Shown here: positions 1 to 37,001 of the stretch, one piece after another | Layout of the letters: each line of letters begins with the position of its first letter | How positions within the stretch are numbered: the stretch's first letter is position 1 | Assembly: GCA_031389065.1 (NCBI GenBank) | Contig: JANMSG010000221.1 | Location: forward strand, 1 to 37,001 | Length of the DNA stretch: 37,001 bases | Reading direction: 5' to 3' | DNA from: Acidobacteriota bacterium | GTDB taxonomy: Bacteria; Acidobacteriota; Blastocatellia; UBA7656 | Notes under the pieces: model-generated | Seen by the model: the letters and a program-made list of their open reading frames with translations, nothing else | Told to the model about the DNA's origin: nothing | The model's database searches: none | Program-made: the position numbers and the translations under genes

Positions 1-50
1 GGCGGGTTTCTACATCAGTCAACCCGCCCGCTACCGCAGGCGGTTCTGAC
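1..50. repeat. REP-like GC-rich palindromic element (truncated at window edge)
   Basis: GGCGGGTT(1-8)/AACCCGCC(21-28) inverted pair, followed by CGCTACCGCAGGCGGTTCTGAC containing an ACCGC/GCGGT hairpin; lies just past the stop of the ligase gene. Confidence 0.5.
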
Positions 51-59
51 TTATTGCGC

Positions 60-1622
60 TTAATGCACGCGCTTCTCAAAGCCTTTCCAGTAGGTTTCGC
101 GTAATTCCTTTTTCAAGATTTTCCCTGTGCCGCCTTTTGGAAGCGATTCGCGAAATTCTATGGACTTGGGAATCTTGAAACCAGGCAATTGCGTGCGGCA
201 ATACTCTATCAATTCTTCCTCAATCATCTGCTGCCCTTCTTTCAACACGACAATGGCTTTCGGCACTTCGCCCCAACGCTCGTCAGGCACGGCAATCACG
301 GCACACTCTAAGACAGCCGCGTTCGAGTAGATTGCTTTTTCCACTTCAATCGAAGAGATATTTTCGCCGCCTGAAATGATGATGTCTTTCTTGCGGTCCA
401 CAATCAGGTAATACCCTTCTTCATCAACAACCGCCATATCGCCTGTGTGAAACCAGCCGTCGCGTATCAATCGTGCAGTCTCTTCGGGCAACTTCCAATA
501 ACCAGTCATTACGTTGTCGGCGCGCACAACAATTTCGCCATCACTTTTGCCATCGTGTGGCAAATGATTATCGTTGCCATCCATAATGCTCATTTCAACG
601 CCGGGCATAGGAAAGCCTGTCATCGCTTGTCTCTGCCAACGCGCTTCATCAGATAGATCTTTCAAATGTTCTTTGATAAACGATATCGTCAACACAGGCG
701 TGGTCTCCGTCAAGCCATACCCAGAATAGGCGCGACAACCTATCGTTTGTTCAATTTCGCGGATGAGCGAGGGACCGGAAGCTGCGCCGCCGATGTTGAT
801 GAATTCAAGGCTCGATAAATCGTACTCTTTAATTTTCGGATGATTGAGCAGCGCATAAGCCATCGTAGGCACTACGGCGACGTGCGTGATGCGTTCGCGT
901 TGAATAATCTCCAGCACTTCCTGCGGGTCGAATTTCGGGACAATTACGTGACGCGCTCCCATGCAGGTGAGGGTATGCGGCGTCCCCCAGCCATTGACAT
1001 GAAAGAGCGGTATCGAGTGCAGTTGCGTGTGATAATCCTTGATGCCCAGGCCGCCGATGACTTGCATGGCGTGAAGGTAGAGTTTGCGATGCGTCATCAT
1101 CACTCCTTTCGGATTGGCGGTCGTGCCTGACGTGTAAAAGAGTTCTGCGAGGTCGTCGTCTTTTATCTCATCAGATGGCGTGAAATTGGCTCCTGTTGCC
1201 TGTATCAAGTCTTCGTATTGAGTTTCAATCGAAACGAATTGCCTGATGCTTGTGGTTTCATTTTTGAATGACTCAACCAGCGGCGCGAAGTCTTCGTTAT
1301 AAAATAGTGCGACGGTGTCAGAGTTGTTAAGGATGTAAGCAATCTCGTGCGGTGTCAGGCGAATGTTTATAGGCAGAAGAACTGCGCCCATCTGCACGAC
1401 GCCGTAATAAGCCTCGAGTAATTGATGGCTGTTGTAACCGAGCCATGCGACACGTTCGCCGCGCTCGATACCAAGTTCTGTGAGCGCGTTTGATAAGCGG
1501 TCACAGCGCTCGCCGTACTGCGCGTAAGTGAATCGCTTCTCGCCATCAATAATGCCGACTTTGCTGCCGTATTCACGAACAGCGCGTTGTTTCAATCGAA
1601 TTGGTGTTAGCGTCAAGTTCAT
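60..1622 (-). CDS. Long-chain-fatty-acid--CoA ligase (AMP-binding/ANL family)
   Basis: YTSGTTANPKG P-loop, GYGLTET, WFHTGD, C-terminal LPKGGTGKILK; GGAG RBS upstream of ATG 1622. Confidence 0.92.
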   Translation of the reverse strand: MNLTLTPIRLKQRAVREYGSKVGIIDGEKRFTYAQYGERCDRLSNALTELGIERGERVAWLGYNSHQLLEAYYGVVQMGAVLLPINIRLTPHEIAYILNNSDTVALFYNEDFAPLVESFKNETTSIRQFVSIETQYEDLIQATGANFTPSDEIKDDDLAELFYTSGTTANPKGVMMTHRKLYLHAMQVIGGLGIKDYHTQLHSIPLFHVNGWGTPHTLTCMGARHVIVPKFDPQEVLEIIQRERITHVAVVPTMAYALLNHPKIKEYDLSSLEFINIGGAASGPSLIREIEQTIGCRAYSGYGLTETTPVLTISFIKEHLKDLSDEARWQRQAMTGFPMPGVEMSIMDGNDNHLPHDGKSDGEIVVRADNVMTGYWKLPEETARLIRDGWFHTGDMAVVDEEGYYLIVDRKKDIIISGGENISSIEVEKAIYSNAAVLECAVIAVPDERWGEVPKAIVVLKEGQQMIEEELIEYCRTQLPGFKIPKSIEFRESLPKGGTGKILKKELRETYWKGFEKRVH

Positions 1623-1767
1623 TCAATCAATCTCCATTTTATATCCTTGGTTGCCTTAACTTCTCGGCAAACAAATTACCTTATATTTTACATTTACCGC
1701 AAAGTAATAAAGTAAATAGTGATTTCCAGTAGTGTGAATCGTGTTATACAATTTGGCAGGAGGCTTT

Positions 1768-2061
1768 ATGAGCAAAACTTATCATGTAGTTCCCTACAAA
1801 AGCAGACAGTGGGCGATAACAACTGCTGGCAACGGTAAATTTCTTTCCATTTACAACTCCAAGGCAGAAGCCATTGACGCTGCGCGTGAAAAGTTAGGCA
1901 CCACCATCGTTCATAGCCCCACAGGCGTAGCTCTTCATCCTGTCTTCGTCGAAGATGTTGATATTGATACCATCCGTGAAGCCGTGCGTAAGGTAGGCGA
2001 CCGCATACAGAATAGGATCGTTTTCAAACGCGCGACAAAAGCAAAATCAGCAAAAAAATAA
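1768..2061 (+). CDS. DUF2188-like small protein
   Basis: AGGAGG RBS before ATG 1768; YHVVP..QWAI..G....SIYNSKAEAIDAARE....IVH..G pattern typical of DUF2188. Confidence 0.65.
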   Translation: MSKTYHVVPYKSRQWAITTAGNGKFLSIYNSKAEAIDAAREKLGTTIVHSPTGVALHPVFVEDVDIDTIREAVRKVGDRIQNRIVFKRATKAKSAKK

Positions 2062-2092
2062 GAGCCGTAGATCAATATCTCGAATAACCTGA

Positions 2093-2707
2093 ATGCCTGT
2101 TACCTCACTTGATTTCAATAAAAGTGTATTTATGAATTGCCCTTTTGATCGGCAGTACCACCCCTTGTTTGAAGCTATCATTTTTACGATTCAATTATCA
2201 GGCTTCAAACCCAGATGCGCCCGTGAGGAGAGTGATTCAGGCGACATCAGACTTAGCAAACTGGCTCGAATCATCTCCGAATGCAAATATGGCATTCATG
2301 ATATTTCAAGAGTTCAGCCGAAAATCCCCAGATTTAATATGCCTTTGGAATTAGGAATTGATCTTGGCTGTAGATATTATGGCTCGAATAGACAAAGACG
2401 GAAGCAACTTCTGATTCTGGATACCGAACCTCATCGTTACCTGCGAACCATTTCCGATTTAAGAGGGCAGGATATTGAATCGCATAACGATGACCAACAA
2501 ACCATAATTCAAGTAGTCAGAAATTTTCTTTACACTTCAACCAACAACACCGGCATCCCTGGCGGGAAATACATTTATAGAAAATTCCTTGAATTTCAGA
2601 GCGACCTTCCCTCCATCTGTCGTTCTAGTCATCTGAGGAGGAATGAAATTGTATTTAAGCAATTGGTTGTTATCACACAGGAATGGTTAGGAAGATACCT
2701 GATCTGA
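2093..2707 (+). CDS. Hypothetical protein with nucleoside 2-deoxyribosyltransferase/TIR-like fold
   Basis: SVFMNCPFD...GFKPRCARE..DSG..RL.K...I.EC.YGIHDISR...PRFNMPLELG resembles the NDT-like pattern VF..PF / D.S / N...ELG; AT-rich. Confidence 0.55.
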   Translation: MPVTSLDFNKSVFMNCPFDRQYHPLFEAIIFTIQLSGFKPRCAREESDSGDIRLSKLARIISECKYGIHDISRVQPKIPRFNMPLELGIDLGCRYYGSNRQRRKQLLILDTEPHRYLRTISDLRGQDIESHNDDQQTIIQVVRNFLYTSTNNTGIPGGKYIYRKFLEFQSDLPSICRSSHLRRNEIVFKQLVVITQEWLGRYLI

Positions 2708-2727
2708 TTTGAAATCTCATTTTCCCT

Positions 2728-2853
2728 CGTACTGCGCGTAGGTGAATCGCTTATCGCCATCTAATGATGCCGACTTTGCCGCCGTGCTCACGGACAGCGC
2801 GTTGTTTAAATCGAATCGGTGTCAGTGTCAGGTTCATCTAATCAATCTCCATT
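2728..2853 (-). pseudogene. Frameshifted, truncated duplicate of the 5' end (RBS plus ~36 codons) of the acyl-CoA ligase at 60-1622
   Basis: Aligns to 1514-1638 with about 15 differences in 126 nt (manual count); ATG at 2837 reads MNLTLTPIRFKQRAVREHGGKVGII, then a 1-nt insertion leads to a stop. Confidence 0.85.
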
Positions 2854-3192
2854 ATTTATTAATGTTGCATCATACCAAACATCTTCATAGCCAGGGGCTA
2901 TCAAGAATCGCCAGCCTGCGGGTAGTGCCAAATATGGAATCACCTCAGGAAGCTTTTCTATTAAATGATGAACATGCAAAGGTTGAAACCAATCGTCATC
3001 ATATGAAAACGTTTCGCCTGCCCAAAGAAACCAACCGCTTGTACCTTCCAGCACTTTCCGCAAACCGTTTATTGGCAATTCGCCAGTATAGAGATTTAAA
3101 GAGGCGCCTATTTTTAAGCCCCAATCAAGCGGTTTATATTCGGCTCCGTATTTCTTGCAAATTTCAATCTGTTTTTGTGTAATCTCATCCAT
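2842..3192 (-). CDS. Imm33-like (DUF2185-related) putative immunity protein
   Basis: PINGLR....GTSGWFLWAGE..S.DDDWFQPLHVHHL.E..PEV.PYLALPAGWRFL....YEDVWYD motif; starts 6 nt after the upstream ligase stop. Confidence 0.6.
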   Translation of the reverse strand: MDEITQKQIEICKKYGAEYKPLDWGLKIGASLNLYTGELPINGLRKVLEGTSGWFLWAGETFSYDDDWFQPLHVHHLIEKLPEVIPYLALPAGWRFLIAPGYEDVWYDATLINNGD

Positions 3193-3197
3193 TGTAT

Positions 3198-4763
3198 TTA
3201 GCTAATGAGTCGCGCTTTGCCTTGCCAGTATTTTTCGCGCAGGGTTTTCTTCAAGATTTTACCGGTGCCGCCTTTCGGAAGTTCCCCTTCGATGATTTCT
3301 ATCGAGCGCGGGATTTTATAACTCGGAAGATGCGGGTGACAAAATTCTTCCAATTCTTCAAGCGTCAATGTCGCGCTCTCTTTCAAGCTCACGCAGGCGT
3401 GAACTCTTTCGCCCCACTCAGGGTCAGGCACCGGAATCACTGCCGCTTCTTTAATTTTTGGGTGCATATAAAGCACCGCTTCGACCTCTGTTGAAAAGAC
3501 ATTTTCGCCGCCTGAAACAATCATGTCTTTCTTACGATCAACCAGATACAGGAAGCCCTCTTCATCCACAGTCGCCAAATCGCCTGTGTACAACCATCCA
3601 TCACGCACGGCGTTTGCCGTGTCTTGGTCGCGTTTCCAATACCCTCGCATAATGTTTGGTCCGCGAGCGATGATTTCACCGACTTCGCCCGGCTTAATAT
3701 CTGTTCCGTCGTCTTTGACTACGCGCACGTCAACGCCAGGCACAGGCTTGCCGCAAGAGGCTAAACGCTTTTCGGCTTTTGCATCTGTAAGCGCTGCCTG
3801 ATGGTCTTCAGGCAACAGAGCCGTTAAGAGTGGCGAAGCTTCCGTCAATCCATAACCTTGCCCGAATCGACAGTCGAATATCTTCATGGCGCGGCGCAAA
3901 GTTTCTGGCGCAATCGGTGACGCGCCATAAGTGATTTGTCTGAGCGAGGACAAATCGTATTCTTCAATCTTCGGATGTTGCAGCAGAAAATTTATCATGG
4001 TCGGCACCAGCACAGTGGTTGAAATGCGCTCGCGTTGGATGGTCTCTAACACCTCTGTCGGATCGAAGCGCGCCAGGTAAGCCTGAGTGATTCCGTGCGC
4101 GATGTTATTGAACACAGCCGCGCCATCCGCTAAGTGAAACATCGGTGCGGTGTGCAGAAAAATATCGTTCTCTTTAGGCATTGCCACAGCATTCGAATGC
4201 TTGATATTCGAGAGCATATTGTGATGCGTGAGCATTACACCTTTCGGCTCCGCCGTTGTTCCTGATGTGTAAAACAATCCCAGCAGCTCGTCATCGCTGA
4301 TTTCGGGCGCATCGAAATCGGGCGCGCCTTGAGCAATCAAATCTTCATACATTAAATAATTTTCGCGTGGCGCATCGCCTATCGAAATGAAATGTTTGAC
4401 CGATGAAAGATGCGGACGGAGCGCGTCAATCATCGGCGCAAGCGCATCGTCAACGGCGATGGCGACGGCTTCGGAATGCTCTATGATGTATTTGACTTCG
4501 GAAGGCGGAATACGAAAATTGATGGGAACGACGGCCGCGCCGATTTGCGCTATGCCGTAATATAGTTCAAGGTAGCGCCAGTGGTTGAGCGCGAGAATTG
4601 CAACATGCTCTACGGGCTTGATGCCTAAACTGGCAAGCGAACTCGAAAGCCGATTGATACGCTCATCAAGTTGTTTGAATGTGTAACGCGCCTGATTCGT
4701 TATGGAGGCGATTTTATCCGGCGTTGCGGCGACAGTTTTTTTCAGCCCATCTACTATGCTCAT
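3198..4763 (-). CDS. Long-chain-fatty-acid--CoA ligase (AMP-binding/ANL family)
   Basis: YTSGTTAEPKG, GYGLTEAS, WLYTGD, LPKGGTGKILK; paralog of 60-1622. Confidence 0.92.
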   Translation of the reverse strand: MSIVDGLKKTVAATPDKIASITNQARYTFKQLDERINRLSSSLASLGIKPVEHVAILALNHWRYLELYYGIAQIGAAVVPINFRIPPSEVKYIIEHSEAVAIAVDDALAPMIDALRPHLSSVKHFISIGDAPRENYLMYEDLIAQGAPDFDAPEISDDELLGLFYTSGTTAEPKGVMLTHHNMLSNIKHSNAVAMPKENDIFLHTAPMFHLADGAAVFNNIAHGITQAYLARFDPTEVLETIQRERISTTVLVPTMINFLLQHPKIEEYDLSSLRQITYGASPIAPETLRRAMKIFDCRFGQGYGLTEASPLLTALLPEDHQAALTDAKAEKRLASCGKPVPGVDVRVVKDDGTDIKPGEVGEIIARGPNIMRGYWKRDQDTANAVRDGWLYTGDLATVDEEGFLYLVDRKKDMIVSGGENVFSTEVEAVLYMHPKIKEAAVIPVPDPEWGERVHACVSLKESATLTLEELEEFCHPHLPSYKIPRSIEIIEGELPKGGTGKILKKTLREKYWQGKARLIS

Positions 4764-5104
4764 AATGACCTCGATTGTTGAACTCGACTAATCGTCAAAT
4801 TATTCACCTGATTTTTAGCGGTAAAAGACCAACTTGCGTTTTCGCAGAATGTCACATAGACAACGCAATTGTAAAGATAACATCTATGCATAAGTCCGCC
4901 AATTTTCGAGCCGCGCTGATGGGAAGATGCACTGCTGCGGCAATAAATATTTCCTCCGCGTCACGGCGGCACTCCTCTGTGCATCTTCTGTAAAGTTTTG
5001 GCATTCAATCATCGGTCAACATAGCCTTGATGATAGGATAGTTCTTTGAAACAATAACACCGCTTCATCCCGAAAATTATTATTGCAGTAAGGAGAGCCT
5101 GAAG

Positions 5105-5605
5105 ATGCAGAGTGAAAGTTATTCCAGTGGCTCTGCGCAAAAACAACTGATGAGCAATAAACAGGTCATCGCTATTTTCGTGCTGGGCATCGTGATGATG
5201 TTTGTAGCATTTTGGGCAGGCCTCAGCGTGCTGAAAGGCAGCATTGTCTCGAGTTCAAATCAGGCGGTTGTGAAAAACGCCAACACACAGCAGCAGCAAA
5301 AGCCCGCAGAAGTGCAAAAACAGACGGAAGCGGCGGTTGCCAGTCCACCTGTAGAAACAACCGCACAAACACGTTACCTTGTACGAGTCGCTGCCTTTGG
5401 CACACAGCAAAAGGCTGAAGAACTGAAAAACGAACTTCGCAAAAGCTTCATCAGCGCACACGTGCAAATGCCAGCTGGGCTAGAGACGCTTTACAACGTC
5501 AATCTGGGACCTTTCGACAGGCGCGAAGAAGCGCAACAGGTAGCTAACGGTCTTTCCATGGAAGGCAAAAAGATATTGGGAATTTTTCAAGTAAACAAAA
5601 ACTAG
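5105..5605 (+). CDS. SPOR-domain membrane protein
   Basis: N-terminal TM helix, Q-rich linker, C-terminal YLVRVAAF...A..L...L...YNVNLGPF.RREEA SPOR pattern; AAGGAG RBS. Confidence 0.8.
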   Translation: MQSESYSSGSAQKQLMSNKQVIAIFVLGIVMMFVAFWAGLSVLKGSIVSSSNQAVVKNANTQQQQKPAEVQKQTEAAVASPPVETTAQTRYLVRVAAFGTQQKAEELKNELRKSFISAHVQMPAGLETLYNVNLGPFDRREEAQQVANGLSMEGKKILGIFQVNKN

Positions 5606-5618
5606 ACGAAGAAGAAAA

Positions 5619-5742
5619 AACGATGAACTAGGAACGATGAACGATGAATAGAATAGAATCTGGCATTGCTAACCTTCTATTAGCCTATTTCGAGTCAGCG
5701 CTTGCAAGACAGTTCATCGTTCATACTTCACACTTCATACTT
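5619..5742. repeat. Inverted heptamer-array element (AACGATG x4 ... TTCATCG/TTCATAC x4)
   Basis: Left arm 5619-5648, degenerate right arm 5713-5742; left arm nearly identical to 27869-27899. Confidence 0.8.
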
Positions 5743-5749
5743 TATAAAT

Positions 5750-6646
5750 ATGTTGATTCAACTCGAAGGATTAAAAAGCAACGCAACGCCGCGACTGCCT
5801 GAATGGTTGCGAAAACCGCAACGCAACGTCGAAGCAGACCACGATTTGAAACGTATGCTGCGCGCCCGCAGTTTGCACACGGTTTGCGAAGAAGCGCGTT
5901 GTCCGAATCGCAACGAATGTTTCGCCCGCGGCGCGGCGACGTTCATGATTTTGGGTGATGTCTGTAGCCGCAGTTGCGGTTTCTGTTCCGTAAAAACCGG
6001 GCGGGGGTTGCCGCTTGAATCGCTTGCCGATGAACCCGAACAGGTAGCCGAAGCCGCCGCGCAATTAGGCCTCAGTTACGTGGTCATCACCTCCGTTAAC
6101 CGCGATGAATTGCCAGACGGCGGCGCCAATCATTTTGCCCAAACCATTCACGCGGTGCGTCGTCGTTTGCCTGACTCTCAAGTGGAAGTTCTGACGCCGG
6201 ACTTCAAAGGAAATCTCAAAGCCCTTCGCGTCGTCTTAAATGCCAAGCCCGACACCTATAATCACAACGTCGAATCAGCGCCGCGACTTTATCCGACGGT
6301 TCGCCCGCAAGCCGATTACCAGCAATCGCTGGATGTGTTAAAAGAGGCGCATAGCTACGCGCCAGATGTTTTGACCAAATCAGGCTTCATGGTTGGACTT
6401 GGCGAAACCAGAGACGAAGTCAAAATACTGCTTGAAGATTTGCGGGCTCACTCGGTTGATGTTGTGACCATAGGGCAATATTTGCAGCCCACGCGAAAGC
6501 ATCTGCCGGTTGAAGAATTCATTCACCCGGAGGTCTTTGAAGAGTACAAAATCTACGGCGAAGGCTTAGGCTTTCGCGCAGTCTTTGCGGGACCTCTGGT
6601 TCGCAGTTCTTATATGGCGGATGTGGTTCACCAACAAGCCACATAA
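5750..6646 (+). CDS. lipA: Lipoyl synthase
   Basis: CEEARCPNRNEC and CSRSCGFC cluster motifs, C-terminal RSSY; start placed at ATG 5750 because the upstream in-frame extension is repeat-derived. Confidence 0.95.
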   Translation: MLIQLEGLKSNATPRLPEWLRKPQRNVEADHDLKRMLRARSLHTVCEEARCPNRNECFARGAATFMILGDVCSRSCGFCSVKTGRGLPLESLADEPEQVAEAAAQLGLSYVVITSVNRDELPDGGANHFAQTIHAVRRRLPDSQVEVLTPDFKGNLKALRVVLNAKPDTYNHNVESAPRLYPTVRPQADYQQSLDVLKEAHSYAPDVLTKSGFMVGLGETRDEVKILLEDLRAHSVDVVTIGQYLQPTRKHLPVEEFIHPEVFEEYKIYGEGLGFRAVFAGPLVRSSYMADVVHQQAT

Positions 6647-6742
6647 TTTTGGATTTTGGATTTTAGATTGAAAGAGGTGGATGTGACGCCAAAAAGATTT
6701 ATCAAAGGTTATAAATCCAAAATCCAAAATCCAAAATCCAAA
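6646..6742. repeat. Inverted heptamer-array element (ATTTTGG x3 ... AAATCCA x4)
   Basis: Left arm 6646-6669 abuts the lipA stop; right arm 6713-6742. Confidence 0.85.
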
Positions 6743-8467
6743 GTGCAGAGCAGTTGTCCTCCCGGTGAAACCACTTTCTCGGAAGAAGACATCATCGCCG
6801 CAAGGTTTCGCGTCACCAAGGTTCTGCCTTTTCAACAAGCCTCGCCGCCTTTCCTTAACAATCTATGGCTGGCAATTGCTTCAGGCTTTTTGCTGGTTTT
6901 AGCTTTTCCGAATTGGAATTTGTGGTCGCTCGGTTGGGTAGGTGTTGCGCCGCTGATTATGGGGGTTGCGCGTGAGCAAAAATTCTGGCGGTCGTTTTGG
7001 TTAGGCTTAACGACAGGGACAATTTTTTACGCCGGTTCATCGCCCTGGATCACTTATTCGATGCACCATTACGGCGGTATTCCGATGTGGATTTGCTATC
7101 TAATACTTGTCCTCCTCGCGGTGATTTTAAGTTCATTTACAGCGCTTTTTGCGGGCGTATTAGGCTACGCAATCAAGAGTTTCGGCGGCTGGGCAATTTT
7201 ATCGGCTCCCGTTTTGTGGGCGACGAGCGAATGGTTGCGCCTGCAAATCACTGGTATGGGCTGGAACAATTTAGGTTACTCGCAAGCATTTCAACCGACA
7301 TTGATTCAAATATCGAGATTCGGCGGCGTTTATCTGGTGAGCGCCTTTCTTATTTCGATGAGCGCGGCGGTGGTGTTCTCGCTAATTTATCTGGGTTATC
7401 GTCGCGGCTGGATGGCATTCACCATCGCAGGACTGTTGGCAATCGGAGTGGTGCTTTACGGCAAAGCCAGAGCGCCCGTCGCACCGCTGCCTGGTTCAAT
7501 CAATGTCCTGGCGATTCAGCCCAACATTCCGATTGAGGGCAATTGGGGCGATGAAAAGTTTGAAGATAAAATGACGCTTCGACACATCGCTTTGACCGAA
7601 CAAGAGATTGAAGAATTTCATAGCAGAGCGGACAAGGTTTCCGTAGAAGGAATGTCCGGCGATGGGATGGTTAAAGCTGACAACCGAAAAATCCATCTTG
7701 TAATTTGGCCCGAATCGCCGATGAATTTTCAGTATGAACGCGATGAGAAGTTGAGAAAGCGGCTTGCTGAGTTTACCCGACGCAATAAGGTTTATTTGCT
7801 CCTTAATAGTTGGGGCATACCGTCGGAAGGCGCGAATGCCGAAGCCAATACTAATAGTGTTTTGTTGCTCAGCCCAAGTGGTGAGTTAATCAGTCGCTAT
7901 GATAAAATTGCGCTTATGCCATTTGGCGAATATGTGCCGGCACGCGGGTGGATTCCTTTTATGGATAAAATACCCGCTTTAGTTGCGGACGTCGTTGCTG
8001 GCAAAAATTTCACCTTGCAAGAGGTCGCGGATGCAAAGATAGGAACGATGATTTGCTTTGAAGTAACCAGACCCGATGTGGCGCGACGATTCAGAAACGA
8101 AGGCGCTTCCGTGTTCGTTCAACTTTCAAATGAATCCTGGTTTGGGTTCACTTCGGCAGCGCGGCAGGTATTGTCGCAAACCATTTTTCGCGCCGTTGAA
8201 AACAATGTTGATATGATTCGTGTAACCAATTCGGGATTGTCAGCACAAGTTACTTCTCATGGCGAGGTGATTGGCGAAACCCTGATGTTTGAAACCGCAA
8301 CGCGAGTATGGTCTGCGAGCAGCGTTGCAGATAGGGAAAATCAACGCGCCACTTTTTACACGCGACACGGCGATGTCTTTGCAATTACTTGTGTCGTGTT
8401 GAGCGGCTTGCTTGCCGTTACAGCGATTGTTTACGAAAGATTAAAAAAGAAAGAAGAAGAAGAATGA
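6683..8467 (+). CDS. lnt: Apolipoprotein N-acyltransferase (start uncertain: GTG 6683 or GTG 6743)
   Basis: Multi-TM N-terminus, IQPNI, WPES, YDK..L.PFGEY.P, ICFE, SNESWFG, RAVEN (CN-hydrolase E-K-C triad). Confidence 0.93.
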   Translation: MTPKRFIKGYKSKIQNPKSKVQSSCPPGETTFSEEDIIAARFRVTKVLPFQQASPPFLNNLWLAIASGFLLVLAFPNWNLWSLGWVGVAPLIMGVAREQKFWRSFWLGLTTGTIFYAGSSPWITYSMHHYGGIPMWICYLILVLLAVILSSFTALFAGVLGYAIKSFGGWAILSAPVLWATSEWLRLQITGMGWNNLGYSQAFQPTLIQISRFGGVYLVSAFLISMSAAVVFSLIYLGYRRGWMAFTIAGLLAIGVVLYGKARAPVAPLPGSINVLAIQPNIPIEGNWGDEKFEDKMTLRHIALTEQEIEEFHSRADKVSVEGMSGDGMVKADNRKIHLVIWPESPMNFQYERDEKLRKRLAEFTRRNKVYLLLNSWGIPSEGANAEANTNSVLLLSPSGELISRYDKIALMPFGEYVPARGWIPFMDKIPALVADVVAGKNFTLQEVADAKIGTMICFEVTRPDVARRFRNEGASVFVQLSNESWFGFTSAARQVLSQTIFRAVENNVDMIRVTNSGLSAQVTSHGEVIGETLMFETATRVWSASSVADRENQRATFYTRHGDVFAITCVVLSGLLAVTAIVYERLKKKEEEE

Positions 8468-9595
8468 TTGAAGAATTAAGAACAAAGTACGAAGACTTAT
8501 CCTTGAGAGCAGCAGAGCTGCGGAGGTTTCTTTGACCCGGAAACCAAACACACAGAACTTTCGCGCATTGAAGAAGAAGTAGGAAAGCCTGATTTCTGGA
8601 ATGACCAGGAGCAGGCGCAAAAGAGCTTAAAGAGGCGCAGTCGCCTGGAAAATGCTATCGCCAAAGCCGAACGCTTTCGCAGTGAAGTTGACGATGCGGC
8701 AGTTCTATTCGAGTTCGCAGTCGAAGATGAAGGCTCTTTGAAAGAACTGCAAACGATGCTTGAAAAATTGCAGACGGATGTTGAAGAGAGCGAAACGGAG
8801 ATGCTTTTGTCCGGACCAAACGACGCCCGCGATGCAATCGTCACGATCAACGCGGGCGCTGGCGGAACCGACGCGCAAGACTGGGCGCAGATGTTGCTCA
8901 GAATGTATTTAAGATGGGCAGAGCGACGTGGGTTCAAAGTAGAACTCGTTGACGAACAGCCAGGCAAAGAAGCCGGTATCAAAGGCGCTACCTTCACACT
9001 GTCAGGCGATTACGCTTACGGCTTGATGTCTGCCGAGGCAGGCGTTCATCGCTTAGTTCGACTCAGTCCTTTTAATGCAGGTTCCAGCCGCGAAACCAGT
9101 TTCGCATCGGTCTTCGTCTATCCATCCATCGAAGAAGATGTCGAGATAGAGATTCAAGACAAAGATTTGCGCATAGACACCTACCGCGCAACCGGCGCTG
9201 GCGGTCAACATATCAACACTACGGATTCCGCCGTGCGCATTACGCATGTGCCTACAGGCTTAGTCGTCACTTGCCAGAATCAACGCTCGCAACATCAGAA
9301 CCGCGAAGTCGCTATGCGAATTTTGCGGTCGCGTTTGTATGATCTCGAAATGGAAAAACGCCGCGCCGAAGCGGCACAGCTTGAAGAGACGAAGCGCGAT
9401 ATCTCTTTCGGTTCGCAAATCCGAAATTACGTTTTGCATCCATACCGCCTGGCTAAAGACGTGCGGACGAAATACGAACGCAGCGACGTAGATACTGTGT
9501 TGGATGGCGATTTGGACGAGTTCATCAAAAGCTATCTGATTTTCAAGAGCAAGGTCGAGCGCGGCGAGGCTCTGCCTGAAACCAATGGTCAGTAA
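8464..9595 (+). CDS. prfB: Peptide chain release factor 2, with programmed +1 frameshift (join 8464-8532, 8534-9595)
   Basis: ATG 8464 overlaps the lnt stop; internal SD GGAGG 8522-8526 then CTT TGA C at 8530-8536; downstream frame has SPF and GGQ motifs. Confidence 0.96.
8522..8536 (+). promoter_or_regulatory. prfB autoregulatory frameshift signal
   Basis: GGAGG-TTT-CTT-TGA-C matches the canonical RF2 shift site. Confidence 0.95.
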
Positions 9596-9625
9596 TAAGG
9601 TTTAAGAAAGACTTACGCGCTATCT

Positions 9626-10042
9626 ATGCCAAAACGCGATTTTTATCACGATGCCGTAAAAAATGCGCTCACCAAAGATGGGTGGACAATCACGGATGAT
9701 CCATTCACTCTTGAGTTTGAGGATCTTCAATTGTTTGCCGACCTCGCAGCCGAAAAACCATTTGCAGCCGAAAAGGGTGGGCGAAAAATCGTCATCGAAA
9801 TCAAAGTCTTCACAAGCCCCTCACCAGTTAGTGAGTTGGAAAAAGCGATTGGGCAATATAATATCTACAGCCTCTTTATCAAAGAGGTGTATCCTGAGCG
9901 CGAACTCTTTCTCGCGCTTGCTCAAAGTGCGCATAAAACCTTTTTCCAACGCCCATCTATTAGGTTTATCATGTCTAAGCAGCAAATCAGCTTACTGATT
10001 TTTGATCCCGATACGGAGGAAATTATCGAATGGATAAGCTAG
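9626..10042 (+). CDS. xisH: XisH family protein
   Basis: RD.YHDAVKNAL.KDGW.ITDDP...DLAAEK..AAEK..RKI.IEIK.F...E.EKAIGQY..Y. Confidence 0.88.
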   Translation: MPKRDFYHDAVKNALTKDGWTITDDPFTLEFEDLQLFADLAAEKPFAAEKGGRKIVIEIKVFTSPSPVSELEKAIGQYNIYSLFIKEVYPERELFLALAQSAHKTFFQRPSIRFIMSKQQISLLIFDPDTEEIIEWIS

Positions 10043-10365
10043 AAAACTATAATCAAATCGCCCGGAAGATTGTTTTGGAACACGCTCGGTATGCGTCGAA
10101 ACGAGAGGGTATTGAAACCCTTACACTATGCGACCATTCTAGCGGCAACTATCTGCTGATGAGGGTAGGATGGCATGATCTTGATCGCACACATTCGATT
10201 CTTTTCCACCTTCGCATCCTTGAAGGGAAAATTTGGATTGAGCAAGATGGCATTGAATATGGCATCGCTCAAGACTTGCTGGACGCAGGCGTACCAAAAG
10301 AGGATATTGTTCTGGCGTTTTACGATCCGAAAACGCGCCAGCTAACAGATTTTGCCGTTGCGTAA
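10030..10365 (+). CDS. xisI: XisI family protein
   Basis: MDKLE.Y...YLL..VGW....R.H....H..I..GKIWIEQDG.E.GIA..L..AGVPKEDIVLAF; overlaps xisH. Confidence 0.88.
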   Translation: MDKLENYNQIARKIVLEHARYASKREGIETLTLCDHSSGNYLLMRVGWHDLDRTHSILFHLRILEGKIWIEQDGIEYGIAQDLLDAGVPKEDIVLAFYDPKTRQLTDFAVA

Positions 10366-10485
10366 AACGAATCGTTGGAAAGCGTTTCGATGAAAAGTGA
10401 CTAACAGGTAAAGACTATCTCTACATCAAAAACATTTTCTCGTTATCCCAGCCAGCGTTGAAAAATTTGAGGAGTAACAATCAAA

Positions 10486-13251
10486 ATGAATAAAGCAATT
10501 AAGTATCACTTCAGGTTTGTCTCATTGCTTCTGGTATGGAGTCTATTCGCCGCGCCTGCAACCCTGTTTGCGCAAGGTCAACCGGCGGCGCTGCCGAAAG
10601 GCATTACGCGCATCAATTCTGTTGAAGGGATAACCGAATATGCCCTCGAAAATGGTTTGCGCGTCTTATTGTTTCCAGACCAGTCGCAGCAAACCATCAC
10701 CGTCAACGTCACATACCTCGTAGGCTCGCGTCACGAAGGGTACGGCGAAACCGGTATGGCTCATTTGCTTGAGCATCTGGTTTTCAAAGGCACGCCGAAA
10801 CATCCAAACATTCCGCAAGAGTTGACCGAACACGGCGCCGAACCCAACGGTTCAACCTGGACGGATCGCACAAACTACTTTGAGACTTTCTCCGCCAACG
10901 ATGAAAATTTGAAGTGGGCGCTAGACCTTGAAGCCGACCGAATGATCAATTCTCACATCGCCAAAAAAGATTTGGATAGCGAGATGACCGTCGTTCGCAA
11001 CGAATTCGAGATGGGTGAAAACGAACCGACAGCTATTTTAGAAGAGCGCGTCGCGGCAACTGCCTTTCTGTGGCACAACTACGGCAAGTCAACCATCGGG
11101 GCTCGCTCGGATATTGAAAAAGTTCCGATTCAAAATTTGCAGGCTTTCTATCGAAAGTATTATCAACCGGACAACGCCATACTTTTAGTCGCCGGCAAGT
11201 TTGATGAAGCCAAGACGCTCGCTTTAATTCATCAATATTTCTCGCCGATTGCGCGCCCGACCAGACAACTTCAAGCGACCTACACGGACGAGCCTACGCA
11301 AGATGGCGAGCGCTCGGTTACGCTCAGGCGTGTAGGCGATGTGCAAGCCGTCTGTGCCGCGTATCACGTTCCGGCAGGGTCGCACCCGGATTTTGCGGCA
11401 GTCGAGGTTTTGACGTATGTCCTGGGCAATACGCCTTCCGGTCGTTTGCACAAGGCGCTTGTCGAAACCAAGAAGGCAAGCTCGATAATCGGCGCGAGCT
11501 ATCAATTTCGCGACCCGACGCTGACGATTTTTGGCGCCGAAGTGCGACAGGAATCTTCGCTTGACGAGGCGCGCGATACGCTCCTGAAAACCGTCGAAAA
11601 CATCACGGCGAATCCACCTACGAAAGAAGAAGTAGATCGCGCCCGCACCTCTTTGTTGAAAAACTTTGAATTGATTTTGCGAGCCCCGGATCGCGTCGGT
11701 TTAGTTTTAAGCGAGTGGATGGGAATGGGCGATTGGCGTTTGTTCTTCCTGCATCGTGACCGTCTGCGCAAAGTCACGACAGAAGATGTGCAGCGCGTCG
11801 CCAGCAGTTATTTAAAAACCTCAAATCGCACGCTAGGGATGTTCATACCCACAGCAAAACCTGACCGCGCAGAAATCCCTGCCACGCCGGATGTCGCGGC
11901 AATTTTGAAAGATTACAAAGGCGATGCGGTAATCGCCGCAGGCGAAGCCTTCGACCCCTCGCCCGGAAACATCGAAGCGCGAACTTCAAGAGCCAGCGCG
12001 GGCGCATTAAAGACAGCTTTTCTGCCCAAGAAGACGCGCGGCAACACGGTTGTTGCTTCTCTGACGTTGCGCTTTGGCGATGAAAAGAGTTTGATGAATC
12101 GCGCTACGGCAGCCCAGTTTGCAGGACAAATGTTAATGCGCGGCACCGCCAAACACACGCGCCAACAAATCAAAGACGAATTCGACAAATTGAAAGCCCA
12201 AGCGGCTGTCAGTGGCGGCGCGACTTCCGCCACCCTCTTCATAGAAACCACGCGCGAGAATCTCCCCGCGACCCTGAAACTGGCGGCAGAAGTCTTGCGC
12301 GAACCTACCTTCCCAGAGACGGAGTTCGAGCAATTGAAGCAAAGTTCTCTGGCGCAAATCGAAGCGAAACGCAGCGACCCGACAGCAGCGGCAGTCAATG
12401 CCTTTCTTCGCTATCTCTATCCTTACGCGAAAGGCGATGTTCGTTATGCGGCTACACCTGATGAAGAAGCGGCAGCGGTAAAAGCTCTGACCCTCGATGA
12501 AGTGAAAAACTTTTACAGGGATTTTTACGGCGCATCGAATGGCGAGTTGGCGGTCGTTGGTGATTTCGAGGTGAAAGAGATTGAGAAGTTGGCGAGTGAT
12601 TTGTTCGGCAATTGGAAGAGTCCCAAACCTTATGCGCGTTTGGTGGAATCTTTCAAAGAGATCGCTCCAAAAAATGAAGAAGTGTCAACGCCCGACAAGG
12701 CAAACGCTTTCTTCATTGCGGCGCAACGCCTCAATATACGTGACGACGACCCCGATTATCCCGCACTCGTACTGGCAAATGAGATTCTCGGCGGCGGCTT
12801 CTTGAATTCGCGCATCGCCACGCGTCTCAGGCAAAAAGACGGTTTGAGTTACGGCGCAGGTACGCAGTTGGAGACCAGTTCACTGGATAAAAACGGCGCG
12901 TTTATCACTTACGCAATCTACGCTCCGCAAAACGTCACGAAACTGGAAACCGGATTCAAAGAAGAGATTGCTCGCGCTTTAAAAGACGGACTTACTGCCG
13001 AAGAAGTGGCGGCAGCAAAAGCCGGATACCTGCAAGCCCAACAACGTATCCGCACAGATGATGGCGCATTAGTGAAAGGCTTAGCCGCTTATCTGTTTAT
13101 CAATCGCACACTGGCTTGGGATGAGGCGATGGAGAAGAAAATCGGCACCTTGACGGTTGAGCAAGTGAACGCAGCGATGCGGCGTTTTCTCGATTTGTCG
13201 AAGACGACGATAATTAAAGCGGGCGATTTTGCCAAATCTGCAACAAAGTAA
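10486..13251 (+). CDS. M16 (pitrilysin/insulinase) zinc protease, exported
   Basis: Signal peptide; inverted zinc motif HLLEH; NGSTWTDRTNY; two M16 modules; GAGGAG RBS. Confidence 0.92.
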   Translation: MNKAIKYHFRFVSLLLVWSLFAAPATLFAQGQPAALPKGITRINSVEGITEYALENGLRVLLFPDQSQQTITVNVTYLVGSRHEGYGETGMAHLLEHLVFKGTPKHPNIPQELTEHGAEPNGSTWTDRTNYFETFSANDENLKWALDLEADRMINSHIAKKDLDSEMTVVRNEFEMGENEPTAILEERVAATAFLWHNYGKSTIGARSDIEKVPIQNLQAFYRKYYQPDNAILLVAGKFDEAKTLALIHQYFSPIARPTRQLQATYTDEPTQDGERSVTLRRVGDVQAVCAAYHVPAGSHPDFAAVEVLTYVLGNTPSGRLHKALVETKKASSIIGASYQFRDPTLTIFGAEVRQESSLDEARDTLLKTVENITANPPTKEEVDRARTSLLKNFELILRAPDRVGLVLSEWMGMGDWRLFFLHRDRLRKVTTEDVQRVASSYLKTSNRTLGMFIPTAKPDRAEIPATPDVAAILKDYKGDAVIAAGEAFDPSPGNIEARTSRASAGALKTAFLPKKTRGNTVVASLTLRFGDEKSLMNRATAAQFAGQMLMRGTAKHTRQQIKDEFDKLKAQAAVSGGATSATLFIETTRENLPATLKLAAEVLREPTFPETEFEQLKQSSLAQIEAKRSDPTAAAVNAFLRYLYPYAKGDVRYAATPDEEAAAVKALTLDEVKNFYRDFYGASNGELAVVGDFEVKEIEKLASDLFGNWKSPKPYARLVESFKEIAPKNEEVSTPDKANAFFIAAQRLNIRDDDPDYPALVLANEILGGGFLNSRIATRLRQKDGLSYGAGTQLETSSLDKNGAFITYAIYAPQNVTKLETGFKEEIARALKDGLTAEEVAAAKAGYLQAQQRIRTDDGALVKGLAAYLFINRTLAWDEAMEKKIGTLTVEQVNAAMRRFLDLSKTTIIKAGDFAKSATK

Positions 13252-13299
13252 TTTCTTTCACGAAGCAAAACAAAGTATAATTTGCCGCGAAGAAAACCT

Positions 13300-13335
13300 A
13301 TCACGAAGCGAGATGAATTTATCTCGCTTCGTGAT
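13300..13335 (+). terminator. Perfect 15-bp hairpin after the M16 gene
   Basis: ATCACGAAGCGAGAT-gaattt-ATCTCGCTTCGTGAT; lacks a clear U-tract. Confidence 0.5.
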
Positions 13336-13553
13336 TCCCTCACAGTCGCAGGAAGCCTCAAAACAGAAAGCGAAGATGATTTGACTTTTAAGAAGTCTAA
13401 GCGCCTCAGGTTTGCGCAATCTCTCAGAGACAAAGCATTGCGAGTCTCTTGGCGATTTCAAGGCTTTTGCGACTGAATGTTTTTGTAGGTAAGATTGAAT
13501 TTTATTATCCGTCGGTGACGACATAATATTCGCGTAAGAAACGGAGTTTTCAG

Positions 13554-16223
13554 ATGAGCAGCAAGTCTAAAAAACACAGATCAAGAGCTAACGAAGTCAT
13601 CGCAATCGTCTTGATTGCTTTCGCTGTTTTATTGATTTTGAGCCTTGTCACATACGACCCGAAAGACCCTAGCTGGAATTCTGTAGGACCGCAACAACGC
13701 TCATCCAATCTCATAGGCATTTTCGGCGCATACCTGGCAGATTTTCTGCTTTCGATGTTCGGTCTGGCATCGCTGTCGATTCCAGTGCTGATGGTTGTCA
13801 TCGCCGTGCGCGTCTTTTTTGCCGAAGAAGTCGGAGTGCCCTTTAAAAAAGCTGTCGGCGCGATACTTTTGCTCACCACTACGTCGGCTTTCTTCGCGCT
13901 CTTCCCTAAAATCGCCGTAGGGTTGTTGCTGCATTCGGCAAGTAACGGCGGAATGATTGGCTATCTGGTCGAAGGCGGCCTTGCATCCTGGTTAAATACC
14001 ATAGGCGCAGCAATTGTGTTAACCGTCGCATTCGTGTTGACTCTGACGCTGACGATGGAAGTTTCGCTGGCGAATCTTTCCGCCAGGCTAGGCGCGACAG
14101 GGTTGTTTGCACGAAACAAATCAGGAGCGGGTTTCCTTGAGCCTGTAAAAATTTGGTGGGTGGCGCGGACGGAAAGACGCAAACTCGAAATTGAAGCCAG
14201 GCATCTGGCAAAAGCCGAAGAGTTGGAGCGCAAAGAGCAAGAGAGAATCGTCCGCGAAAGCGAAGCCTTTGTTGAAAAAGAGAACCGCCGCAAAGTGCTG
14301 GCTGAAGAACGCCTACAAAAAGCGGAAGAAGCCAGGCGACTCAAGGAAGACCCGCTTTTTGTTTCCGAATCTGCCATCACTCCGGTAATTTCTAAAACGC
14401 TGCGCGCCAACTCCATTGGCTCAAACGTAGACGACGACACGTTTGAGGGCGAGATACTTGAGGAAGGAGTCAAGACACATCGCGTTGCTGCATCAACAGC
14501 CAGTGCTCCCGTTAATATGCGAACGCAGGCGGCAGCGGCTTTGCGCACCTACAGAGAAAAAGCCGAACAGATAAAGACTACTGGTTACGTCGCCGCCGAA
14601 GTTACGATGGATCCAGATGTAGTCGAGATGACTTCAACAGCCTGGATTGATCGCTCCCTTCCATCAAATGATGCGGAAGAATCGCCTGTCGCTCCTCTCA
14701 AAGAAGCGAAGCCGATTCGCAAAACGCCGACCGTCGCCACTGTCGCATCCCATTACGCGCTGCCTTCAATTGATTTGCTCGAAATCCCCGTCGGTCCACA
14801 CGAACAAGCCGAAGAAGAATTGCGCGAGCGCGCTACTACGCTTGCCGAAAAGTGCAAAGAGTTTTCCGTCGTCGGCCACATACACAGAATCAATCCCGGA
14901 CCTGTGGTCACGACGTTTGAGTTCAAACCTGATCCGGGCATCAAATACAGCCGTGTGGTTGGACTCGCCGATGACCTGTGTCTGGCTTTGAAAGCTGAAT
15001 GTATTCGCATAGACCGCATTCCAGGTAAATCAACTGTCGGCATAGAAGTGCCGAATCATCACCGCGAAAAGATCCTGCTGCGCGAAGTCATCGAATCGCC
15101 CAAGTTCAAAAACTCCGAATCAAAACTCACCATCGCTCTCGGCAAAACCATAAATGGCGAAGAGTACATAGCCGATTTATCGCGTATGCCTCACCTGCTC
15201 ATCGCTGGCGCGACCGGCGCGGGCAAATCCGTGACCATGAACGCGCTGATCTGTTCGATTCTCTACAAGGCTTCGCCCGAAGAAGTGAAGTTCATTATGG
15301 TTGACCCCAAGCGCGTAGAGCTAGGGCTTTACGAAAATATCCCGCACTTGCTCACGCCTATCGTCACAGACCCGAAGCGCGCGGCAAACGCTTTGAAGTG
15401 GGCTGTCAACGAGATGGAGAGCCGCTACAAAGAGCTTGCCAAATACGGCGTGCGAAACATCGAGCAGTACAATCGCCAAGCCATAGAGATGATGCACCCG
15501 ACGCTTTCCGAAGATAATCCCAACGTCGCAAAGCCTCTGCCTTATATCGTCATAGCAATTGACGAGTTGGCGGACTTGATGATGGTCGCCAGAAGCGAAG
15601 TGGAAACCTCTATCGCCCGCCTTGCGCAAATGGCGCGCGCCGTAGGCATTCACCTGGTTCTCGCCACACAGCGCCCTTCAGTTGACATTATCACAGGCGT
15701 CATTAAAGCCAATATCCCTTCGCGCATAGCCTTCCGCGTGTCGTCGAAAGTTGACTCGCGCACGATTGTTGACTCAAACGGCGCAGAGGCTCTGCTCGGT
15801 CAAGGGGATATGTTGTTTTTGCCGCCAGGCACTTCGCGTTTGATTCGCGTACACGGTTCGTTCGTCAACGAAGTAGAGGTGAAGGAGATAGCCGACCATG
15901 CGCGCAAACAGGCAGAGCCTTCTTATGACGAGAAGGTGACGATGAATGAACAAGAGGCCGAAGGCTTGGATGGCGAAATTGGCGAACGCGACGAGCTATA
16001 CGATCAGGCGCTGGCAATCGTCACGGATATGGGGCGCGGTTCAACCTCCGTGCTGCAACGCAGACTTTCCATAGGCTATGGACGCGCCGCAAAGATTCTA
16101 GACATGATGGAGCGCGAAGGCTTCATAGGACCTGCGGAAGGCTCGAAACCACGCAAAGTGTTGACTGCGGCGTATGATTTCCGAGACAGATTAGGGCAAA
16201 GACTCGAAGAAGATTTTGATTAG
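13554..16223 (+). CDS. ftsK: DNA translocase FtsK
   Basis: 4TM N-domain, linker, Walker A GATGAGKS, IDELADLM, LATQRPS, gamma domain STSVLQRRLSIGYGRAAKILD. Confidence 0.96.
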   Translation: MSSKSKKHRSRANEVIAIVLIAFAVLLILSLVTYDPKDPSWNSVGPQQRSSNLIGIFGAYLADFLLSMFGLASLSIPVLMVVIAVRVFFAEEVGVPFKKAVGAILLLTTTSAFFALFPKIAVGLLLHSASNGGMIGYLVEGGLASWLNTIGAAIVLTVAFVLTLTLTMEVSLANLSARLGATGLFARNKSGAGFLEPVKIWWVARTERRKLEIEARHLAKAEELERKEQERIVRESEAFVEKENRRKVLAEERLQKAEEARRLKEDPLFVSESAITPVISKTLRANSIGSNVDDDTFEGEILEEGVKTHRVAASTASAPVNMRTQAAAALRTYREKAEQIKTTGYVAAEVTMDPDVVEMTSTAWIDRSLPSNDAEESPVAPLKEAKPIRKTPTVATVASHYALPSIDLLEIPVGPHEQAEEELRERATTLAEKCKEFSVVGHIHRINPGPVVTTFEFKPDPGIKYSRVVGLADDLCLALKAECIRIDRIPGKSTVGIEVPNHHREKILLREVIESPKFKNSESKLTIALGKTINGEEYIADLSRMPHLLIAGATGAGKSVTMNALICSILYKASPEEVKFIMVDPKRVELGLYENIPHLLTPIVTDPKRAANALKWAVNEMESRYKELAKYGVRNIEQYNRQAIEMMHPTLSEDNPNVAKPLPYIVIAIDELADLMMVARSEVETSIARLAQMARAVGIHLVLATQRPSVDIITGVIKANIPSRIAFRVSSKVDSRTIVDSNGAEALLGQGDMLFLPPGTSRLIRVHGSFVNEVEVKEIADHARKQAEPSYDEKVTMNEQEAEGLDGEIGERDELYDQALAIVTDMGRGSTSVLQRRLSIGYGRAAKILDMMEREGFIGPAEGSKPRKVLTAAYDFRDRLGQRLEEDFD

Positions 16224-16260
16224 ATGATAAGCGACTCTATTGTTTTTTTTAGACTTTTCG

Positions 16261-16500
16261 AATAATTTCCAACAGGTTTTGCACAGCGCAGCAGTTAAAC
16301 TAAAATCTTGGACTTACAAAGCCCTTAAAAAAGCCAATAAAAACATACTTTTTTTCTTTAAGTATTGAAATATTGCAACTTGCGATGTTAACAGAATTTG
16401 AACAATATGTGTGCAAAGTGCTAAAAGTCCCCACCTTACAAAAATTTGCGTCGCTTAATCCCTCGTTTTCCACAGAGTTTTCCACAGAGTCTGTGGAAAA
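16261..16500. promoter_or_regulatory. DnaA-box cluster with AT-rich tract (candidate oriC)
   Basis: TTTTGCACA 16277-16285, TTTTCCACA 16466-16474 and 16478-16486, TGTGGAAAA 16492-16500 all fit TTWTNCACA; one-mismatch box 16410-16418; AT-rich 16325-16375. Confidence 0.6.
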
Positions 16501-16763
16501 CTCCTGGCTGATGATTGCTTGTCGCAAGTAGAAATATTTATGACTCTCAGTGACTTGACTTCAAACTATTGGGATTTATCAACTCAAAGGCGTTCAAATC
16601 TTCCCGTTGCTAGTTATTTTGTTAAATGATATAGAATAGACTTGCGAACGCCGAGCGAAAAGACTCTAGACTTTGTAGTCAAAACACTAGTCGCCGGACT
16701 CAAACCTCCCTATACTTCACCGGACTTTCAAGACTTCGCCAGACTCGTTAGACTTTCATTTCT

Positions 16764-17564
16764 ATGAGTAAGCCATACGTAGCCGCTTCCAGTTATCTCA
16801 ATACCGCGCCCCTCTGCTACAGCTTCATCTACGGGGAACAGAAAGATCATTGTGAATTTCTTTCGGATGCCTCGCCGGCCGTCTGTTCGGAAATGCTTAA
16901 AGACAAACGCGCCGATGCAGCGATGATTCCCGCGATTGAATATCAACGCATCGCCGACATCTGGGCTGTACGCGATGTTTGCGTAGCTTCCAAGAGTCAG
17001 GTTCGCAGCGTCGTTTTGGCTTCGCGTGTGCCAATTGAAGAGGTTCGGTCGGTAGCCTTAGACACCTCTTCGCGCACCTCTGCCACATTGATTCAAATTA
17101 TCTTCAGCAAGTTTTACAAGGTTGCGCCGACCTATCGCCAATCGCCGCCGCGCATAGAACAGATGCTTGAAACGGATGACGCGGCTTTACTCATCGGAGA
17201 TCCTGCCATGTTAATAGACCGTTCGGCGCTCTATGTCTATGATTTGGCACAAGAGTGGCGAAAGCATACGGCAATGCCTTTTGTGTTTGCCTTTTGGGCG
17301 GTTCGCAAAGATTCAAAAAATTGGCCAGGCGAAGTAGATTTTCTCGCAGCCAAACGCGAGGGACTCGAGCATGCGAACGAGTTGGCAAATCGGTATGCTG
17401 AAAGTTTGGGTTTGCCGCACAAGGAGTTGATTACTTATTTGACCCAAAACATCAACTATGATTTGGACGAGGAGAGTTTGCGCGGATTGAATCTATACTA
17501 TCAGTTAGCCGAAGAATGCGAACTGATAGAAAAAGCCAAAGAGCTAGTCTTTACAGAGGGATAA
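16764..17564 (+). CDS. mqnA: Chorismate dehydratase (futalosine menaquinone pathway)
   Basis: YLNTAPL, V.SV.L.S, VALDTSSRTS, ALLIGDPA, DLA.EW...T.MPFVFAFWA. Confidence 0.88.
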   Translation: MSKPYVAASSYLNTAPLCYSFIYGEQKDHCEFLSDASPAVCSEMLKDKRADAAMIPAIEYQRIADIWAVRDVCVASKSQVRSVVLASRVPIEEVRSVALDTSSRTSATLIQIIFSKFYKVAPTYRQSPPRIEQMLETDDAALLIGDPAMLIDRSALYVYDLAQEWRKHTAMPFVFAFWAVRKDSKNWPGEVDFLAAKREGLEHANELANRYAESLGLPHKELITYLTQNINYDLDEESLRGLNLYYQLAEECELIEKAKELVFTEG

Positions 17565-17596
17565 AAAATTTTGTGGGGATTGCGAAAAGATATTCT

Positions 17597-17653
17597 GGTT
17601 TCTAGTTTTCAAGCCGACTTTGAAAATCAAATCACCGTTCAAAACTAGAAACC
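17597..17653. terminator. Inverted repeat between convergent genes (likely bidirectional terminator)
   Basis: GGTTTCTAGTTTT 17597-17609 / AAAACTAGAAACC 17641-17653. Confidence 0.5.
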
Positions 17654-17674
17654 GAAAATCTTTTTGTCAGGCTC

Positions 17675-17875
17675 TTACTGAGTTGATTGAGCTTGAGCTT
17701 GATCGCCAGCAGTTTGATCGTGGGTTTCGTCAACGGTGTGAGAACCAAGTATGCGATGACCTTCTTCGCTGCGAGGGTCAATCGTGCGCAGATGCTTTTT
17801 GCCCCTCATCTCCCAAATCGCTGTCACATGCCCGTCTTTTTCAACTGCATGGTAGGTTGTCTCGTTTTCTTCCAT
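17675..17875 (-). CDS. Small hypothetical protein (66 aa)
   Basis: Strong AGGAGGAG RBS before ATG; downstream of the Spy/CpxP-like gene on the same strand. Confidence 0.6.
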   Translation of the reverse strand: MEENETTYHAVEKDGHVTAIWEMRGKKHLRTIDPRSEEGHRILGSHTVDETHDQTAGDQAQAQSTQ

Positions 17876-17960
17876 TACTCCTCCTAAAAATATTTACATT
17901 AAGATGTCGAGACATTTTAATAGCCAAACACATAGACTGTCCAGTAAGCCTCTCCTTCAA

Positions 17961-18629
17961 CTACCTGAAAAGTTCCAGCATATCAAGCTCGTCACCATCT
18001 TTATCAGTCGAAGGGGGACGATTTTCCTGTTGACGCAATAAGTCTTTCTCTTTTTCTTCGCGTATCTGACGTTGTATTTCTCTCTCTTTTTCAATATAAC
18101 GACGCACTTGCTCAGGAGTCAGAGTTTTGCGAAACTCGGCGCGTACACGAATGTTAATTCTAATCTGTTCGGCTTGTGCCGCCACCAATTCTTCGGTGTA
18201 TTCTTTGATTAAAGCCTCATTATAGGTTTCGCTCATCAAAGCGCGGTCAAGCGCATTGCGAGCTTGGCGCAATCGGCGACCTGCGGCAACGCCTTGGTCG
18301 TCGTATGAACGCCGGATTTCCATCACCCGCATTCTCTGGTCAGGCGTAAGGCTCAAGACTTCCATCAAGAGTTTTTGCCTCTGTCTTTGCAGAGCCATAA
18401 TCTCAGGATTCCTGTTGCCGAGGTTGCCGCCTGGCGGAACCTGCTCGCGATTGAATGGTGGAACTTTTCGGGGTCGCCCTAACTGACCATCGCCCGGTTG
18501 CAGACGCTGGTTTTTGTTTTTCTGAAAACGCTCAAGCTTGCCGCGATTCTGCGCGAAACCGCTATCGGCATGTAATAGTGAGGTTAATGCCAAGGCAATG
18601 AGGCAATTGGCTATTAATAATCTTTTCAT
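17961..18629 (-). CDS. Spy/CpxP-like (LTxxQ) periplasmic protein
   Basis: Signal peptide; LSLTPDQ and LTPEQ motifs flanking a helical core; GGAG RBS. Confidence 0.75.
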   Translation of the reverse strand: MKRLLIANCLIALALTSLLHADSGFAQNRGKLERFQKNKNQRLQPGDGQLGRPRKVPPFNREQVPPGGNLGNRNPEIMALQRQRQKLLMEVLSLTPDQRMRVMEIRRSYDDQGVAAGRRLRQARNALDRALMSETYNEALIKEYTEELVAAQAEQIRINIRVRAEFRKTLTPEQVRRYIEKEREIQRQIREEKEKDLLRQQENRPPSTDKDGDELDMLELFR

Positions 18630-18669
18630 CGCTTACTCCAGTCCTGAGACGGTCTTCGTCCGCAAAGAT

Positions 18670-18697
18670 TTTGACTGAGCGAACCCAACTAAAGTTT
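18670..18697 (-). promoter_or_regulatory. Candidate ECF/sigmaE-type promoter
   Basis: Minus strand AAACTT-N16-GTCAAA, about 40 nt upstream of the Spy/CpxP-like start. Confidence 0.45.
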
Positions 18698-18715
18698 GAA
18701 TAAATATTACCCCTA

Positions 18716-18851
18716 AATAGTGAATAGTGAACAGTGAATAGTGAATAGTGAGAAGATTTCGGATATTAGCTGCTGGATGTTCGTTCTCTGACATCTGACA
18801 TCTGACATCTGGCATCTACTTTTCACTATTCACTATTCACTATTCACTGTT
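18716..18851. repeat. Nested inverted heptamer arrays (AATAGTG x5 / CACTATT x4 enclosing TCTGACA x4 and a degenerate partner)
   Basis: 18716-18750; 18754-18781 (degenerate AGATGTC-like); 18787-18817; 18824-18851; begins right after the nadA stop. Confidence 0.9.
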
Positions 18852-18853
18852 TC

Positions 18854-19840
18854 TTAGTTGTCTCTAGGAACCGCGAGCATACGCTCAAGCGCAAGGCGCG
18901 CGCCTTCCATCACATCTTCTTCGACCTCTATCTCGAATTTGCCTTCAAGGAGCGAACGCTTGATGTCGAAGGGCGTAATCATCTTCATGTAAGGGCAATT
19001 CAAGCGACAGCCAATGCAACCATCAGCGACCACGAACTCCTTATCAGGATAACGCTTCTTCATCTGATGGATGATGCCGTTTTCAGTCGCTACGATGAAG
19101 GTCTTCACATCCGGGTATTTTGCGATTCGTCCGAGCATCGCAGTCGTCGAGCAAATTTCATCAGCAATTGCCAGTATGTCTTCGCGGCATTCGGGATGCG
19201 CGATGACAACCGAATCGGGGAAAGCCGAGCGCGTCTTCTCGACATTCGCGCCACGCAAAACGTCATGTATGGGACAAACGCCATCATAAATCACTACCTC
19301 TTTTTCAGGCACTTGTTTCTTCACCCAATTGCCCAAATTGCGGTCAGGCGTGAACAAAATTTTATTGTTAGGCAAGCTGCGAACGATCGAAACGGCGTTT
19401 GCGGACGTGCAGCAAATATCGCTCAGCGCCTTCACGTCGGCGGTCGAATTCACATACGTTACAACCGAGTGATCAGGGTAACGCCGCTTCCAGTCTTCAA
19501 GACTTTCGGGCGTGATGGAATCGGCAAGCGAACAGCCGGCTGAAAGATTCGGCAACAGGACGCGCTTCTCAGGATTTAAGACCTTCGCGGACTCCGCCAT
19601 AAAGTGAACGCCGCAAAAGATGATGGTTTCGGCATCGGTCTTTTGCGCTTCAAGCGATAGACCCAGACTGTCACCTACGAAATCGGCTATGTCTTGCACG
19701 TCGGGCATCTGGTAATTGTGCGCCAATATAATCGCGTTGCGGCTCTTGGCAAGCTCATGAATCTCTTCCCTCAAAGCCACTTTGTCAGCATCCGTCATCG
19801 GTGCAAATGCTGAATTCATATTTACGATTTGTGTACTCAT
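18854..19840 (-). CDS. nadA: Quinolinate synthase
   Basis: ILAHNYQ, GDSL.L, FCGVHFMAESAK, AGCSLAD, YVNS, CCTSANA, C.IH, AHPEC, CPYMK. Confidence 0.96.
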   Translation of the reverse strand: MSTQIVNMNSAFAPMTDADKVALREEIHELAKSRNAIILAHNYQMPDVQDIADFVGDSLGLSLEAQKTDAETIIFCGVHFMAESAKVLNPEKRVLLPNLSAGCSLADSITPESLEDWKRRYPDHSVVTYVNSTADVKALSDICCTSANAVSIVRSLPNNKILFTPDRNLGNWVKKQVPEKEVVIYDGVCPIHDVLRGANVEKTRSAFPDSVVIAHPECREDILAIADEICSTTAMLGRIAKYPDVKTFIVATENGIIHQMKKRYPDKEFVVADGCIGCRLNCPYMKMITPFDIKRSLLEGKFEIEVEEDVMEGARLALERMLAVPRDN

Positions 19841-20031
19841 TTTTCCTCCACTTTTGCCCCGCGGTCGGGTTTTATCTTGTCCGTGCCTGCGGGAAAAATT
19901 CTCCAGAACTCTTTGCGGATGAGGCTCGCTATGGTCGCGCTTCGATTCATACCGTGGTAACGCGCTACGGCTTCGAGCATCGCTACATCAAGGTCTGTCG
20001 CTGAATAGGTTCTCACTTTTTTCGTTTGCAT
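19837..20031 (-). CDS. Ribbon-helix-helix (CopG/Arc-like) putative transcriptional regulator, 64 aa
   Basis: Basic beta-strand KKVRTYS, helix DVAMLEAVARYH, G-x-N-R-S turn, helix ATIASLIRKEF; stop overlaps the nadA ATG (ATGA). Confidence 0.7.
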   Translation of the reverse strand: MQTKKVRTYSATDLDVAMLEAVARYHGMNRSATIASLIRKEFWRIFPAGTDKIKPDRGAKVEEK

Positions 20032-20063
20032 TCAAAAATCTCATATATAAATTTTATATAAAT

Positions 20064-20092
20064 CTTATACATCTCAGAATACGAGATGTCAA
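20064..20092 (-). promoter_or_regulatory. Sigma70 promoter of the RHH-nadA operon with overlapping palindrome
   Basis: Minus strand TTGACA(20092-20087)-N17-TATAAG(20069-20064); ACATCTC-N7-GAGATGT at 20069-20089. Confidence 0.75.
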
Positions 20093-20384
20093 TCATTATG
20101 TTGCAGGAGGTATAGATATATTCTGAAATGTCTAGACACTTTGTTAGAGGAGCAACCATGAGAATGTTCGGCTGCGATTATGGGGTTAAACCTTTAATGA
20201 TCATCTTAGGTGATACAGAATCCCCTGATTTTTTGGGTTCTAAAGATTTCCTTGCCTTAGTTTATGATCAAATCCCAGACTTTGGTCTTTATTTGGCAAA
20301 TATCAGAACCACCTTTCTTTTCAGTAATTCGCTTTTTGAACCTTTCCAAAAATGAGCACAGATTTGGTGAAGGTATTGATTATC

Positions 20385-20455
20385 CAGTAGGCAGAAAGCA
20401 CCAGGCAGATCGTCATGTGTTGTACTGCGTATTGCCTAGTGCCTAGTGTTTACTG
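20385..20455. repeat. Degenerate inverted heptamer-array element (CAGTAGG-like x3 / CCTAGTG-like x5)
   Basis: CAGTAGG CAGAAAG CACCAGG ... TGTACTG CGTATTG CCTAGTG CCTAGTG TTTACTG; just past the MFS stop. Confidence 0.55.
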
Positions 20456-20464
20456 TCAGTAACC

Positions 20465-21709
20465 TCAAACCACTTCGCCTTGAACCGCTGCCGGTGAGTC
20501 AGCACGGTTGTCTTTGAAAAATAGAAAGAACAACAGCGCGCAAATCACCGTCACAGCGCAGGGCACCAGGAAAATCTTTTGCCAATCAACAGTATCGCCT
20601 GTCGTGAAATAGGCTTGGATAAAGCCTGTAAATTTTGAACTGATTGCCATCCCCAATCCCAATACCACAAATGTAATCAAGGCTTGCGCTGAGGCACGAA
20701 TATCGGGAGGCGCAACCGAATCCACATACACATAGCAAACAATAAAGAAACAGACATAGCAGATCCCATGAAGCGTGAGCGCGGCAATCACCAGCGATTT
20801 TGGTTGTCCCAAAGCAAATACCGCATAACGGACAGGCCAGAACAGAATGCCAACAGCCATAGTCTTACGCACACCCCATTTGCCGAGCATCCAGGGCAGC
20901 GCAAGCATCGTACCGATTTCGGCAATCTGCGCGACGACCATCACGCCTGAGACATTGGCTTTGGCTACGCCGACCGATTCGAGAAAAGGCGCGGTCAACA
21001 TATAGTAAAACTGTAATTCTGTTGAAACCACAAACGCGATAATCATGAACAGAAGAAATGACGGGTCGCGTAACAGCTTCAAGGCAGCAAGGAAAGCCAG
21101 AGGGCTATCGCCTTTCTTTTGTGGCGGTGTGTGTGGCAAGGCAAAGCAGAACAAGCCTAGAATGATGGAAAAGAATCCGCCAATCCATAGGCTGTCATCA
21201 CCTGGCAAACCGGGTAAGCCTTTGTTGTCGAACATCTGACGAACAACCGTCAGTAACAACCCTGCGGAAATCCAGCCATATGTTCCCCAAACCCGCACGA
21301 GACTGAATTTCTTTTGCGCATCAGGAAGATGATGAAAGGCTATAGAATTTGTCAGCGCAAGTGTTGGTCCGTAAACTAACGACCATAAGCCCATATAGAG
21401 TAGGAAATTTCCGTAAGAAGTTTGCGTCGCAAGCAGACAGAGAAAAACTCCACCCGCAAGATGCAAAACGGCGAGTAATTTTTCGGAAGCAACCATTCGG
21501 TCTGCTAACTGCCCTGCAAATAAAGGAGCGATCATGCAGCCTATCGGTAAAAGCATAAATATTGTGCCCACTTGATTGCCGTCGAAACCTAATCCGCCTT
21601 CCGATTTTGAACGCAGCAAATAAGACGAAAGCACAGTCGCCCACATTCCCCATACCATATACTGCAAAAACATCATCGCTGATAAACGCCATCTAACGCC
21701 TTGATTCAT
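20465..21709 (-). CDS. Nucleoside:H+ symporter family MFS permease (NupG/XapB-like)
   Basis: RLSAMMFLQY.VWG.W, GQLADR, PTLALTNSIAF, RVWGT.GW, LPHTPP, Q..EI, LHGICY; AGAGGA RBS before ATG 21709. Confidence 0.88.
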   Translation of the reverse strand: MNQGVRWRLSAMMFLQYMVWGMWATVLSSYLLRSKSEGGLGFDGNQVGTIFMLLPIGCMIAPLFAGQLADRMVASEKLLAVLHLAGGVFLCLLATQTSYGNFLLYMGLWSLVYGPTLALTNSIAFHHLPDAQKKFSLVRVWGTYGWISAGLLLTVVRQMFDNKGLPGLPGDDSLWIGGFFSIILGLFCFALPHTPPQKKGDSPLAFLAALKLLRDPSFLLFMIIAFVVSTELQFYYMLTAPFLESVGVAKANVSGVMVVAQIAEIGTMLALPWMLGKWGVRKTMAVGILFWPVRYAVFALGQPKSLVIAALTLHGICYVCFFIVCYVYVDSVAPPDIRASAQALITFVVLGLGMAISSKFTGFIQAYFTTGDTVDWQKIFLVPCAVTVICALLFFLFFKDNRADSPAAVQGEVV

Positions 21710-21757
21710 AGTCTTCCTCTTGTAGTTTGAATTTAGTAGGTAAATCAACTGCATTTC

Positions 21758-21930
21758 GCGGCTCTGCCGCTTTGATGTGCGGAGAGTCTGTGACTCTCCG
21801 GTGGCCAATGTTTTATATCTTTATCCCGAAAGGCTACACCTTGAGGATTGGCGGCGCAGCCGCAGGCTAAAAAAAGCCTCTCGCCGGAAAGGCTAAGCCT
21901 TTCCGCACATCAAAGCGGCACAGCCGCCAA
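21758..21930. repeat. REPIN/MITE-like element with 26-bp terminal inverted repeats and nested hairpins
   Basis: GCGGCTCTGCCGCTTTGATGTGCGGA 21758-21783 vs 21902-21927 (1 mismatch); hairpins GGAGAGTC/GACTCTCC and GGAAAGGC/GCCTTTCC. Confidence 0.75.
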
Positions 21931-21947
21931 TGAAATATAACCGAATC

Positions 21948-24242
21948 TCACTTCCGCTGAAATTCCGCTGTGCCTAATAACACGCCGACGATTTGCGAAA
22001 TGCGACGATTGGTTGCCGTCTCAGGCTTGCTCTGCAAATTCGCTGTCATCATTGCAGGTCGGTTTGCATCCGTCGAAACAGCTCGCGGTTGCGTGGCGAC
22101 TGGCGTCGGTTGCACCAGATTACCATCCAGACTGGCGCGCAATGCCTGTTGACTCTCGTTCGATAATTCCGTGTGTGTGATGAGCGTTGTCAATTGCTTC
22201 ATCAACAAGTCAGGGTTGCTTGCGACTTCGGCAGAAACCAGACGCGAAGGCTCATAACCGGTTGCAGCAATCTTATGGTTTGCCAGATCTACGCCGAAAT
22301 TGAGGCGATTCAAAAACACGCCGGCGTTGAGCCACTCGGCAGAATTTTCTTTGTAGCCGGTTGGCGCTGCTTGTTGATAAAGCGGCTCGCCCATCTTCCT
22401 GAGCCAATCGTTCAAAGCAGGCACACCACTGGTGTCGCCATCAACGGCGCGAATCGCTGAGGCCACGAGTTCGAGCGGCGATTTTACTTTGGCGCGAAAC
22501 ACCGCAGGCGAGTTGAATTCCGGCGAAGTGAAGATCGTCCGTAACACTTCGGCGATGTCGCCATCGGATTTTAAAAAGACTTGCGCCACGCGTTCCACGA
22601 GTGCTTGTGGCGGATTGTCAGAGACAAATCTCTGGCACAATTTCTTCGAGATGAATCGCGCTGTCGAAGGATGACGCGCCAGAATTTCTAAGACGCGCTT
22701 GCCATCTGATATGCCGCCACCGGCTGGAATCGTCACGCCTAAAACCGTTTTGCTTTCGGTGTCGTGCATCCAGGGGCGAAAGACAAAACCACCACCTTGA
22801 TACGGTTTGTCAATCGTCCAGCCGGTGAAGCAGCGGGCGACTTCCTGCACATCTTTTTGCGTGTAGCCGCCGTCAACACCAAGCGTGTGAAGTTCCATCA
22901 ACTCGCGCGCATAGTTTTCATTGATGCCTGGTTTGCGCGGCGCAGGCGGTGGTGTAAGCGCTTGCGGATTGCGCCTTGCGCCTTGCGGGTTGTTGGGCGT
23001 TGGTTGTTGATTATTGGCAGTCGCCCCTTGATTCTCTTTTGCCACCATCGTCGCGTTGTCGTTTGCCATCATCGCTTCATTCTGTAAATTAGCCGACGAC
23101 GCAAGATTGGCTACAGGAGCCTGTTTCGTGCCTTGAGGTGGTGGCGGATTTTGTGGACGCGGCGGACGCGGTTGTTTCGAGTCAGGCGAAGCGGACATCC
23201 AGTTGTCCAGATAAAACATCATCGCAGGACTTTCGGCTACGCCAGTCAACAAGTCGCGGAATTTGCCTAGCGCGTTCGGACGAATCACATCGCGTTCATA
23301 GCTTGTCACCATCCATTGCACAGCATCTTTTTGCGCGAAGACGTTGAAGTGATTGAACCAGAAATCGGTCATCACTTCCTGCAATTGGCGATTGCTCGAA
23401 ACCGCGCGAACGAGTTTTTGCTGAACCAATTCGCCATAGATTTGCTGCGGGCGACCAAAGACAGGCGGCGCATTTTTTTCGTTAGCCCGTTGGTCAACGA
23501 CCGGCGGCGGCGGATAAAATTGATAAAGTTCCGCTTGTGTCATTCGCAACGTAGGCAATACCATCAAACGTTTCTCTACTTCAGAATCGTCTATGGTTTC
23601 GGGATGCAATTGAGAGTCGAGAAATTTCTCGACGGTCTGTCGTCTGATGTTTTCAAAATCGCCGGGTCGAGCGCCAAACGTCAGGCGATTTAACAAGTGC
23701 AAAATCTTCTGATCCTGGGCAAGCAACGCACTGCGAATTTTTGCAGACGCCGTAGCTACGCGAACCAAAGGCTCTGCGCTTGCGAGTCCATTTGCGGCAG
23801 TCGCATCATTGTTGCGAGTGCGCGGCGCAATATTGATCAAAACGAAGCCTGGCGGCAAAGGAACAGGCAGTTGCACATTGACTTGGGGGAGCTTGGCTTT
23901 CTGTTCTTCGGTAAGCATTGCCATCACTTCTTCACGGATGTCGCTCTGTTGTTTTTGAACATCAATTTGAAGTTTCTGTGAATAAGGTTGCATCTGCGCA
24001 CGGGAGCGCAGTTCTTTGATCTGCGGCTCATGTCTGGTAAAGACTTCGCGCAATTTATTGGTCTGCTCGCCGTTGAGCGCAAGCCCCTCGCTCATTCTTT
24101 TGATGATTGGCTCCAGCGTAAAAGGTTGTTGTGGCGCTGGCCCTTGTAGCGGTTGTTGTGGCACTTGAGCGAAAGTATTTACAGGCGCCAGCAACATTGC
24201 CGCAATGATTGAGAAGATAAACAAACGAGCTTTTAGCTTCAT
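21948..24242 (-). CDS. DUF1800 family exported protein with N-terminal helical extension
   Basis: HLLNRLTFG, QLQEVMTDFWFNHFNV, PAMMFYLDN, NENYARELMELHTLG, HPSTARFI, KVKSPLE, EFQRK. Confidence 0.88.
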   Translation of the reverse strand: MKLKARLFIFSIIAAMLLAPVNTFAQVPQQPLQGPAPQQPFTLEPIIKRMSEGLALNGEQTNKLREVFTRHEPQIKELRSRAQMQPYSQKLQIDVQKQQSDIREEVMAMLTEEQKAKLPQVNVQLPVPLPPGFVLINIAPRTRNNDATAANGLASAEPLVRVATASAKIRSALLAQDQKILHLLNRLTFGARPGDFENIRRQTVEKFLDSQLHPETIDDSEVEKRLMVLPTLRMTQAELYQFYPPPPVVDQRANEKNAPPVFGRPQQIYGELVQQKLVRAVSSNRQLQEVMTDFWFNHFNVFAQKDAVQWMVTSYERDVIRPNALGKFRDLLTGVAESPAMMFYLDNWMSASPDSKQPRPPRPQNPPPPQGTKQAPVANLASSANLQNEAMMANDNATMVAKENQGATANNQQPTPNNPQGARRNPQALTPPPAPRKPGINENYARELMELHTLGVDGGYTQKDVQEVARCFTGWTIDKPYQGGGFVFRPWMHDTESKTVLGVTIPAGGGISDGKRVLEILARHPSTARFISKKLCQRFVSDNPPQALVERVAQVFLKSDGDIAEVLRTIFTSPEFNSPAVFRAKVKSPLELVASAIRAVDGDTSGVPALNDWLRKMGEPLYQQAAPTGYKENSAEWLNAGVFLNRLNFGVDLANHKIAATGYEPSRLVSAEVASNPDLLMKQLTTLITHTELSNESQQALRASLDGNLVQPTPVATQPRAVSTDANRPAMMTANLQSKPETATNRRISQIVGVLLGTAEFQRK

Positions 24243-24391
24243 AGCAACTCCTTAAAAAAACTACCAGGGGAGATAGGGACAATTTACCGTTGATTGTTGA
24301 CAATGAGCAATAGAGATTTATTCATTTCGCTTTCTACATGCGTCATTTGTCGCCTTTACAATCGGCAGCCAGGTTTTTTATCTCCTGCGGC

Positions 24392-24416
24392 GCAACTTTT
24401 TTATCGCTCACCTGTT
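24392..24416 (+). promoter_or_regulatory. Candidate autoregulatory ECF promoter
   Basis: GCAAC-N17-GTT about 20 nt upstream of the ECF sigma ATG. Confidence 0.35.
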
Positions 24417-24436
24417 TTATAGACGTAGAGAATTTT

Positions 24437-24964
24437 ATGGCACAAGCAGACGATGAATTCGTTGCGATCTTCGACGAGGTCTATGCGAATCTCTGCCGTT
24501 TTCTGGAGTGTCTGATGGGCAATTACAGCGCCGCTCAAGATATTGCTCAAGAGAGTTTTTTGCGGCTGCATGGCTTTGGCATGTCTCGCCTGCCAACTGG
24601 CGAAGCGCGTTTCTGGCTCTTTCGTGTGGCGCGTAATCTGGCGTTGAACGAATTGGAAAAAGGACGGACGCGAGTGAAATTTATAGGAAAAGTTACAGAG
24701 ATGTTTCACTCGATTCCGCCAAATCCTGAAGAGATCGCCACACAATCGGAGCGTCAGGAAAAGGTATTCGAGTTGATGCGCGCTTTGCCTGAACATCAGC
24801 GCGCGGCTTTGTTGCTGCGCGAACAGGAAGAGATGAGTTACAGCGAAATCGCCGCAGTGTTGAAGGTTTCCGAAAGCAAAATCAAATCGGACATCTTTCG
24901 CGCTCGAAGCATTTTGCGCGAAAAGTGGAATGAAATAAATAAAAAATCTGCGAAAGCTTTTTAG
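24437..24964 (+). CDS. ECF RNA polymerase sigma factor
   Basis: AQDIAQESFLRL, WLFRVARNLALN (region 2); LPEHQRAALLLRE.EEMSYSEIA.VL..SE..IKS.IFRAR (region 4). Confidence 0.92.
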   Translation: MAQADDEFVAIFDEVYANLCRFLECLMGNYSAAQDIAQESFLRLHGFGMSRLPTGEARFWLFRVARNLALNELEKGRTRVKFIGKVTEMFHSIPPNPEEIATQSERQEKVFELMRALPEHQRAALLLREQEEMSYSEIAAVLKVSESKIKSDIFRARSILREKWNEINKKSAKAF

Positions 24965-24998
24965 TTCAGTGATGTTCAGAAAATCTAGTTGAGGATTT

Positions 24999-25493
24999 AT
25001 GGATTGCAAATTCACAGAGAAAATATCGCTATTGATGGATGGCGAATTGACAGACGACGAATCCCGTCAAACTCAGTTGCACCTATCGGCTTGTTCGATG
25101 TGCCAACAGACTCAAGAAGATTTTTTACTCTTGCGACAAGAGATTCGAGACTACCCACGCCATCCTGATATAAGCGCCCAAAGGCAGGCCATCCGAAATC
25201 TTCTCAACTCCGAAACAATTCCCTTCTGGCGCAGAAAAATTGTGCTGCCGGTTCCTGCATTCGCTTTGATTTTTTTGTTGTTTGTGGCTTTGAGCGTGTG
25301 GGCGGCCTATTTGCGCGCAACAAAATCGCCGCAACCGACAGCGACAATTCAACTTCCTAAACCTCTGGAAGAGCCTCCGGTTTCGGCTAACGCTTTGGAC
25401 CTGTCACGATTCGACAAAGGCGAGCGCGCAGTGATTTACACAGCGAGACGAACGCTAAAAAACAACGAGCCGCAGCGAGAAATCAAACCATGA
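24999..25493 (+). CDS. Zinc-binding (zf-HC2/ZAS) membrane anti-sigma factor
   Basis: MDC...ISLLMDGEL...HLSACSMC (HxxxCxxC), one TM helix. Confidence 0.85.
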   Translation: MDCKFTEKISLLMDGELTDDESRQTQLHLSACSMCQQTQEDFLLLRQEIRDYPRHPDISAQRQAIRNLLNSETIPFWRRKIVLPVPAFALIFLLFVALSVWAAYLRATKSPQPTATIQLPKPLEEPPVSANALDLSRFDKGERAVIYTARRTLKNNEPQREIKP

Positions 25494-26443
25494 AAACACC
25501 AATTCGAGTTTCTCTGATTCTTCTTATGCTTATGTTATTGATGATGAATGCCGGAAGCGGTCGTTCGATACAATCGATTCCTCTTGCCAGCGAACCCAAG
25601 CGCATACGCTTTCAGATTGTAACCATCGAAGAAAAAGCAGGCGTTCGAAATATTATTTCATCGGCTTTAATTGAAGGACCTCCGGGAACCGATTTTGATA
25701 TAGACTTACATGGAGAGCGTTTCAAAATGAGCGCGAAATTTCTGACAGACCTTGAGGGAAACAATCGGCTAAAACTTCGCGCCAACCTGCAAACACGCAG
25801 ATTGTACGGATACTCGGAACGAAATCTGCCGCTTTATGAAGAAGACGAGCAGAGTCAAACCCTGCAACTCGGATTTGATGAAGATGTAATTTTGCTGCCC
25901 TTCGGACGCAACGGCGGCGATGACAAATTAAAAATAGAAATCACCCCTGCGATGACAGACGAGACTGTTTACGACGAATCCGGCAAACTGCGCTCTCTTG
26001 AAATCAAAATGCCGAAAGTGAGCCCGGGCGGCATTGTCAGCATTCAGGCACATAAAATTCCTCATCGCTTTGACGCCGATGTTGTGCTGCTCGAAGACGG
26101 CATAGAGATTGCGCGCTCAGAAGCCAACTTGCTGCTGAGAGAGAAGCAAGAGGTCTTGTTACATCCTGTTTCACTAAACTCTACAGGCAAGCCGCTGCTT
26201 GTCAATCTCCGCGTTGAAGATTTCCTGCAATCCGGATTCAATAAAAATGCGGTTATCAATTTCGATATTCTTCAACTGAGGAACGGCAGGGATCGCGAAA
26301 TCATCGGACTGAACTGGTCAGGTGTTGCACAAATCGGCAATGACGCAGTTTACAATCTGAGTGAATTCTATCTGCCTGGTTCCGGCAAAAAATATGAATT
26401 GAGGTTCAACATCAAAATTGCCAGAGGTGAAATCGTCGAGTAG
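25490..26443 (+). CDS. Exported hypothetical protein in the ECF operon
   Basis: Signal peptide; ATGA overlap with the anti-sigma stop; no recognised domain. Confidence 0.7.
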   Translation: MKTPIRVSLILLMLMLLMMNAGSGRSIQSIPLASEPKRIRFQIVTIEEKAGVRNIISSALIEGPPGTDFDIDLHGERFKMSAKFLTDLEGNNRLKLRANLQTRRLYGYSERNLPLYEEDEQSQTLQLGFDEDVILLPFGRNGGDDKLKIEITPAMTDETVYDESGKLRSLEIKMPKVSPGGIVSIQAHKIPHRFDADVVLLEDGIEIARSEANLLLREKQEVLLHPVSLNSTGKPLLVNLRVEDFLQSGFNKNAVINFDILQLRNGRDREIIGLNWSGVAQIGNDAVYNLSEFYLPGSGKKYELRFNIKIARGEIVE

Positions 26444-26562
26444 CTCTGCAAAATTCTATCGCCCGGACAACTGAAAATTCTCAAGTAATCATTTGAGAGC
26501 AACCCATCACTCAACAATATTTTGTTTGGTGTACAGGAATCGTGTTCCTGTTTGGAGAAATT

Positions 26563-27882
26563 ATGTTGCAAAAATATATCTGCTTTTTCATGCTTCCGTT
26601 TTTCCTGCCGGCGCTTTCATCAGGCGTACAGGGGAAGGCAATTGATACAACTCTGGCTGCACAATACTTTCAAGAAGCGCGCGCCATCTGTGCCAAAGAT
26701 AAAGGCTTGCTTTGGGGCGTTTCGCTTTACGGACCTATGATGTTCGTGGACCGCAACACGCGAATGATAGTTGCCAATCAAAGCGACGTCGAAGGACGCC
26801 TCGTCAAAAACGGCGAGGTCTTTGTCGGACGCTTGCCCGACGAAGAAAACATCGCCAATACCGCAACGTATTGGGCTGGCGTGAAATGGACGATGATAAT
26901 TTTCCCTTTGCCAACCGACGAACTCGACAGAGCGCGCTTGATGCTTCACGAATTGTTTCATCGTGTGCAGGAGGAATTGGGTTTCCCGCTTGCTAATCCT
27001 TCAAACAATCATCTGGATTCATTGGCAGGTCGTTACTGGTTGCAAATGGAATGGCGCGCCCTGCAACGCGCCTTGACGAGACAAGGAGAAGAACGTCGAA
27101 AAGCCATAAGTGACGCGCTGATTTTTCGCGCTCGTCGCCAAGAAGTTTTTCCGCAATCGGCGCGTACTGAAAATGATTTAGAGTTGAACGAAGGGCTTGC
27201 TGAATACACGGGCGTTACGTTGCGTGGCACGACGGACGCGGAATCCGTAAATTTCTTTACGAAACAATTGAAGGAGTTTGAATCGAGACCTACTTTTGTG
27301 CGCTCTTTTGCGTATGCTTCGGGACCGGCTTACGGAATCCTGCTCGACAAAGCAAATCCGAATTGGCGAAAGAGTGTAAAACAGGAACGTGATATGGCAG
27401 CAATTTTAGCAAAGGCGCTCGCCATCAAAACGCCTGAAGGCTTGCAGCAAAAAGCCGAGCAATCTGCTAGGAAGTACGATGGCGACACCCTGTTTGCCAC
27501 GGAGACAGAACGTGAAAACAATCGCAAAAAGCGCGTCGCAGCCTATCGCGCGCGATTCGTTGAAGGCGCTGTCCTGACGATCCCTCTTACCAGCGAAGTG
27601 CGGTATGGTTTCAATCCGAATAACCTGGAGGTATTGGACGAATCGAACACCGTCTTTCCGAATGTCAGAGTCAGCGATGTTTGGGGAATATTGACCGTAG
27701 CAAACGGTGCAATCCTGACGCGCAAAGATGGTCAAGTTGTAAAGGTCACGGTTTCCGCACCGGCAAATCTTCAAGCGAAACCTTTGCAGGGCGATGGCTG
27801 GACGCTGGAACTGAAAGATGGTTGGAAGTTGGAAGCAGGCGAACGCAGGGGAGATTACACTATTAAAGAAACGATGAAGTAG
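26563..27882 (+). CDS. Exported putative zinc metallopeptidase (gluzincin-like)
   Basis: GGAGA RBS before ATG 26563; signal peptide; HELFH and downstream NEGLAEY. Confidence 0.65.
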   Translation: MLQKYICFFMLPFFLPALSSGVQGKAIDTTLAAQYFQEARAICAKDKGLLWGVSLYGPMMFVDRNTRMIVANQSDVEGRLVKNGEVFVGRLPDEENIANTATYWAGVKWTMIIFPLPTDELDRARLMLHELFHRVQEELGFPLANPSNNHLDSLAGRYWLQMEWRALQRALTRQGEERRKAISDALIFRARRQEVFPQSARTENDLELNEGLAEYTGVTLRGTTDAESVNFFTKQLKEFESRPTFVRSFAYASGPAYGILLDKANPNWRKSVKQERDMAAILAKALAIKTPEGLQQKAEQSARKYDGDTLFATETERENNRKKRVAAYRARFVEGAVLTIPLTSEVRYGFNPNNLEVLDESNTVFPNVRVSDVWGILTVANGAILTRKDGQVVKVTVSAPANLQAKPLQGDGWTLELKDGWKLEAGERRGDYTIKETMK

Positions 27883-27951
27883 GAACGATGAACGATGAAC
27901 AAGAGATTGCCAATCTTACTTCATCGTTCATCGTTCCTACTTCATCGTTTC
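27868..27951. repeat. Perfect 32-bp inverted repeat built from AACGATG heptamers, between convergent genes
   Basis: GAAACGATGAAGTAGGAACGATGAACGATGAA 27868-27899 / exact reverse complement 27920-27951. Confidence 0.92.
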
Positions 27952-27955
27952 ACTG

Positions 27956-28675
27956 TTATGCGCCAAGATAGGCTGCGCGAACGCGCTCGTCATCAAGCAA
28001 ATCCTTGCCTGCGCCTTCAATAGTGACGCGCCCGTTTTCCAGTACATACGCGCGATTGGAAATCTTCAAACTCTGTTGGACGTTTTGTTCGACCAGCAAA
28101 ATGGTTATGCCTTCTTCGTTGATGCTGCGAATGATTTCAAACATTTCGCGCACGATGATTGGCGCAAGCCCTAAGCTTGGTTCATCAAACATCAACAGAC
28201 GCGGACGCGCCATCAAGCCTCGCCCGATGGCAACCATCTGTTGTTCGCCGCCTGAAAGTGTGCCACAGAGTTGTTGTTCGCGCTCTTTGAGTTTCGGAAA
28301 GAGCGCGAAGATTTTATCGAGCGAGGTGGCGCGCAACCGTTTGGCTTCTTTGCTGATGGCGCCGAGTTCCAGGTTCTCTCGCACGCTCATCATCGGAAAG
28401 AGCCTGCGCCCTTCGGGAACGTGAGCGATACCGCGCGCCGCGATTTGGTGTGACGAGAGTCGCTCAATGCTTTCCCCGTCAAAAATGATTTCGCCGCCTG
28501 AAGCGCGAACTACGCCGGAGATGGTTTTGAGCGAAGTGGTTTTGCCCGCACCGTTGGCGCCTACGAGCGTGGCGATCTCGCCTTTGCGAACCGCGAAAGT
28601 TATGTCCCACAAAACCTGAACGTCGCCATAACGCGCGGTTATGTTTTTTAATTCAAGCAGATTTTCGGTCGTCAA
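27956..28675 (-). CDS. livF: Branched-chain amino acid ABC transporter ATP-binding protein (LivF-like)
   Basis: GANGAGKTT, VPEGRRLF, LSGGEQQM, DEPSLGLAP, LLVEQN, VRAAYLG. Confidence 0.9.
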   Translation of the reverse strand: MTTENLLELKNITARYGDVQVLWDITFAVRKGEIATLVGANGAGKTTSLKTISGVVRASGGEIIFDGESIERLSSHQIAARGIAHVPEGRRLFPMMSVRENLELGAISKEAKRLRATSLDKIFALFPKLKEREQQLCGTLSGGEQQMVAIGRGLMARPRLLMFDEPSLGLAPIIVREMFEIIRSINEEGITILLVEQNVQQSLKISNRAYVLENGRVTIEGAGKDLLDDERVRAAYLGA

Positions 28676-28915
28676 TTGCTGTCTCCAATTCTTCCGCTTT
28701 TTATTGCTGTGAAAATATAAAGTGCCGGGCGATAAGGTACAAGCGATGAGCAGTAGATCTGCAAAGGAATTCGCCTGGTATTGATTTGCTCTTCATCTGA
28801 GAGCGATTTTTAAGTTATCTCTGTAACCCTGGTTTCCTGTCCCTCGTAGTAAAAAATTGACAGCTACCACGATTGCATTGTTAAATTAGATTTCCTGTTA
28901 CTTGAGGGAGCGTCG

Positions 28916-29293
28916 TTGAAACATCGCAACAACATCTTGAGTCCACACTATGCGCGGCTGCAAGTCGTAGCCTGGGTGTTGCTCGCACTGATGATGCACG
29001 CGCTGTTTATCGTCACCACGCATCATCACCCAATCAAGGTTAATGATGCGAAATCTACGACGCCGATTGTCTCTCCAGATAGTCACACACCTGAGCAGCA
29101 TCTCCCTCAATCAGGCGACGATTTTCATTGTGCCACTTGTAGTTTACACCGCAGCTTAGCCTCGCAGCATTCCGCGCCTGTCTACGTGTTTCATCTCACG
29201 TTGCAAACTGCAAGCTGGGAGACTTTTCATTGTCAGCATCATTCAACCGCAACGTTTCTTTCACTCGCAGACCGCGCCCCTCCTCTTGCTTAA
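28916..29293 (+). CDS. DUF2946/CruR-like His-rich leader protein with CxxC and C-terminal RAPP
   Basis: GAGGGAG RBS plus TTG; TM segment, HHH, HCATC, ends LADRAPPLA; directly upstream of a TonB-dependent receptor. Confidence 0.75.
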   Translation: MKHRNNILSPHYARLQVVAWVLLALMMHALFIVTTHHHPIKVNDAKSTTPIVSPDSHTPEQHLPQSGDDFHCATCSLHRSLASQHSAPVYVFHLTLQTASWETFHCQHHSTATFLSLADRAPPLA

Positions 29294-29485
29294 TTTCACA
29301 TCGCAGGAAAGTAGCGGCTTGTCGCAACGCAAATCTGCGTTGTGAGATGGGCGCGTTTAAACGAGCGTTTACCTCGTTGATTCGCGCCTTGCCGCACATT
29401 TCCTTCAACATTTCGCGCAACGATTTTTTTCAGTCCGGCGCGATTGGTTCATCACCCTTTCACATATTTGAAGGAGAATTACTCG

Positions 29486-31678
29486 ATGAGAAGAAGCAAT
29501 TTTATCAGCAGGTTTTTACTTTCAGTTACTCTATTGACCAGCCTTGCAACAGGATTTGCTCAATCCGGTGCGACGCTGCGCGGTACAGTCAGCCTGGGAG
29601 AAAACGCCATCCTTGTTCATAACGTGACCGTAACCATTCTGCAATTGAAACGCAGTGTGCAAACGGATGATCAAGGAAAATATGAATTTCAAAATGTGCC
29701 GCCTGGCACTTATAACGTAGCGACTCATTTGCACCGCGTCCCAGATGTTGTAAAGAGTGTAAAAATTGGCGCGGGCGCATCCGAGACTCTGGACTTTCAA
29801 CTTCAACTCGATGGCGTCAAAGAAGAGATCACCATAACGGCAACCGGTAATCAAGAGTCGTCCTTTAACTCGATTCAATCGGTCATCTCTTTAGGCGCCG
29901 TCGAAATCGCGCAAAAGAATCCCGTCTCGCTTGGCGAAGTTCTCGATCACGAACTTGGCGTATCAAAGCGCAGTTTCGGTCCAGGCAGTTCGCGACCTGT
30001 CATAAGAGGAATGGATGGCGAACGTGTACTGGTCTTGCAAGATGGGCAGAGAATCGGTTCGCTTGGCTCTCAGTCAGGCGATCACGGTGAACCGATTGAT
30101 GTTTTGAATCTTGAGAAAGTGGAAGTCGTCAAGGGGCCCGCGACCTTGCTTTATGGCAGTAACGCGATCGGCGGCGTGGTCAATGCCATCACCGGACACG
30201 AGTATGCTCACAAAGGTGCGCACGGCTTTTTGACAGGCGTTCTGGGTTCCAATAGAGAGCAATTTGCAGGCAGCGGCGGGGTTGAATTCGGCACCGATAA
30301 GTGGTTGATCTGGGGCGGCGGTGGCGCTCAGCGGACGGACGATTATGAAGCCGGTAAAGGTTACCGGGTTGCCAATTCATTTACTCGCTCGACAAATGCT
30401 TCAGCGGGATTTGGTTACTATCAAAATAAAAGTTTCTTCAGTGTAGGATACACCTTTAACAAAAACCGCTATGGCATTCCCTATGATCCCGAAGAGGAAA
30501 ACCCGGAAATCGTTTTCCTGAACCCGAAGCGACATAGCGTCAAATTGACAGGCGGCTTACGTGAGTTGGAATCATTCATTGAATCGGCGAAATTTTCGGT
30601 TCAATACAACAACTACAAGCACAGCGAAATTGACCTGCCAACCAACGAAGTCGCCACGACCTTCAAGAATAAAACCTATGTCTATGACGGCATGTTCGAG
30701 CAGCGAAAAGTGGGGAGATACTCCGGCACTTTTGGATTCTGGGGTTTGCACCGTGACTTTGAAACGATTGGCGCAGAAGCTCTCGCGCCGCCTACGACGC
30801 AGAACGCTTTTGCAGGCTTCGCGTTGCAACGGTTTGATTTCGAGCGCCTGGGTTTACAATTCGGGGGGCGCGTCGAGCGCAATTCATACAACCCCGATGG
30901 CTTGCGTGAAAGAAAATTCACAGGCCTATCGGTCGGCGCGGGTATGCGCGTTCCAACCTGGACGGGCGGCGCTTTTGTTGCCAATTACACGCATAATTAT
31001 CGCGCCCCTTCTCTGGAAGAGCTTTATAATAACGGACCGCATCCGGGCAATCTAACCTTCGAGATTGGCAATGAAAACCTGAAACGGGAACGCGGAGATG
31101 GCATTGAATTGGGGCTTCGCCATTCAACTGATCGAGTGCGCGCTGAATTCAATTTCTTCTATTACAACATCAAAGACTTCATATACCTTGCGCCGACGGG
31201 TGAAATTGACGAAGAGGAAGCACTGCCCGTAGCGATCTATTCTCAAGCCACCAGTCGCTTTGTTGGCGCAGAAGCCCGGCTTGATGTGGGCTTGCATCGC
31301 AACGTCTGGCTGATTACCGGCGTCGATTATGTGAATGCGGAGTTGAAGGATTCAGGAACGCCTCTGCCGCGCATACCGCCGCTTCGCGGGCGCGTCGGCT
31401 TGGAGTTGCGTTACAAAGGATTCGCGGTAACTCCTGAAGCCGTCATGGCGAGAGATCAGGATCGCCTCTTCCAGACAGAAACGCGAACTGGTGGTTATGC
31501 GGTTTTTAACCTGACCGCGTCATATACGCTTACGACTCAGCACATTGCCCATATCTTTGCCTTGAATGGGTTCAATCTCGGTGACCGTTTGTATCGCAAT
31601 CACCTGTCGTTTATTAAAGAGATCGCGCCAGAAATCGGGCGCGGCGTGCGCTTCACTTATACCATGCGCTTCTTCTAG
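29486..31678 (+). CDS. TonB-dependent receptor, ZnuD-like metal transporter with N-terminal carboxypeptidase-regulatory-like domain
   Basis: AAGGAG RBS; plug SRPVIRG.DGERV...DHGEPID..VEVVKGPATLLYGSNAIGGVVN; RAPS.EELY.NGPH; LPRIPP; C-terminal F. Confidence 0.9.
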   Translation: MRRSNFISRFLLSVTLLTSLATGFAQSGATLRGTVSLGENAILVHNVTVTILQLKRSVQTDDQGKYEFQNVPPGTYNVATHLHRVPDVVKSVKIGAGASETLDFQLQLDGVKEEITITATGNQESSFNSIQSVISLGAVEIAQKNPVSLGEVLDHELGVSKRSFGPGSSRPVIRGMDGERVLVLQDGQRIGSLGSQSGDHGEPIDVLNLEKVEVVKGPATLLYGSNAIGGVVNAITGHEYAHKGAHGFLTGVLGSNREQFAGSGGVEFGTDKWLIWGGGGAQRTDDYEAGKGYRVANSFTRSTNASAGFGYYQNKSFFSVGYTFNKNRYGIPYDPEEENPEIVFLNPKRHSVKLTGGLRELESFIESAKFSVQYNNYKHSEIDLPTNEVATTFKNKTYVYDGMFEQRKVGRYSGTFGFWGLHRDFETIGAEALAPPTTQNAFAGFALQRFDFERLGLQFGGRVERNSYNPDGLRERKFTGLSVGAGMRVPTWTGGAFVANYTHNYRAPSLEELYNNGPHPGNLTFEIGNENLKRERGDGIELGLRHSTDRVRAEFNFFYYNIKDFIYLAPTGEIDEEEALPVAIYSQATSRFVGAEARLDVGLHRNVWLITGVDYVNAELKDSGTPLPRIPPLRGRVGLELRYKGFAVTPEAVMARDQDRLFQTETRTGGYAVFNLTASYTLTTQHIAHIFALNGFNLGDRLYRNHLSFIKEIAPEIGRGVRFTYTMRFF

Positions 31679-31700
31679 AACTTCGCAAGTTGGAGCAGGA

Positions 31701-31753
31701 AAAGCTGAATGTGGAGCCTAGAATTTTTCATTTGAGGCTCCACATTCAGCTTT
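31701..31753 (+). terminator. Probable intrinsic terminator (19-bp perfect stem)
   Basis: AAAGCTGAATGTGGAGCCT 31701-31719 / AGGCTCCACATTCAGCTTT 31735-31753, 23 nt after the receptor stop. Confidence 0.7.
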
Positions 31754-32070
31754 CAATTTCTCCTGTTGCAAGCGCTCTCAGCTCCCAATAAATCAAGGCT
31801 TGCGTCATTTCTATTTGCTGATATATACTCGCTAGCCTTGAACTTAGCGGAATATTCCTCATCCATTCGAGAGGTAGAAATCTATATAGAGACAGCCCTC
31901 GTAGAAATTGTATTGCCCCTAAGTTGGTTGATAAAAATAAGAATTAAGGCTGGTATTTCTCCCATTATTTTGAACACTGGTTTCGCAGGTCATTCTAATT
32001 AAATCGCGAGTCTTCTAAGCAGGTGCGTCTCGCGATAATCCTATACATAATAAAAAAGAGGTTTATCTTC

Positions 32071-35000
32071 ATGTTTCGTGTTGTTCCGCTCCTTGCTCTA
32101 TTACTGCTCATATCCTCACCGGTTCTTGCAAGCAAGCGCTATGATGATCATTCCACCAATTCCTGGATGAACGGTTATACGCTGATTCTGCTGGACACGG
32201 AGTCCAAAGAAGAACTTGCTGAGGCTCGCGATTTCATCACTGCACAAGGAGGTCGCATAGCCATTGTATTACCGCCTCGCGCCATACTCGGCTGGGTTCC
32301 TCCTCGCATCAAAGCGCGCCTCTTAGGTCGTCACAAAATTCGTTCCATCTATCATTCAGCCGTGGATGCAAACTCTGTCGGCTTCAAGGACAAAGATACG
32401 CTACTGGCAGTCAAGCTCTTTAACGATGTCGTCTCCGGCAGACTGGCCAGCAAGAAGGACAGAGAGTTAGAAATGCAAAGCGCGACCAAGGATGAACACG
32501 GACACACGCGTTTTTCTACAACCCGCCCACCGATGATGGATTGTTCGCCGCCGCGCCCAGACCTGGACAAAGAAGATTTTATACGCAATCTGCAAAGAAT
32601 GGGCGCCACACAAATTTTGCAGAATGTTGAAAGTCAGGTGGTGCCCAATTATTTCGATAACAGCAACACGATGGATGGTTCTGTGGCGGTTGCGGTCTTT
32701 CTGGTTGAGAGCAACGGGGCAACAGACCCTAATCACTTTACCTGGACAGAAGCGGATCAAAACTTTGCCATTGCTCAAGTGATAGACGGCTTGAACTGGT
32801 GGGTAGATCAATCGCGCGCCTTCAATCTGAGCCGCCCTTTACAATTCACTGTCGTTCCTTATCGCGCCACCGATCCGGTTTGTCAGCAGCCTTACGAGCC
32901 GCTGCTGCGCGAAGGTCGTTTCGCTTATTTGTGGGTTGACGCAATCATGAATAACCTGGGTATATCAGGAGGCGATACCTTCGTTCGCGTCGCAACTTTC
33001 GATAGAGTCATAAGAGATCAGAACCGGGCAAACTGGGGATTCTCTATTTTCATCGAGTACAATCCCGCGCCCAATCGCACCTCTTTTCCAGATGGACGCG
33101 CCTCTTGGGCGTATCTGGGAGGCCCGTATGTCAACATCTTGTTCCGCAGTTACGGTTGGTCGCTCAGTCAAATCATCTCGCACGAAACCGGCCATATTTT
33201 CTACGCTTGCGACGAATACAATCAGCCTGGTTATCAAGTTTGCAGTTGTACGTGCGCTCCCGAAGTTCGACCCGGCGCCAAGAACGGAAACTGCGAAGAA
33301 AACAGTTGCAATCCAGGTTCTACGGCTTGCATGATGCGCATCAACGAATACACCCTCTGTCCGTTTACAGCCGCGCAGATCGGTTGGACGAGCGCCGTGT
33401 TGCCTGCCGTGCCGACGACGCCTGCAGGACTCCAGGCAAGCGGGTCATCGCCGACGCAAGTGAATTTAAACTGGCAGGACACTTCAGGAAACGAATCGGG
33501 ATTTCAAGTTGAGCGGCGCGGCGGCTCTGACGGCAATTTCAGTTTGATTGCTACCGCGCAAGCCGACACGGTCAGCTATGCCGATAACACGTTTTTAGCC
33601 AACACACTTTACACCTATCGCGTTCGCGCCTTTAACTTCACAGGGCCGTCTTCTTATTCTTCGGAAGCGACTGTGACGACACCGGCGACGCCTATTGCCT
33701 TGACGATCTCAACCGTTGATTTACCCGAAGCGACTGTGAATGTTCCTTACAGCCGCACGATCTCAGCAGTAGGCGGCAAAACGCCTTACCGATGGGTCAT
33801 CAATAACGGCGAGCTTGCGCAAGGCATAACGATGTCGCAATTCGGCGAGCTTTCCGGCACGCCAAGCATTGCTGGCACCAGCAGTTTCACCGCACGCGTA
33901 ACAGATACAGACAATGTCAGCGTAAACAAATCCTTTTCGTTAGTCGTCAAACCCGCAGTCGTGATAACCATCACCACCAGAGATTTACCGCGCGGTTCAA
34001 TTGGCACAAGCTACAGCCAGCAACTCGGCGCAACCGGCGGACAAACGCCATACACTTGGACGATTCAATCGGGCAATCTCCCCGCAGGCTTGTCATTAAA
34101 CCAAAGCGGCATCATTCAAGGCATACCGGAAGTCGCAAGCACTTCAAGCTTTGTTGTCAAGCTAACAGACGTAACAAACCTCAGCACAACGGCAACGCTT
34201 GCCATCACCATCAATCCAGCTGTCGTTCAACTCATCGTCGAGACCATTTCCTTGCCCGATGGGGTCGTCGGACAAGACTACCTGCAAACTCTCAAAGCCC
34301 TCGGCGGAACCGCGCCTTATCGTTGGGCGCTGAAATCTGGCAGACTACCGGACAATTTAACCTTGACCGAAGGAGGCGTGATTTCCGGCCGTCCGACAAT
34401 CAACGGGGAACAAACATTTGAAGTCGAAGTGACAGACCAAAGCGGGCAGACGGCAGCCAAACAACTTTTGATTGATGTGGAGCCGGCGCCACAATTCACT
34501 GTCCTTACTCAATCACAACTTCCAAGGGGAGCGGTCGGCGTTCCTTTCAGAGTCGAGCTGAAGGCTACGTCAGGCACGGAGCCCTACGTCTGGGTGAAAA
34601 AGAAGAAAGCAAAATTCGGTGTTTTTCCCGATGGCATAACGCTTTCGCGGGAAGGCATTTTGTCAGGAACACCAACCACACAAGGGCTTTCCAATTTTAC
34701 ACTCCTGGTAAATGATGCTGCGGAAAGACAGGCATCCAAACCTTTCACCATCGAAGTAGGCCCGCCGCCACCGCCGCTTGAAATACGGACGGCGACGCTA
34801 CCCAACGGCACGCAAGGATTGACTTACAGCGCAACGCTTGAAGCGGGCGGCGGAGTGGGTCCTTACACCTGGGCAATTGACCTGGGAGGTTTACCCGCTG
34901 GCTTGACGATGACCGAAGGAGGCATAATTTCCGGTCGTCCAACCAATGCAGGCTCTGTTACCTTCGTCGTTCGCCTGCGCGATGCGCTTGGCACAATCAG

Positions 35001-36726
35001 CACGAAAACTTTATTCATTACGGTAGTCGCGCCACCTCCGCCTCTGATCATCCAAACCGTTTCGCTTCCTGAGACAGCCGCCGAAAGACCTTATAGTCAA
35101 ACTCTGCTTGCCTCTGGAGGTGTTCCGCCATACACCTGGAGTCTGGCAAGCGGCAGTCTGGGCGCAGGCTTAAACCTTTCAACAAGTGGGGTCATATCAG
35201 GAGCGCCTTTAAATCCCGGCACAGTTGTTTTCGCAGTTAGATTAACGGACTCGGCTCAACAAACGGTCACTCGTACACTTGCCATTAAGATTACTCCTGC
35301 CGATAAACTGGCTCCGTTCGGTTCGCTCGAAACGCCAGATCATAACGCCACGCTAACCGGTCCGGCTAATGGCACAGGATGGGCGCTCGATAATATAGGC
35401 ATCACCACCCTCGAAGTATTGGTTGATGGTCAGAAGATAACCGAAGCGACTTATGGCAATTCAAGACCCGATATAGGAGCTGTCTGGGGCACCTTCCCGA
35501 ATGCTGCAAACTCCGGCTTCCGGTTCACTCTGGATACGACAAAGCTCACAAACGGCGAGCATAGGCTGTCTGTGCGAGTCTTTGACGCGCAAGGCAATTC
35601 GACGTTGATAGGCAGTCGTCCTTTCCAGGTACAGAACAGGCTTCTTGCTATCGCCTCGACCGAAATTCCCAGAGGCCGAAAAGGAACTCCTTATAGCTAT
35701 CAGATGAACGCTTCAGATGGAAGCCCTCCTTACACCTGGACGATCACCTCCGGCGCTTTGCCGCAAGGTTTATCGCTCAACGCCTCAGGTTTGATTTCAG
35801 GCACGCCCACCGTATTCGGCAGCTTCCCGTTTGGTGTGCGCCTCAGCGATACGGCCAGCGGCCTGGCTGTGGCTTCCCTGATGATATTTATACAGCCTGA
35901 CACCGAACCTTTAGTCATTATCAGTAGCGGCGATTTAAGCGCAGGGCAAACGGGTGTTGATTACCTTGCCCAACTTCTTTTCGCAGGCGGAACTGCGCCC
36001 CGCACCTGGAGTGTTGCGACAGGTTCGCTGCCGCCCGGATTAATTCTCAATACAAGCACCGGCAGTATTTCAGGGAAACCAACTCAGGTGGGCAACTTCA
36101 CATTTACCGCCAGATTAACCGATACAACACAAACGACCATTATCTCTGAGGCTCTCAGAATCGCCATAACTCCAGGTCCTTTGGTCATCATCAGCACAGG
36201 CGATTTAAGCGCATCTACTGTAGGCGTTTTTTACTCGCATCAGCTTACCTTCCGTGGCGGACAAGCGCCTGTCGTCTGGAGTTTGCCAATCGGCTCTACG
36301 CTTCCTGCGGGTCTGACAATGACTGCAAGCGGCTTGATAAACGGAACGCCGACAACTGCCGGAACCTTCACCTTCACGGTTAAATTGACGGATTCACAGC
36401 AACCGGCTGTAAACGCAACTTCCGGTAATTTGCGAATCGTTGTCGCGCCGCCGCCTTTAATCATAACCAGCGTAGGCGATTTAACCGCCGGGCGAATCAA
36501 TCAAGCGTACACCCATCAATTGACTTTCACGGGAGGCACTCCGCCTGTGACCTGGAGCTTGCCAACCGGTTCTACATTGCCACCGGGATTGACTTTGAAT
36601 GCAAATACCGGGGTGATTTCGGGAACGCCTACGCAAACAGGACCGTTTAATTTCACCGTGAAGTTGACGGATTCAGCCAGCGTAAATGTCACCTCTGGCA
36701 GTCTCAGGATTATCATTTCGCCGTGA
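32071..36726 (+). CDS. Large secreted protein: metzincin-like peptidase + FN3 + ten putative Ig (He_PIG-like) repeats + one Big-like domain
   Basis: AAGAGG RBS, signal peptide; HETGHIFYACDEY; FN3 (LNWQD..NESGF.VER...YTYRVRAFN); repeated L.I.T..LP.G.VG..YS..L.A.GG..PY.W....G.LP.GL.L...G.ISG.P. Confidence 0.85.
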   Translation: MFRVVPLLALLLLISSPVLASKRYDDHSTNSWMNGYTLILLDTESKEELAEARDFITAQGGRIAIVLPPRAILGWVPPRIKARLLGRHKIRSIYHSAVDANSVGFKDKDTLLAVKLFNDVVSGRLASKKDRELEMQSATKDEHGHTRFSTTRPPMMDCSPPRPDLDKEDFIRNLQRMGATQILQNVESQVVPNYFDNSNTMDGSVAVAVFLVESNGATDPNHFTWTEADQNFAIAQVIDGLNWWVDQSRAFNLSRPLQFTVVPYRATDPVCQQPYEPLLREGRFAYLWVDAIMNNLGISGGDTFVRVATFDRVIRDQNRANWGFSIFIEYNPAPNRTSFPDGRASWAYLGGPYVNILFRSYGWSLSQIISHETGHIFYACDEYNQPGYQVCSCTCAPEVRPGAKNGNCEENSCNPGSTACMMRINEYTLCPFTAAQIGWTSAVLPAVPTTPAGLQASGSSPTQVNLNWQDTSGNESGFQVERRGGSDGNFSLIATAQADTVSYADNTFLANTLYTYRVRAFNFTGPSSYSSEATVTTPATPIALTISTVDLPEATVNVPYSRTISAVGGKTPYRWVINNGELAQGITMSQFGELSGTPSIAGTSSFTARVTDTDNVSVNKSFSLVVKPAVVITITTRDLPRGSIGTSYSQQLGATGGQTPYTWTIQSGNLPAGLSLNQSGIIQGIPEVASTSSFVVKLTDVTNLSTTATLAITINPAVVQLIVETISLPDGVVGQDYLQTLKALGGTAPYRWALKSGRLPDNLTLTEGGVISGRPTINGEQTFEVEVTDQSGQTAAKQLLIDVEPAPQFTVLTQSQLPRGAVGVPFRVELKATSGTEPYVWVKKKKAKFGVFPDGITLSREGILSGTPTTQGLSNFTLLVNDAAERQASKPFTIEVGPPPPPLEIRTATLPNGTQGLTYSATLEAGGGVGPYTWAIDLGGLPAGLTMTEGGIISGRPTNAGSVTFVVRLRDALGTISTKTLFITVVAPPPPLIIQTVSLPETAAERPYSQTLLASGGVPPYTWSLASGSLGAGLNLSTSGVISGAPLNPGTVVFAVRLTDSAQQTVTRTLAIKITPADKLAPFGSLETPDHNATLTGPANGTGWALDNIGITTLEVLVDGQKITEATYGNSRPDIGAVWGTFPNAANSGFRFTLDTTKLTNGEHRLSVRVFDAQGNSTLIGSRPFQVQNRLLAIASTEIPRGRKGTPYSYQMNASDGSPPYTWTITSGALPQGLSLNASGLISGTPTVFGSFPFGVRLSDTASGLAVASLMIFIQPDTEPLVIISSGDLSAGQTGVDYLAQLLFAGGTAPRTWSVATGSLPPGLILNTSTGSISGKPTQVGNFTFTARLTDTTQTTIISEALRIAITPGPLVIISTGDLSASTVGVFYSHQLTFRGGQAPVVWSLPIGSTLPAGLTMTASGLINGTPTTAGTFTFTVKLTDSQQPAVNATSGNLRIVVAPPPLIITSVGDLTAGRINQAYTHQLTFTGGTPPVTWSLPTGSTLPPGLTLNANTGVISGTPTQTGPFNFTVKLTDSASVNVTSGSLRIIISP

Positions 36727-37001
36727 AACTTGGCACGCTTGTCACAAGTTTCAGAAAGTGTTTTGAAATTCAAATCTTGTGCTGTAGCAGACAGGCAGCT
36801 GCGACGTTCTTTTATAGGAATCTGGTTTTCGCTGTTCTGCTTGATTGCTTTTCATGATTGAGTGGGCAGTCTCTGACTATCATTATTTGCGACAGTGAGA
36901 GGCGAATAGAAGCCGCCTCTCAACCATATCTTTTGCAAGCCGTCTATTTTAATGTGAGTTCTACTAAACGTAAGGGGTATCAAAAAGCTCCTTGAAATTT
37001 C

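What the first reader, a model, noticed from the sequence alone, without database searches (positions are those of the whole stretch)
18854..20100. RHH protein coupled to nadA with operator-like repeats: candidate new NAD-biosynthesis regulator
Seen: a 64-aa RHH-like ORF whose stop overlaps the nadA start. A near-consensus promoter (TTGACA-17-TATAAG) carries a perfect ACATCTC-N7-GAGATGT palindrome in its spacer. TATA(T/C)A half-sites recur every 11 bp (20044, 20055, 20066) across the -10/+1 region. Known: described NAD regulators are NadR, NiaR, NrtR and NadQ, none of which is RHH; acidobacterial nadA is the known host of the NAD+-I riboswitch, but the ~26-nt predicted leader here has no room for it; RHH dimers bind tandem short sites. 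Inference: a compact autoregulatory repressor replaces the riboswitch. Its C-terminal tail (FWRIFPAGT) could sense a ligand or contact NadA and its Fe-S state.
Basis: partly seen in the sequence, partly recalled or inferred. Interest (0 to 1): 0.75.

Follow-up and report, generated by a model that had tools for sequence, protein, structure and literature searches.

The report
Small repressor guarding the nadA gene
A conserved 64-residue DNA-binding protein sits on its own promoter just ahead of the NAD-synthesis gene nadA and looks like an undescribed kind of repressor of NAD supply.

Summary
The 64-aa ORF (19837-20031, minus strand) is a real, conserved gene (603 relatives). Its stop overlaps the nadA start. 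It has no Pfam or NCBIfam family, but its secondary structure, a weak CopG match and a homodimer model (ipSAE 0.60, best control 0.00) fit a ribbon-helix-helix dimer.

The 11-bp-phased TATATA repeats are three TTATATAA-like palindromes (20043-20072) over the -10/+1 region. This site is the best triple match in the 7.84-Mb genome. 45 of 50 sites (49 related loci plus the window) score at least 18 of 24. The ACATCTC-N7-GAGATGT spacer palindrome is real but not conserved.

The downstream gene is nadA in 33 of 50 loci. In 16 of 50 (Burkholderiales-type MAGs) it is a Liv-like ABC importer. Five such genomes had no nadA but all had pncB.

Best reading: a cooperative autorepressor of a two-gene operon, dedicated to NAD supply. 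Its effector is unknown. Riboswitch replacement and NadA or Fe-S contact are not supported. This scan found the same family before on other DNA (e1-5250050). No paper describing it was found.

The parts
19837..20031 (-). Gene for the 64-aa ribbon-helix-helix protein (stop included). Predicted strand around residues 5-11, helix 13-25, turn HG(M/L)N(K/R)S, helix 32-45, then a conserved tail EFWRIFPAGT..IKPDRGAKVE.
   Evidence: ORF. 603 relatives at E<=0.01. Alignment with invariant M18 L19 A23 Y25 S31 P47. Helices in the AF2 model. Dimer model with 8:8 and 7:9 ribbon contacts.
18854..19840 (-). nadA (quinolinate synthase), translationally coupled to the RHH gene by an ATGA overlap. It is the only nadA found in this genome.
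   Evidence: Pfam NadA E 2.5e-118. Single PF02445 match in G000. ATGA overlap conserved in 24 of 32 loci.
20043..20072 (.). Operator: three TTATATAA-like 8-bp palindromes with an 11-bp period. Unit 1 is 20065-20072 (ATGTATAA), unit 2 is 20054-20061 (TTATATAA), unit 3 is 20043-20050 (TTATATAT), read on the minus strand. Together they form a 30-bp imperfect palindrome.
   Evidence: I1. The central unit is nearly invariant in the 49 sites used for the position matrix.
20087..20092 (-). -35 hexamer TTGACA.
   Evidence: Sequence. A TTG... -35 with at least 5 of 6 matches lies 17-18 nt upstream of the unit-1 TATAA(G/A) in 18 of 33 nadA-type sites (32 loci plus the window).
20064..20069 (-). -10 hexamer TATAAG, made of the last 5 bases of operator unit 1 plus one spacer base. 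The predicted start of transcription is near 20057, inside unit 2, which would give a leader of about 26 nt.
   Evidence: Sequence and the arrangement count. The transcription start is inferred, not measured.
20069..20089 (.). ACATCTC-N7-GAGATGT inverted repeat in the promoter spacer. It is specific to this window and is probably chance.
   Evidence: I7. 3 of 50 sites have any inverted repeat of 6 bp or more there, none alike.
18715..18860 (-). Long hairpin built from complementary heptamer arrays directly after nadA. It is the likely end of the two-gene transcript.
   Evidence: TRF arrays at 18716-18751 and 18818-18848. RNA fold -58.7 kcal/mol, z -9.98. The terminator role is inferred.

Best explanation
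The 64-residue protein is a ribbon-helix-helix dimer that represses its own promoter, and with it the only nadA gene of this genome.

Proposed mechanism: dimers bind side by side to three TTATATAA palindromes spaced 11 bp apart, one helical turn, so all sit on the same face of the DNA. The sites cover the -10 hexamer, the predicted start of transcription and the first 15 or so transcribed bases, so bound protein would shut RNA polymerase out. The RHH and NadA are made from one message with overlapping stop and start codons. The repressor level therefore tracks NadA synthesis and feeds back on it.

The protein-plus-operator cassette heads only two kinds of gene. One is nadA (de novo NAD synthesis). 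The other, in Burkholderiales-type genomes where no nadA was found, is an ABC importer that is probably for a NAD precursor. I therefore read it as a dedicated regulator of NAD supply, a possible fifth type beside NadR, NiaR, NrtR and NadQ.

Shown by sequence and comparison: the gene, the coupling to nadA, the operator, its uniqueness in the genome, and its conservation. Supported by models only: the fold and the dimer. Inferred: DNA binding, repression, cooperativity, the transcription start, the link to NAD status, and any effector.
For: Real, constrained gene:
- 603 relatives at E<=0.01; the 120 listed are 75-100% identical.
- It is a tight family of only 38 representatives in 1.84 billion proteins.

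RHH fold:
- Helices 13-25 and 32-45 behind an extended N-terminus.
- A profile match to CopG over helix 1, turn and helix 2, E 0.49, weak.
- Homodimer model: ipSAE 0.60 (runs 0.60, 0.57, 0.62) against a best control of 0.00. The runs agree in at least 93% of contacts and partner pLDDT is at least 73. The mark was reached by 20 of 30 solved homodimers and 1 of 23 solved monomers. Contacts are 8:8, 7:9, 34:34 and 37:37, that is an antiparallel ribbon with intertwined helices. RHH dimers are well represented among solved structures, so this pass may partly reflect likeness to them.

Operator:
- The window site scores 21 of 24 and is the top site of the 7.84-Mb genome. Only one unrelated site reaches 18.
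- 45 of 50 sites score at least 18 and 49 of 50 at least 17 within 130 bp upstream of the RHH start.
- In five Burkholderiales-type genomes, matches with up to 2 mismatches lie only at the RHH's own promoter.
- The operator overlaps or directly follows the -10.

Linkage to NAD genes:
- nadA lies directly downstream in 33 of 50 loci, the ABC importer in 16 of 50, and 1 locus is cut off.
- Flanking genes differ completely in the 10 nadA-type loci examined.
- In the five importer-type genomes: nadA 0 of 5, only two weak nadC matches, and pncB 5 of 5, on the same contig as the cassette in all five.
- In 101 genomes of that family, the importer's binding protein is found in 2 of 17 with nadA and 60 of 84 without (Fisher p 6e-6). 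Relatives are not independent, and one of the 62 is the unpublished G402.

Known alternatives not found in G000 (94.8% complete): RF03013, the NiaR 3H domain, the NrtR winged-helix domain.

Against: - Nothing here shows DNA binding, repression or a response to any metabolite.
- No Pfam or NCBIfam RHH model matches. The monomer model is poor (pLDDT 65).
- No other NAD gene carries the operator. nadC lies on another contig and the site is unique in the genome. This is therefore a single-operon regulator, as expected also for a plain autoregulator with no metabolic input.
- At 64 residues there is no separate effector domain.
- Within the Burkholderiales family, 84 of 101 genomes lack nadA anyway. 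That the 12 RHH carriers lack it is therefore not significant on its own (p 0.21).
- The importer's substrate is unknown. The ligand of its close solved relative, PDB 3i45 (E 1e-149), could not be read with these tools.
- All loci come from metagenome bins, and some carry doubtful taxon labels.
Confidence: 0.6

Rival explanations
1. A plain, ligand-independent autorepressor. The RHH and operator cassette only damps noise and fixes the dosage of whatever gene follows it. nadA and the importer are cargo, and the protein senses nothing about NAD.
For: - At 64 aa there is no effector domain.
- The operator is unique in each of six genomes, so there is no regulon.
- Small RHH repressors such as CopG and Arc act without ligands (recalled knowledge).
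- The cassette seems to have moved between unrelated operons (tree).
Against: - Only two kinds of cargo occur in 49 informative loci, and both can be tied to NAD supply.
- The importer's binding protein is found mainly where nadA is not: 2 of 17 with nadA against 60 of 84 without.
- A 19-residue tail beyond the RHH core is nearly invariant across phyla (F42 W43 R44 F46 P47 G49). This asks for a function, though contacts between neighbouring dimers would also explain it.
Confidence: 0.3
2. The small protein does not bind DNA. It is an accessory or chaperone of the downstream protein. The AT-rich repeats are promoter elements or the site of some other factor.
For: - There is tight translational coupling with NadA.
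- No RHH family model matches.
- Fold searches with the monomer model gave nothing specific.
Against: - The same protein precedes an unrelated periplasmic binding protein in 16 loci, and the five such genomes searched had no nadA.
- Protein and repeats travel together in 45-49 of 50 sites, and the repeats occur nowhere else in six genomes.
- The units are 8-bp palindromes with fixed 11-bp phasing, even in genomes of 65-70% G+C.
- The dimer model has the RHH ribbon contacts.
Confidence: 0.05
3. An orphan RHH antitoxin, or a plasmid or phage copy-control repressor, left by a mobile element next to nadA.
For: Many small RHH proteins are antitoxins or plasmid repressors (recalled knowledge). The closest solved sequence match is the plasmid repressor CopG.
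Against: - There is no toxin gene; the downstream gene is NadA or an ABC binding protein.
- There is no relative in 72,556 plasmid or 50,697 phage records.
- The neighbours are chromosomal housekeeping genes.
- PADLOC and PHROGs were not scanned.
Confidence: 0.03

Closest known systems
CopG (pMV158), Arc and Mnt (phage P22) and MetJ: small ribbon-helix-helix repressors
   Same: The size is similar and the predicted order of elements is strand, helix, turn, helix. The turn has a G-x-N/S-K-S motif. The dimer model has an antiparallel ribbon. The operator is made of short repeated palindromic units over its own promoter.
   Different: No significant sequence match to any RHH family model; the CopG match has E 0.49 only. 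There are three units rather than two. A conserved 19-residue tail follows helix 2. The target is a chromosomal biosynthetic gene (nadA) or an ABC importer, not a plasmid, phage or methionine gene.
NiaR (YrxA), the niacin-responsive repressor of nadABC and niaP
   Same: The regulatory logic is the same: one repressor placed in front of de novo NAD synthesis genes or a niacin uptake system (passage in PMC2330246).
   Different: NiaR has an HTH domain and a 3H effector domain. This protein has neither, and no 3H domain was found in G000. Here there is a single operator per genome rather than a regulon. No effector is known.
NAD+-I riboswitch (nadA motif, RF03013) of Acidobacteriota
   Same: Both are cis-linked control elements found in front of nadA alone within the same phylum (that the motif lies upstream of nadA is recalled).
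   Different: One is RNA, the other a protein plus a DNA operator. They occur in different families of the phylum: 9 genomes in one family against 7 genomes in three others, of 151. There is no RF03013 match in this window or genome.
NrtR, NadQ and NadR
   Same: All are repressors of NAD synthesis or salvage genes (passage in PMC12421817).
   Different: They are Nudix-like or NMNAT-containing multidomain proteins with HTH or winged-helix domains. This is a 64-aa single-domain RHH. No NrtR winged-helix domain was found in G000. NadR and NadQ models were not searched.

Membership tests
Ribbon-helix-helix (MetJ/Arc) superfamily | Strand, helix, turn, helix order of elements in about 45 residues | tested here: met
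   The AF2 model has helices 13-25 and 32-45 after an extended N-terminus. Residues 7-9 pair across the dimer in the complex model. These are predictions, not a solved structure.
Ribbon-helix-helix (MetJ/Arc) superfamily | Obligate homodimer whose two N-terminal strands form an antiparallel ribbon | tested here: met
   ipSAE 0.60 against a best control of 0.00. The mark was reached by 20 of 30 solved homodimers and 1 of 23 solved monomers. Run agreement is at least 93% and pLDDT at least 73. Contacts are 8:8, 7:9 and 9:8. The pass may partly come from likeness to solved RHH dimers.
Ribbon-helix-helix (MetJ/Arc) superfamily | Significant sequence match to a curated RHH family (Pfam RHH_1, Arc, MetJ and so on) | tested here: not met
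   0 Pfam families for the window protein. None of the 31 aligned members hits an RHH model at E<=5. NCBIfam gives nothing. The PDB profile match to CopG has E 0.49. One language-model neighbour cluster carries RHH_1 in 11% of its members, score 0.93.
Ribbon-helix-helix (MetJ/Arc) superfamily | Binds repeated short sites in the major groove through the ribbon | not testable with these tools
   Only the candidate sites are seen: three conserved 8-bp palindromes at an 11-bp period.
Ribbon-helix-helix (MetJ/Arc) superfamily | Structural match of the model to solved RHH proteins | tested here: inconclusive
   The monomer model (pLDDT 65) gave no Foldseek match at E<=0.001, and VIA-align gave Z of at most 4.2 with generic helical hits. 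A lone chain of an intertwined dimer is a poor query.
NiaR / NrtR (known NAD repressors) | 3H effector domain (NiaR), or Nudix domain plus NrtR winged helix | tested here: not met
   The 64-aa protein has no Pfam domain. PF02829 and PF21906 have no match in G000.
NAD+-I riboswitch (RF03013) | Covariance-model match in the nadA leader | tested here: not met
   No RF03013 match at E<=10 in 18500-20600, and none in G000.
Type II antitoxin of RHH type | Adjacent, co-transcribed toxin gene | tested here: not met
   The downstream gene is NadA in 33 of 50 loci and an ABC binding protein in 16 of 50. No plasmid or phage relatives were found.

The most novel reading that the evidence does not exclude
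The 64-residue RHH directly senses NAD status. A NAD-pathway metabolite (NAD+, NaMN or niacin) would bind the invariant aromatic and arginine-rich tail (Y25 H26 ... F42 W43 R44 F46 P47) and act as corepressor, as SAM does for MetJ. That would make this the smallest known NAD-responsive transcription factor and a fifth, structurally unrelated class of NAD regulator. It would be a portable cassette of sensor plus operator. Evolution appears to have moved it from the de novo gene nadA in Acidobacteriota to a previously unrecognised ABC importer of niacin in Burkholderiales that lack nadA.
Probability: 0.3. Interest if true: 0.75.

Novelty: new variant of a known kind. Interest (0 to 1): 0.6.

Why it matters
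How NAD synthesis is controlled is unknown for most bacterial lineages. A 2025 paper still counts four regulator types: NadR, NiaR, NrtR and NadQ (passage in PMC12421817).

This family offers a testable candidate for soil Acidobacteriota and for a group of Burkholderiales-type bacteria that appear unable to make NAD de novo. The system is very small: a 64-aa protein, a 30-bp operator and one target operon. That makes it easy to test in vitro and possibly useful as a compact regulatory part.

It also points to a Liv-type ABC importer as a candidate uptake system for a NAD precursor, which would matter for predicting vitamin dependence in uncultured bacteria.

Tried and rejected
- Fold searches with the monomer model gave nothing usable: Foldseek against the PDB had no match at E<=0.001, and VIA-align wide gave Z of at most 4.2 with generic helical hits.
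- Pfam and NCBIfam scans of the protein and of 31 family members found no RHH model.
- RNA evidence led nowhere. One metatranscriptome run held 7% of the sampled words. Its contigs cover only parts of nadA at 85-99% likeness and nothing over 19798-20500. As contigs they cannot show a transcription start. This says nothing about expression.
- The riboswitch anticorrelation was tested and found uninformative, because both features are confined to particular clades.
- The spacer palindrome as an operator is rejected for lack of conservation.
- A wider regulon is rejected: no second operator in G000 or in five other genomes.
- 'RHH carriers lack nadA' within the Burkholderiales family is not significant: 0 of 12, p 0.21.
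- The ligand of PDB 3i45 could not be found. The term '3I45' is in no held paper, and a four-term search for a nicotinic acid binding protein of Rhodospirillum rubrum found nothing.
- I looked for known regulators or RNA elements upstream of the importer in 17 relatives that lack the RHH. There were no Rfam hits. My ORF calls in that high-GC DNA were mostly spurious, with 0 families for 22 of 27, so nothing can be concluded.
- An RHH-NadA complex was not modelled; the one complex job went to the homodimer.
Full report
**What is in the window.** On the minus strand, a 64-codon ORF (19837-20031) ends in a TGA that overlaps the ATG of nadA (18854-19840; Pfam NadA E 2.5e-118). Upstream lie TTGACA (20092-20087), a 17-nt spacer and TATAAG (20069-20064). 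The spacer holds the perfect inverted repeat ACATCTC-N7-GAGATGT. From 20072 to 20043 the minus strand reads ATGTATAA-gat-TTATATAA-aat-TTATATAT. These are three 8-bp units, each close to the palindrome TTATATAA, with an 11-bp period. No Rfam family of note matches 18500-20600. In particular there is no RF03013 match even at E up to 10.

**Is it more than chance?** A three-unit pattern with up to 3 mismatches matches only this site in the window, against none in 100 shuffles. I scored every position of the 7.84-Mb genome for three phased units, with a maximum of 24. This site scores 21. Only one unrelated site reaches 18. The spacer palindrome is different. Of 50 sites (49 related loci plus the window), only 3 have any perfect inverted repeat of 6 bp or more in the equivalent stretch, and the three sequences are unrelated. 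I treat it as chance.

**The protein is real and conserved.**
- A word-indexed search found 603 proteins at E<=0.01. The 120 listed are 75-100% identical, and all that carry a name are 'hypothetical protein', mostly from Blastocatellia bins.
- An exhaustive phmmer search of 1.84 billion cluster representatives found only 38 at E<=0.001. The family is therefore tight, with no detectable sequence bridge to other families.
- The 31-sequence alignment shows invariant M18, L19, A23, Y25, S31 and P47. H26, G27, K30, E41, F42, W43, R44, F46 and G49 are nearly invariant.
- There is no relative in the plasmid or phage collections.

**Fold.**
- No Pfam or NCBIfam model matches the protein or any of the 31 aligned members.
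- A profile search of PDB sequences gives CopG at E 0.49, aligned over helix 1, turn and helix 2 (…LENLEKMAREMGLSKSAMIS…). This is weak.
- AlphaFold2 on the alignment gives a mediocre monomer (pLDDT 65) with helices 13-25 and 32-45 behind an extended N-terminus.
- The homodimer test passed. The ipSAE was 0.60 (runs 0.60, 0.57, 0.62) against a best control of 0.00. The mark was reached by 20 of 30 solved homodimers and 1 of 23 solved monomers in the tool's calibration. The runs agree in at least 93% of contacts, and partner pLDDT is at least 73.
- The closest contacts are 8:8, 7:9 and 9:8, that is two strands paired antiparallel. Contacts 18/19/22 with 38/42, and 34:34 and 37:37, show intertwined helices. 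This is the ribbon-helix-helix architecture. RHH dimers are common among solved structures, so the pass may owe something to that likeness.
- Fold searches with the lone chain were uninformative.

**Related loci.** A scan of one genome per species (185,579 species) returned 50 loci.
- NadA lies directly downstream in 33 of them, including one whose RHH gene is cut off by the contig end.
- In 24 of the 32 loci with both genes complete, the stop and start overlap as ATGA. In four more the gap is 0-3 nt.
- These loci carry labels of Blastocatellia and other Acidobacteriota, Entotheonellaceae and unclassified bins. Some labels ('uncultured Clostridia', 'Enterobacteriaceae') look like placeholders.
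- In the 10 diverse nadA-type loci examined, the flanking genes have nothing in common (ribonucleotide reductase, sigma factors, SurA, asparagine synthase and others). No other NAD gene is nearby. Only the RHH-nadA pair is conserved.
- In 16 of the remaining 17 loci, the downstream gene is a periplasmic binding protein of the Peripla_BP_6 family. It is followed by a fused LivH/LivM-type permease and ABC ATPases. The 17th locus ends inside the RHH gene.

**The operator travels with the protein.** Within 130 bp upstream of the RHH start, 45 of 50 sites (the window included) score at least 18 of 24 for the three-unit pattern, and 49 of 50 score at least 17. The exception is L048, at 15. The central unit is almost invariant in the 49 sites used for the matrix: T48 A47 T47 A49 T45 A49 at its core positions. 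The spacers are free. This holds in DNA of 49% G+C and of 65-70% G+C.

In 18 of 33 nadA-type sites, a TTG... -35 with at least 5 of 6 matches lies 17-18 nt upstream of the TATAA(G/A) of unit 1. There the first unit doubles as the -10, and units 2 and 3 cover about +1 to +15. In other loci a separate -10 lies just upstream of the units. In 11 of the 17 importer-type loci the third unit contains the start codon (TTATATATG), which suggests a leaderless or nearly leaderless message.

In five importer-type genomes, matches with up to 2 mismatches to a two-unit pattern lie only at the RHH's own promoter. Each genome therefore has one operator, in front of the gene for the protein itself. This is the signature of a local autoregulator of one operon, not of a regulon. 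Consistently, nadC of G000 lies on another contig.

**Is it about NAD?** Several observations point that way.
- The RHH-linked nadA is the only nadA found in G000.
- G000 (94.8% complete) has no RF03013, no NiaR 3H domain and no NrtR winged-helix domain.
- In the five importer-type genomes searched, nadA was found in 0 of 5 (the control rang in 12 of 14 reference genomes). nadC gave only two weak matches. No nadB match reached the family cut-off.
- pncB was found in 5 of 5, on the same contig as the cassette in all five. By the coordinates it lies roughly 8 to 22 kb from the cassette.
- These genomes thus look like niacin-dependent salvagers, in which an importer for a NAD precursor would be needed.
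- In a sample of 101 genomes of that family, an ortholog of the binding protein (E<=1e-60) was found in 62. That is 2 of the 17 with nadA and 60 of the 84 without (Fisher p 6e-6). Relatives are not independent, so the p-value overstates the case. One of the 62 is the unpublished genome G402.
- The RHH was found in 12 of the 101, all of which also hold the binding protein and none nadA. Because 83% of the family lacks nadA anyway, that alone is not significant (p 0.21).
- NiaR gives a precedent for one repressor controlling both de novo genes and a niacin transporter (passage in PMC2330246).

Against a metabolic role: the protein has no effector domain, there is no regulon, and the importer's substrate is unproven. 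Its close solved relative, PDB 3i45 (E 1e-149), has a title that names no ligand. I could not read the entry's ligand with these tools.

**History.** A maximum-likelihood tree of 49 RHH sequences (66 columns, so weakly resolved) was built without the two truncated sequences, L049 and L050. It places 15 of the 16 importer-type proteins in one supported clade (98/99). That clade sits among the Blastocatellia nadA-type sequences. The Entotheonellaceae and other divergent nadA-type lineages lie outside. The root is only a midpoint root. With that caveat, the importer-linked form looks derived from the nadA-linked form by transfer of the whole protein-plus-operator cassette.

**The riboswitch idea.** In 151 genomes sampled from the phylum, the RHH was found in 7, in three families. 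RF03013 was found in 9, all in one other family (9 of its 10 genomes). The other 135 genomes had neither. The two never co-occur, but that is what clade-restricted features do. 'Replacement' is not shown. The parallel that remains is that, in this phylum, nadA alone is the controlled step in both cases.

**The tail.** The conserved C-terminal stretch (EFWR.FP.GT...PDRGA.VE) is kept in the importer-type proteins as well, and the five such genomes searched had no NadA. A contact with NadA or its Fe-S cluster is therefore unlikely. Two roles stay open: a bridge between neighbouring dimers on the 11-bp-spaced sites, or a small-ligand pocket.

**Literature.**
- Search listings for nadA / ribbon-helix-helix / quinolinate synthase showed nothing relevant.
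- The search for 'ribbon-helix-helix' with 'NAD biosynthesis' found 0 papers.
- The search for NAD regulon / NadQ / NrtR / NiaR / Acidobacteria found no description of an RHH-type NAD regulator.
- From PMC12421817 I saw passages stating that four types of transcription factor (NadR, NiaR, NrtR, NadQ) are known.
- From PMC2330246 I saw passages on NiaR, niaP and NadQ.
- Subscription journals are not covered by the library, and the supplements of these papers were not opened.

**Earlier work in this scan.** A look-up made after my own reading was formed showed that the scan had met the same family before on another genome, from the importer side (e1-5250050). Its conclusion was the same: a small nadA-linked repressor heading a probable niacin importer. 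It is an AI note, not independent evidence. The claims it shares with this report were tested here as described.

**Verdict.** This is very probably an RHH autorepressor of the RHH-nadA operon, and plausibly a new class of regulator dedicated to NAD supply. What it senses, if anything, is open.

Noticed in passing
window 18715-18860; also 5619-5746, 6646-6742, 22961-22987, 27870-27900: Intergenic arrays of 7-nt tandem repeats are frequent in the window: 9 of the 12 TRF rows have period 7. Neighbouring arrays are complementary (GTGAATA with TATTCAC; ATTTTGG with AAATCCA) and fold into long hairpins. The one after nadA folds at -58.7 kcal/mol, z -9.98. Similar heptamer arrays lie upstream of the RHH in L005 and L021. 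They recall the heptamer STRR repeats of cyanobacteria (recalled, not tested).
   Followed up: partly
L020, L022, L025, L029, L032, L033, L034, L037, L038, L039, L041 (upstream of the RHH start): In 11 of the 17 importer-type loci the third operator unit contains the RHH start codon (TTATATATG) and there is no room for a Shine-Dalgarno sequence. This suggests a leaderless or nearly leaderless message.
   Followed up: partly
L077, L083; L079, L084, L085, L087 (upstream of the importer's binding-protein gene in relatives that lack the RHH): Where the RHH is missing, the same importer operon is preceded by other short conserved motifs: a CACTAT-GT-ATAGTG palindrome in two loci and TGTGTATATT in four. 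These could be sites of a different regulator. There was no Rfam match.
   Followed up: partly
L069:9929-11209 (G005): A membrane protein with a VUPS 'vitamin uptake-like sensor' domain fused to a GGDEF diguanylate cyclase is transcribed divergently from the RHH-importer operon.
   Followed up: no
L088:751-1656 (G438): An isochorismatase-family gene lies about 1.3 kb upstream of the importer's binding-protein gene. That nicotinamidase PncA belongs to this family is recalled.
   Followed up: no
L067:4315-7797, L069:11213-14596, L019:8-2899 and others: A large (about 960-1160 aa) oxidoreductase lies next to the RHH-importer cassette in several Burkholderiales-type loci. It resembles the glutamate synthase beta subunit and 2-polyprenylphenol hydroxylase (NCBIfam PRK06567, E 3e-200). 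Its role is unknown.
   Followed up: no
window 20465-21808 (-): A nucleoside:H+ symporter family gene (Nuc_H_symport, E 2.8e-99) lies directly upstream of the RHH-nadA unit on the same strand. Upstream neighbours differ in the other loci examined, so a link is doubtful.
   Followed up: partly
G001, G002, G005: 3-hydroxyanthranilate dioxygenase is present in 3 of the 5 genomes without nadA, although no clear nadC was found. This suggests tryptophan breakdown rather than quinolinate supply.
   Followed up: no
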